Source: Selaginella moellendorffii (Eukaryota; Plantae; Lycopodiophyta). Taken from it: DNA of 64,000 bases. The stretch covers positions 1,736,056 to 1,800,055 of the forward strand of contig NW_003314288.1 of NCBI RefSeq assembly GCF_000143415.4, given 5' to 3'. Position 1 is the stretch's first letter. Each line of letters begins with the position of its first letter. The translations under genes and the position numbers were made by a program. Shown piece after piece: positions 1-64,000 of this stretch. The notes under the pieces are model-generated. The model was not told the origin of the DNA. It did not search any database and saw nothing but the letters and a program-made list of their open reading frames with translations.

Positions 1-54
1 ATCCAGCAGCGTGTTGGTGGAATCAAGGCCTTATTAAATTCGCATCCCCGGGTC

Positions 55-3917
<3,863 letters not shown>

Positions 3918-4935
3918 GAACTCCACCTTTTTTTCCGGCTTAAGTTCTTTCTTCTCAAATCTTCGGTTCTAACAGTTCGAGCAAAAACAGCACAGCACCA
4001 AACAGGTTCTTTCTCGCTCCTTTATAAATGTATCTTTCACAGAACTTTGGTTTCCCGAGAAGCCGAGTTACTGCCACTGCCGCGTTCTAACAGATCGGAT
4101 TCAAAGTAAAGATGCAGAAGGCGACAAGTTTTACTTTGGAAGATCTGGCCGAGCGGAGACAAGCGGGTGCCTCCATATAAGTTTACTGCTCGTCACGTGA
4201 AAGAAGAAGCAGCACAGTTGCTTTCGGGAAAAAGTTTGGCGCAGCAGCGCACACTGTTCTTCTGAAAAGATATCTTCGCAGATTTGGAAGCACTGGGAGG
4301 GACGCGAGCCACGGAGTCCTGTTTCTCGGTCCGTGGAGCAGCAGGCACTCTTGTACCTGGTGAAAAGAAAGAGTTGAGATGTATTCTAGGAGAAAAAGAA
4401 AAAAAGCCTTGTTTCTCGTGAAATCTGGAAGCTTGAGAAGCGAAATGCTGGCCAGCCAAGACCCAAAGAATAAGAAAAGCTTGAAGATATCACAGTGTAA
4501 ACGTAAAGAAAAGCTTCAAGATATCAGTGTGATCAATCAAAAACTTATACCTGGTCTTGCACAGAGAGAGACGTGAAGCTCTGCAGGGCGTTTGTTTATA
4601 AATGTTCGCTAGTGACAAGTGATTCCTGTTCCATGAAATGGATGGGCATCCTGGCACTATCCACCAAAAGAGGAGAGCACAAAAACAAAGCCATAAACTA
4701 AGAGCTAGTGGGAAAAAAGAAGAAGACACTCACTCTCATGTCGTAGTCCTTGCAGCTTTGAGTTGTGCTACCGCTGAGCTTGCTAATCCACAGGCTGGGA
4801 TTTGGAATCCACCTTTCCCTCATCATACTGTCCAGATTTTGGGAGAATGTAGCCAATTATGAAGCTCCGGGAACTCGGAGGAGGAGGAGGAACAGCACCA
4901 CCACCAAGAACAAGAAGATCAAGACGAAGACGAAG

Positions 4936-6685
4936 ATGGTCACAATGATTTTGCTCTGGAAGCTGCTTTTGCTGCTGCTGCTGCTCGGAGGATCCCAGGT
5001 AGCCTCGTCCACCAGCGTCCTGGAGGAGATCGAGCAGCATTTGAAGCGGATAAACAGGCCACCCGTGAAGACGATCGAGGTAGAACTTTCACATACTTTC
5101 GGAGCTTTTCTTGGGTTGGTTCCTCTCAAACTTTGCTTTTGTAATGTGTAGTCTCCCGACGGGGATATCATCGACTGTATACTCATCCAGCATCAACCCG
5201 CTTTCGATCATCCCGGACTCCGAGGATCCACAGCCAAGGCATGCCTTCTCTTATCCTTCACTCTTACCGAGATGAAAACGTTTGATGGTTTATCACTCTC
5301 CAGGTAGCTCCAGAGTCGAGACCAGTGAGCCACCAACACCGGCTGCAATCCTTGGAGCAGCGAAGCTTCCAGCTATGGCAGCAGCACGGCAGATGCCCCA
5401 GCGGCACCATCCCGCAGAGAAGAACGACCACCAAAGACATCCTTCGCTTCGGCGGCTCCGCTCGAAAGTATGGCAGAAAATCTCACCGCAGCGCCCACCA
5501 CCGGAAGTTCAACTCGAGCTTCATACCTCCGGGAGCAAACGGCGTATCCATGAGTCACGAGGTAACCTGGATCATCGTCTCTTCTCTTCTCTTCTCGTTA
5601 AATCTTAGTGTAGCTCTTAAATCTTCTATAGCTGCCTGCCTCCTTGCAACCTTCGTTCTCTCTAGCTTCTTCTCAGATCCATCTCTTCTTCAAACTCTTT
5701 CTCAAAGCTGGATATCTTTGTCTTGCAGCATGCCATAGCTTACGTCCAAGGCGGTGAGTACTACGGAGCACGAGCAAGCATCAACGTCTGGAACCCGGCC
5801 GTGGAAGGAAACTCCGAGTTTAGCCTCTCACAAGTGTGGATCCTCAGCGGATCCATTGGCAACAGCATCGAGGCCGGATGGCAAGTAAGATATTTGTTTT
5901 TGGTGCTGCTTAAACATGACTTCCCGGAACTCTTCGTGATGTAATTGACGCTCACAGGTGTTTCCAGGCATGTATGGCGACCAATATCCCCGGCTCTTCA
6001 TCTACTGGACGGTAAGCTCTCCGAGGAACTTCCCACCTTGACAAGCTCAAACTGCCATTTTCAAACAGAGTGATTCGTACCAAGCCACTGGCTGCTACAA
6101 CCTTCTCTGCTCGGGCTTCGTCCAGACCAGCACCGAGATCCTGATCGGTGGTGCCATTGCTCCCTCGTCTTCCTCGGATGGCACGCAGTACGATATCAGC
6201 ATTCTCATCTGGAAGGTAACTCTTTGAAACTGTCCATCCAAGAGCTTGAGCTGTTCTTCCAAAGTTTGAGCCTTGGTGATCCTTTGCTCGCTCTAACTTT
6301 TCCTGTCCAGGATCCTCAAGAAGGTAACTGGTGGCTGGAATACGGTGACCGGATCGTTGGCTACTGGCCAGCATTCCTGTTCACGGAGCTCGCTTCGTCC
6401 GCCAGCGTCGTCGAGTGGGGCGGCGAAGTCGTCAACACTCGTCCGCAAGGCAAGCACACCTCCACGAAGATGGGAAGTGGCATGTATGCCGACGCCGGGT
6501 TTTCTCGAGCGAGCTACTTTCGAGACCTGCGAGTTGTCAACGAGCGCAACTCGCTGCAGCTCCCCAGCAACCTCCAGACTTACGCGGCGCATCCAAACTG
6601 CTATAATATCATCCAGGGGATCGACAAGATGTGGGGGAGCTTCTTCTACTATGGAGGTCCCGGAAACAGTCCAAACTGTCCCTGA
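4936..6685 (+). CDS. Neprosin-domain (DUF239) protein with activation peptide; spliced
   Basis: Signal peptide, SPDGDIIDC..QPAFDHP, CPSGTIP, YYGARASINVWNP, EFSLSQVW, SIEAGWQV, GCYNLLCSGFVQT, VEWGGEV, FFYYGGPG; stop at 6683-6685. Confidence 0.9.
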
Positions 6686-6857
6686 TTATGTTGTGAAGCA
6701 AAAGTGAGGATAGAGAAACACAAAGAAACGAAGCGTACCTTTGAGCTTATCCTCGAGGAGTTTTCTTAGCTTTCTCTCTGCGCAAAAGAGTTCCTCAGTA
6801 GCTTAATGCTTAGCAAACTCTAGCCAGAGAAAAAAAAACAACTTACCTTGAGTTGTC

Positions 6858-8795
6858 TCATGTTTGCTTCTCCTCCGCAAAGATGTTTGCCAAGAGCATG
6901 TAAGGCCCGACACTCCCTGGATCAACCCCAAACGCATTCTCCGCAGCCAAGGCACCAAGTTTGTCCTCCCCGTGAGTTCTACAAGACCCGGCCAAGGAAG
7001 TCCAGGCCACAACGTCCGGCAAAAACGGCATCGTTTCCAGCAAGCTCTCGGTCTCCATCAATCGTCCGGCTCTTCCCAACATGTCAAGAAAGCAGTGATA
7101 GTGATCAACCTCGGGTGCCACCCCAAAGTCCCCTTGCATCGACACAAAGTTCTCGCGAGCTCGCTCCAGGAGTCCGGAATGGCAGCACGAAGTGAGAACC
7201 GCAGTGAAACTTATCCCATCTGGTCTCACTCCACAGAGTACCATCTTCCAAAACCAGTCAAGAACAACGCTGTAGTGATCCTTGTCCACGGCAAAAGCCG
7301 ACAGCATGATGTTCCACGAGAACACATCCGGCTCCGGGATCTTTCCAAAAATCTCCCTTGCTTGAGCCAGCCTCCCGTTGTTCACGTAAGCAGCAAGGAT
7401 TCCATTCCACACCACCAGATTTTTGTGCTGGATCGTGTCGAAGATCTCTCTCGCCTTGTCCAAGTCCCCGGCATGAGCGTGTGCTGCGACCACCGCGTTC
7501 AAGGCCACAACACTTTGCTCGGGCATTTTGTTTAAGACGCTCTCGGACTTTTCCACCAGGCCATTGCTCGAGTAAACTCCAAGCATCGCATTCCAGGCCA
7601 CCATATCTCTCACCGGCATGGAATCAAACATGGCCTTGGATCTCTCAACCTCTCCTGCTTGAGCAAGCGCAGTGATAATCGTGGTCGATGATAGAGCGTC
7701 GTGGAGAGGCATTAGATCGAAAGCTTTCTCCATATCATCTTGGAGCTGGCCAGCAGCCAACCCGGACAGCAGCGAGTTCCAAGATATCGCATCACGCTCG
7801 GGCATCTCATCGAAAGTCCTCTTTGCTTCGAGAGAGTGCCCGTTCTGCGCATATCCCTGGAGAATCGCGTTCCAGGACACCACGCCTCTCTCCTCCAGCA
7901 TTTGGAACAAGCTCGCGGCCTCCTCCAGGCGTCCGTTCTGGGCCAGCGCGCTCAGCATCGCATTGCAGCACTGGGAATCCACGCTGGGGATCTTCGCGAA
8001 GATGGCGCTGGCCTCCTCCACGAGCCCTCTGGCGGCGTACGCCTGGATCATCGCCGTGCAGTGGACCACGTTGCGCGATGGAATGGAGTCGAAGAGCGCC
8101 CTCGCCTCGCGCACCATTCCCCTGCGCGCAAACGCCTGGATCGCCGCGCCCATGGTCACGGAGCTGGATTGCGGGATCTTGCCCAGCATCTCCATCGCCT
8201 GGTGGGCGCTTCCAAATTCCGCGATCGCGGCGAGAGCCACCGTCCAGGAGACCACATTCCTCCCAGGAGGCATTGCTGCAAAGAGTTCCAGCGCCTCCTC
8301 AAGATGCCCTTTTCTGGCATTTGCTGCAATGATGCAAGTCCACACAAGAGCATCCCACTGCGGCATCCGATCGAACAGCGCTTTTGCCTCCCCGGCCTGG
8401 CCAAGATCCGCGTAGCCTTTGAGGAGATTCGTCCACGAGTAAACGTCCGATCGGCCGATCCCATCGAAGAGCTGCTTAGCCTCGCAGAGATGCCCGTTGC
8501 GGGCATATGCGTGCATCATCATGTTGTGCGAGAAGGCGTCGGGGCGGGCGATGCCATCGAAGACGCGCCGCGCGTCGCCAGCGCTCCCGCACCGCCCATA
8601 CATCTCCACCACCAGATTCCACAGGAAAGTAGCGGTGCTTCTGCGGCTGCCGCCATCACCGCTAGCAAGGAGATTGCCTGTGGCGTCGTGGAGGCGGTGA
8701 GCGTGCCGGAGATCCAAGCACGACCGCAGCAGCTGGGCGAGGGAGGAGACATCGATCCGTGGATGCTCCTCTCGCAGGAAATGCTTAAGCAGCAT
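6858..8795 (-). CDS. PLS-class PPR protein with E-like C-terminus and no DYW domain (PPR-A); intronless
   Basis: Repeated V.SWN.M...YA..G....A...F..MP motifs; HYHCFLDMLGRAG, MPFLPDVVAWTSL; first ATG at 8795 (the ORF track starts at a TTG). Confidence 0.92.
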   Translation of the reverse strand: MLLKHFLREEHPRIDVSSLAQLLRSCLDLRHAHRLHDATGNLLASGDGGSRRSTATFLWNLVVEMYGRCGSAGDARRVFDGIARPDAFSHNMMMHAYARNGHLCEAKQLFDGIGRSDVYSWTNLLKGYADLGQAGEAKALFDRMPQWDALVWTCIIAANARKGHLEEALELFAAMPPGRNVVSWTVALAAIAEFGSAHQAMEMLGKIPQSSSVTMGAAIQAFARRGMVREARALFDSIPSRNVVHCTAMIQAYAARGLVEEASAIFAKIPSVDSQCCNAMLSALAQNGRLEEAASLFQMLEERGVVSWNAILQGYAQNGHSLEAKRTFDEMPERDAISWNSLLSGLAAGQLQDDMEKAFDLMPLHDALSSTTIITALAQAGEVERSKAMFDSMPVRDMVAWNAMLGVYSSNGLVEKSESVLNKMPEQSVVALNAVVAAHAHAGDLDKAREIFDTIQHKNLVVWNGILAAYVNNGRLAQAREIFGKIPEPDVFSWNIMLSAFAVDKDHYSVVLDWFWKMVLCGVRPDGISFTAVLTSCCHSGLLERARENFVSMQGDFGVAPEVDHYHCFLDMLGRAGRLMETESLLETMPFLPDVVAWTSLAGSCRTHGEDKLGALAAENAFGVDPGSVGPYMLLANIFAEEKQT

Positions 8796-8814
8796 GTAAG
8801 CATTATGTGGCGCC

Positions 8815-9061
8815 AAATTTCAAATTTATGCGAATCTCCGTTCTAGGGCTCTTGAGGGCGGCCGACAGTGCTCGATTGGATGGGCCGATCAGCATGTTCG
8901 ACGTGGATCGTGGACTACTAGGGCGGGTGCGTAATCCAGGCTAGCCAAAGGTATGCGATCTACCTGGATTTCGTCGTGGTCTGCGACGGCAGCCAAGTTT
9001 CCAGCCTCTGCGCATCGCGCTTGCACGCCGAGCTCTTGCAAGCTAGATCCGGAGGACTATG
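8815..9061 (+). pseudogene. Decayed 5' end of PPR-B followed by the 5' part of a PP2C copy
   Basis: 8815-8882 resembles 9690-9763; 8920-9060 matches 11625-11808, including the near-identical ctctgcgcatcgcgcttgcacgccgagctcttgcaagct. Confidence 0.85.
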
Positions 9062-9527
9062 GATCATCCACCTAATTGGGCATTCGAAACTATTGTTTTT
9101 AGTATATCTTTCGTTCCTTTGTGAAAGAACACATGCACATGAGAGAAGTAGTAACAATAGTCGAGGACGTTGTTCTTGAGCCAGGCGGTGGTGGCGCGAG
9201 GCGGCGATGCTGTGGATGGCGTTGTTTGGGTGATTTAGTCTATACATGTTACATATTTTAAATCTTGTCATGCCGAAACTTTCCTGATTTCTGCCCCGTG
9301 CTTGCCAAGTTTTGTTGGAGTGTTTCCTCAGGGTTGAAAAACGCTCCAGATGGTTCCAGAGCATTTGAAAGCTCCGAAAAACACTTTGTCCAAAATCAAA
9401 AACTATTGTTTATCGTTAGCGTGCCAACACAAAATTGTTTAAAAAGTCTGATGAATTTCTATATTATGACAAAGAATATTTTTGGATTTATGAAAATTAT
9501 CCCTCAACAGTGCCAACCTTGTTGGCT

Positions 9528-9645
9528 TGGGCGTACACATCCGGCAGCACAGCATTGGGCGACGGCATGGAATCTAAGAGTGCCCTAGCATCCCCCTGCG
9601 AGCAACACAGCAGAGACCGTCTTGGCGGAAATGCTTGAGGAGCAT
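9528..9645 (-). pseudogene. Remnant of PPR-A
   Basis: gacggcatggaatctaagagtgccct resembles 8077-8102, and ggaaatgcttgaggagcat resembles 8777-8795. Confidence 0.7.
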
Positions 9646-9700
9646 AAGCCAAACATACTTCTTAGCTTTGGAGCGTCAATGTGGCGCCAAATTCAAATTT

Positions 9701-11473
9701 ATGCGAAGCTCTGTTCTAGGGCTCTTGAGCGCCGAGGAAAGAGCTCACAGTGCTCGACTGGAGGAGATATCATGCGCCCAGCTGCTCCGATCATGCGCCA
9801 AATCCAAAGATTTGCAGCTTGGCAGAGAGATCCACACCCGCATCTGCAACAGCGATCGCGGGCGCAGCCGCTACCTTGCCAATCTCCTCATCACCATGTA
9901 TGCCGAGTGCGGCAGCGTCGGCGAAGCCTATCGCGTCTTCCAAGCCATCGAAACCCCCAACATCTTCTCCTGGAATTACATCCTTAATGCATTTGCCCAG
10001 AATGGGTATCTGGCAGAGGCTAGAAGAGTCTTCTCCCTCGCTACTGAGAAAGATGTTTTCACCTGGACGACCATGGTCAGCGCGTTTGCACTTTCAGGAC
10101 ACTTGAAAGATGCTCGCAAGTGTTTTGAGAATATGCCCGTACGAAACGCTGTGTCTTGGACAGTGCTTCTTACAGCAAATGCCCAAGGGAGGCATCCTTT
10201 TGCGGCAAAAGTAATCTTTGATGCAATGCCTCACTGGGATGCTGTCTCGTGGACTGCGATGATGGCCGCATACAATCAGGCAGGAATGGTTGAAGAATCT
10301 AAAACAGTGTTTGAGGCGATGGCAGAGCGCGACGAAATCGCTTGGATTTCTATGATTGGTGCATATGCCCAGAGCGGGGAATTGAATCAATCTAAGGAGC
10401 TGTTTGATCGAATGCCTGCACACAATGCCGTAGCGTGGAACGCAATTACGTTCTCTTACACAAACGTCGGCGATCTTGCGACAGCCATCTCGATCTTTCA
10501 GTCGATGCCGGAGAGGGATTCGATAACTTGGGCAGCTATGGTAGCGGCATTTGCCCAAGAAGGGGAAATGGACATTGCTCGGGAGTTTTGGAGACGATGC
10601 TCTCAGTGGGATTCTGTGTCGTGGAACGCAATGATCGCCGGATCTGCGCAGTCGGGGGATCTCTTCGCAGCAAGAACAATCTTTGCAAGAATGGTTGGCC
10701 GCACGCTCATTTCCTGGAATGTTTTGATCGGAGCTTGCGTGACTGCGGGACATCTGGCAGCTGCAGTGGAAGCGTTTAATCGGATGCCATCGCGAGATGC
10801 TGTGGCATGGAACGCGATCATCACCGGGCATGCCCAGGAGCGAGATCTGGCCGCGGCGAGAGAGATCTTTGATCGATCGCCCGAGCAGGACGTGGTCTCG
10901 TGGAACACGATGATCACGGGCTACGCGCAGGCGGGGCGATTGCGCGACGCAGACCAGCTCTTCCGCGCCATGCCTGCGCGCGAGGTGAGCTCCTGGAACG
11001 CAATGATTGCAGCGCTCGCCCAGCGCGGGCAGCTCGAGGAATCGATGCTGCTCTTCCACGCCATGGTCCTGGATGGATTCAAGGCCGACGACGTGAGCTT
11101 CGCGAGCGTGCTGGGGGCGTGCGGCCACTCGGGGCTGCTGGAGAAAGGGTGGAGCTACTTTGAGCTGATGATCCGGGACTGGCGAATGCGCCCGCGGATC
11201 GAGCACTACCACTGCCTGATCGGTGTTCTTGGACGAGCTGGCGAGCTGGAGAGGGCCGAATCGGTCGTCCACTCCATGCCATTCCAGCCGGACCTCCTGT
11301 CCTGGACGGCGCTCCTTGGGGCATGCTCGATCCATGGCGACGTGGATCGAGGGCTGCGAGCTGCGAGATGGGCGGCGATGGAAATGGATCATCGCGAGGA
11401 CAGTCCCATTCACGTACTGCTCTCCAATCTTTTCGCTACAAACTCACTGCCCTTTATAAAAGGTCTTTCATAA
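9701..11473 (+). CDS. PLS-class PPR protein, E-type, no DYW domain (PPR-B); intronless
   Basis: Tandem PPR motifs; HYHCLIGVLGRAG, MPFQPDLLSWTALLGAC; first ATG at 9701. Confidence 0.92.
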   Translation: MRSSVLGLLSAEERAHSARLEEISCAQLLRSCAKSKDLQLGREIHTRICNSDRGRSRYLANLLITMYAECGSVGEAYRVFQAIETPNIFSWNYILNAFAQNGYLAEARRVFSLATEKDVFTWTTMVSAFALSGHLKDARKCFENMPVRNAVSWTVLLTANAQGRHPFAAKVIFDAMPHWDAVSWTAMMAAYNQAGMVEESKTVFEAMAERDEIAWISMIGAYAQSGELNQSKELFDRMPAHNAVAWNAITFSYTNVGDLATAISIFQSMPERDSITWAAMVAAFAQEGEMDIAREFWRRCSQWDSVSWNAMIAGSAQSGDLFAARTIFARMVGRTLISWNVLIGACVTAGHLAAAVEAFNRMPSRDAVAWNAIITGHAQERDLAAAREIFDRSPEQDVVSWNTMITGYAQAGRLRDADQLFRAMPAREVSSWNAMIAALAQRGQLEESMLLFHAMVLDGFKADDVSFASVLGACGHSGLLEKGWSYFELMIRDWRMRPRIEHYHCLIGVLGRAGELERAESVVHSMPFQPDLLSWTALLGACSIHGDVDRGLRAARWAAMEMDHREDSPIHVLLSNLFATNSLPFIKGLS

Positions 11474-11504
11474 AAGTATATGCAAGAGCCCTAATTTTAA
11501 GGAC

Positions 11505-12407
11505 ATGGCGAGCACGGTGATCATGCTTGGCTATGGCGACATGGATGCGAGTGAAACGGCCTGCATGGAGATGCGAGCCAACACCGAAGGACGCACCACG
11601 GATGGAAGCTTGGATGATTTGCGCTGGGGTGCGTGCTCGATCCAGGGCTGGCCAGATTACATGGAAGACAGGTATGCAATCTGCGTGGACAACAAGGATC
11701 TCATCGTGGGGGTCTACGACGGCCACAAGGGCAGCAAAGTTTCCAGTCTCTGCGCATCGCGCTTGCACGCCGAGCTCTTGCAAGCTCGAGCTGGAGGACT
11801 CCCACTATCAGATTCCTTGGTCCAAACCTTCATGGCGATAGACGAAAAAGTTGGACAAGACGAGAGTTTGAAGCACGAGGGAAGCACGGCTTTGGTGGTG
11901 GTCATTACCGACGGGAAGATGGTGGTGGCAAACGCGGGAGATTGCCGGTGTGTGCTTAGCAGGCAAGGACGAGCTCTGGAGCTATCCACGGATCATCACG
12001 GGGATGTGGGTGATGAGAGATCCCGGGTGATGAGAGCTGGGGGTTATGTGCATGGTGACCGTGTCTACCACGGGAGTTTGGAACTGGGAGTGTCCAGGGC
12101 CATTGGGGATTTTGGCTTCAAGACCAACGCTGGCTTGCGACAAGACGAGCAAGTGGTGATTGCGAAGCCTGAGGTAAGGGAGGAGGAGATTGGGGAGAAT
12201 GACGAGTTCCTCGTGGTGGCGAGCGATGGCATTTGGGGTTCAAGGTCCAGTGATGAAGTGGTGAACTTTGTGGCGGACAGGCTGAGGAATGGAGTGGCGA
12301 GTTTGTCTGGTATGTGTAGGGATCTAGCTGAGAGCTGCCTGGTTTCTGATAGCAAGCATTCTTCTTCTAGAGACAACATGACTGTTGTGATTGTTCGATT
12401 CAAGTGA
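11505..12407 (+). CDS. Protein phosphatase 2C (PPM family); intronless
   Basis: MED, VYDGH, GSTA, VANAGDCR, SRAIGD, VASDGIW and DNMT motifs. Confidence 0.93.
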   Translation: MASTVIMLGYGDMDASETACMEMRANTEGRTTDGSLDDLRWGACSIQGWPDYMEDRYAICVDNKDLIVGVYDGHKGSKVSSLCASRLHAELLQARAGGLPLSDSLVQTFMAIDEKVGQDESLKHEGSTALVVVITDGKMVVANAGDCRCVLSRQGRALELSTDHHGDVGDERSRVMRAGGYVHGDRVYHGSLELGVSRAIGDFGFKTNAGLRQDEQVVIAKPEVREEEIGENDEFLVVASDGIWGSRSSDEVVNFVADRLRNGVASLSGMCRDLAESCLVSDSKHSSSRDNMTVVIVRFK

Positions 12408-12429
12408 GTTAATACATGATCCAGAGATC

Positions 12430-12526
12430 GACTTTTCCTTCAAGGTCTCATCACCTGAACATCATAATCGCTGCAACTCTAATCTTGAACTGGGCTACAT
12501 GATATTTTATCCAAAAAGACGCAACG
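12430..12526 (+). pseudogene. Remnant of the 5' region of PPR-D
   Basis: acttttccttcaaggtctc resembles 13140-13158, and atcataatcgctgcaactctaatcttgaactggg resembles 13373-13417. Confidence 0.7.
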
Positions 12527-12786
12527 CATATCATTGCGTTCTGAAGAAGAGATTATCAAGATGAGGAAGAGCTGACACCAGCGTAATGAGATGTCTAATG
12601 CCCACTCGCCTAGAAGCTTTCAACAATTTTGTAAGGCACAGTGCATATCAAATGAGTACCACTTAAAAAAAGACAAAATAATTATATAAACTTAATCACA
12701 AATTGAAGTAAAAATTTAAAACTAACTTTTAAATTTTAAGAAAGTAAGGTTCATATGATTGAATTTTAATAAAGTGCTCCTAATCA

Positions 12787-13140
12787 ACTATGAGATTGCT
12801 TGGTCCAGAAAGATGGTGGTGCTTAGCAGGCAAGGAAGAGCTCTGGAACTACGTGGGTGATGAGAGGTCCCAGGGAATGAGAGCTGGGGGGTATGTGGTT
12901 GGTGACTGGAAGTTGAGTGTTCAGGGCCTTTCGGGATTTTGGCTTCAAGACCGAGGGAGAACGATGAGTTCCTTGGCGAGTGATGCCGGTCGAGTGATGA
13001 AGTGGTGGACTTTCTGGCGGACAAGGAGTTATCTGGTATCTGTATTCTGTAGGGATCTGCCTGAGAGCTGCGTTGTTTCTGATAGCAAGCATTCTTCTTC
13101 TAGAGACAACATGGCTGTTGTTATTGTTTGATTCAAGTGA
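12787..13140 (+). pseudogene. 3' part of a decayed PP2C copy
   Basis: Collinear with 11804-12407 but with many small deletions; shares tctgatagcaagcattcttcttctagagacaacatg and ends in ttcaagtga. Confidence 0.9.
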
Positions 13141-13150
13141 CTTTTCCTTC

Positions 13151-14944
13151 ATGATCTCGGCTGCGATCTTTGCCGAGCAGCTCAGATCCTGTGCCAAGCT
13201 CGAGGATCTCGTCCGAGGGAAGCAGATCCACAGTTCTATCCGTCAATCCTACCTCCGCAACGACAGATTCCTTGCAAATTTGCTCATAGACATGTATGGC
13301 AAATGCGGGTGCCTGGATTCCGCTGTAAGCGTCTTCCAAGCCATTTCCAATCCAAATGTCTTCTCGTGGAATATCATAATCGCTGCCTGCTCTCACAACT
13401 CGGATCTTGAACTAGGTACATTATATTTCATGAAAATGAGCCAACGAGATGCTTTGTCCTGGACAACACTTGTTTCTGCATATGCCCATAGAGGGCAATT
13501 GCTACTAGCACAGAAAATATTTTCTGCCATGCCGATGTGGGACGCTGTGTCGTGGAACTCACTGATGTGGGGACTCGCGGAGGATGGTCAAATTGAAGAG
13601 GCGTGGAAGATGATCCATGCAATGCCAGTACCAGACATAGTATCATGGACCGTGATCATCCAAGCACTCGCTGATGCCGGCGACGTTCCAAGAGCTCGAG
13701 AAATATTCGATGCGATGATCCAGAGAAATGGAGTCACTTGGCAATTGCTCGTCAGCGGGTATGCCCAGCTCGGGCATACGAACGATGCAAAGTTCCTGTT
13801 TGGTCGAATGCCACAGCACAGCCTCGTGTCGTGGAACTCAATGCTTGCTTGTTATTCGCAATCCGGGAATCTCGGGGAGTCAAAGAAAACGTTTGATGGA
13901 ATGAGAATAAAGGACGTGGCATCTTGGACTAGCATCATGACAGCATATGCCCGTTGTGGGCATCTTGCAGATGCCGAGAGAATTTTCACCGAGATGCCAA
14001 AGAAGGACGTGGTTGCATGGAACGCTCTCGCGGTGGCCTACAACGACATGGAAATGTTTGAGAGGTGCGACGAATGTTACAAGAAGATGCCGCATTGGAA
14101 TTTGGTGTCTCTCAATGGGTATCTCCACATGATATGCATTGAAAATGCCAAACAAGCCAAGGAGTTCTTCGATTCTATGCCAAGGAAGAACTCAATCTCC
14201 TGGAACAACATCCTGGCAGCCAGCCTCCGCCATCACAAACTCACAGACACGAAGGCGGTGTTTGATCGATCGCCAAAACACACTCCAGTGGCCTTAAGCA
14301 CGATGCTCCAAGCGCTTGTCCTGGAAGGTGATCACAGCTCCTTCGACCAAGCAGAGCTTCTCTATCGCGAAATCCCGAACAAGGAACAGGACCTCTTTGC
14401 GTCGAGCCTCATGATCGCGGGGTACGCCCAGCGTGGAGAGCTAGATAAATCCAGGAGAGTGTTCGATTCCATGGAAGCGTGGGACTTTGTGTCGTGGACG
14501 GCGATCATCCAGGCCCACGCTCACAATGCCCAGATCGATCCGGCGCTAGAGCTCCTGCGACTGATGTGCCTAGATGGCTCCAGCAGCCCAAATGAGGTGA
14601 CCCTCCTCGCCATCCTCAATGGCTTCGCCCATTGCGGCTTGGCGGAGGAATGCTGCGCTTTCTTCCTCTCAATCGAGCCCGACTTTGGAATCCATCCCAC
14701 ACTGGACCACTACTGCTGCGTGGCTGACCTGCTCGGCCGCGCCCGGCGGTTGGACGAGGCCGAGGAGCTCGTCGCCACCATGCCCTTCCTCCCAGACGCC
14801 ATCGCGTGGGCAACGCTGCTGGGAGCCTGCCGGATCCACGGGGATGCCGCCCGGGGAGCCAGGATCTATGGCCGGGTCATGGACCTGGATCCCACTCACG
14901 CGCCATCGCTGCTGCTCGCCTCGCGCATTGCGGCCGACGAGTGA
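13151..14944 (+). CDS. PLS-class PPR protein, E-type (PPR-D); intronless
   Basis: MISAAIFAEQLRSC start, PPR motifs, HYCCVADLLGRA, MPFLPDAIAWATLLGAC. Confidence 0.92.
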   Translation: MISAAIFAEQLRSCAKLEDLVRGKQIHSSIRQSYLRNDRFLANLLIDMYGKCGCLDSAVSVFQAISNPNVFSWNIIIAACSHNSDLELGTLYFMKMSQRDALSWTTLVSAYAHRGQLLLAQKIFSAMPMWDAVSWNSLMWGLAEDGQIEEAWKMIHAMPVPDIVSWTVIIQALADAGDVPRAREIFDAMIQRNGVTWQLLVSGYAQLGHTNDAKFLFGRMPQHSLVSWNSMLACYSQSGNLGESKKTFDGMRIKDVASWTSIMTAYARCGHLADAERIFTEMPKKDVVAWNALAVAYNDMEMFERCDECYKKMPHWNLVSLNGYLHMICIENAKQAKEFFDSMPRKNSISWNNILAASLRHHKLTDTKAVFDRSPKHTPVALSTMLQALVLEGDHSSFDQAELLYREIPNKEQDLFASSLMIAGYAQRGELDKSRRVFDSMEAWDFVSWTAIIQAHAHNAQIDPALELLRLMCLDGSSSPNEVTLLAILNGFAHCGLAEECCAFFLSIEPDFGIHPTLDHYCCVADLLGRARRLDEAEELVATMPFLPDAIAWATLLGACRIHGDAARGARIYGRVMDLDPTHAPSLLLASRIAADE

Positions 14945-15009
14945 TCGCGAGCATACGCGCATTTCATGTTTTAGTCGAAAGTGTAATTATATTAAATAAG
15001 TGGCACTAA

Positions 15010-17580
15010 CCAAAAAGAAGAATTTCTAACTTACTATTAGAATCCCTCACCAGAGGCAGATTATGTCCAATTCAATGAGCGGAGCCTTGTTCTTTTCAGG
15101 AATGTGTCTCCCAAGGGCTTTGAAAGCAGTGCTGAAGCTGTAGATCATACCCCGATCTTCATGCTGGATAATGTTGGAGGCACAGTGAGTGAACGGATAT
15201 GCGATGGTGTAAGATCGTTTTGAGGGACCGCGAGCCTGGAGAGCAGCAATGTTGATATTGCTCGCCACCTGGTTGCAGAGCAAGGTGGAACACTGTGGGA
15301 GGTATGACTTGACAATGGTGTGTGAGAGGGGGGATTCTAGCGTTCCAGTTGATGGCCAAGGATATGCCCACCCCCAAATGTATGGTAAAATGTTTAAAAT
15401 ATTAGATATATATTAGATAAATATGTTAGATAATGCATTCCCTGGATGATGAGCTTGCTCCTACTTGCTTCGCTATCAACAATAGTATGTGAATTGATTT
15501 TTATTATGTCCAAAAAATTACGTTCCAAAACAAATTGGGCTTCCAAGTTGAGGTTCATTGTTATCTTTGATATTACAAGAAACCTATAAATCATCCTTCA
15601 TCTACTGACTAGCACTTGAAATTACACCTTTTGAAGGATGATAAATTAAGTGTCTTAATGGTCATCAAACTCAACCATGAATCAAATTTTAGTATTTTCT
15701 TAATAAATATAACAATTATTTGTAAGTTAATCTTCTAGAGCTAAATTAACAATTCTAACAGTTTGGCAGGATTCTAAGCCGGTCACATTGCCAATTTGTC
15801 TGATTAATTGGCTGAAAATGACAGTTGCTAAGACTCTTAGAACCAAAATCCTTTTTAGGATCACCATGATGCCAAACCTTTACCTGGTATGATCAGTAAT
15901 GGTGCTTCAATACCACTGATATCCACCCAAATCCTACCTTCTGTATTTCTCCCTCCTTTTATACCTTGACATACCTTGCTCACCAAGCCTAAACCATCCA
16001 AGCCAAAACTATCCACCATCCAAACATGTAGAGTCCCATATAACATCATAAATGGAACCCCAAAAGTTCATTCCCATCATTATATTCCAAGCGCTTGTTT
16101 TCAGATACCTGGAGTAGCAAACAATGAAACTTTCGTTGTCAAGCCTCAGTTACTTGCATTTCTCCTCACCTCATTGTAATAGAGTCTTGAATTGCATTTG
16201 TGGAACCATTGAATGCAAGATTTAATAGGTATAGCCCATATCCAAGGGGAGCACACGCTACTTTACTTCCTTTTACACTACCCTGCATAAAAAGAAGAAA
16301 AATATCAAAAATCAAAAAATCACACAACCTTGAATAATGCAAAAATGGAAACACCTCCAACAATGAGAAAGGTGCAAAGGTATTCAAGACACTACAAAAT
16401 TGTCCTCATGAGCATCACTGGATTCAAAAGAGAAAAAAGGGAGCACACATAAATACCAGCCAGCTTTTCAGATTCATTACATATACTTGCAATTGTTTTT
16501 GATGATTTTGTCAAAACCTGGAAACAAAACTCTCAACTATAAACTTTAAAGAACAAGTGAGAAAAGCAAGTGAAATCTAAAAGCTCATCTAGGATAGCTG
16601 TTTTAAAGCCTAGATTCCACAAGCGAGATCAATAGAATTTATAATGTTGGCACTCCAATAGGCCCATATTGGAGCTTGGGAGGTTCTCTTAAGGATAAGC
16701 ATTGAAAAAAAAGAGTAGCAGTGTGAGCTCTTCCACTGCAACAAGACATTATTGACACTAAAGCCTCCATTTTGGAAATGGAAAATATTAATTTGAGAAA
16801 TGTTGACAATACTAATATGTATGATTAACTTTATCACAGGTATATTATGGCCATAATTATGTCCTTGCCCTTGTTCTTAAAAATAGGTAATAATAGCATC
16901 AATCTCTCCTTATTCTTAAATATATAGTATCAATTTTTATTAAAACAAGAGTATCTCTTATAGAAAGTGGAACTTGCAACTATGAGTGGAAAAAGTGATA
17001 TTTTATAATGTTATGTCTATCGAAGAATATTATTAAAGGTGGCTAGAACAAGTGCATGCAGAAGTCCCACAAAGTTATGATAGAATCCTAGCTATAATAT
17101 ACTTAACTTGGTCTGCTTTGATAAATTTGGCTTTGTATGAAATAAAAAGCTTAACATCAAATTGCATAATTAATTTAAATAACTTTTTGATGAAGACAAT
17201 GTAATTACTAGAAAATATTGTTACAATTATAACATATCCAAATACATGTTTGAAAATGTCCATGAGTGGCTATGCTCAAACCACCCACTCCCTTTGGAAT
17301 AATGTGGGAAACTCATGTAAACACCATGTATCATACTCAAAATGGTAGGTGGCAATTATTGTAAAGTGATTGAACTAACATCTTTAGTAAAATCAAAGGA
17401 GAAAGTTATTGCAAAGGAATATGAAATTTAATTCCTTTATTAAAGTGCTCAGTTTATATATAGGAATAAGTTGTTTAAATTGAAATCAATTCGATAAATA
17501 ATAATATATAATATCATTAATATCAAATATCAAATCAAAATACAAAAAAAAATCGCTTTCCTGAAAACTTAATCCACCTT
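15010..17580. other. AT-rich, CpG-poor gene-free island; possibly a decayed transposable element
   Basis: Sharp compositional shift, few CG dinucleotides and only short ORFs; no convincing TIR, LTR or transposase motif seen. Confidence 0.35.
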
Positions 17581-17984
17581 ACATAACTTCTCCTAGAATG
17601 TGAAGTTTAGGTCACAAAAAGCAAGGGCATATTCACTGAATACTTCAAAGCTTTCAGGGAAATCGAGCTTTGTCTGTCGCATGCTTTCAATATGCTCTTT
17701 CCGCAAGCTTCAAGACGCTCGTAGACGCTTAGATTTTCTGACGAATAGAGACGAAGAAATCCACTCCACACTCCCCAGCACTTTCAAATGCATTTTCCCT
17801 GTGGTAGGAAGTTCACCCTCGTCACTAAGCAATCGATCCGACTCGCGAGAAAAATTTACCACCATTCTTACCAAAATATTTTCCAACACAAATAAGCAAA
17901 CAAAACCACAAAGACTGGCATTGATCCGAGAACAAATCCCAGACTCGCGATCTCTCCCTCTCGATCGATCCATCATCTCATAGA

Positions 17985-18473
17985 TCAGCGCTTGCCGCCA
18001 CCGCCGCCGAGCTTGGGCCCCTTGGAGACAGGCCCCCGCTGGATGGGGGCTTTCACCTTGGTGGCCTTAGACAGCACTTCGGCCTTCTTCGCCTTCTTCT
18101 CGTCCTTGGTCTTCTTGATTCTCTCCTTGATCTCCTTGAGCGCCGCCTGGCGTGCCGCTTCTCTCACCTCCGTCTTCTCGGCCCTCTTCTTCTGGATCAC
18201 CTCCAGCGACGCGCCGACGATGGAGCGCGAGTAGGGCTTGGTGTTGGCCCGGCGCTTCCTCTTCACCGCCTCGGCCTGGGCGTCCTTCTTGTTGGCCTTG
18301 CGGTAGAGCTGCGTCCAGGTGAGCTTCACGGGCTTGAGCCGGTTGTGGAAGTAGCGCTTGCACTTCGAGTTCACGAAGAGGAACACCTGCGAATCAGCTC
18401 GCACGAAGCGAATGCCGCGACCCGGGTAGATCTTGGCACCGCTGAAGCGGCATACCTCCGTCTTGAGCACCAT
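17985..18473 (-). CDS. RPL24: 60S ribosomal protein L24 (eL24); intronless CDS
   Basis: [33 protein letters not shown]...[18 protein letters not shown]...GGGGGKR. Confidence 0.97.
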
Positions 18474-18509
18474 CGCCGCCCTCCTCTCTCCCCTTCGGCC
18501 GGCTGCGCA

Positions 18510-18640
18510 AGAACCCTAGAAGGAAACCCTAAACCTAACTTTTTTGGCCTGCTTACCCACCGGGTTCGATTCCTGTCAACACCTCTAAACCCTGAACCCC
18601 GTGCTCAGGGCTTTAGTGGATAAACCACATGGGCCATGAC
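18510..18640. promoter_or_regulatory. Telo-box and site-II-like elements in the RPL24/POR divergent promoter
   Basis: aaaccctaa at about 18524 and tgggcc at about 18630; this combination is typical of plant ribosomal protein promoters. Confidence 0.55.
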
Positions 18641-18763
18641 ACGTGGCGGGCATCGAATGGCCCCGCTCAGAGATTTTTGCGGATAAGAATATTTGAGATT
18701 TTATAACCTAGGGGACGGGACAGAGGACGAGAGAGATCTTTTGTTCTTGCGGAGGAGCTGGCT

Positions 18764-20190
18764 ATGGCGGCAGTGGCGTCGTCCTCGGCCACTCTCGGCC
18801 TCGCCGCCAACAAAGAGGTACATTTGCAGCATCCCGCATTGGGGATGTAATTCCGCTCGGGAATCACAAATGTGTGTCTGGATTTCAGGTTCTCGCCACA
18901 TCCGCGAGCAATGCCGGCGCTTCTTCGTTCCTCGGCGCCAAAGTGCGCTGGAATCCGACAATTCAGGTAGAAATCTCGTGTTCTTGTCGAGAATTCACCG
19001 AATTCTGTGCGATTTCTCCAGGGTCTCCACGCTGCGAGGCAAATCAGCGCTCCTTCCACGGGCATCAGAGCTGTGGCTGCGCCGGTAGAGACAGCCCGGC
19101 CAAAGGAGGCGAAGAAGACGGCCAGGCAATCCACGGTGATAATTACGGGGGCTTCTTCCGGGCTGGGCCTCGCCACCGCCAAGGTTCTAGCCGAGACTGG
19201 CGAGTGGCACGTCGTCATGGCGTGCCGGGACTTTCTAAAGGCCGAGAAGGCCGCGCGCTCGGCCGGGATTCCAAAGGGGAACTACACTGTCATGCATCTC
19301 GACCTCGCCTCGCTCGACAGTGTCAAGCAGTTTGTGGAGAGCTTCCGGCGCTCCGGAAGGCCGCTGGATTGCCTGGTTTGCAATGCGGCGGTCTACTTCC
19401 CGACTGCCAAGGAGCCGACTTACAGCGCCGAGGGATTCGAGCTGAGCGTGGCGACGAATCACTTGGGCCACTACCTGCTGTCCCGGATGCTGCTGGAGGA
19501 CATGGAGAAGTCGGATCATGCCTCTCGACGGATGATCATCGTCGGCTCCATCACAGGTAAGAAGACGAAGAATCTCGCGAAGATGGATCGAGTGACGAGA
19601 GTTTTTCTTGAGTAGGGAACACCAACACGCTGGCTGGCAACGTTCCTCCAAAAGCCAACCTTGGAGACCTCCGGGGCCTCGCGGCTGGGCTAAACGGAGT
19701 CCAGTCCTCCCCCATGATCGACGGCGAAGGCTTCGACGGTGCCAAGGCGTACAAGGACAGCAAGGTGTGTAATATGCTCACAATGCAAGAGCTCCATCGC
19801 AGATACCACGAAGACACTGGCATCGTCTTCGCGTCGCTCTATCCCGGCTGCATTGCCACGACCGGGCTGTTTCGAGAGCACATCTCGCTCTTCAGGCTCT
19901 TGTTCCCGCCGTTCCAGAAGTACATCACCAAAGGGTTCGTGTCCGAGGAGGAATCCGGCAAGAGATTAGCTCAGGTACTGCGAAAAACCATTCCTTTTTC
20001 TTTCTCGATCTTAGAGCTTTCTCTCTGCTACCAGGTTGTGAGAGATCCGTGCCTTCAGAAGTCCGGAGTCTACTGGAGCTGGAACAACACCTCTCAATCG
20101 TTCGAGAACACGCTGTCCGAGGAAGCCAGTGATCCCGAGAAGGCCAAGAAGCTGTGGGAGATCAGCGAGAAACTAGTTGGACTGAGCTAG
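18764..20190 (+). CDS. POR: Light-dependent protochlorophyllide oxidoreductase, chloroplast; spliced
   Basis: [77 protein letters not shown]. Confidence 0.97.
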
Positions 20191-20356
20191 CGAGAGATGA
20201 GACACACACGAACAGTGCAAGGAAAAATCACGCGCTAACTATCTAGAGAATATTTTGCCGAATGTTCCTGGTTTGAAATATTAGTGGTCAACTAGTCAAC
20301 GAAAAAGTTTTTATCCGCCAATTATACAGATCGAAGAGATCTTACAAGGTCAACGC

Positions 20357-21679
20357 TCAGTCCCAATCCTCTTGGGTTTCATCCTCTTGCTCGTCAGATC
20401 CTCCCGGAGGTGACAATGCCAGAAGAACTTCGCCGAGAACTTCCAGGCCTTCGTGAAGATCCTTACCACTTTCCAGCGACAATCCTCCTCCTCCAGACGC
20501 TACTAAGTAGATCGATCCGGCTTTGATCTCGGACACGGTCCCCTTGTCCACGAGAAGCAGCAGCTCCTCGCTTGGATCATCGCTCTTCTTTCTCTGGAGC
20601 CGGAGTTCTCGAGCGTCCGGGAACAAGATGGTGATCGGGGACACCGCTGCTAGAACCGGCTTCCAGCCCGGGAGTGGCACCCAGCCCCGCCACGCCGTGC
20701 TCGACCTGTGAATTCTAAACGCTCCCTCGCCGAGAGCCCCGCCGGAAGGAGCCGCTTTGATCGAGCTCGCGTCCGGGTCCGCCACCGGGAGCATCACCAG
20801 CCCCGCGGTCTCTCCATACTCGAGCCTCACCACGCTCACCATCTTGGCCGGCTTCTCCTCCTTGCCTGCGAGTGCTTGTTTCTCCACGGGATCTTTCTCA
20901 CCCAGCGAGCTCGACAGCAAACTCCTGGCGCTTTTCGAGGTGGCGAACTCGAGAGCTTTCCTCAGCGCGTCCTCTCGCTCGCCATCCTTGAGCTCCTTGC
21001 TCTGGCGGTACCACCAGAAGGCCAGGCAGTCACCCGGATCCGATGAGAAGAACTCCCTCCCAAACTCACGCTTCCTCCGCTCGAAATCCTTGAGCGCCCT
21101 CGCCACGTCCCTGGCGGCCTTGGAGTCGCCCATGGCCCTCTCGATCACGTACTCCGCCGCCACGCGCCGCTGGGGCGCGGACAAGATCCGGAGCTCGTAG
21201 AGAATGGCCGCGCCGCCGACATCGAAATCGAAGAACTCTAGCGATTTCGCGTCCATCCCAGTGGAGATGAGAGTGTCCCTCACCTGGCACGCCACCACAA
21301 TCTGGTTTTGCTCCACGCCCGTGAGCCCCGTCGCCTCGTCCAGTGACGCCGGCGTGTAGCCGGAGCGCATCAGTCCGGGGATGTGCTTGCCATAGTCGTG
21401 CCACTGTCCCCGCCGCTCCCGGACGATCTCTAGCTGCTGCTCGGGTGACACCACCGATTCCAGCACGCCCGGCGGTGGGCGGAAGGGCTGATAGAAGGCG
21501 TCGCGCCCCCCTGGAGTGTTGCTGAGCAGCAATCTATCCCGCAGGCTGCTGCCACACGCGAATCGGGCGCCTCGCCTGATGCTTGGAGCTGCCGAGTGGA
21601 TATTGGCGACGGGGGAGACGGGAATCCGGAAGGAGCAGCAGCCCAGGGCGTGAATCTCCATGCCCGCATTGCCCGCCAT
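20357..21679 (-). CDS. RAF1: Rubisco accumulation factor 1; intronless
   Basis: Transit peptide, YQPFRPPP, RRGQWHDY..IPGL..SGYTP..LDEATGLTGVEQNQIVVA.QVRD.L, LYELRILS, acidic C-terminus ending EDWD. Confidence 0.9.
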   Translation of the reverse strand: MAGNAGMEIHALGCCSFRIPVSPVANIHSAAPSIRRGARFACGSSLRDRLLLSNTPGGRDAFYQPFRPPPGVLESVVSPEQQLEIVRERRGQWHDYGKHIPGLMRSGYTPASLDEATGLTGVEQNQIVVACQVRDTLISTGMDAKSLEFFDFDVGGAAILYELRILSAPQRRVAAEYVIERAMGDSKAARDVARALKDFERRKREFGREFFSSDPGDCLAFWWYRQSKELKDGEREDALRKALEFATSKSARSLLSSSLGEKDPVEKQALAGKEEKPAKMVSVVRLEYGETAGLVMLPVADPDASSIKAAPSGGALGEGAFRIHRSSTAWRGWVPLPGWKPVLAAVSPITILFPDARELRLQRKKSDDPSEELLLLVDKGTVSEIKAGSIYLVASGGGGLSLESGKDLHEGLEVLGEVLLALSPPGGSDEQEDETQEDWD

Positions 21680-21750
21680 GGCGTGACGCCAAAGAACCCT
21701 AAAGCTAAAACTATTTAAAGCTTTCAAGTGTAACCCTTTTTAGGGCAAGG

Positions 21751-22955
21751 ATGTTAGAACCAAAGTTCTCGTGGTGGGAGGATTGCGTCCCAGAGACCGC
21801 CAAGGCCAAGGAGCTCGTCAAGAAAGTTGGCCAGCTCAGCAGGACGTTCCTGTGCGCCGGCAGCGGTACGCTGCCTCTTCCCAAGGGTGGCCTTTCGATC
21901 TGGTTTCTCAAGGTATGTCCTTCTTGCTTTTGGAGTCGATTGTTCCTCTTCCTTCGCAGGCAGATGGCTCTCCGACGTTGCTGGCTTTCGATGGATCGAC
22001 GAGTCCCTCCCCCGCGGCCGTGGAGGGAATCAAAGCCGCAAAGCCTCCGCTTGCCTGCGATCTGGACGTGCATCAACTCGGCAACCTCGCTGCCTCGCTC
22101 GTCCAGGACTACAGCGTCAAAGCCGAGCTCCACAAGCTCTGCCTCCGGGAGACCAAGGACAAGTTTGAGCTTGTCCGCGGTGGCGAAGCCAACTCCTCCA
22201 TGGGAACTCTAGTGCTGGTTCTTCCGCTGCCACACACCGGCGGCGACGTGCTCGTCCACCCGGCATCTGGAAAATCTGGCGAGCTCAAGTTCCCCGTGAC
22301 ATCAAGTGGAGCATCAGAGCTTACCTGGGTGGCGTGCCTCCGGCCGCACAGTGTCGACGTGGGCGAGATCGAGTCCGGGCAGCAGCTCGCGCTCTGGTAC
22401 AACCTCTGCGCGACGGGGAAACGCAAGCGTGATGATCCCAAGAGGCTGCTTGGTGATCCAAAGTCTTCGCCTCTCTACTGGGTCCTCCGGGAGATTTACG
22501 AGGACGACGAGTTTTGCCCCGTCGCTGGCTGCATCCTGGGAATCCCTGGGACCGGAGATAAGCAGTGGGACGATATGATCGTGGAGATGGCGAAGGCGGC
22601 AGGCATGGGTGCGAAGAAGGTGGTGGTGTTTAGCCGGTCTGCTGGTGACACTAGCATTAGTCTTTGCAGCGAGACTGGTGTGGGATTGAAGAGTGCTAAA
22701 GCGGTGGTGTGGTGCCGGGGCGTGGGTTCGTTTCATTGGGAGAGCGATATGGGAGCGATGTATGGCGATCAGTATGATTCTGTCAAGGCTGACGCGGTGA
22801 TGGTGGTGGTGCCTTGCCTGGACAGGAGGCGGGCAAACCCGGGTGATGACGATGGTCCGCTTGTGGACTATCAGATCATCTTGGAGGCATCTGATGATGG
22901 AGAAGACGAAGAGTGCCCTTTTTTCTTTTGGGACGAAGAGAAAGAGGAGGAGTGA
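21751..22955 (+). CDS. Fe(II)/2OG-dioxygenase-like protein of fungal-type pattern, metal ligands apparently absent; copy 1 (intron 21913-21959)
   Basis: Exon 1 (54 codons) splices in frame to the 21771 ORF; motifs VKAELHKL, GTLVLVLP.PHTGGDVLV, WVAC...SGQQLALWYNL. Confidence 0.7.
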
Positions 22956-23343
22956 CGAAGAGGAAGTGAATTGCAACGGAAGAAGTTTAAAGGAGAGGGA
23001 GACAAACCTTTGAAATCTTTGCAGCAAAATATCAAATGAGCTTTTATTTCCACCTTGCAAATCCTCAACAGTACCCAGCTCTATACTGATAATTCTCTGC
23101 GTTTCTTCGTATTAGAACAAAACGGGTAGAGACAACTGAAGAGAACAAGAGCTCGATTTTCTTTCTCGTTCTCGTTCGTTCCTGTAGAGTCGACTTTTAG
23201 TGTCTTTTCATGTTGATCGGTGAAGCTTCTTATCATCGCTGTCAGCAGCACAAACATTTCTCATCGATGCGGCTGTGACACAAGAAAAAAGAGCTGGAGA
23301 GAACTAAAGAAAACGCGAACCTGATAACATGAAGCTCTGTCGA

Positions 23344-23540
23344 ACCGTTGTTTTCTTGTGATCACAGTGATCACGTTGCTTTCCAATGTGTTTTTGGACC
23401 GTTGTTTTCATGTAGTTTGCACAGTCGTTGCCCTTCACTCCTTGGACCCTTGACCTACACTTGATTTGTTTCTAAAGTTGAACTGGTGTTCGTTCTTGTA
23501 GCATTCTCTTTTAAGACCGTTGTTCTTAAAAACCGTTGTT
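23344..23540. promoter_or_regulatory. Four exact ACCGTTGTT (reverse AACAACGGT) MYB/MSA-like elements
   Basis: Copies at 23344, 23398, 23516 and 23532, upstream of ATG 23608. Confidence 0.55.
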
Positions 23541-23607
23541 CCATAGCTCCATGATCCCTAAATCCAAATAAGAGCATAAATAACAACACCTAGGGCCAAA
23601 GTTGGCA

Positions 23608-24974
23608 ATGGAGTTCTCGTGGGCGGAGGATTGTGTCCCAAAAACCGCCAAGGCTAAGCAGCTCGTCAAGAAAGTTGGCGAGCTCAGCAGGACGTTCCTG
23701 TGCTCCTCCAGCGGTACGCTGGCGCTTCCCAAGGATGGCCTCTCAATCACGTTTGTCAAGGTATCTCCTTTCTCCTTGCTTTTGTATTGTAAATCGATCA
23801 TTTGCAGGCCGATGGCTCTCCCGCGTTGCTGACTTTCGATGGGTCAACAAGCCCCTCCCCCGCGGCCGTGGAGGGAATCAAAGCAGCAAAGCCTCCGCTT
23901 ATCTGCGATCTGGACGTGTATCAACTGGGCAACCTCGCCGCCCCACTCGTCCATGGCTACAGCGTCAAAGCTGAGCTCCACAAGCTCAGCCTTAAAAAGG
24001 CCAAAGACAAGTTTGAGCTTGTCCGTGGTGGCGAAGCCAGCTCCTCCACTTGCGTCGGAACTCTAGTGCTGGTTCTTCCGCTGCCACACACCGGCGGCGA
24101 CGTACTCGTCCGCCCGGCCTCTGGAAAATCCGGCGAGCTCAAGTTCCCCGTTAGAACAAGTGGATCATCAGAGCTTACCTGGGTGGCGTGCCTGCGGCCG
24201 CACGGTGTCGACGTCGGCGCGATTGAGTCCGGGCAGCAGCTCACGCTCTGGTACAACCTCCACCGCCTCGAACGCGCTACGGCGAAACGCAAGCGTGATG
24301 ATCCCAAGAAGCTGCTGGGCGATCCAAAGTCTTCGCCCCTCTACTGGGTCCTCCGGGAGATTTATGAGGACGACAAGTTTTGTCCCGTCGCTGGCTGCAT
24401 CCTGGGAATCCCAGGCACCGGGGACGAGAACTGGGACGATATGATCGTGCAGATAGCGAAGGCGGCTGGCATGGGTGCCAAGAAGGTGTTGGTGTTTAGC
24501 CGGGATGCTGGTGATCCCGAAATGTTACTGGGGGAGAAGGATGACATTCCGGACTATAGCTTAGACTGCACTCAACCGGGATTGAGCAGTGCTAAAGCGG
24601 TGGTGTGGTGCCGGGGCTTGAGTTCATTTCGTTGGGAGCACGAGACGGCAGGGAAGTATTACAATGAGTATAATTATGCCAAGGCTGCCGCAGTGATGGT
24701 GGTGGTGCCTTGCCTGGACAAGAGGCGAGCAAACCCGGGTGATGACGATGATCGGCTTCAGCACTATGGGATCATCTTGGATGACTCTGATGTATGGGAG
24801 GAAGAGTGCACCTTTGAGTATGCCTTCCACGGGGACAATGTCAAGGAGGAAGAGGACGAGGACGAGAGCGGGGAGGACGAGGGCGAAGGGAACGAGAGCA
24901 AAGAGGACGAGGATGAGAGCAGGGAGGACGAGGGCGAAGGGGACGAGAGCAAAGAGGACGAGGACGACGAGTGA
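23608..24974 (+). CDS. Fe(II)/2OG-dioxygenase-like protein, copy 2, with expanded acidic tail (intron 23761-23807)
   Basis: Close paralog of copy 1 with the same intron position and an open frame. Confidence 0.72.
24852..24971 (+). repeat. 51-bp tandem repeat, about 2.3 copies, encoding EDEDES(G/R)EDEGEG(N/D)ESK
   Basis: Direct repeat units begin at 24852, 24903 and 24954. Confidence 0.9.
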
Positions 24975-25367
24975 CGAGGGAGCCACTGGAGAAATTTATG
25001 GACTGCAATAGGCAATATTAGTAATAGACTCCCACCTTTTGAATAGAAATGACCACCACCACCAAACTAGAACTTGAATACCCAAACGAGCCTCTCCAAT
25101 CCCCCGTGTTCAAGCATCCATTCAAGGCCATCAGTCTGCTGACGGCTGCTGCCAGATGAATCAGTCTCCCACAGTCTGGCCATGCCGTGCTTAGCAAGCC
25201 GCAAGCATGCCTTACCTCCGAGCAGCATGCTCCTATCAGCAGTGGATAAGAAAAAACCAAGAAAAAAAGAACATCGAAACTTGTCAGCGATCTTTGGTTG
25301 ATCCATGGGATTCACAGCTTGCTGTCATCGTTATAAGTGCATTCATGGACAGTCACTAAAGCTTAAA

Positions 25368-26030
25368 CTGTCCCAAAGACCCAAGGCCAAGGAGCTCGTC
25401 AAGAAAGTTGGCGAGCTCAGCAGGACGTTCCTGTGCGCCTCGACTGGTACGCTGCCCATGGCCTCTCAATCTCGTCCAATCAACTCCTGATACGAGCTGA
25501 TCGTGCTAAAGCCACAAAAGAAATGAGAGAGCAAGAGCGAGATTGAGCGTTACTTTCCTCAAGGTATCTCCTTTAGTCAAAATGCTTTTCCTCGATTGAT
25601 GCTTCCCTCACAGGCCGCTTGCTGATCTTCGAGCCCTTCCGAAGGAATCAAAGCCGCAAAACCCCCGCTGTCCTGCAATCTGGACGTGTATCAACTGGGC
25701 AACCTCGTCGCCCCGCTCGTCCAGGGCTACAGCGTCAAAGCCGAGCTCCACATAAAAAGGCCAAAGATAAGTTTGGCTTGGCAGCAAAATGACGAGTGCC
25801 AAAGCAGTGTGGGGCATTGGTTCGTTTCGGTGGGAGCACGAGACAAGCGGGAAGTATTACGAGTTTAACTACCCAAGGAATGCCTGAGCAAGAGGCGGGC
25901 AGACCCGGGTGATGAAGCTTGAGAATTATGAGATCATCTTGGAAGCGCACCTTTGAGTATGCCTTTCAGGGGGACGAAGTGAGCAGTCGTTTGATTCATA
26001 GACTCCCACCTGAAACCACCACCACGGTGA
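25368..26030 (+). pseudogene. Third, deletion-riddled copy of the 2OG-dioxygenase-like gene
   Basis: ccaaggccaaggagctcgtcaagaaagttggcgagctcagcaggacgttcctgtgc, tggacgtgtatcaactgggcaacctcg and cacctttgagtatgcctt all match copies 1/2; frame is broken. Confidence 0.88.
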
Positions 26031-26074
26031 TCATACTGCCCAGTCTATAGAAGAAACGAAGAAGGTGAGATAAC

Positions 26075-28420
26075 TTAACGAGTACCTGTGTAAATGCTCG
26101 AAAGCGTCACGTAAGTTGGAGGCTCCTCCGGGACGAGGCCGATACATGTCCGTGCCGCCCGTGTTGCTCGCTCCACATCGCCGTGGACCCTGCAAGCATC
26201 CAGCAGCGACGTCAAAACCATGGGATTCGACGGCTGCTTCAAGTGCCCCGCAAACTTCTCGGCCTCCTCCAAGCGTCCGGTGCGTCCTACCAGATCAATC
26301 AGGCTGCCATAGTGCTCGCTCGTCGGCAGCAGGCCGTGCTCTCTGGTCATGGAAGTGAAGCACTCGAGCGCTTCCTCCAGCAGGCCGGCGTGCCGGCAGG
26401 CCGAGAGGACAATCACGTAAGTGATTGCGTCCGGCTTTACGTCCTCCTGTTGCATCCTCCGAAACGCGAGGATCGTTCCCCTGGCCTTGCCGTGCTGAGC
26501 ATAAGCCGCAAGCATCGAGTTCCATGCCGCTGTGTCTCTCTCGGCCATCAGCTCAAAAGCAGCCTGTGCTTCCATGAGGCTGCCACTCTTCCCATACATG
26601 CTCACGAGCGCCGTTCCCAGAGAGAGCTCTATCGCCAGGCCCCTCTCTCTCACGCAGCCATGGACAGCCTTGCCATCTTTCAGCGAAGGCAAGCTTGCGC
26701 ATGCGTTAAGAACCGTCGCAAACGTGAGCCTGTCAGGAACCACGGCTTCCAGGAGCATCCGGTGGTATACGTGCAGTGCTTCCCTGTCTTTCCCTTGCTG
26801 GAAGCAGGCCGTGATCATCGACGTCCACGATATCAAGTTTCGCAGCTCCATTTTCTCGAACAGGAGACGGGTGTCGCCGAGGCTAGCGCACTTCCCATAC
26901 ATGTCGAGAAGAGAGTTGGCCACGCAGACGTCGTCCTCCAGCCCAGCCTCGGCAGCGTGAGCGTGGACTACCTTCCCAGCTTCGAGAGCTTCTTCGCTGG
27001 CGAACGAGTTCAGCAGGGACATGAAAGTTATCCCGTCCGGCTTGACACCTTCCAGTTGAATCCGCTGGTAGAGCCGGAAAGCTTGCGAGGAGCACTTGGC
27101 GTCGGCATAAACTCCAAACATGGTGTTCCAGGAGACGAGATTTCGCGAGCTCATGTCGTAGAAAACACGCTCCGAGTCTTCCAGAGCCCCGCATTTGCCA
27201 TACATGTTGATCAGCGCAGTCCGGACCACGAGATCCGGGTCGCAGCGAACGTACTCGTGAATCATCCGGCCCGTCCGAAGAGCTGCTGGACCGGAGCACG
27301 CATTGAGCAAGCTCACAAACGTAGCTTTCGTCGGCCTTTTCCCTTCCAGCAGCATCTTGTAGAAGAGCTTGAGCGTGTCTCCATAGCTACCGAGCTCCGC
27401 GGACGCTGCGATGATCGCGTTGTAAGACACCACGTCCTTGTCCAGGATCATCCGGAAAGCCTTCCTCGCCTCGGCCAGGCAGCCACACTTGCTGTACAAG
27501 TTGACGAGAGCTGTCCCGACTAGAACGTTGGAGATCAATCCGCCAGCGGCAGCCTTCTCGTGGATGATCCTCCCTTGTTCTAGATCACCCGAGTCGGCAC
27601 AGGCATTGAGCACCGCCACGAAAGTCACCTCGTTCGGAGCCACCAGCTTCAGCTCCATCTTCTGGAAGTTCTCCAGAGCTTGATCGTAGAACCCATGGTT
27701 GGCGTAGGCAGTGATCAATGCTGTCCAGCTTATCACCGTCTTCTCGCGGACTCCATCGAAGATCTCTCGCGCGGCATCCACGTCTCCGCATTTGCCAAAC
27801 ATGTTGACGAGCGCGGTCCCGACGGTGGAGTCCTTGCAGTGCTCGGTCTCTCCAACGTTTCTGGAAAGGAGATAGGCCTCTCGAGCAAAAGGCCCGCGAG
27901 CGCAAACATCGATGGCCGTGAAGAAGGTGACCCTGTTTGGAGCAATCCCCGCGAGCAGCATCCTCTGGTAGATCTCAAACGCCTTCCAGAGCTCACCGTT
28001 CTGCGAGAAGGCCGTGATCATCGACGTCCACGACACCACGGTCGTGGATCGCATCGCCTGGAACACAGCATAGGCGCGCGCGGGGCTGCCGCATTTGCCA
28101 TACATTTTGATGAGATTGTTGTGGACGAAGACGTTGTTGTCGTCGATCCCGGCCCTGGCGAGGTTCTCGTGGACTTGGATCCCCAGAGCCAGGGATCTCT
28201 CGCAGGAACACACCTGGAGGAGGTGGAAGTAGAGCTCTGGATCCGGCCGCGCCTGCGCATTGATGCTCCCCAGAGCGTCCCTCACCTGGCCGAGATTTTG
28301 GATCGTGCTCTGGTACCCCAGGCATTCCTTCAAGATCGCCTTCTTCTTGCCCTCCTCGGTGCCGATAGCTGACGATCGCACAAATTGGATACATTTCTTG
28401 CCGCTGCTCCTGCGGATCAT
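26075..28420 (-). CDS. PLS-class PPR protein (P-L-S triplets), E-type; intronless
   Basis: 781-aa ORF with repeated ALVNMYGKCG, VSWT.MI and PD..TF..VL.AC motifs; HYGSLIDLVGRTG. Confidence 0.93.
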   Translation of the reverse strand: MIRRSSGKKCIQFVRSSAIGTEEGKKKAILKECLGYQSTIQNLGQVRDALGSINAQARPDPELYFHLLQVCSCERSLALGIQVHENLARAGIDDNNVFVHNNLIKMYGKCGSPARAYAVFQAMRSTTVVSWTSMITAFSQNGELWKAFEIYQRMLLAGIAPNRVTFFTAIDVCARGPFAREAYLLSRNVGETEHCKDSTVGTALVNMFGKCGDVDAAREIFDGVREKTVISWTALITAYANHGFYDQALENFQKMELKLVAPNEVTFVAVLNACADSGDLEQGRIIHEKAAAGGLISNVLVGTALVNLYSKCGCLAEARKAFRMILDKDVVSYNAIIAASAELGSYGDTLKLFYKMLLEGKRPTKATFVSLLNACSGPAALRTGRMIHEYVRCDPDLVVRTALINMYGKCGALEDSERVFYDMSSRNLVSWNTMFGVYADAKCSSQAFRLYQRIQLEGVKPDGITFMSLLNSFASEEALEAGKVVHAHAAEAGLEDDVCVANSLLDMYGKCASLGDTRLLFEKMELRNLISWTSMITACFQQGKDREALHVYHRMLLEAVVPDRLTFATVLNACASLPSLKDGKAVHGCVRERGLAIELSLGTALVSMYGKSGSLMEAQAAFELMAERDTAAWNSMLAAYAQHGKARGTILAFRRMQQEDVKPDAITYVIVLSACRHAGLLEEALECFTSMTREHGLLPTSEHYGSLIDLVGRTGRLEEAEKFAGHLKQPSNPMVLTSLLDACRVHGDVERATRAARTCIGLVPEEPPTYVTLSSIYTGTR

Positions 28421-28537
28421 GAGATCGCTGGATCATCCATCGCGCCTCTCGGAAGAACCCTAATTTCTGCTCATAAGAAGAGAAATAAGCTTTCTTGTTG
28501 GATGCGCGGCTCCGGCGTGGCGGGTTTAGGGTTTTAG

Positions 28538-30623
<2,086 letters not shown>

Positions 30624-30821
30624 CACAATCAAATCTTTCACAGTATACTGTTAATGTCCATCAGGTTTGAATTTATTGTTGATACAAGATGATATGTTCT
30701 CATTGTTTATAAACATGGTTTGATATGTTCGCAAATTTGTTGATTGGTTCTCAAAGGTAGTTTTTACGTTACAAGGCTTCCTCTTGGGTCAGAGTTATGT
30801 TACCAAAATATTCTCGGGAGG

Positions 30822-31472
30822 TCAACTATGGTCAAGAGAGTTGACCTCCGGATTATAGTCAACGACGTGGAAGATGAAGTCGGGGTACGCGAGCGTGAGC
30901 TCCTGGAGCGCCTTTAGCGTGAGCGGCCGCAAGATTGTCTCGTGCTTGGCCACCATCGCCCTCCACTCATCGCGATCGATCCTCCCATCCAGATTGGTAT
31001 CCGCCTCGGCGAACGTAGCATCCACGATGGGATCCAAGTTCGTCCCCGACGGTAGCGCGCCCGCGAGGAACCCCTCGATGTCGGACTTGACCAGGAAGCC
31101 CTTGCGCTGGAGGTCGTAGAAATCGAACATGAACTTGATCTTGGCGTCGCGCGGCGTGCTGGGATGGAAGACCGCGAGGCCGCGCGCAAACTCGTCGAAA
31201 TTCAGCCGCCCATCTCGGTCCACATCGAACATGTCGAAGAAGCGCGCGCTCATCCGGCAGCCCTGCGCCCAGGTGGCCTTGCTCAGCTTGAAGCTGCGAT
31301 CCTCGCCCTGGCACAGACTAGCGAAGAGCTCGTGGAGGGCTTCGAGCTCGCAGACCTGGAAGGGCGTGGCGCTGGCGATCTTGGCCAGGCAGTCGATGTT
31401 GTAGAGCTTGTCTTTCGGGGGAGCGCCGCCGCCAAAGCAAGAGAAAACCCACTTGGAAATCAGACTGGCCAT
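30822..31472 (-). CDS. Calcineurin B-like (CBL) calcium sensor, divergent; intronless
   Basis: T.F...ELEAL.ELF, FDMFD...F.EFARGL.VFHP, KI.F.F..YDL, TFAEADTNLDGRID..EW, LTL..L.ELT..YPDFIFH. Confidence 0.88.
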   Translation of the reverse strand: MASLISKWVFSCFGGGAPPKDKLYNIDCLAKIASATPFQVCELEALHELFASLCQGEDRSFKLSKATWAQGCRMSARFFDMFDVDRDGRLNFDEFARGLAVFHPSTPRDAKIKFMFDFYDLQRKGFLVKSDIEGFLAGALPSGTNLDPIVDATFAEADTNLDGRIDRDEWRAMVAKHETILRPLTLKALQELTLAYPDFIFHVVDYNPEVNSLDHS

Positions 31473-31600
31473 CCAATGGAAGAGCCCTAATCTGCTCTCG
31501 TTCTATATATATATGGGATTCGCTAAAAAGGTACATCCCATCCAAGAATATGCCAGGTTAGGGTTCGTGGAACGATTATAAGTTATATCATCCATCTAAA

Positions 31601-31671
31601 GCACTGCTGGTCTAGTGGTAGAATAGTTCCCTGCCACGGAACAGACCCGGGTTCGATTCCCGGGCAGTGCA
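31601..31671 (+). tRNA. tRNA-Gly(GCC)
   Basis: Acceptor stem GCACTGC/GCAGTGC, anticodon arm GTTCC-CTGCCAC-GGAAC, T arm CCGGG-TTCGATT-CCCGG. Confidence 0.95.
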
Positions 31672-31724
31672 ACCACTCAATTTGTTCTCCAAGTAAACTG
31701 AGCTTCATATAGTTTTTATACTTA

Positions 31725-31793
31725 AATTCCTGCTTCGAATCTGCTTAGTGCAGCGTATGTAAGCTCGAAAGCATTTTCTCCTGTTCAACAAAG
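31725..31793 (-). repeat. Degenerate duplicate of the terminal exon and splice acceptor of the adjacent minus-strand gene
   Basis: Direct repeat of 31855-31931. Confidence 0.85.
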
Positions 31794-31830
31794 TTTATAC
31801 TTGTGAAATCTTTGAATTTCTACATAAGAT

Positions 31831-32785
31831 TTATGCAATGCCAAGACAGGCCCGAATTCCTGCTTCGAATGTGCTTAGTGCAGCGTATGTAAGCTCGAAA
31901 GCATTTGCTACTTCAGTCCTGTTCAACAAAGAAGAGTAAACTTAAACTATACGTACTCTAAAAAATGTTCAAGGAACACACACTTACGATGAAGTAGGGG
32001 CTGTCACAGACTCATCTAAATACGTGAATGACCTGTCTTAAAGAAAACTTAGAATTCTAGGATGAGATCTTTCAAGTACATGGCCATACCTTATCAGATT
32101 TTCCAATGCCAAGTAGGCCTTGATCTTCACCGGATCAGAGTTATCGAGCAAAGACGCCGCATTCTTGACAAGGAGTCTAAATGTACACACCTGATCATCA
32201 AAATGGAAGTTTTGTACTTGAGACAGAGAGAGTAATAAGAAAAGTTTGTAAGAGACCTCTACACCTGTGCGGCTCTGAAGATCCAAGATTGATCCAGCTT
32301 CCACGGGGATGCAATCACGAGCAGCAATCCTGATGAGATTTCCCGCTTCTAATGGATTTGACGAACCTGCAAATTTACATGAAAATCTTGGGGCACGAAG
32401 AAAGAGCTTGACTTAACTGAAAAGAAGAAACGCACTCTCCAAACGTTCTCGTGAGCGAGCAATTGGTACCAGCAAAAAATCTGCTGTTCGTTTCTTCTGT
32501 TGTTTGAGCCATTCCTTTGGTCCTGCTGGAACAACAATTTAGAGATCTCTATCATGCAAAAACTCTAAAGAAGAAGTATATAAGCTTCTCACAAGTCCCC
32601 AAAGAAAATGCTTGGGCCGTGTCGATCTTCTGCGAGCAAGCTGTGATGGCCACTGCCAGTGAAACTAAGCTCAATCTCCGGCTAGCAGTGCTGCATTTCG
32701 TAGAGACACTCTTGTCTGCCTGCTGGAGTGAAAACTGGTGAATTTCACTGTGGCGTGCCTCCATAGTTGCCGCCGCCATAGCCAT
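31831..32785 (-). CDS. Conserved uncharacterised chloroplast protein, probably in the thylakoid lumen (twin-Arg signal); spliced
   Basis: RRLSLVSLAVA...AQA|FSLG; exons GPKEWLKQQKKR, AARDCIP, VCTFRLLVKNAASLL, FEAGIRACLGIA*. Confidence 0.75.
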
Positions 32786-32968
32786 TCTCGCCAAATCCTG
32801 TTATCCTTCCACGTTGCAAGAGAATATATTAAAGTAATTGACCCTAAATTTTGTTAATTACAGGTAGGAGGCTTATAATCTTGAGCTTAGAATTGTTTGC
32901 TCTAGTTGAGTCCGCCAGCTGCAGCATAACATCGCAAGGGCGTTCTTTCAAGATCCAATTCGATCAAC

Positions 32969-33771
32969 ATGGAGATATCTGTGAAGCTCGCTTTTGTCAT
33001 GTTAGCATCTCCAATGTGTCTCTTGAATTGCGCAGCTCCATCGAACGCGGACGCCACAATCGACTGTCAGATGGGCGACTTCCAGGACGTGGACACCTTC
33101 CCTATCGGTATCTGCAAATGCAGCGAAGGATGGACCAACATTCTGGGCTCGCCCTATCTCCCCTGTGGAATACCAAAGTGTAAGAATCATGTACCCATGC
33201 TTTGTGCCTCGAGCTTTATCTCTTCTTTGCTCAATCCAGGCGACTTTAAAATGAGCTGCGATGGAGTGGATCCCGGCTCCCCACCACCAACCCCAAATAT
33301 CTCATTCAGTCGTAAGCGCTCGTGCCAGATGTGCTTTGATGATCGTTTCTCTGGCAGCTTGTTTGATCCCTTCCATCTGTGGCGAGGGTGGAGACTGCAT
33401 ATCACAAGGACTGAGCTTCGCCTACACTTGTGTGTGTCGCAACGGATACAGAAACCTGCTGAATCTTACGTCGGGAGTGTGCTTTCGAGACTGTAAGTTG
33501 TCAAGTTCCAAAGGTTGACGGACATATTAAGGGCCATGCAGGCCAACTTGGCGAAGGATGCCAGAATTTGGGGCTTGGAATCAACCCAAGGATTGAACCG
33601 CTGTCGCCACCAGCACCAATCCCACTCCAAAATAGTGAAGATCAAAGTGGTCTAAGCAAAGCATTCTAACATTTGCTTATTCCTGCAGAGGGTACCTGGC
33701 TGCTTCCATCGCCATTCCTTCTAGTGCTTGTGCTCCTTGTCACCATGATCACAACTCTTCTGGGCATATAG
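32969..33771 (+). CDS. Secreted EGF-like Cys-rich protein with hydrophobic (GPI/TM) C-terminus, copy 1; spliced
   Basis: Signal peptide, C.C.EGW..LPCGIP.C, CGEGGDC...YTCVC..GY.NLLN.T..CF..C, hydrophobic tail. Confidence 0.75.
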
Positions 33772-33924
33772 CTGTTTGACAATATTTTAAAGTAGCGTAA
33801 CTTTGCTGTTGCATGTAAAGGAACCGACTTGAACTCCATGATCCTGGCTTGTTTCATCGCTCGAGCTCATCCATTTTATTACACAGCACCATGTTTTGTC
33901 AAATCAAGTCGAAGCCTTTCAGCA

Positions 33925-34340
33925 CCTCAGTCCTGCAAAGAAAACGATCAAAAGAAATCTTCGAAGAACACACACTTACGCGCTGTAACCGACTTAAACG
34001 ACCTGTCTCAAAGAAAACAAAAGAAATCTAGCATGAGATCATTGAAATACATTGCCATACCTTTTCAGAATTTCTAATGCACCGGATTAGAGTTACGCTG
34101 CATTCTTGACCAGGAGTCTAAAAGTTCACACTTGATCATCAAAACGTTTGTGCTCGAGGAGAAAAAGTATATAATAAACTTCTGCACGTGTGTGGCTCTG
34201 AAGATCCGGGAGGGATTAGAAATTGGTACCTCATTTGTTAGATTAAGGTGTGATCTAGAGAAACTAAGCTCTCTGGCTAGCAGCGCTACATTTCGTAGCT
34301 GCTGAAATGAAAACCGCGTTGTTAATAGCAAACTTGAGGT
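33925..34340 (-). pseudogene. Decayed duplicate of the lumen-protein gene
   Basis: Collinear similarity to 31915-32830 (gacctgtct.aaagaaa, caccggat.agagtta, gaaactaagctc) with large deletions. Confidence 0.8.
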
Positions 34341-34460
34341 AAATTAAACATAATCTATAATTAATTAATATTTTAAATTTTAGAGGTTAAAATTTGTTTG
34401 CTCTTGTTGAGTCCGCCAGCTGCAACATAACATCCGCAAGGGCGTTCCAAAGCGATGAAC

Positions 34461-35298
34461 ATGGAAATATTTGTGAAGCTCTCTTTTTTCGCGCTCGCGT
34501 CAATGTTGGCATCTCCAAGTCCGTGAATGCTTTTTGTTTAAATCTTGACTCCTCTAAATCTCTTGAATACACAGCTCCATCGATCGCGGATGCTATAATA
34601 GACTGTCAGCAGGGTAGCTTTCAGGACGGTGTCTGCAAATGCAGCGAAGGATGGACCAACTTTCTGGGCTCGCCCTATCTCCCCTGTGGAATACCAAAGT
34701 GTAAGATTCACGTAGTCCGGTAGCTTTAATTCCACACCTCAATCCAGGCGACTTTAGGATGAGCTGCGATGGAGTGGATCCCAGTACCCCAGCACCACCC
34801 CCAAATTTCTCAATCAGTCGTAAGCGCTCGCGATTCCTCTCCCAGATTTGCTCTGATCGTTTCTGGCAGCTTGTTTGATCCCTTTCATCTGTGGCGAGGG
34901 CGGGGACTGCATATCACAAAAGTTGAGCTTGGCGTACACTTGCGTGTGTCGCAAGGGATACAGAAACCTGCTGAACTCTACGTCGGGAATGTGCTTTAGG
35001 GACTGTAAGTTCTGAAGTTTCAAAGGTGTTGATGGACATATCAATGCGCGACGAATCGCCATGCAGGCCAAGTTGGCATGGGATGCCAGGATTTGGGGCT
35101 TGGAATTAACCCAATGATTGAACCTCCGCCGCCACCACCACCAGTCCTATTTCAAAATAGTGAAGAATCTCAAAGTGTTCTAAAAGCAAAGTATCCTAAC
35201 ATTTGGTTTTCCCTGCAGAGGGTACCTGGCTGCTTCCATCGCCACAGCTTCTAGTGCTCGTCCTCGTTGTTGCCATGACCACGACTCTGGGCAAATAG
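34461..35298 (+). CDS. EGF-like Cys-rich protein, copy 2; spliced
   Basis: Paralog of 32969-33771 with an extra intron at 34519-34574; stop at 35296-35298. Confidence 0.72.
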
Positions 35299-35582
35299 AT
35301 GTTTGACAATATTGTAATCCGCAAAGAAGTAGCAAAGTTGTACGTTGCATGCAAAGTAATCGACTCGAGGCCCGATCACTAGAGCTCATACATTTGATCA
35401 CACAGCACCACTTTTGTCAAGTCAAGCTTAAATCTCTGGAAGCCCTTGCATCTGTGGTCCAAAAGCTTGACTTCCCCGGTCCACAAAGTCATCCAAAGTT
35501 GGAGCTCTCTCGCAATCTTGTGATCACAGTCCAAAAGGAGAAAATTACTCAAGCTTTACAGACCTCTGAAAGAGCCACGGTG

Positions 35583-35630
35583 ATGGCAGCACTTCTTCTT
35601 CTTCTTTTTCTTCGAGCTTTGCCACAGTGA
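35583..35630 (+). promoter_or_regulatory. 15-codon uORF whose stop overlaps the RLK start (TGATG)
   Basis: MAALLLLLFLRALPQ*, arising from a duplicated start cassette. Confidence 0.6.
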
Positions 35631-38196
35631 TGGCAGCACTTCTTCTTCTTTTTGTTCTTGTTCTTCTTCTTGCGACCATCGCATCCCCGGCTCGCTACGA
35701 ATGGGATCGCGATTGGAAGGTGTTCAACAATGCGAGCTTGAGGACGATACCAGCCGGAATGGAATATGGAAGCTTTCGCCAAGTGGTGGACGGTCGCGGC
35801 CATCCAATCTCGAGCGACAACAGCACGCTGTGCCTCGCCTTCCTCGACTTGAACAGCACCGGCGGCTTCTACCTCTCGGTGATGCTGGGAGTCCACACGA
35901 ACCAGGCGGTTCCCATCTGGACCGCGAACCGGAACTCCCCAGTCTCGAGCAACGCCGCCATCCAGATCCTCAGCGGCGAGATGCGGCTCGTCGACTCGCA
36001 GAACCAGCGCGTCTGGAGTCCCTTCAAGCTCGGGATCCGCGGCATGGAGCTCACCGAAGACGGCAACTTACGGCTCTTCGACGATCAAGACGCGACGCTG
36101 TGGCAAACTTTCGACGATCCGGTCGACGTTCTCATGCCCGGCCAGAGGTTCCGGACTGGCAGCAAGCTGGTGGCGAGCTCCGACAAGTCGAGCATGGCCG
36201 AGGGCCTGTTCGTGACGAGCGTCGAGGTAAGCGGCCTAGCTCTCTACTTGAGGTCCTCGGACGCGATGGTGGCGCCGCAAGCTTATAGCATCTCGACCAT
36301 GCAGAGCACCGTCGTGAAGAGGCAGCTTAGCACGGTTCTCCACGAGTGTCCCTCGTACCACGCCGTGTTCTCGTTCTCCGGTGCCGACTATGTGCTCGAG
36401 TACGAGGCCAAGGATAACTCCACGGCCGCGTCTGGCTTGCTGCCGTGCTCGGCTCCTCGGAGAGTCCACTTCCCGTTCATCGACACCGGCTTGGAGTTGA
36501 GGTTCCTCCGCCTCGAGCACACCGGCGACCTTGTATCGTATGGCTTCGACTCGAGCTCGGGCTCGTGGAAGGCGGACTTTAGCTGGGAGTCCCTGGTGCA
36601 AGATAAAGTTTGTCCGACTCCTGTCGCCTGCGGTCGATATGGTATGTGCCAGTCTCGAGGCTCGGCTCCTTGCAAGTGCCTCTCGAGAGCCACTGGGCGG
36701 TATGAAGTAGACTCGAGCACCGCTTGTCCATCGCCACCACCTTTCGTCACTGCTGAGACGTGTTCCGCTAGATCAGAGGCCCCTTGCAGGATTTCCTGGG
36801 AGTCTCGTATTTCCCGAACAAGCTGCTCCAGCCGGATATGGTGTCGCCCCTGGACAAGTGCCTGAATATGTGCAAGGCAAACTGCTCCTGTGCCGCGGTC
36901 TTCTATAGCAAGAACTCGAGCGGCTGCTACTTCGTCAAGGACATCCTAGGAAGCTTGGACTTTGATGCCACTGCTGCGGTGCAGTACTCCGCCCATCTCA
37001 AGCTCGAGAGTGGCAGCATTGTCCTGAAGCCTGGAAACAATAATGCTCAACGAGCTGCAAAGCTTGCCGGAATTGCTGTTGCCTCTGCGATTGCAGTGTT
37101 AGTCGCCTTGGGTGCCTGTGTCCTTGGACTCCGGAAGCGAAGGAGGCTCAAGGAGGAGGAGATGACGGTGAAGTCCCTGCTCAATTCCATGCCTGGTGCC
37201 ACGCCTCACAGGTTCTCGTACAAAACTCTCAAGGTGGCGACGAGAGGTTTCACGCAGAAGCTGGGATCCGGCGGCTTTGGCTCCGTGTATGCTGGAGTGC
37301 TCGCGAACGGGACACGGTTGGCCGTGAAAGCTCTTGAGACGGGTGGCGGCCATGGTGGTCACAAGCAGTTTGTAGCCGAGGTAGTGTCGCTGGGGAGCAT
37401 CAGTCACGTGAACATCGTCCGGCTCTGCGGCTACTGCGTGCATGGCTCGTCGAGGTTGCTGGTGTACGAGCACGTAGCAAATGGTTCCTTGGATCAGTGG
37501 CTTTTCGACAGCGGCAAAAGGAGCTTGAGCTGGGAGAGCCGCTGGAAGATTGCTCTTGGAACTGCGAGAGGGCTCGCTTATCTGCACGAAGAGTGTAGAG
37601 ATCCAATCATGCATTTGGATATAAAACCGCAAAACATACTTCTGGACGAGGACTTCACGGCCAAAGTGTCCGACTTTGGGATGTCCAAGCTGCTGACGAG
37701 CAAGGACATCACACAGGTTGTGACTGGGGTGCGAGGAACTCCCGGCTACCTGGCCCCCGAGTGGCTGCTTAACTCCATAGCCACCAAGAAGTGTGACGTT
37801 TACAGCTGTGGAATGGTGCTGCTCGAGTTGATCAGTGGAAGAAGGAACATCCAGCCAGGCAAGCTTGCATCGTCCGGGAATGCTCTCGACTGGTTCTTCC
37901 CAATGTGGGCTGTGAACGAGTTCAAGGCAGGAAGGCTTTTAGATATAGTGGACGAGAAGGTACGTTGTGTGGAGATTTTACCTCTTGTAGAGACGCTGTT
38001 TAAGGTTGCGCTGTGGTGCATCCAAGATAGTCCATCGGCCAGGCCTTCCATCAGCAGAGTTTTGCAAATGCTTGACGGGACTTGCGATGTTCCAGAGCCT
38101 CCGCTGGATTTTCAGTTTTATTACCAGCAACAGCGTGCAGCTTCAGGCAACGTCTCAGTTATCGCTCCAGTTTCACTGTCAATCGAAGCTAGATAA
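35630..38196 (+). CDS. G-type lectin S-receptor-like kinase (SD2 type), with a frame change near 36750-36790
   Basis: Bulb-lectin WTANRN..V and LWQTFDDP.D.L, EGF/PAN cysteines, TM segment, and kinase motifs GSGGFG, HLDIKPQN, DFGMSK, GTPGYLAPEW, spread over two overlapping ORFs. Confidence 0.85.
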
Positions 38197-38380
38197 GTTG
38201 GAACAAATAAGAAAACAACTGCCTGCTTTGCTTACCGCAGTAAGGGCTCGAAGGCTACTAGAAAAATGTACTAGATCTTTGCTCTGGGCCTGAGAACTTA
38301 GAAACTCCACCTGTATGATCAGATCAAAAGGTTATTAACGACTCAGATAAATTCAACAGTACCTGCTTTTGCTTCCATCG

Positions 38381-40066
38381 CTACACCTCATAGTCGTGAT
38401 CACCAACGTAATTGCTTGACAGTAAACCTTTACTTAGAACTCGTTTCTCATCCCCTTGTACGTTGCATGCACCCAGTAAACTCATCCATGCTGCTTCAGT
38501 CGGCATGAAAGGCATCGACTCAAGAAGTTCTTCAGCGACTTCTATCCGGCCTGCTCGAGCAAATCCGTCAATCACACAGTGATAGTGCCGTAACATCGGC
38601 CGCACTCCATAGTCCACAATCATGGACTGGAACTGCTTGCAAGTTTGTTCGATCAATCCCCGGTGACTGCATGCCAGAAGAACACCTACGAACGTCACCT
38701 CGTCTGCCTCGACGCCTTCGGAGCTCATGAGAGACAGAAGCTCCAGAGCTTTATCAAACTGTCCGTTCTGAGCAAAGCCTCCGATGATGGCAGTCCACGA
38801 AGTCAAATCTTGCTGTGGCATGTTGACAAATATGCTCAGGGCCGTTTCGGTGTCACCCTTCAGCGCATATACTCCGATAGCACAAGTGAAAGTCACCAGG
38901 TTCCACATTGGCATTAGATGGAAGAGCGTAAGAAACTCTTTCGAGCAGCCGAGCTGAGTAAATGCCGTGACCATGGCGTTCCAGGAGAGCTGGTCTCGCC
39001 CCGGCATGCTCTGGAACATAGACACTGCTTCATCCAGGCGACCAGCGTGAGTGTAGCCTGAAACCATGATGTTCCACGAAGAAACGACCCACTGTGGCAT
39101 TCTATCGAACGTCGTTCTCGCAGCATCCACTTGATCGCTCTGTGAAACCGCTGAAACCATGACGTTCCACGACACCAAGCTCCGCTCCTCCAATCTCACG
39201 AACATCTCCTTGGCCTCCGCTAGATACGAGCTTCCAGCCAAGACCAGTGCCGTGAGCATTGCATCGTTGGAAACCACGTCCCACTCTGGCATCCTCGCGT
39301 GAGCGTCTCTGGCCAGTCCAACTTCACCGTTTCGAGCATAGCAGCCGAGCAGCAGCGTCCAGATGATCAAGTTCCTCTCGGGCATCTCGTCGAACAAACT
39401 CTTGGCCTTGGAGAGATGCCCGGCATGGGCATAGACGGTCATAGCACTGTTCCAGGCCGGAAAGCTATGCTCCGGCATCAGGATTAGAATGATCTCTGCG
39501 TGCTCGCAGTTCTCCTGTTGATCGTGAGCAGCTATCAGAGCCGCCCAAGACACCGCATTCCTGGATTTCATCCTCTCAAACAATGCCTTTGCTTCTTCCA
39601 GATGCCCTGCCTGGGCATACGCTGCGAGCATCGAGCTACACGCGACCACATCCAGCTGTGGGCACCTGCGAAAGACCTCCAGGCACGATTCAAAATCCCC
39701 AGCCTGCGCGTGAGCGTTCATCACGCTCCCCCAGGAGATGAAATCCCGCCGGGGCATCGATCCAAACAGCGATCTGGCCTCCTCCACAAGCCCGTTCTGT
39801 GCATATGCCTGGACCATGATGTTCCACGAGTGGAGATTTGCATTGCGAATCCCATCAAAGACCTCGCGCGCTCTTCCGGGTAGCCCGCAGCGGCCATACG
39901 CCTCGATCAAGTGATTGCACACAAACCTGTCGCGGCAATGCTCGGATCCAAGAATGCCGGCGTGTAGCGCCTCCAAATCTTGCGCGCAGCCGCAAGATTT
40001 CAAGCCCTGGACCAGCGCTAGTGCGGGATCGTCCTGTCCGGAGAAGCGCCGGGTGATCGATCGCAT
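38381..40066 (-). CDS. PLS-class PPR protein with truncated E domain; intronless
   Basis: PPR motifs; HYHCVIDGFARAG, MPFMPTEAAWMSLLGAC. Confidence 0.92.
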   Translation of the reverse strand: MRSITRRFSGQDDPALALVQGLKSCGCAQDLEALHAGILGSEHCRDRFVCNHLIEAYGRCGLPGRAREVFDGIRNANLHSWNIMVQAYAQNGLVEEARSLFGSMPRRDFISWGSVMNAHAQAGDFESCLEVFRRCPQLDVVACSSMLAAYAQAGHLEEAKALFERMKSRNAVSWAALIAAHDQQENCEHAEIILILMPEHSFPAWNSAMTVYAHAGHLSKAKSLFDEMPERNLIIWTLLLGCYARNGEVGLARDAHARMPEWDVVSNDAMLTALVLAGSSYLAEAKEMFVRLEERSLVSWNVMVSAVSQSDQVDAARTTFDRMPQWVVSSWNIMVSGYTHAGRLDEAVSMFQSMPGRDQLSWNAMVTAFTQLGCSKEFLTLFHLMPMWNLVTFTCAIGVYALKGDTETALSIFVNMPQQDLTSWTAIIGGFAQNGQFDKALELLSLMSSEGVEADEVTFVGVLLACSHRGLIEQTCKQFQSMIVDYGVRPMLRHYHCVIDGFARAGRIEVAEELLESMPFMPTEAAWMSLLGACNVQGDEKRVLSKGLLSSNYVGDHDYEV

Positions 40067-40315
40067 CAACAAGTCATGCCCTATCGGATAGAATGCGCCA
40101 AGAATGTCGATATCCAGTCAAGCAAAGCGGACAAGCTATAGTGCTTGCCAATCCATTGTTAGATGCGACGGCCAGGATAGACGACGAATCGTCAGGCGAT
40201 GGACGGCTCGTGTCGCACCATTTGGATTATGGAATGTTCCAGCGTCTGGTGTATATGACAACAGAGTCGCCTATGGCAAAAGAACGTTTTCTTTCGGGGG
40301 TTTGGGATTTTGGCT

Positions 40316-43300
40316 ATGGCGGGCGGCCGCTCCCTCTTGACCATCCTTGTCTTCCTGGCGATCGCGGAGCTGGGCGCGAGCAAGAGGTACAACACCACGG
40401 CCGGCATTGTCGCCGGCAAGATCAACGTCCATCTCGTCCCACACACGCACGATGATGTCGGATGGCTCAAGACTGTGGATCAGTACTACATTGGATCCAA
40501 CAATACCATCCAGGTGTGTTTTCTGCGTGAATCCAGCTCTTTCGCTGGATTTTCGGATCATCCGCGGCAAGAAATTGGGGGAATAACCTAGCGATTGACA
40601 GGAAGCTGGAGTCCAGTACATTCTCGATAGCATTCTCATGTACCTGACGAGTAATCCGGATCGAAAATTCGTGTATGTCGAGCAGGTACTTGCATTGATT
40701 CTTATCTCTCTGTTTCTTTCTTCGAGAATCCAACAGTATTTTTGCTCGAGTTTCAGGCGTTTTTCCAGAGATGGTGGAGAGAACAAACAGAAGAGGTGCA
40801 AAGTGTTGTAAAAGAGCTGATCCATTCCGGGAGGCTTGAGCTCATGTAAGTCGATCGATGGCTCTTTTACTTTCGTGTTTGTGAGAGGAATTTCACGGCG
40901 CTTCCAAATTGTAGAAACGGGGGATGGTGCATGCACGATGAAGCAGCGACGCATTACATAGATATGATTGAGCAGACGACCCTTGGACACAAGTATATCA
41001 AGGAGCAATTTGGAGTGACTCCTCGCATTGGATGGCAGATTGATCCTTTTGGTCACTCCGCCGTTCAAGCATATCTTCTAGGCGCCGAGGTACGAGATAC
41101 AGCTTTGTCATGGCTTCTGGCCTTACGTACTCTTTTGTTTTTGTCCATTCAGCTTGGTTTTGACGCATTATTTTTCGCCCGAATTGACTATCAAGATAGA
41201 CGTCAAAGATACAAGGACAAAAGCTTAGAAGTTATTTGGCAGGGCTCAAATACTTTAGGCTCGGATGCACAGGTGAGTTGCTATTTAGTAAGGCTAAAAG
41301 ATTGATTAACTCTCTCTGGAGAACAGGTATTTACAAGTATTTTTCCAGTTCATTACGGTCCACCAGATGGTCATGGTTTAGCTTACGAAGAATCAGACGA
41401 GATTCCAGTTCAAGTAAGTTGGTTTTGATTTTAAAAAAATCGCGTTATTTACGATGCTATGCCAGGACGATCCTTTGCTTTTTGATTATAACGTGAACGA
41501 GAGAGTGGACGCATTTGTAGCTGCAGCTCAATCCCAGGTTGATTGCTATTGTAAGAAAAACGATCTGCTAACTGTTTCTTGCAGGCAAATATAACACGTA
41601 CCAATCATATAATGTGGACCATGGGAAATGATTTTAAGTACGCATTAGCTGGCAAGTGGTTTGTGCAAATGGATAAGTTCATACACTACGTGAATCTTGT
41701 GGGTGCGTAATATTTTTTCTGCTAGACTGACGAGGGGACTGATGCAGGATGGTAGAGTCAACGCCCTATACTCAACCCCATCAATGTACCTTGACGCCAA
41801 ACACGCTGCGGATGAAACCTGGCCGCTGAAGACGGACGATTTTTTCCCGTAAGCTTACAACTAGGAGTAGTATTATTCATTTGAAGTTGTTGTTACAGGT
41901 ATGCTGATGATAAAAAATCTTTCTGGACTGGATATTTCACCAGTAGAGCTGCGTTCAAGGGATATGTCAGAGAAATCAGCGGATTTCTTCAGGCAAGAGC
42001 TTTGTTCGTTTTGTCTAGCTGCTGATAGGTTTACCAGGCAGCAAGACAACTTGAGTTTCTAGCTGGAAGGAAGAAAGATGTTCCTAATACTGACAGCTTG
42101 TGGGATGCATTGAGTATTTCTCAACACCATGATGGTGTTAGTGGAACTGAAAAACAGCACGTCACAAATGATTATGCGAAGCGCCTCGCCATTGGTGCAG
42201 CTGAGGTATGCTTTAAATCTTGAGGATTCTACACTTTTTTATTGACGATGACTTTGCAGTCGGACTTGGTTGTAAAGTCGGCTCTAAAGGCATTAACAAG
42301 TTCTTCTGAAGAGAATTTTGTGAAGGTAACTTTTAAGCATGATATTTTCTCCTTAGAACGCTTGTGAATTCTCCAGTGCCCGCTTCTCAACGTCAGCTTT
42401 TGCCCGTTGACAGAACACGCAAAAAAGAACTTGGTATAGACTCCAAGTTTTCATGCAGCAATGCTAACCCTTGAGTTTTGCAGGTTGTAACAGCGTACAA
42501 CCCGCTGGCATGGCAAAGAGAAGATTATGTTCGGATACCTGTATGTACATTAAAAACCTTGTTGAGGTATGCTTATGCTGAAACCTTGCAGGTTAATGAA
42601 GAAGGACTAGTTGTAAAAGATGCCTCTGGTAAAGCAGTGCCCTCTCAGCTTGTACCTGTGAGTGACGCAACGAAAAGAACCCGATCCTATTATGTACGTG
42701 CTAATCTCGGGGTGGCTCCGGGGACGCCTCCTAGTTATTGGCTTTATTTCAAAGCTGCTGTACCTCCTCTTGGTGTAAGCACATACTATGTTAGCATTGG
42801 ATCGGCAGACACTGGTAAATTTTGTGCTACTAATTCGACTCTATATAATCTACTCCTCTGAATGCAGCAACAGTGTCAAAGTTCGAAAACAGCAACGGAT
42901 CTAGCTCTATTGAAGCTGGATTTGATACTAAATTGACATTTTCTTCAAAAACTGGTTATTTGACAAGAATATCGAATGGCAAATCTGGGGTATGTAAATA
43001 ATGTCTTGTGGCGTTATCATTCATGTTGTTTTTTTTCAGGCTGAAACTCCTGTTCAACAATCTTATTACTGGTACGCTGGCTATGCTGGATCCGGACAGG
43101 TATGACACATAAATTACAATGTCTTGTCGTGATGGATTTTTCATATGTGTCAGCACTCGGGAGCGTATATTTTTCTTCCAGATGGGCAAACAGCCACACC
43201 GGTGGCAAGTGAGGTAACTTAATATCTATTGCATAATGCTGAACAAGGTTTCACGTGCCTTTCTCTTGGAAGGTGTCTTTAAAAATTGTTCGAGGGCCTC

Positions 43301-44823
43301 TAGTTGAAGAGGTTCACCAGGAAGTTGCTCCGTGGATCTACCAGGTGCTGTGAAGTTCTGCCTATATTCTTGGCTTATATGTTGTTGCTTGAGTTTTGCA
43401 GATTTTCAGATTGTACAAAGATGTCGGGCATGCAGAAGTAGAATTTGTGGTATAAACAGCTAGTTTCTGGACTGCAGATCTTAACTTTCCTTCCTTTGTT
43501 CAGGTTGGCCCAATTCCAGTTGACGATGGAATCGGCAAAGAAGTAATAACCAGATTCACCACTGGCATTCCCAGTGAGGGCGTGTTTTATAGTGATTCAA
43601 ATGGTCGTGACTTTATAAAGCGGGTAAGAAACTGAAATATATATTTTTCTCTTGCTGATGTTTCTGCAGGTAAGGGATTTCAGATCCGACTGGAAGCTAG
43701 AAGTTACACAACCAGTTGCTGGGAACTATTACCCGGTAAGGCTGCTGCTTGCTCTGCTTTGTGGTTATAAACTTCGGTAATAAGTGTAGGTGAATCTTGG
43801 AGTTTACCTGACGGACAAGAAAACCGACTTTTCGATTTTGGTTGATCGTTCTGTTGGTGCCGGAAGCATTTCAGATGGTCAACTTGAAGTCATGCTACAT
43901 AGGTGTGCCTTTCTCAAATTTCTTTTCTTACTGTATAAATTTTCTCTTTAGACGCTTGCTAGTTGATGATGGGAGAGGAGTTGGAGAGGCGCTGGACGAA
44001 GTTGTCTGTCTGCCTCAAGGAAACTCGAGCAACTGCGAAGGCTTGACTGTGAGTCTAAGTTTCTCTCTGTTCTTTGGACTAGTCGCGTTATATTATTTCT
44101 GTTTAACAGGTGCAAGGCATTTCTTATATTAACGTGAACCCGGTTGCCAAAGCTGCTCGTTGGCGCCGGTATGAAGGGCAGAAGAAGCTGTTTCCTTTAC
44201 AACTTTATTTTGGAACAACGGTACGTGATGTTGTAAGTACGTGCAGTACGCAGTCTAACTTTGTATTGCAGGATGGGGAGAACAAGATAAATGGTTTCAC
44301 GTCATTTGCGTCGGGATATGCATTACCAGAAAACGTTGGGCTTATAACACTTCAGGTGGATCAATCTCTGTTTGGGTGAGCTTCTAACTTTTTGTGCTTG
44401 ACAGGCATTGGACAATGGAGATGCTCTGTTGCGTTTGGCCCATTTGTACGAGGTACGACAATAAGTTGGCTAGCTAAAATACTAAAAAGCCGCATGCGAC
44501 AGGCTGATGAAGACGAAGATTTATCCAAGACCGCAACTGTCGACCTGAGCAAACTCTTTCCAGGCCGCAAGGTAAGCTAAACTTTCTCCACTAAGTAACA
44601 ATACTAAACGCTTTCCACGTGTGTCACGCTCCAGATCAAGTCGGCGACGGAGCTCTCACTCTCCGCGAACCAAGAAAAGTCCAACATCAAGCCTCTCAAG
44701 TGGAAGATCGCAAAGGCTGGAATCACTCGAAAGTCACCGCGGGGAGCGGCACTGGACGCGAGCAAGATGGAGGTGGAGCTTGGATGCATGGAGATTCGCA
44801 CCATCCAGATCCACTTCGAGTAA
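40316..44823 (+). CDS. Alpha-mannosidase (GH38), vacuolar type; many short introns
   Basis: [72 protein letters not shown]. Confidence 0.95.
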
Positions 44824-45408
44824 GTTTACTTGCTACTTACTATAGCGTTTTGGCGCTGGACAGGAACAAGAAAAATATTTGCTAATTCCATAGGGACAAG
44901 CTCGAAGAGAACGCTGCTGGCGCTGCCACTCTTCGTGTTGCTTAAGCTCACGCAAGCAAAGAGAAAATAATCCAGATTTCCTATGGCCAGAAGGACACAT
45001 TTAAGTAGTTCCAATGTAAAGCGACGTGTTACATTGGCTAGGCTAGGGTTCTTTAATCGAGCGCGTGGGACGGGAGCGCAGCGACAGCTCGATTTGTTCG
45101 ATCCATCCAGCGCAAGTTGAAATCGTTAGCTGTCCTGTCCTGCCCTGTTCTTGTCGCTGGAGCACGATCGAGCGATCTATTCGATCTCCGTGCTTAAAGG
45201 CGCGATGATCCAGTTCGTGAGCTCCAGATCGACGTCTACGTCGGCCGCGGCATCTACAGTGGTGAGCTCCAATTGGCAGATTCTCTTAAACAATGCCGCT
45301 GTTGCTGCTCCTTGGCGGGGAATTTACGATCACAGCAAGATTGCAAGCAAAGGGTCCACTTTTGTGAGGACGCTCGCTTGTTTGAGAGCTTGTCCCTCTC
45401 AGCCGGCT

Positions 45409-48400
45409 ATGGAGGTAGCAAGGCTTGACTCGCATTTCCTATTTGCGTTCGCTGGTTTTGATTTCGTTTCTCCAGCGCCACATCGAGGCAGATCCAGGAA
45501 TGGGGCTGCCAGCACTGGCGTGGAAGCGGAGGCTGGATACTCCTGTGATGGAGCTCAAGGAGTTTAAGCCAACTTTCAGAGAAATACTCGAGATGGTTTG
45601 TCATTGTTTTGTGGAAGTCAAGAGCTCACAGGCTTTGGTTTTGTTTGTTCGAATTTCATAGCTGCCGATGGGTGTCCGGCTGTGGAAGTTTTGCAGAAGT
45701 GAGCACGAACAAGGACGGGTAACGTTTTCTCTAGATCGATGGAAAATTCGGTTCTTAGCTTGGTTTTTTCTTTCTCTCGCAGAGAGCGCCTATCGATCCA
45801 TTCTACCCTCAAGATACGCCGGCTTCTTCGTGCCAAGGTGTTCCTCTCGGTGGAATTGGGTCTGTATAATACTGCCTTCGCTTTGGAAGAGTGAGTCGAG
45901 TCTTGTTAACTCGTGTAGAGTGATTTTGGAATTAACGCCCGTGCAGGGGAGGAAGCATTGGTAGAGGTTTCCGAGGTGATTTTTCACGATGGCAACTGCT
46001 TCCAACCGTTTGCCAGACTTCTGCTGTTCTAGCTGATCAGTTCTCGGTATGAAGTGAAGCTTTCCCTTCTTGCAGCTAACGTATGCTGAAATTCTACGCA
46101 GGTTTTTATCACCCGGCACAGTAAAGATGGCACAACGCAAAAGACCTCATCAGTGTTGTTTCCTGGTGAGCCAGTTTTTGAAAGGTACATTTTCGAAACA
46201 AAGCGTGCTTTTACGCGCTGACTTATTGGTCTTTCTTTTTCTTATATAGTGAGGAGACTGAATCCGGGATTTCTTCTTGGAACTGGAATCTAACTGGGGT
46301 AAAAAGCACTTATTACGGGTTATTCCCTCGTGCCTGGACAACTTATGATGGTAGGCGAGCATCTTTTCTTTTTCGCAATGATGAGTGTTTTAACAATTCA
46401 GGAGAACCGGATCCTCAAATGAAGATTACATGCCGCCAGGTTTCGCCATTCTTACCACACAACTACAAAGAAAGTAGTTTTCCTTCTTGTGTCTTCATCT
46501 ATGAGGTGGGCCAGTTAGAACTCATTATCAGCACTAGATGAGCGGTTCTTTCAGCTGGTAAATACAGGAGATGAAGACGCGACGGCTACGCTGCTATTTA
46601 CGTGGGCTGTAAGTCGTTTCATGTCTTTGACTTCATGTAATTCCGACGGATATACAGAACAGCATTGCTGGAGGATCGGAAACATCTGGAGGCCATGAAA
46701 ATTCTCCTTTCATGTGAGTAAGCGGTGATACGCATGTCAAAGTTTTAACTTCATGAAGCAGGGAAGAGGATGGAGTCCGTGGGGTGCTTCTTCATCACAG
46801 GTAGTAGAACAAAGGTTTCCAGGTTTCAATAAGCAAGACTTTTTATTTTTATTTCACTTTTTTCAGGAAAGAAGAGCACTCTGTGACGTTCGCTATTGCG
46901 GCAAGGGAAACGGACGATGTTTCCACATCAGTCTGTCCTTGTTTTCTAGTTGCTGGTGCCCCGGAGGGAAATTCTTATCAAACGGCGAAGGATATGTGGA
47001 GTGAGATAATAGAGGTCGGATCGCTTAGCGTTTTCGAAGAAGTCATTTCCTTGTCTTGTTTTTACAGAAAGGATGCTTTAATGCGAAGAATTCGACGATG
47101 TCCGCTTCGTTGTCGCAACCGGAAACCGTTGTGGGAGCTGCTGTTGCCGCAAGTGTTGTTGTTCCAGCACACGGAACAAAATCCATCACCTTTGGACTGG
47201 CATGGGATTCACCTAAAGCTACCTTCTTGGGTGGTAGCTCCTACTACAGGTAAGGAGATAATCTTCTTTATATTAGCTTCTCGAGCGGAATTTGCAGGAG
47301 GTACACGAAGTTTTATGGGAAGTCTGGCAACGCTGCATCGAAGCTTGTTCACGACGCCATTTTGAGTGAGCGAGGACATTTCTCCGCATTTTACCTGATT
47401 TCGCTGTTGTCTATAGATTACAAGCGCTGGGAATCTGAGATTCATGCTTGGCAAGAACCGATCCTAAACGACCACAGCCTTCCAGAATGGTGAGCATAAT
47501 AACTTACTTGCTGCTAAGTTTCTGATGAGGCTGTAGGTACCGCTACACTCTATTTAACGAGCTTTACTACTTGGTGGCTGGAGGAACGATATGGACAGGT
47601 ATGAACATGAAACGCATTTACACGACCTTGCTATGTGATTTAAGTTTTTCAGATAGTTGCCGTCAGGCGTGTTTAGCTCAGAAGCTTAACCCGGTAAAAT
47701 CCAATGGAGTCTCGGAAGCATTGCTAGACGCTATCAACGCAAATTCGGAGGCTCAGTCATTTTGGTCCTTTGATATACCGGCGGTCGAAGATAACGTGGG
47801 ACAGTTTCTCTACTTGGAAGGAGTGGAATATCATTTCTGGAACACGTACGACGTGCATTTCTACGCCTCGTATGCACTGCTGGCCTTGTTTCCACGGCTT
47901 GAACTTCAACTCCAGCGAGACTTTGCGGCTGCCACCCTTTCGCATGACCCAGAAAAGATGTTTTATCTGGCATATGGCAACACCGGCATCAGAGCTGTTT
48001 TCGGTTCGGTTCCACACGACCTCGGTACGCATGATCCGTGGAACACACTTAACAGCTACAACTTGTACGACACTAGCAAGTGGAAGGATCTGAATTGCAA
48101 GTTCGTGGTTCAGGTAAACAGAGACGCAGCTGCTACAGGGGATCTGGATTTCGCGAGAGCTGTCTGGCCAGCGGCATATGCAGCCATGGCTTTCACAGAC
48201 CAGTTTGATAGAGATGGCGATGGTATGATTGAGAACGACGGTGTTCCGGACCAGACTTACGACCTCTGGACTGTCGACGGTGTGAGCTCGTATTGTGGAG
48301 GACTGTGGGTGGCAGCACTCCAGGCAGCTTCGGCATTGGCTGATCTAGTCGGGGACAAGCCTTCGTCTAGAATGTTTCACGACAAGTTCCTACGAGCAAA

Positions 48401-49150
48401 GGCTGTCTACGAGAAGTCACTGTGGAACGGCTCTTACTTCCACTACGACAAGAACAGCACCTCGGTCCAGTCGGATCAACTCGCAGGGCAGTGGTATTCT
48501 CTGGCTTCTGGACTTCCTGGAATCGTCCGCGAAGATCAAGCTACCAGCGCGCTTGGGACGGTTTTCGCCACAAACGTCATGCGGTACAAGGGAGGAAACG
48601 AAGGCGCTGTCAATGGAATGCTACCGAGTGGCGGTGAAGATAGGACTTCGCTCCAGTCTCGGGAAGTTTGGGTAGGCACCACTTATGCTGTGGCAGCGGC
48701 TATGATTCAGCAAGGCATGCGAGAAGAAGGATTCCGGACTGCCAAAGGAGTGTTTTTGAATGGATGGTCCGACCAGGGACACGGGTACGTATCTCTCGTT
48801 TCTCTTTCGAGTTTGCCAGCGATTAACGCAGTGTTTCGATGTTTAGATATGCTTTCCAGACTCCAGAAGCCTGGGACAACGATGGAAAGTATCGCTCACT
48901 GGCATACATGCGACCGCTTTCGATCTGGGCGATGCAATGGGCTCTCGATCCTCCAGAGCAGCTCAAGCAGCGAAGTTGTAACGTCGAAGTTGGCGATATC
49001 ACAGCGCAGGAAGTGGAGGCTTGCAACAAAAGCTTTGCGAAGCTGGCTTCGCAGCTGAAGGAGCTATCGCCGCCGGAGACGAAGGCTTACTCGTCGGTGT
49101 GGATCTGGATGTTCGACTATATCCGCAGCCGCGTCTATCCCAGGGGATGA
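45409..49150 (+). CDS. GBA2: Non-lysosomal glucosylceramidase (GH116); spliced
   Basis: GVPLGGIG|[73 protein letters not shown]. Confidence 0.94.
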
Positions 49151-50182
49151 TCCAATCCGAGAAAAGGTGAGAGAGGAAGATCAAAGGATTGTCTACTAAA
49201 AGTATATATTCGATCGAATGGAGAGAGATTTTTTCTTCAATGGATGTGAAGGAAGAACGGGCATGCGTGGATGAATCGTCGGATGGAGCGTTTCGCAAGG
49301 TCTATCGCCTCTACGAGAGAGGTAAGAGCGTCCATTTGCTGTAAGTGAGCAGGTTTTGTGAATTGTTTCTGGCCCACAATCGGAGAAGCTATGGATGGCC
49401 ATTGTCGCATTGTTTGCCACAGCCCACAAGGATGCAGAATTGTTTGCAATGGTGAGCATATCATTATCAGATGAGCAATACATTTCTTGACGGAGTTCCT
49501 TGTCAGCATAAACGAGACATTTCTTGTTACAATCTGTAACAGTGTCTTGATAAGATGAGAATGAAAGCACGTCAGCCAACTTTTGAAGAACAGCTCCCCA
49601 GAATTGATTGACTGTGTAAGTAACTTTGAGGTTCATTTGGTTTGTGGCTAAGCGTTGCCTGTTTTACAGGATCCCACAAACTCAGCCCAGCAGATGCGGT
49701 AACCTTTTCACGAGGACTTATAGGTGTTATCACCGAATTTCAAAGGGATGCGGAAGTCTTCAAACTGGATACTAGGCCTTCCAATCGTGCACGGTTCCTC
49801 GAGTTCATTAACTTCCTTGCTTTTGAATAAGAATATCGTTATCGGAATGCACTCAGCTCAGAGTATCATCGCTTGTCAAGATGGGGATTCCTTGTCAGCA
49901 TGAACAAGGCATTTCTTCGAGGATGAAAGCACGCCAGAAGAACAGGTCCCCAAACTTAATTTACTGTGTAAGTAACCTTGAAGTTTGTAGCTAAGCGTTG
50001 GATTCCACAGACTCAGAAGTGGCAACCTTTCACGGGGATTTGGGTTGCGGAAGTGAAAGATGTTTTGAATTCGGCTCCAGACGACAGGTGGCAAGAAGAG
50101 TTTGATCCAACACGGTTTGTTGACTATAAAGATTGCGCAAACGTGACAATGAAGAGGTAAGCTTCATCCACTCGTGAGAGCT

Positions 50183-51956
50183 ATGAGGACATGGATTCAT
50201 CTTCTTCTTGTGCTCCTCCAGGTTGCATTGGCATTGGCTGCAGACCCTTCGCACCTTGTGCAAGGGCTTCCTGGGCAACCAGAGGTTGGATTTAAGCAGT
50301 ACGCTGGTCAAGTTGAGATAAACGCCACAGCTGGACGTGCACTGTTCTACTGGTTCTATGAAGCAGATCACCCCAATGCATCTTCCTTGCCGTTGGTACT
50401 ATGGCTTAATGGAGGTGTGTTTTTTTGTTCCTTGCAAAGTGATACGCAGCATTTGTAACGTTTGTACGTTTCTGCAGGACCGGGATGTTCATCCATTGGC
50501 GCTGGAGCTCTTGGAGAGACTGGTCCGTTCCGCACGAATGACTCAGGCACTGGGCTTGTTCGCAATCCGTACTCATGGAATCAAGGTTTGTTTTTCTTTC
50601 TTCTCCTAAAACTAGGAGTTTCATCTGCTTGACCCGATTTCATGTGCAGCTGCGAATCTCATATTTTTGGAGGTCCCTTATAATACCGGTTTCTCGTATA
50701 CAAACTTGTATTCTGATGGGGGATTTTACACAGACAATCAAACAGGTACTGTATCACTTGCTTGCGATTTTTACAAAACGTGGTCTTTGGGATGCAGCCA
50801 TCGATTCTTTGCTGTTTCTGCTCGAATTTCTCACAAAATTCCCTGAGTATAGACAGAATGACTTCTTCATTACAGGAGAAAGCTTTGCAGGTATGCATAC
50901 TTGAGTTCAGCAGTGTAAGTTAACACTTGATTGCTTGAAGGACATTTCATACCAACGCTGGCATCGCAAATCCTTTCGCATAATGAGCAAAATGGAAGCC
51001 GTATCAACCTGAAGGGGTTTGCTGTACGTTCACCCTTACACTACACTGCATTGGAAGAAGCTAATTTTCATAATTTCAGATTGGTAATCCTTCCACGGAC
51101 AATGATGACTATGACGCTCCTGGTAACATTGAGTTCTTATACTCGCATTCAGTCATTTCTGAGGAGCTTTACCAAGAATATAAGACCTACTGTGGGAGGG
51201 GGAGGAACGATGACGAAGCATTAGCTAGATGTGGAAATGCTAGCTCCCAGATCTTTGCTTTGACTGGCTACATTGATCGTTACAACATCTATGCACCAAC
51301 ATGCAACTTACTTTCAGGACCGGATGATGAGGCTTGCCTTGATTCTGTGACACCTTACCTCAATCGCCAGGATGTTCAGGTCGCCTTGCACGTCGAGACA
51401 AGACCAGTTCGGTGGCGTTTATGCAAGTAGGCGTTTAATCCAAGACTGGATACTGAAAGCTGATTATCATATTGTTTTTGGCAGCCCGGATATTGACAGG
51501 AGCTACTTGCCACTAGATAAACAGCGTTCAATGCTTCCCGTATACCAGAGTTTGTTCAAGAGTGACTTGAGAATCTGGATTTACAGGTTTGTGAATTACA
51601 TTACAAGACAACAATCTGAAGCACTTTTAACACATGTCATTCATAGTGGGGACTTGGATTCTATTGTTTCGACGCTTTCAACCAGGAGCTGGATCAAAGC
51701 ACTCAATCTCACTATTGTTACTCCATGGTATGCGTGGAACTACACAAATCAGGTAAGCATCAACTAAATCTTGTTGAACGGGAGTATACTAGTTAACTCT
51801 TTTAAACTGCAGGTTGGTGGATGGACTGAAGTGTACTCAGAAATGACATTTGCGACAGTAAGAGGCTCTGGACATCAGCCTCCAGTTGACAAGCCTGGCC
51901 AGGCACTTACCTTGTTCCAACACTTTATCGAAGGCAAGACACTGCCGTCGTTTTAG
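50183..51956 (+). CDS. Serine carboxypeptidase-like protein (S10, clade II-like), copy 1; spliced
   Basis: [18 protein letters not shown]|GPGCSS, GESFAGH, SGDLD, VRGSGHQ. Confidence 0.93.
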
Positions 51957-52309
51957 CTGTAACAAGGGATTGTCAGGAAATAAAACTCAACATTTGTTTA
52001 GTACATTTGAAATTTTATCTCTTGTTGTAGCTTATGCTACTTAAACATGTACCTGTCCAGATTAAGCACAATGAGGTGCTGGCTCTTGGCGTCTGCTGGT
52101 GGACTCGCATTGGGATGGCGGGAAGCTGAGGCCTTCTAATAATGATCTTCTAGTGAATTCGCAACTACTTGTAATCTCCAGATGCTGTCCACCATGTTAC
52201 GAACGACTATATCTTCATAAAATTAGTTGAATCCTGCTACGGTCGTGCAAATGTTGTAAATCAAATGTCAGGTAACTGTTCCTGGTAAGTGATTGTTTAA
52301 TTACTTTAA

Positions 52310-52313
<4 letters not shown>

Positions 52314-52351
<38 letters not shown>
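52314..52351. repeat. (TA)n microsatellite, about 19 units
   Basis: Read directly from the sequence. Confidence 0.97.
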
Positions 52352-52356
<5 letters not shown>

Positions 52357-53064
52357 GGCTTTGTTTATACTGATTTTCAGGCTATGATGATTGATAACTG
52401 TGTGTATGACATCTGCAATGAACAATATTTATCAATACAACAATGAAGATCTGTGACTTCAAGATCTTTGAGTGCATGCACTCAATTATTTTAGAGTGTT
52501 GATGTGTACTTGTAATTGCTCTTGCAGCCTTGCTTATTTGCTTATTGCATAGTGTTACCCTAGCGCCTTCGTTTCTCTCAATCATCAGATAGTACTCTTC
52601 GTAGTTTTGACACAGCCGGCGCCTTCATCTGGCAGCTTCCAGCCGTAAGAGCGTCCATTTGCTGTAAGCGAGTAGGTTTTCCATTGTTTGCCACAGCCCC
52701 GGGCAAGGATGCAGAATTGGTGAGAATATCGTTATCGGAATGCACTCAGCTCAGAGTAACATCGCTTGTCAAGATGTTGTCAGCATGAACAAGGCATTTC
52801 TTCGAGGATGAAAGCACGTCAGAAGAACAGGTCCCCAAACTTAATTTACTGTGTAAGTAACCTTGAAGTTTGTAGCTAAGCGTTGGATTCCACAGACTCA
52901 GAAGTGGCAACCTTGCACGAGGATTTGGGCTGCGGAAGTCTCCAAATTTGAAAGATGTTTTGAATTCGGCTCCAGACGACAGGTTGATCCAACACGGTTT
53001 GTTGACTATAAGAATTGCGCAAACGTGACAATGAAGGGGTAAGCTTCATCCACTCGTGAGAGCT

Positions 53065-54836
53065 ATGAGGACATGGATTCATCTTCTTCTTGTGCTCCTC
53101 CAGGTTGCATTGGCATTGGCTGCAGACCCTTCGCACCTTGTGCAAGGGCTTCCTGGGCAACCAGAAGTTGGATTTAAGCAGTACGCTGGTCAAATTGAGA
53201 TAAACGCCACAGCTGGACGTGCGCTGTTCTACTGGTTCTTCGAAGCAGATCACCCAAATGCGTCTTCCTTGCCGTTGGTATTATGGCTCACTGGAGGTGC
53301 TTCTTTGATCCTTGCAAAATGATACGCAGCATTTGTAATATTTGTACGTTTCTGCAGGACCGGGATGTTCATCCATTGGCGCTGGAGCTCTTGGAGAGAC
53401 TGGTCCATTCAGCACAAATGACTCAGGCACTGGGCTCGTTCGCAATCCATACTCTTGGAATAAAGGTTTTTTCTTCTCCTAGATCCTAGGAGTTTCATCT
53501 GCTTGATCCGATTTCATGTGCAGCGGTGAATCTCATCTGTTTGGAGATCCCTTATAATACCGGTTTCTCATATACAAACTTGCTTTCTGATGGGGGAAAT
53601 TACACAGACGATCAAACAGGTACTATACCACTTGCTTGTGGTTCTCAACTTCTCATAAAACGTGTTTGGGATGCAGCCAGCGATACTTTGCTGTTTCTGC
53701 TCGAATTTCTCACAAAGTTCCCTGAGTATAAACAGAATGACTTCTTCATTGCTGGAGAAAGCTTTGCAGGTATGCATACTTGAGGTTTGCACAGTACGTA
53801 ACACTTGATTCCCTGAAGGACATTACATACCAACGTTGGCATCGCAAATCATTTCACATAATGAGCAAAATGGAAATCGTATCAACCTGAAGGGGTTTGC
53901 TGTACGTTCACTCTTACACTACACACTACATTGAAAGAAGCTAATTTTCATACATTCAGATTGGTAATCCTTCCACGGACGTCGACTATGACGGTCCTGG
54001 TAACATTGAGAACTTGTACTCGCATTCAATCATTTCTGAGGAGCTTTACCAAGAAGAGAAGACCTACTGTAGGAGGAATGATGACGAATCAATAGCGAGA
54101 TGTAGAAATGTCACCTCCCAGATCCAGAACCTGATTGCCTACATTACTCCTTACAACATCTATGCACCAGCATGCAACTTACTTTCCGGACCAGATGACG
54201 AGGCTTGCCTTGATTCTGTGACACCTTATCTCAACCGCCAGGATGTTCAAGCCGCCTTGCACGTCGAGAGGAGACCAGTTCGGTGGCAGTTCTGCAAGTA
54301 AGCGTTTAGTGCAAAACTGGATATTGAAAGCTTTGATTTTGAAATTGTTTTTTGCAGCCCGGATGTTGACAGGAACTACTCGACACTAGATAGAGAGCGT
54401 TCAATGCTCCCCGTATACCAACATTTGTTCAAGAGTGGCTTGAGAATCTGGATTTACAGGTCTGTGAGTTACAATACAACAATCTGAAGTGCTTATAGCT
54501 TATAACACACGTGTAAAACACAGCGGGGATTTGGATGCTGTCGTTTCAACGCTGTCAACCAGGAGCTGGATCAAAGCACTCAATCTCACTGTTGTTACTC
54601 CATGGTATGGGTGGAACTACACAAATCAGGTAAGCGTCAACTAAATTTTGTTGAGTGCCTGGAGTATACTAGACAACTCTTTTAAACTGCAGGTTGGTGG
54701 ATGGACAGAAGTGTACTCAGAAATGACATTTGCGACAGTAAGAGGTGCTGGACATCAGCCTCCATTTGACAAACCTGGCGAGTCACTTACCTTGTTCCAA
54801 CACTTTATCGAAGGCAAGGCACTGCCATCGTTTTAG
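53065..54836 (+). CDS. Serine carboxypeptidase-like protein, copy 2; spliced
   Basis: Paralog of copy 1 with the same exon structure; GESFAGH, SGDLD, VRGAGHQ. Confidence 0.93.
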
Positions 54837-55023
54837 TTGTAACAAGTGATCGTCAAGAAATAAAACTCAACAAGTATATGTGAAATTTATCTTTTGCTCT
54901 AGCTTATATTACTTGAACATGTTATTCAGGGGTTTAAGTCGGAATATCAAATTCTTTTTCAGTTCACATTGTAAAGTTGTGAGAAGCTTCAAATTCATTT
55001 TTATTTGATGGTTTACCAAGTCG

Positions 55024-55941
55024 GTGGTGACCGATCACGAGCCTGGAGCTGACAGCCCTTCTCGCCCATTCGCGAGAGATCCCACTCTGGGGATAGATAT
55101 CGTGCTAGACGCTGTGTTTCGAGGATCATCACATCAACTCACGAGATTCTTTAGCGGTTTCTTTGTCACGCCGCCCTTTCGATCGATGGAGGGCGGTCAC
55201 ATCCAGATCGCGCTCTCGGCCAGCTATGTATCAGCCGATCATGGTAGTGTTCTTGGTTGTCTTGGCGCTTTCGTCACTCCAAACTCCTTCCGCGGCACTG
55301 GATTCGATTGCGCGGCTCGGGCTTTAGTGGCGAGCGAGGATTTCTCGTGCTTCGAGGCCGCCAGCGCCGAGAGTGATGGATCCTTCTTCCTGCCTTGCTC
55401 TCCCGGCGAAGTTCCCGCCTCGTGGCCTTTCGTGGTGGCGTTCTCGTATCCTTCCATGGTGGAGCTCTTGAGCATGGCGAGCGAGGAGCTGGTGCTTGGC
55501 ACCGCGGGGCACGGCGTGTGGGAGCGCTACCGCGAGGTGGCGACGAAGAAGATGGACATCGCCACCAAGGAGGAGCTCTTTGATCGGCTCAAGGAAACGT
55601 TCGCGGACTTTAGAACCGGAGAGCTCCTGTGCTCGCCGGGGTGTTTGGAGAGCTCGGCCGGATCGAGGCTGGAGATCAGTGCCTCGGTTCTGGATGGTAG
55701 CAGCGGAGGTCCGATCGTTCCTGCAAATCTTCCAGAATGCTTTGTTGGTGTTCTCAGCGGTGGAGGCAAGGAGGACGTGAACCTTGCGACGTCGACAGAC
55801 TCCATGGAATTCGTGGAGGCATATGAAAGATTTGTGCTGCCTCATCTTCCACCGAAAGGATCCATCGCGTGGAAGAATCGCGACGTTGCTGCGTTTGAGA
55901 GATGGCACAACTTAGATTGGAAAAAGAGCTCTAGCTTGTAA
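55024..55941 (+). CDS. Orphan ORF with trypsin-like serine-protease motif GSSGGP; start uncertain
   Basis: 305-codon open frame with GC-rich coding-like composition; FSGFFV, SPG, GSSGGPIV, FVGVLSGG. Confidence 0.5.
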   Translation: MVTDHEPGADSPSRPFARDPTLGIDIVLDAVFRGSSHQLTRFFSGFFVTPPFRSMEGGHIQIALSASYVSADHGSVLGCLGAFVTPNSFRGTGFDCAARALVASEDFSCFEAASAESDGSFFLPCSPGEVPASWPFVVAFSYPSMVELLSMASEELVLGTAGHGVWERYREVATKKMDIATKEELFDRLKETFADFRTGELLCSPGCLESSAGSRLEISASVLDGSSGGPIVPANLPECFVGVLSGGGKEDVNLATSTDSMEFVEAYERFVLPHLPPKGSIAWKNRDVAAFERWHNLDWKKSSSL

Positions 55942-56102
55942 ACCAAAGCATTTGATTCCTCAAACTTAGAACACAAACAACTTCCATAACTTTCTTTCAG
56001 TTCCCAAGAAACATTGCAAAGCATTCGATTCTTCCACTCCGGATATCAAAAACACAAGAACAATATCAAAACAACGAAGAACTTCCATGCCTGTTCTTTC
56101 TC

Positions 56103-57894
56103 TCATTTCTCCAGAAGCATTGCTCGGACGCGAGTGGGAAGGCCATACAAGCGGATGAATCCGGCAGCGTCACCCTGGTTGTAGATCCCACTGCCCTCCT
56201 CGAACGAAGATATGTCCTGCCTGTAGAGGCTGAACGGGCTGGTCCGGCTGGCCACCACCGCCGACCCCTTGAACAGCTTGAGCTTGACACTGCCGCTCGT
56301 CGTCTCCGTCACCTTCTCCATGAAGGCGTCCAGCGACTCCCGGAGAGGATCAAACCATCGCCCTGCGTACACCAGCTCCGCGTACTTGAGCGCCATCGTG
56401 TCTTTCATCTGCATCGTCTCGCGATCCAGCGTGAGCGACTCCAGCTCCCGCGCTGCTAGGCTCAGGATGGTTCCACCGGGTGTCTCGTACACTCCGCGGC
56501 TCTTCATGCCGACGAGCCTGTTCTCCACCATGTCCACTCTCCCGATGCCGTGCCTGGCTCCGGCATCGTTGAGCGCTTCCAGGAGTTTGGCGGGGGACAG
56601 AGCCTTGCCGTTCACCGTGACTGGCAGGCCTCTCTCGAAACTGATCTCCAGGTACCTGGGACGAAGAGCTTTCTTTCAGTGAAGGAGACTGAGGGAGAGC
56701 TTACTCTGGCGTATCAGGAGCTTTCTCTGGATTTGTAGTCATGACAAACATGTCCTCCTTGGGTTCGTTCGCGGGGTCCTCGAGAATGTCTCCCTGGAAA
56801 AGAGGTCGCTCGTCGTTAAGTCACGCAACAAAAAGGAGATTTGCGATACCTCATGACTAATGTGCCAGAGATTGCGGTCTCGGCTGTAGATAGATTTCTT
56901 CGTCACGGGCACTGGTACGTTGTGCTTCTTTGCATACTCTATGGCGTCTTCGCGGCCTTTTATGTCCCATTCTCTCCAGGGCGCAACAACAGCTAGCTTC
57001 GGGTTCAATGCGAAGAACGTTAGCTCGAATCTCACCTACAGAAACACGAGGAAACGACTTCTCATGTATACGAAGAGAGGACAAAAAAGAAAAACGAAAC
57101 TTTGTTACCTGATCGTTTCCTTTCCCTGTGCAACCGTGAGAAACGGCATCAGCTCCAACTTCCTTTGCAGCATCAACCATGGCCTGCACAAAAACCAGCA
57201 CGAGCTCAATGACCATACAGCAGTTCCTCACTTTCACAAACTTGCCTTTGCAATTACAGGGCGAGCCATCGAAGTTCCAAGCAGATACTTCCTCTCGTAC
57301 ACGGCACCAGCTCGCAAGCAAGGGAAGATAAAGTCTTTCACAAACTCTTCTTTCAAGTCCTTGATGATCAGCTGGCTTGCACCGCTTGCCTTCGCTTTAG
57401 CTTCCAACCCTTCGAGCTCGCCCAGGCCCTGGAAATAGCAGAACAGAGATGGCAAGGAAGAAAAAAAGAAATGCTAAGAACCGGCAGAAAATGAAAACAC
57501 GAGATTGGCTTACTTGCCCAACATCAGCTGTGAAACACACAACCTCGCAGCCATAGTTCTCCCTGATCCAGAAAAACAAAGCCAAAACTCTCAATAAAGA
57601 AGAAATCGCTGCATGAGATCCAAATTACCTCAGCCACGGCACGATCACGGACGTGTCCAAGCCCCCACTGTACGCTAGAACCACCTTGTTGAGCTTCTGC
57701 CGGATCGCTGGAGCGCTAGAATGCGCCTGCTCGCTGGCGATTGCTGCTACATTCCCGGACGAGGAGCAAGCCATCGCCGCCACTCTACTCGCTCTCGAGA
57801 TCGGGATCCTCACAGCCAAGTGCGCCGCCCTAGATCGATCCCCCGAGATCAGAGCTACAGCAATGCTGCGGGACGAGGGAGCCAGAGCCGCCAT
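56103..57894 (-). CDS. argG: Argininosuccinate synthase, chloroplast; spliced
   Basis: [70 protein letters not shown]. Confidence 0.97.
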
Positions 57895-58005
57895 TCCATA
57901 AACCCTAATGGAGGATCATACTATACTTTAAACCATTACACATGCTTTAAAAAGTAAAAGTATTTCCAGTCAAATACTTATACCATGGTGATATTTACAC
58001 GTAAA

Positions 58006-58086
58006 GTCAGGATGGCCGAGTTGGTCTAAGGCGCTAGTTTCAGGTACTAGTCCGCAAGGGCATGGGTTCGAATCCCATTCCTGACA
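58006..58086 (+). tRNA. tRNA-Leu(CAG)
   Basis: Acceptor stem GTCAGGA/TCCTGAC, anticodon arm CTAGT-TTCAGGT-ACTAG, long variable arm, GGTTCGAATCC, T6 terminator at 58092-58097. Confidence 0.96.
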
Positions 58087-58099
58087 AAATATTTTTTCT

Positions 58100-59846
58100 T
58101 CATGTGAACTTCCAGAGTTCGGAAAAATCGACGTCCTCGTCTCCCACGGGTTGGAGCTCCTCCTGTTCTTGCGATGGTTTTAATTTCTTGAGTGGCGGCT
58201 GGAACGAATCGGCTGTGCTCGTCGTGGTACCCGAGGCTTGGTGGATCTGATCGTCGCAAGTTTGACGGTGTTTGCGCTGTTCTTGTTCTTGAGGACCGGG
58301 CGAGGGCTCGTCCGAATTCTTGTGACACGATCGCGTCGCCTCCTCCGTCTTGCTGTACATTCTCTCGAGGTATCTTCCGTGGTCCTCGATCTTCTTCTGC
58401 AAATCTCTTTGAATCTGCCAAGGTTTACGAGCAATTCGATAAGACCACGAGAAATTTGTGCAGAGAACCTCGAGCTGTTCGTGGAGTCGCTTTTGGACTT
58501 CGAGCTGCAAGCGCAGTGTCTCGGTGATCTGCAGCCCACTGAGAAAGAGAGAAACAAGTTAAAGTAAAAAAAAGTGAAAAGAGTTTTCAAAGAGTTTTCC
58601 TAGTCGAGTAATCTCACGTCTACGTATAACGTACGTTTCTACGTTCAATGATGGGAGCTCCAGCGAACATTGCTTAGATTGCTGCTGTTTTGCTGTGGGC
58701 CAAAAACGCACAAAATATTGGACCATCCGAAAGGAAAAAAAAACAGAAGAAAGAAAAAAAACAGTTGATCATTCGTACCAACGGGGCTGGGTGGAAGATC
58801 TTTGACTAGCCTGTACTTCTGTAAAAAAATATTTTAAATTAAAAAGTATAAATAGAAGCGAATCCGAAAGTTCTCTTACAATAAAATCAAAAACAGGAAA
58901 AACCCAATAAAACCAAAAAACAAAAACCAAACAAACAAAAACAAAAAAAAAAAACAGAGAAAAGCTGACCTGGAGATGACTCTTTACGTGAAGAATGTTG
59001 ACCCCGTCCACGCTCGAGTACGTATTCATGACCCTTAGAATACACTTTGGTGTGGCATCTGTGCGGGGTCATGTCGAAAACGATTGACAGTCGTAAGATT
59101 CTCGCCCAGCACCAAAGAGAAAACAATTGGGGAGAGGAGCTTACTTTCGGCACCACCCAGTTCTTCCACTGCTCGTACGAATCGCTCGTGTAGCTCCGGT
59201 GTCCATCGCATTCGCGGCTTTGGAACCGGCGAGATGATCGAGCATGGCTGCTGCTGCTGCTGCTGCTGCGAGATTTGCGAGATTCGCGAGCTCTGCGCGG
59301 CCGGCACCATGCCATGGAAATCGAAGTTCCTGGATTGATACACGGCCGTCTGATATATAAACTTATCATACGTGGACTTTGAGAAAGAGCTGCAAAGCTG
59401 TGGCGTGATTTACCTGGTGATAGCTCGACTGATCGGTGTGTCCTGGGGCTCCCACTATCTCATTCCATATGGATTCGTCGTCCTGGAGCAGCCCGGGGAA
59501 TTGCTGATCGGGCGCTTCACTGTCATCGAGGAGGATTCTCCGATCTAGGCTCGGCCTGCCTGTGCAGAGGAGAGAAGCTTACTTCCTCCATGCTCGAGCA
59601 AAGCCGGGGATTCTTCCGGGAGGGATGGATGGATCGATTGTGCGTACCTGGCGGTGAACAGCTCTGGTGGAACTGCTGGAATTGAAAGTTGCTGTAGTGA
59701 GGAGGATCGCCCATGCCCGGCTGCGCGGGCATCCGGTACTGCGGCTTCATCTCCGGCGGCGTGACGAAGCGAGATCGCGAGACGCTAAACGAGGCCTCGT
59801 CTTGGAATGGCTGGTGCTGGAGACGGCGATGATCCTGCTCAACCAT
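58100..59846 (-). CDS. GARP/MYB-CC (PHR1-like) transcription factor; spliced
   Basis: KPRMRWTPELHERFV.AV..LGG, HVKSHLQ|KYRL, QLEVQKRLHEQLE|IQR.LQ..IE.HGRYL; start inferred. Confidence 0.88.
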
Positions 59847-60369
59847 CACGCCCGAAGCTGGAAAACTTGGCGCGGAGGAGAAATTCTACACGAGCGCTCT
59901 TAAATCCCCTCGAGAATGATGACAGGAGAGAATCCTCTGGGGGAAGCGAAGAGCCATCCGCGAGAGCAACGTCCAAGGGAGTGTCTTCGCGCAGTCCGCC
60001 CACAGCTAATAGGCGTTGACGGGCACGTGGCGCGCCCGGGGCCGTCGGATGGCGCTGACGAGGAGAGAGAAGAGAACACGCACTTGATCCTGTTCGAAAA
60101 CTATTCACGAAACATACACAAACACACGATAGATCCTTTCGGGCCCAGGGCATGGTTTATGGCCAACAATAATGTATCCAATTGTGCGCCCTCCATCAAA
60201 AGCGTCGTCAATCAATCATCTGATGTCCCTGTCGTGTCAAGCTGCGAGCTGAGCAAACAAATTTCTCCAAATTGCGCACCTTTGCCCCCTTGTCTCGCGG
60301 GAATTAGGGCTCTCGTACGGCAGAGCCTTAACTCCCCGCTTCCGTACGAGGCCCCGGATCCGGATCTGG

Positions 60370-60462
60370 GCCGTCGGATTTCGCCTGGATCCGACGGCGG
60401 CAGGGCTCGATCCCAGTCGAGGGGAGCGCTGCCTCCTGATTGGCTCCCCGGTTTCCTATATA
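60370..60462 (+). promoter_or_regulatory. H2A promoter: inverted CCGTCGGAT elements, reverse CCAAT box and TATA
   Basis: GCCGTCGGAT...ATCCGACGGC at 60370-60398, gattgg at about 60438, ctatata at about 60456. Confidence 0.5.
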
Positions 60463-60535
60463 GACTTTGAGGAGCGCCCAGGGGAATTCACTCCCAAGAA
60501 GGAAACGATCGATTCGAGAGCGCGTAGGGTTTGCC

Positions 60536-61085
60536 ATGGCTGCTGGAGGAGGAGGTCGGGGTAAATCCGCCGGGAAGAAGGCTACTTCGAGGAGTTCCAA
60601 GGCCGGATTGCAGTTTCCAGTGGGTAGGATCGCCAGATTTCTCAAGGCGGGCAAGTATGCCGAGCGTGTTGGTGCTGGAGCGCCAGTCTATCTCGCCGCG
60701 GTTCTCGAGTACTTGGCGGCAGAGGTGAGTGAAATCTCTCGTGTTCTCCCCTCCCTATTTCATTCTTTTCCATGTCTCGAATCAATCGCGCTGAAATTCT
60801 TCCCTGTTTCATTCTTTTGAATCAATCGTGCTGATTGGGTCACTCCATCTCCATCTCCAGGTGCTCGAATTGGCCGGGAATGCGGCCAGGGATAACAAGA
60901 AGAACAGGATTGTTCCACGGCATATCCAGCTCGCCGTGAGGAACGACGAAGAACTCTCCAAGCTCTTGGGCAGCGTCACTATTGCTGCTGGCGGCGTGCT
61001 GCCCAACATCCACAATGTCTTGCTACCGAAGAAGACTGGCACTGGGAGCTCCAAGAAGGACGCCGCCGGAGACGAGAGCCCCTAA
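60536..61085 (+). CDS. H2A: Histone H2A, canonical type (intron 60725-60860)
   Basis: [32 protein letters not shown]|[22 protein letters not shown]; no SQEF or KSPKK tail. Confidence 0.97.
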
Positions 61086-61327
61086 ATCGATGGGAAGTTC
61101 GATCGATTCGGTCGAACTGGCACGAAGAACCCTAAAAATTCTCTTCACGTGTACATTAACTTGTACGGTAGGAAATGCCGTAATTATTCTCCGTCCCTGT
61201 CTGACGCGTCTTGGAAATCTGACGTGGAATGCTGACTGCGCATCTCCTTTGTTCTTATGCCATTTCCAGAGCTCTTTGCTCTGCCGATTTGATTCGAGGT
61301 TGCGTTTGCTTCTCTTTTGGCTCTGCT

Positions 61328-62627
61328 ATGGCGATGGTGTTCTTATTCGTGATCTTGTGCTGGATCGCGGGGAATGGTGCCGCGGTGGCGGCCGCGCGCG
61401 CCATGTTTGTGTTTGGCGACTCCCTTGTCGATGCTGGAACCAATGTGTTCATCGCTGGAGTGCCCAACGCGGCGAATTTCGATCCCTACGGCGAGACATT
61501 CTTCCACAAGCCCACTGGGCGGTTCAGCAACGGGAAAATAGTTCCAGATTTCTTGGGTGCGCAAGAATTTTCTTTAGTTTGTCTATAGAAATTCTTGACT
61601 TTGATTTGGTTGAGCGCAGCTGGATTGCTGGGACTCGCACTGCTGCCACCGTTTCTCAAGCCAGGATCGAATTTCTCGCAAGGGGCGAACTTTGCATCGT
61701 CCGGGAGTGGGATCTCGAACAATCCAGACAATGTTGGTGATTGATTGAGAGAGGGATCTTGGATTTTCGTTTTGATTCCTGGATCGTTTCTGCAGGATCT
61801 CATCCCTCTAAATGCCCAAGTCCGGCAATTCCAGGAGTTTGTGAAGAGACGCAAACCTAGGGAGCTCTCTATCCCGGCTTCCATCTTCTTGCTTGTCACT
61901 GGCAGCAATGATCTTCTGGGAGGATACCTCCTAAATGGATCCGCCCAGCAGGCTTTCAACCCCCAGCAATACGTCGATCTCCTCCTCGGCGAGTACCAAA
62001 AATCTCTGCTGGTAAGGAAAAGAGCAAGGATTGGGATCATCGGTTCAATCGACACAAAAGAGCTCTTAAATTCTTGCTTTGATCGAGCAGGCTTTGCATC
62101 AATCCGGTGCCAGGAAGATCGTCATCACTGGAATCGGGCCTCTGGGATGCACGCCGTCGCTGCGATTACTCCAGGAGATCACCAACAATGCCACCGGCTG
62201 CTTGGAGGAATCAAACCAGCTCGCGCTGGCATTCAACACGAAGCTGGCGCAGCTCTTCCAGGAGCTAACGAAGAATCTCACGGACGCGAAGATCATCCTC
62301 GTCAAGCCCTACGATTTCTTCCTCGACATGATCAACAATGGCACGAAATACGGTAGGATTTCGAGGAAATTGGATCGATCGAGAGATTTTTCTTTCTTTA
62401 TCGCAGGATTTGAGGAGACGCAGAAGAACTGCTGTGGCGGTGGAGCATACAATGCGATGATTCCTTGCGGACGCGATGCGCCATTCCTGTGCCACGTCCC
62501 ATCCAAGTACCTCTTCTGGGATTTCCATCCCACACACCAGGCGGCGCGATTCATCAGCGACCAGGTCTGGGGCGGAGCTCCCGCGTTCGTGGAGCCTCTC
62601 AATCTAAGAGCTCTAGCTCAAATTTAA
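61328..62627 (+). CDS. GDSL esterase/lipase; spliced
   Basis: [49 protein letters not shown]. Confidence 0.94.
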
Positions 62628-62676
62628 ATCCCAAGTTCTTGGCGCCAAAAGTTCTCGCGGCATTCTTCATGGGTGG

Positions 62677-64000
62677 ATGGATCGCAGGGAATGCATCAAG
62701 CTCCTCGATTCGTGCACGGATCTCGCCGCCGCGGACAAGCTCGACGCCCACGTCCGCGCTCGCTACGGCGATGCCGATCGATTCCTGGCCAACAAGCGCC
62801 TGGAGATGTTTGGGCGGTGCGGGAGCACTGGCAGGGCGCGGGAGATTCTCGACGGCATCGCCCTGGGCGACAGGGATTGCTTCTCGTGGGATCTCATGCT
62901 CTCCGCATATGCCAAGAATGGACAGATCGATGCCGCCACACAGCTCTTCCGTGAGATGCACGGCACGACGATCGTCTCGTGGAACACGATGCTCGCCGCA
63001 TATTCCCGAGATCTTAGCCGGGCCATCGCCGTATTCGATTCCATGCCGGAGAGGAATCTTATCTCGTGGAACTCCATGCTCGCGGCATATGCCCAGAACG
63101 GGCATATTCTTGAGGCAAGGTTGGTGTTCGATTCTATGCCCCTTCGCAGCCTAGTTTCGTGGACAACTTTGTTAAAGTCTTACACGCTAATCGCTAAGAT
63201 CGATCTGGCAAAGATTTTTTTTGACGAGATGCCTGAAAGGGATCTGGTCTCCACGACCGCGATGCTCAACGCATATGCCCAAAGCGGGGATCTGGAAGAT
63301 GCCAAGAAAGTATTCCAGGAATCTTCTCGGCACAACCTTGTGCTCCTTACTGCGATGGTGGCGGCCTACGCGCACGGCACCCGGCTGGAAGATGCCAAGA
63401 GGATATTCGACTGGATGCCCGAAAGGAATGTGGTGACGTGGAATGCGATGCTGTCCGGATTTGCCCAGAACCAACGACTGGATGCCGCGCGGAGGCTGTT
63501 CCAGCAGATGCCCGAGCGCGATGTGGCCACGTGGAATGCCATGCTGGCGGGGTATGCCCAGAACGGCCACTTGGAGGATGCCAAGTGGATGTTTGACTCG
63601 ATGCCGCTGCGGAATATTACGACGGCAAATGCCATGCTGGCTGCGTATGTACAAAGCGACCGAATCGAAGAGGCTAGGCATCTTTATAGATCCATGGAGG
63701 AGAGGAATCTAATTTCTTCGAATATTATGCTTACCACATATGCCCAATCGGGGCAAATGTACGAAGCGGAAACAATCTTTGATTCATTGCCGGAAGTCAA
63801 CGTTATTTCGTCGACCTGTATGATAGGAGCTTATTCTTCAAACAGTCATGTTGACCGTGCGAAGACAATGTTTGACCAGATTCCACACAAGAATATTGCT
63901 TGTTGGAATTCGATGCTCGCTGCATATACCGAAAATGGGCAATTAGAACGAGCGAAACTTTTCTTTGATTCCATGCCTGAGAAGAACTTGATCTCGTCAA
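62677..64000 (+). CDS. PLS-class PPR protein, partial (runs off the window end)
   Basis: MDRRECIKLLDSC...RFLANKRLEMFGRCGS followed by in-frame SWN.ML.AYAQNG repeats; absent from the ORF track because there is no stop in the window. Confidence 0.9.
   Translation, partial: MDRRECIKLLDSCTDLAAADKLDAHVRARYGDADRFLANKRLEMFGRCGSTGRAREILDGIALGDRDCFSWDLMLSAYAKNGQIDAATQLFREMHGTTIVSWNTMLAAYSRDLSRAIAVFDSMPERNLISWNSMLAAYAQNGHILEARLVFDSMPLRSLVSWTTLLKSYTLIAKIDLAKIFFDEMPERDLVSTTAMLNAYAQSGDLEDAKKVFQESSRHNLVLLTAMVAAYAHGTRLEDAKRIFDWMPERNVVTWNAMLSGFAQNQRLDAARRLFQQMPERDVATWNAMLAGYAQNGHLEDAKWMFDSMPLRNITTANAMLAAYVQSDRIEEARHLYRSMEERNLISSNIMLTTYAQSGQMYEAETIFDSLPEVNVISSTCMIGAYSSNSHVDRAKTMFDQIPHKNIACWNSMLAAYTENGQLERAKLFFDSMPEKNLISS

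What the first reader, a model, noticed from the sequence alone, without database searches (positions are those of the whole stretch)
21751..26030. Tandem family of fungal-type Fe(II)/2OG-dioxygenase-like proteins that appear to lack every catalytic ligand
Seen: two intact spliced paralogs plus one pseudogene. From memory, they follow the pattern of an uncharacterised, mainly fungal/microbial 2OG-Fe(II) family (F.CGG, AELYKLNVY...FKAHVD, GSLVV.LP..HEGG.L.V, WAAFYSDCEHEV..V.SG.R.TLTYNL, F.P.GG.LG). Aligned to that pattern, the HxD position reads V-R-G (KFELVRGG), the distal His reads Val (PHSVDV/PHGVDV), and the 2OG-binding Arg reads Gln (SGQQL), in both copies. Inference: a possibly horizontally acquired double-stranded beta-helix scaffold retained as a pseudoenzyme or binding protein with an acidic tail. 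This is the best candidate for an undescribed system in the window.
Basis: partly seen in the sequence, partly recalled or inferred. Interest (0 to 1): 0.8.

Follow-up and report, generated by a model that had tools for sequence, protein, structure and literature searches.

The report
Dead fungal-type oxygenase genes in spikemoss
The spikemoss Selaginella moellendorffii carries two neighbouring intact genes and one wreck of a protein family otherwise found almost only in fungi; they keep the fold of an iron/2-oxoglutarate oxygenase but have lost every residue that holds the iron and the co-substrate, so they probably act as non-enzymatic binding proteins of unknown role.

Summary
The window is Selaginella moellendorffii. 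At 21751-26030 lie two intact two-exon paralogs (382 and 439 aa, 75% identical; copy 2 is SELMODRAFT_415543) and a gutted third copy. A spliced contig confirms the copy-2 intron.

Pfam, NCBIfam and PDB sequence searches find nothing. An exhaustive phmmer search finds 30 distant relatives (E 7e-12 to 1e-3). 23 of 31 carry PF13640. Every named one is fungal (18), apart from two bacterial MAGs and one more Selaginella paralog.

In the alignment and in an HMM built without Selaginella, 26 of 30 relatives keep Tyr/His/Asp/His/Arg. Both window copies read His/Val/Gly/Val/Gln. The AlphaFold model matches prolyl-4-hydroxylase-like oxygenases only (Z 8.3).

The distant paralog also lacks HxD and has Arg->Gln. 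It shares the same phase-0 intron, a KRKR linker and an acidic tail. The catalytic loss is therefore probably old.

dN/dS is 0.31 over the first 235 exon-2 codons and about 1.1 over the last 95.

Transfer from a fungus is plausible but unresolved: the tree places the copies on a long unresolved branch. Dead double-stranded beta-helix domains are a known kind, so this is a new variant of modest interest. The scan also holds unchecked notes on other microbial-type 2OG oxygenases in this genome.

The parts
21751..21903 (+). Copy 1, exon 1 (51 codons; carries the degenerate N-terminal 'F.C.GSG' motif and ends in ...IWFLK)
   Evidence: ORF and GT donor read. Same phase-0 intron position as copy 2 and as the distant paralog P0018. 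No RNA evidence for this intron.
21904..21959 (+). Copy 1 intron (56 nt, GT..AG)
   Evidence: Sequence. Inferred by homology with copy 2.
21960..22955 (+). Copy 1, exon 2 (331 codons + stop): DSBH core, KRKR linker, C-terminal alpha/beta domain, short acidic end
   Evidence: Contigs of runs X1 and X3 cover 22007-23036. 72.3 bits against the HMM of non-Selaginella relatives.
22173..22181 (+). Copy 1 codons V-R-G at the H-x-D position
22347..22355 (+). Copy 1 codons H-S-V: Val at the distal-His position, with a His two residues before it
22383..22385 (+). Copy 1 Gln codon at the position of the 2OG-binding Arg
23608..23760 (+). Copy 2, exon 1 (51 codons)
   Evidence: Equals the first 51 residues of P0002.
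23761..23807 (+). Copy 2 intron (47 nt, GT..AG)
   Evidence: A contig of run X1 skips these 47 nt (table 5).
23808..24974 (+). Copy 2, exon 2 (388 codons + stop)
   Evidence: phmmer hits to PF13640 proteins. 81.4 bits against the HMM of relatives. Model m678e400d8735.
24021..24029 (+). Copy 2 codons V123-R124-G125 at the H-x-D position
24201..24209 (+). Copy 2 codons H183-G184-V185: Val at the distal-His position
24237..24239 (+). Copy 2 Gln195 at the position of the 2OG-binding Arg
24285..24296 (+). K-R-K-R cluster just after the last DSBH strand (nuclear-localisation-like). Also present in copy 1 and, at the equivalent place, in P0018; absent from the fungal relatives shown.
   Evidence: Alignments. 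Localisation itself is inferred, not tested.
24850..24967 (+). 51-bp tandem repeat (2.3 copies, 94% matches) that encodes most of copy 2's acidic tail
25369..25975 (+). Copy 3, pseudogene: five collinear fragments (76-91% identical to copy 2), no start codon, DSBH core and half of the C-terminal domain deleted, foreign insert between the exon-1 remnant and the intron remnant

Best explanation
These are lineage-specific, catalytically dead descendants of a prolyl-4-hydroxylase-like Fe(II)/2-oxoglutarate oxygenase family that is otherwise almost confined to fungi. Shown: they keep the family's whole architecture (N-terminal region, double-stranded beta-helix core, family-specific C-terminal alpha/beta domain). 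They have replaced both iron-binding histidines, the aspartate, the arginine that holds the 2-oxoglutarate carboxylate and a conserved tyrosine of the first core strand. Inferred: they cannot carry out canonical Fe/2OG oxidation. The core is kept under purifying selection as a binding scaffold, while the C-terminal third evolves freely. A K-R-K-R cluster and an acidic tail suggest a nuclear protein that binds basic partners. A very divergent paralog at another locus shares the ligand loss, the intron position, the KRKR linker and the acidic tail. The loss therefore probably happened once, early in the Selaginella lineage, after the gene arrived there, most economically from a fungus. The tandem pair and the wreck are later local duplications (dS 0.25).
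For: Homology: phmmer against 1.84 billion representatives gives 30 relatives, best E 6.7e-12, and 23 of 31 carry PF13640. An HMM built without Selaginella scores copy 2 at 81.4 bits, copy 1 at 72.3 and P0018 at 179.7 over its full length. Language-model features point to the same fungal PF13640 clusters (0.97).

Fold: model pLDDT 69.9, with core blocks at 84-92. The Foldseek top rows are 2OG oxygenases (6n1f, PHD2). VIA gives Z 8.3 over 137-148 residues at rmsd 4.0 to P. putida P4H, PiuC and 6n1f, covering model residues 27-210. An Atlas basidiomycete cluster aligns over residues 9-391.

Ligand loss: 26 of 30 relatives read Y-H-D-H-R and the window copies read H-V-G-V-Q, with top posterior probability in the HMM alignment.

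Age of the loss: P0018/P0037 lack HxD, have Arg->Gln and Tyr->His, and carry KRKR and an acidic tail. The phase-0 intron sits after the same Lys. Fungal introns lie 6 columns away or are absent there. Selaginella monophyly is not rejected (p-AU 0.365).

Selection: dN/dS is 0.31 over exon-2 codons 1-235 (Fisher p 4e-6) and 0.38 in the core (p 0.015).

Expression: a spliced copy-2 contig and exon-only coverage of both copies in run X1.

Integration in plant DNA: the array is flanked by Raf1 and PPR genes.
Against: No binding partner, localisation or metal-binding measurement exists, so the non-catalytic role is inference. Overall dN/dS is only 0.54 and the last ~95 codons run at 1.1. Differences between the X1 contigs and the window are 12 non-synonymous to 4 synonymous, the neutral ratio, although the core has 0:2. 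Two raw RNA-seq runs, with 12% of the reads sampled, gave no read on either intact copy while the neighbouring Raf1 gene had depth 10-36. One copy of the array has already decayed. The model coordinates could not be inspected, so a rebuilt metal site (for instance His183, two residues before the lost distal His) is not excluded. AspH variants with a single protein ligand stay active (PMC10947486). The tree does not resolve where the Selaginella proteins attach: the window pair sits on a branch of length 3.4. By raw score copy 2 is closer to a Pleurotus protein than to P0018.
Confidence: 0.6

Rival explanations
1. The genes are functionless relics on their way to becoming pseudogenes. After the catalytic residues were lost, nothing maintains them, and open frames survive only by chance and youth.
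For: One of the three copies is already a wreck. dN/dS in the last third is 1.1 and overall 0.54. Polymorphisms are 12 non-synonymous to 4 synonymous. There were no reads in two raw RNA-seq runs. Copy 2's tail is a recent minisatellite expansion.
Against: Both frames are intact across dS 0.25. The first 235 exon-2 codons show dN/dS 0.31, p 4e-6. A paralog only ~26% identical, with the same ligand loss, still has an intact 525-aa frame in two nearly identical versions (99%; allelic or recently duplicated loci). A correctly spliced transcript exists.
Confidence: 0.2
2. They are still enzymes. Either a non-canonical metal site is built from other side chains (for instance His183 of P-H-G-V-D-V, His109 of A-E-L-H-K-L, His144 of P-H-T-G-G), or a metal-free activity uses the same barrel.
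For: His residues lie close in sequence to the lost ligands. AspH variants work with a single protein ligand (PMC10947486). The core is under purifying selection.
Against: All three ligands, the 2OG-binding Arg and the conserved Tyr are replaced together, by Val, Gly, Val, Gln and His. The P-H-x-G-G His is conserved across active relatives in addition to the triad (alignment), so it is probably not a spare ligand. The three Selaginella proteins do not share one alternative set: P0018 keeps the distal His and the window copies do not.
Confidence: 0.07
3. On origin: this is not a transfer from fungi but an old eukaryotic or early plant gene, lost in the other sampled plants and fast-evolving in Selaginella. 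A bacterial donor is another possibility.
For: The tree gives no supported fungal sister group. The family also occurs in bacteria (two MAGs). The genes have Selaginella-type short introns and host-like GC, so any transfer is old. Only one exhaustive search could be run, with a very divergent query, so plant relatives may have been missed. Two of the word searches were nearly empty for technical reasons.
Against: Among 21 named relatives there are 18 fungi spanning Ascomycota, Basidiomycota and a chytrid, and no plant other than Selaginella. Both Atlas look-ups return only fungal-dominated clusters. The full three-part architecture, including the C-terminal domain, is shared with the fungal proteins.
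Confidence: 0.3

Closest known systems
Uncharacterised fungal 'Fe2OG dioxygenase domain-containing' proteins carrying Pfam PF13640 (2OG-FeII_Oxy_3), e.g. Pleurotus djamor KAJ8522123.1, Neolentinus lepideus KZT24052.1, Pyrenochaeta OAL43424.1
   Same: Significant sequence homology (E down to 6.7e-12; 72-81 bits to their HMM). Same order of parts: N-terminal region, DSBH core with the L-V-V-.-L-P-.-P-H-.-G-G and T-L-.-Y-N-L strands, and a C-terminal alpha/beta domain with the W ... Y-.-N-E ... V-P ... R pattern.
   Different: The fungal proteins keep Tyr, HxD, distal His and Arg (26 of 30). The window proteins have none of them, score nothing against PF13640 itself, lack the H-.-Y ... L-K-G segment of the C-terminal domain, and have gained a KRKR linker and an acidic tail. 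The function of the fungal family is itself unknown.
Prolyl-4-hydroxylase-like 2OG oxygenases with solved structures: Pseudomonas putida P4H (4j25), Burkholderia 6n1f, PiuC (9qn4), human PHD2/EGLN1
   Same: Best structural neighbours of the model over residues 27-210: Z 7.5-8.3, 137-156 residues aligned, rmsd about 4 A. All top rows are of this kind.
   Different: Sequence identity is 6-15%. No sequence-level match to any PDB chain, even with the family profile. No metal or 2OG ligands. Z about 8 is in the range the tool calls middling, so the fold call rests on the sequence homology as well.
Non-catalytic DSBH domains: the C-terminal domain of OGFOD1 / Tpa1p / Ofd1 (PMC4396695)
   Same: A double-stranded beta-helix that has lost its metal site and is thought to serve in partner or substrate binding. 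OGFOD1 and Tpa1p also carry disordered acidic regions.
   Different: In those proteins the dead domain sits next to an active one in the same chain. Here the only DSBH in the protein is dead, and every Selaginella member of this subfamily found (the window pair and P0018/P0037) has the degenerate site. There is no specific sequence relationship.
Selaginella moellendorffii LOC112344705 / LOC112351313 (P0018 / P0037, 525 / 528 aa), at another locus
   Same: Same family. HxD lost, Arg->Gln, Tyr->His, KRKR after the last core strand, acidic tail, and a phase-0 intron after the same Lys.
   Different: Only about 26% identical. It keeps the distal His and the full C-terminal domain motifs, and has a second intron. 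The tree neither joins it to nor separates it from the window pair.

Membership tests
Fe(II)/2-oxoglutarate-dependent oxygenases (as an enzyme class) | [quoted passage not shown] | tested here: met
   AlphaFold model with core pLDDT 84-92. Foldseek and VIA top matches are all 2OG oxygenases, Z up to 8.3 over model residues 27-210.
Fe(II)/2-oxoglutarate-dependent oxygenases (as an enzyme class) | H-x-D/E ... H facial triad that binds Fe(II) | tested here: not met
   Val, Gly and Val in both copies at columns where 27, 27 and 29 of 31 relatives have His, Asp and His. Same result in the HMM alignment, with top posterior probability.
Fe(II)/2-oxoglutarate-dependent oxygenases (as an enzyme class) | Basic residue (Arg/Lys) on the last core strand that binds the 2OG C5 carboxylate | tested here: not met
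   Gln in both copies where 29 of 31 relatives have Arg.
Fe(II)/2-oxoglutarate-dependent oxygenases (as an enzyme class) | Binding of Fe(II) and 2OG, and 2OG turnover | not testable with these tools
   Needs recombinant protein.
Pfam PF13640 (2OG-FeII_Oxy_3) | Score at or above the Pfam gathering threshold | tested here: not met
   No PF13640 row for either exon-2 product even at E up to 10, nor for P0002.
Pfam PF13640 (2OG-FeII_Oxy_3) | Demonstrable homology to proteins that carry the domain | tested here: met
   phmmer E 6.7e-12 to 1e-3 against 30 proteins, 23 of 31 scanned relatives carrying PF13640. 72-81 bits to an HMM of those relatives.
Fungal-type three-part family (N-terminal F-.-C-G-G region, P4H-like core, C-terminal alpha/beta domain) | Core strand motifs A-E-L-.-K-L, G-.-L-V-.-.-L-P-.-P-H-.-G-G, W-.-A, S-G-.-.-.-T-L-.-Y-N-L | tested here: met
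   Alignments.
Fungal-type three-part family (N-terminal F-.-C-G-G region, P4H-like core, C-terminal alpha/beta domain) | C-terminal domain with the G-G-.-L-G, L-K-G-.-D ... L-G-L and W ... Y-G-N-E ... I-P-P ... R patterns | tested here: inconclusive
   MAFFT aligns the window copies along it, but with the H-.-Y ... L-K-G segment missing. The Atlas fungal cluster aligns to residues 9-391. The HMM alignment of the window copies stops at profile column 267. P0018 matches the full length.
Fungal-type three-part family (N-terminal F-.-C-G-G region, P4H-like core, C-terminal alpha/beta domain) | N-terminal F-.-C-G-G motif | tested here: inconclusive
   The window copies read F-L-C-A-G-S-G and F-L-C-S-S-S-G. 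The HMM score of that stretch is about 0 bits. P0018 has F-C-C-G-G.
Non-catalytic DSBH domains of the OGFOD1/Tpa1p type | Dead DSBH paired with an active DSBH in the same chain | tested here: not met
   There is only one DSBH per protein. The C-terminal domain is a small alpha/beta fold with no convincing match. The resemblance is functional analogy only.

The most novel reading that the evidence does not exclude
A fungal prolyl-hydroxylase-like oxygenase gene entered the Selaginella lineage long ago, lost its whole catalytic apparatus once, and has since been kept and duplicated (at least two deep lineages, one of them this tandem array). It serves as a nuclear, acidic-tailed, non-enzymatic binding protein, that is, a plant pseudoenzyme family born from a foreign enzyme. 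It might still recognise the ligand or protein that the fungal enzymes act on, and so could play a part in plant-fungus contact.
Probability: 0.3. Interest if true: 0.55.

Novelty: new variant of a known kind. Interest (0 to 1): 0.4.

Why it matters
If the reading holds, this is a clean natural example of an enzyme scaffold reused after complete loss of its active site. It sits in a plant that seems to have obtained it from outside the plant kingdom, and three proteins of different age date the loss. It also draws attention to a large fungal P4H-like family (Ascomycota, Basidiomycota, a chytrid) with a conserved C-terminal domain of no recognisable fold and no known function. Working out what the dead plant copies bind could give the first handle on the substrate of the live fungal enzymes. 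In itself the locus is not a new kind of system. Dead DSBH domains and fungus-to-early-land-plant transfers are both established themes.

Tried and rejected
1. Pfam, NCBIfam and PDB sequence searches of the exon products, and of the family profile against the PDB, gave nothing.

2. Word-indexed protein search. The first call found only the window's own proteins. The second (P0018) found two unnamed relatives. The third (alignment A2) returned three rows and was in effect wasted, probably through unspecific words. These blanks say nothing about the family's distribution.

3. Phylogeny (35 rows, 393 columns, LG+C20). The window pair sits on a branch of length 3.4 joined to an unresolved backbone, with no supported sister. 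The AU test neither shows nor rejects Selaginella monophyly (p 0.365).

4. The C-terminal domain folded alone (pLDDT 71.6). The best Foldseek E is 0.41 and the best VIA-wide Z is 5.3 (R3H-like small alpha/beta), below any level I would call a match.

5. Contamination by fungal DNA is rejected. The genes sit between Raf1 and PPR genes, have Selaginella-type 47-56-nt introns, and a paralog lies on another scaffold among plant genes.

6. Literature. There is no paper on SELMODRAFT_415543, and none linking Selaginella, fungal transfer and 2OG oxygenases.

7. RNA-seq depth over the pseudogene in runs X14/X15 is mostly cross-mapping. The reads fit only 30-45 nt, and their loose ends are not in the window.

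8. Not done. Copy 2 was handled through the public protein P0002. The dN/dS counts pooled codon tallies of the two exons without writing out a joined product. The model coordinates are not exposed, so no pocket inspection was possible.


Full report
WHAT IS THERE

The window is nuclear DNA of the spikemoss Selaginella moellendorffii. The protein of copy 2 is the public entry SELMODRAFT_415543. The neighbours are a Rubisco accumulation factor 1 gene (20357-21727, minus strand) and a PPR gene (26075-28420, minus strand).

Between them lie three head-to-tail copies on the plus strand.
- Copy 1: exon 1 21751-21903, GT..AG intron 21904-21959, exon 2 21960-22955 (382 codons).
- Copy 2: exon 1 23608-23760, intron 23761-23807, exon 2 23808-24974 (439 codons).
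- Copy 3: the remains at 25369-25975.

The two exon-2 products are 75% identical. P0002 equals my spliced model of copy 2 residue for residue.

Copy 3 is five collinear fragments, 76-91% identical to copy 2. It has no start codon, carries a foreign insert, and has lost about 590 bp that include the second half of the core.

Most of copy 2's acidic tail is a 51-bp tandem repeat (2.3 copies, 94% matches).

WHAT FAMILY

Pfam (to E 10), NCBIfam and PDB sequence searches give nothing. The word-indexed protein search finds only the window's own products.

The exhaustive phmmer search of 1.84 billion representatives with residues 1-385 of P0002 finds 30 further proteins at E 6.7e-12 to 1e-3. All match query residues about 100-250. 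Scanned one by one, 23 of the 31 relatives carry PF13640 (2OG-FeII_Oxy_3), best E 1.7e-21.

An HMM built from the relatives without any Selaginella sequence scores copy 2 at 81.4 bits, copy 1 at 72.3 bits and the other Selaginella paralog at 179.7 bits over the full length. The protein-language-model look-up points to the same fungal PF13640 clusters (0.97).

FOLD

With the 33-row alignment, AlphaFold gives mean pLDDT 69.9 and pTM 0.62, with 84-92 in the core blocks.
- The Foldseek top rows are 2OG oxygenases (Burkholderia 6n1f, PHD2, Trichoplax and Pseudomonas prolyl hydroxylases).
- VIA-align gives Z 8.3 to 7.3 over 137-157 residues at rmsd about 4 A, covering model residues 27-210. All rows are oxygenases of the prolyl-hydroxylase-like group.
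- Z about 8 is middling by the tool's own note. Together with the sequence homology, the DSBH assignment is safe.
- An Atlas basidiomycete cluster aligns over residues 9-391, so the whole architecture is shared.

The C-terminal 180 residues, folded alone (pLDDT 71.6), form a small beta-alpha-beta-alpha-beta domain with no convincing solved counterpart. The best Foldseek E is 0.41 and the best Z is 5.3. It aligns along the C-terminal part of the fungal proteins.

THE CATALYTIC POSITIONS

In the MAFFT alignment, 26 of 30 relatives with those columns filled read Tyr / His / Asp / His / Arg. These are the Tyr of A-E-L-Y-K-L, the H-x-D, the distal His and the Arg of S-G-H-R. Both window copies read His / Val / Gly / Val / Gln.

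The HMM alignment gives the same assignment with the highest posterior class in every one of these columns.

Three relatives are also degenerate: a Mollisia protein and two unnamed ones. Ligand loss thus recurs in the family.

A His sits two residues before the lost distal His, and other His residues are nearby. Whether they could rebuild a site cannot be judged without coordinates, which the tools do not expose. AspH variants with one protein ligand remain active (PMC10947486), so 'dead' is a strong inference, not a measurement.

A THIRD, OLD SELAGINELLA MEMBER

One phmmer hit, P0018, is S. moellendorffii LOC112344705. A 99%-identical second version is LOC112351313, on another scaffold among plant genes.

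It is only about 26% identical to the window proteins, yet it shares the following with them:
- loss of H-x-D;
- Arg->Gln;
- Tyr->His in the first core strand;
- a K-R-K-R cluster directly after the last core strand;
- an A-K-A-A-G helix motif;
- a long acidic tail.

Its gene has a phase-0 intron after '...G-I-W-Y-T-K'. This is the same residue position as '...S-I-W-F-L-K' and '...S-I-T-F-V-K' in the window copies. Two basidiomycete genes have an intron six profile columns further on. An ascomycete gene and an unnamed intronless relative have none there.

These shared derived characters argue that the Selaginella proteins descend from one ancestor that was already dead.

The tree does not show this. 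Both Selaginella groups are long branches on an unresolved backbone. The AU test leaves monophyly open (p 0.365).

IS IT ALIVE AS A GENE?

Run X1 (contigs; its RNA status is a guess) covers the exons of both intact copies and not the spacers. One of its contigs skips exactly the 47-nt intron of copy 2.

Two raw RNA-seq runs, with 12% of the reads sampled, show no read on either intact copy, while the neighbouring Raf1 gene has depth 10-36. Expression is therefore low or conditional.

Depth over the pseudogene in those runs is mostly cross-mapping of 30-45-nt pieces. The flanks of those reads are not in the window.

Selection between the two copies:

| Region | dS | dN/dS | Fisher p |
|---|---|---|---|
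| Whole gene | 0.25 | 0.54 | - |
| Exon-2 codons 1-235 | - | 0.31 | 4e-6 |
| Core only | - | 0.38 | 0.015 |
| Last ~95 codons | - | 1.1 | - |

Differences between the X1 contigs and the window are 12 non-synonymous to 4 synonymous. None of the non-synonymous ones is in the core.

The core is constrained and the C-terminal third is not.

ORIGIN

Of the 21 relatives that carry a source name, 18 are fungi. These are Ascomycota, Basidiomycota and Chytridium lagenaria. Two are bacterial MAGs and one is the Selaginella paralog. No other plant appeared.

GC content and intron size are those of the host, so any transfer is old.

Transfer from a fungus is the most economical reading, at about even odds or somewhat better. 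It rests on absence in one exhaustive search with a highly divergent query, and on a tree without a supported sister group. The other two word searches were nearly empty for technical reasons.

The scan's own notes list other 'microbial-type' 2OG dioxygenases flagged as transfer candidates elsewhere in this genome. I did not check them.

HOW IT MOST LIKELY WORKS

Shown:
- the fold;
- the family;
- loss of all canonical ligands;
- an intact and spliced gene;
- a constrained core.

Inferred:
- The proteins no longer oxidise anything.
- They are kept for what the barrel and its N-terminal flank still bind.
- The KRKR cluster and acidic tail suggest a nuclear protein that contacts basic partners.

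The nearest analogy is the metal-free C-terminal DSBH domain of OGFOD1/Tpa1p/Ofd1, which is thought to serve partner binding (PMC4396695). There, however, the dead domain accompanies a live one in the same chain.

The main rival is slow decay without function (about 0.2). A non-canonical enzyme is unlikely (about 0.07).

VERDICT

This is a new, lineage-specific dead variant of a known kind (a DSBH pseudoenzyme) within an uncharacterised, mostly fungal family. Interest is moderate: 0.4, not 0.8.

Copy 2 was handled through the public protein P0002, and the exons were otherwise used by reference.

Noticed in passing
window 25278-25322 and 25476-25507: Two short stretches inside the pseudogene region attract many RNA-seq reads (up to 88 in X15). 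These reads fit only those 30-45 nt and continue on both sides into sequence that is not in the window. The region therefore holds small pieces identical to part of a well-expressed transcript from elsewhere, possibly captured gene fragments.
   Followed up: partly
L001:8001-9702 (S. moellendorffii scaffold GL377565.1, 865708-867409): A deeply diverged paralog (LOC112344705, 525 aa, two introns) of the window genes. It lies between a methyltransferase gene and a cyclic-nucleotide-gated channel gene, and also lacks HxD and the 2OG-binding Arg but keeps the distal His.
   Followed up: partly
L003:501-2692 (Pleurotus djamor JAPEVF010000016.1): The annotated 518-aa Pleurotus protein P0003 contains the A-E-L-Y-K-L-N-.-Y-G / P-G-S-F-F-K-A-H-K-D junction twice, separated by a 463-nt 'intron'. 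It looks like a gene model that fuses two tandem family members. The family is thus tandemly duplicated in that fungus too.
   Followed up: no
P0038 / P0050 (unnamed; ENA contigs up to 4.07 Mb, Logan SRR33343645): The closest relative of the paralog P0018 (E 1e-28) is an intronless 454-aa protein with intact ligands. It comes from an unnamed assembly whose neighbourhood is called as tiny ORFs without Pfam hits, as for eukaryotic DNA. In the tree it groups with a Chytridium protein (97/84).
   Followed up: partly
family-wide, e.g. P0005:278-486, P0002:205-388: The C-terminal ~200 residues of this fungal family (patterns G-G-.-L-G, L-K-G-.-D ... L-G-L, W ... Y-G-N-E ... I-P-P ... R) form a predicted small alpha/beta domain with no Pfam model and no convincing structural match.
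   Followed up: partly
window 20357-21727 (-) and 26075-28420 (-): The flanking genes are an intronless Rubisco accumulation factor 1 (Raf1_HTH, Raf1_N, RuBisCo_chap_C) and a 781-aa PPR protein. The Raf1 gene is well expressed in all four runs laid.
   Followed up: partly
window 22503-22931 and 23892-24649: Contigs of run X1 differ from the window at 16 coding sites in the two intact copies (about 1%), presumably the other haplotype or another accession. 12 of the 16 change the amino acid.
   Followed up: yes
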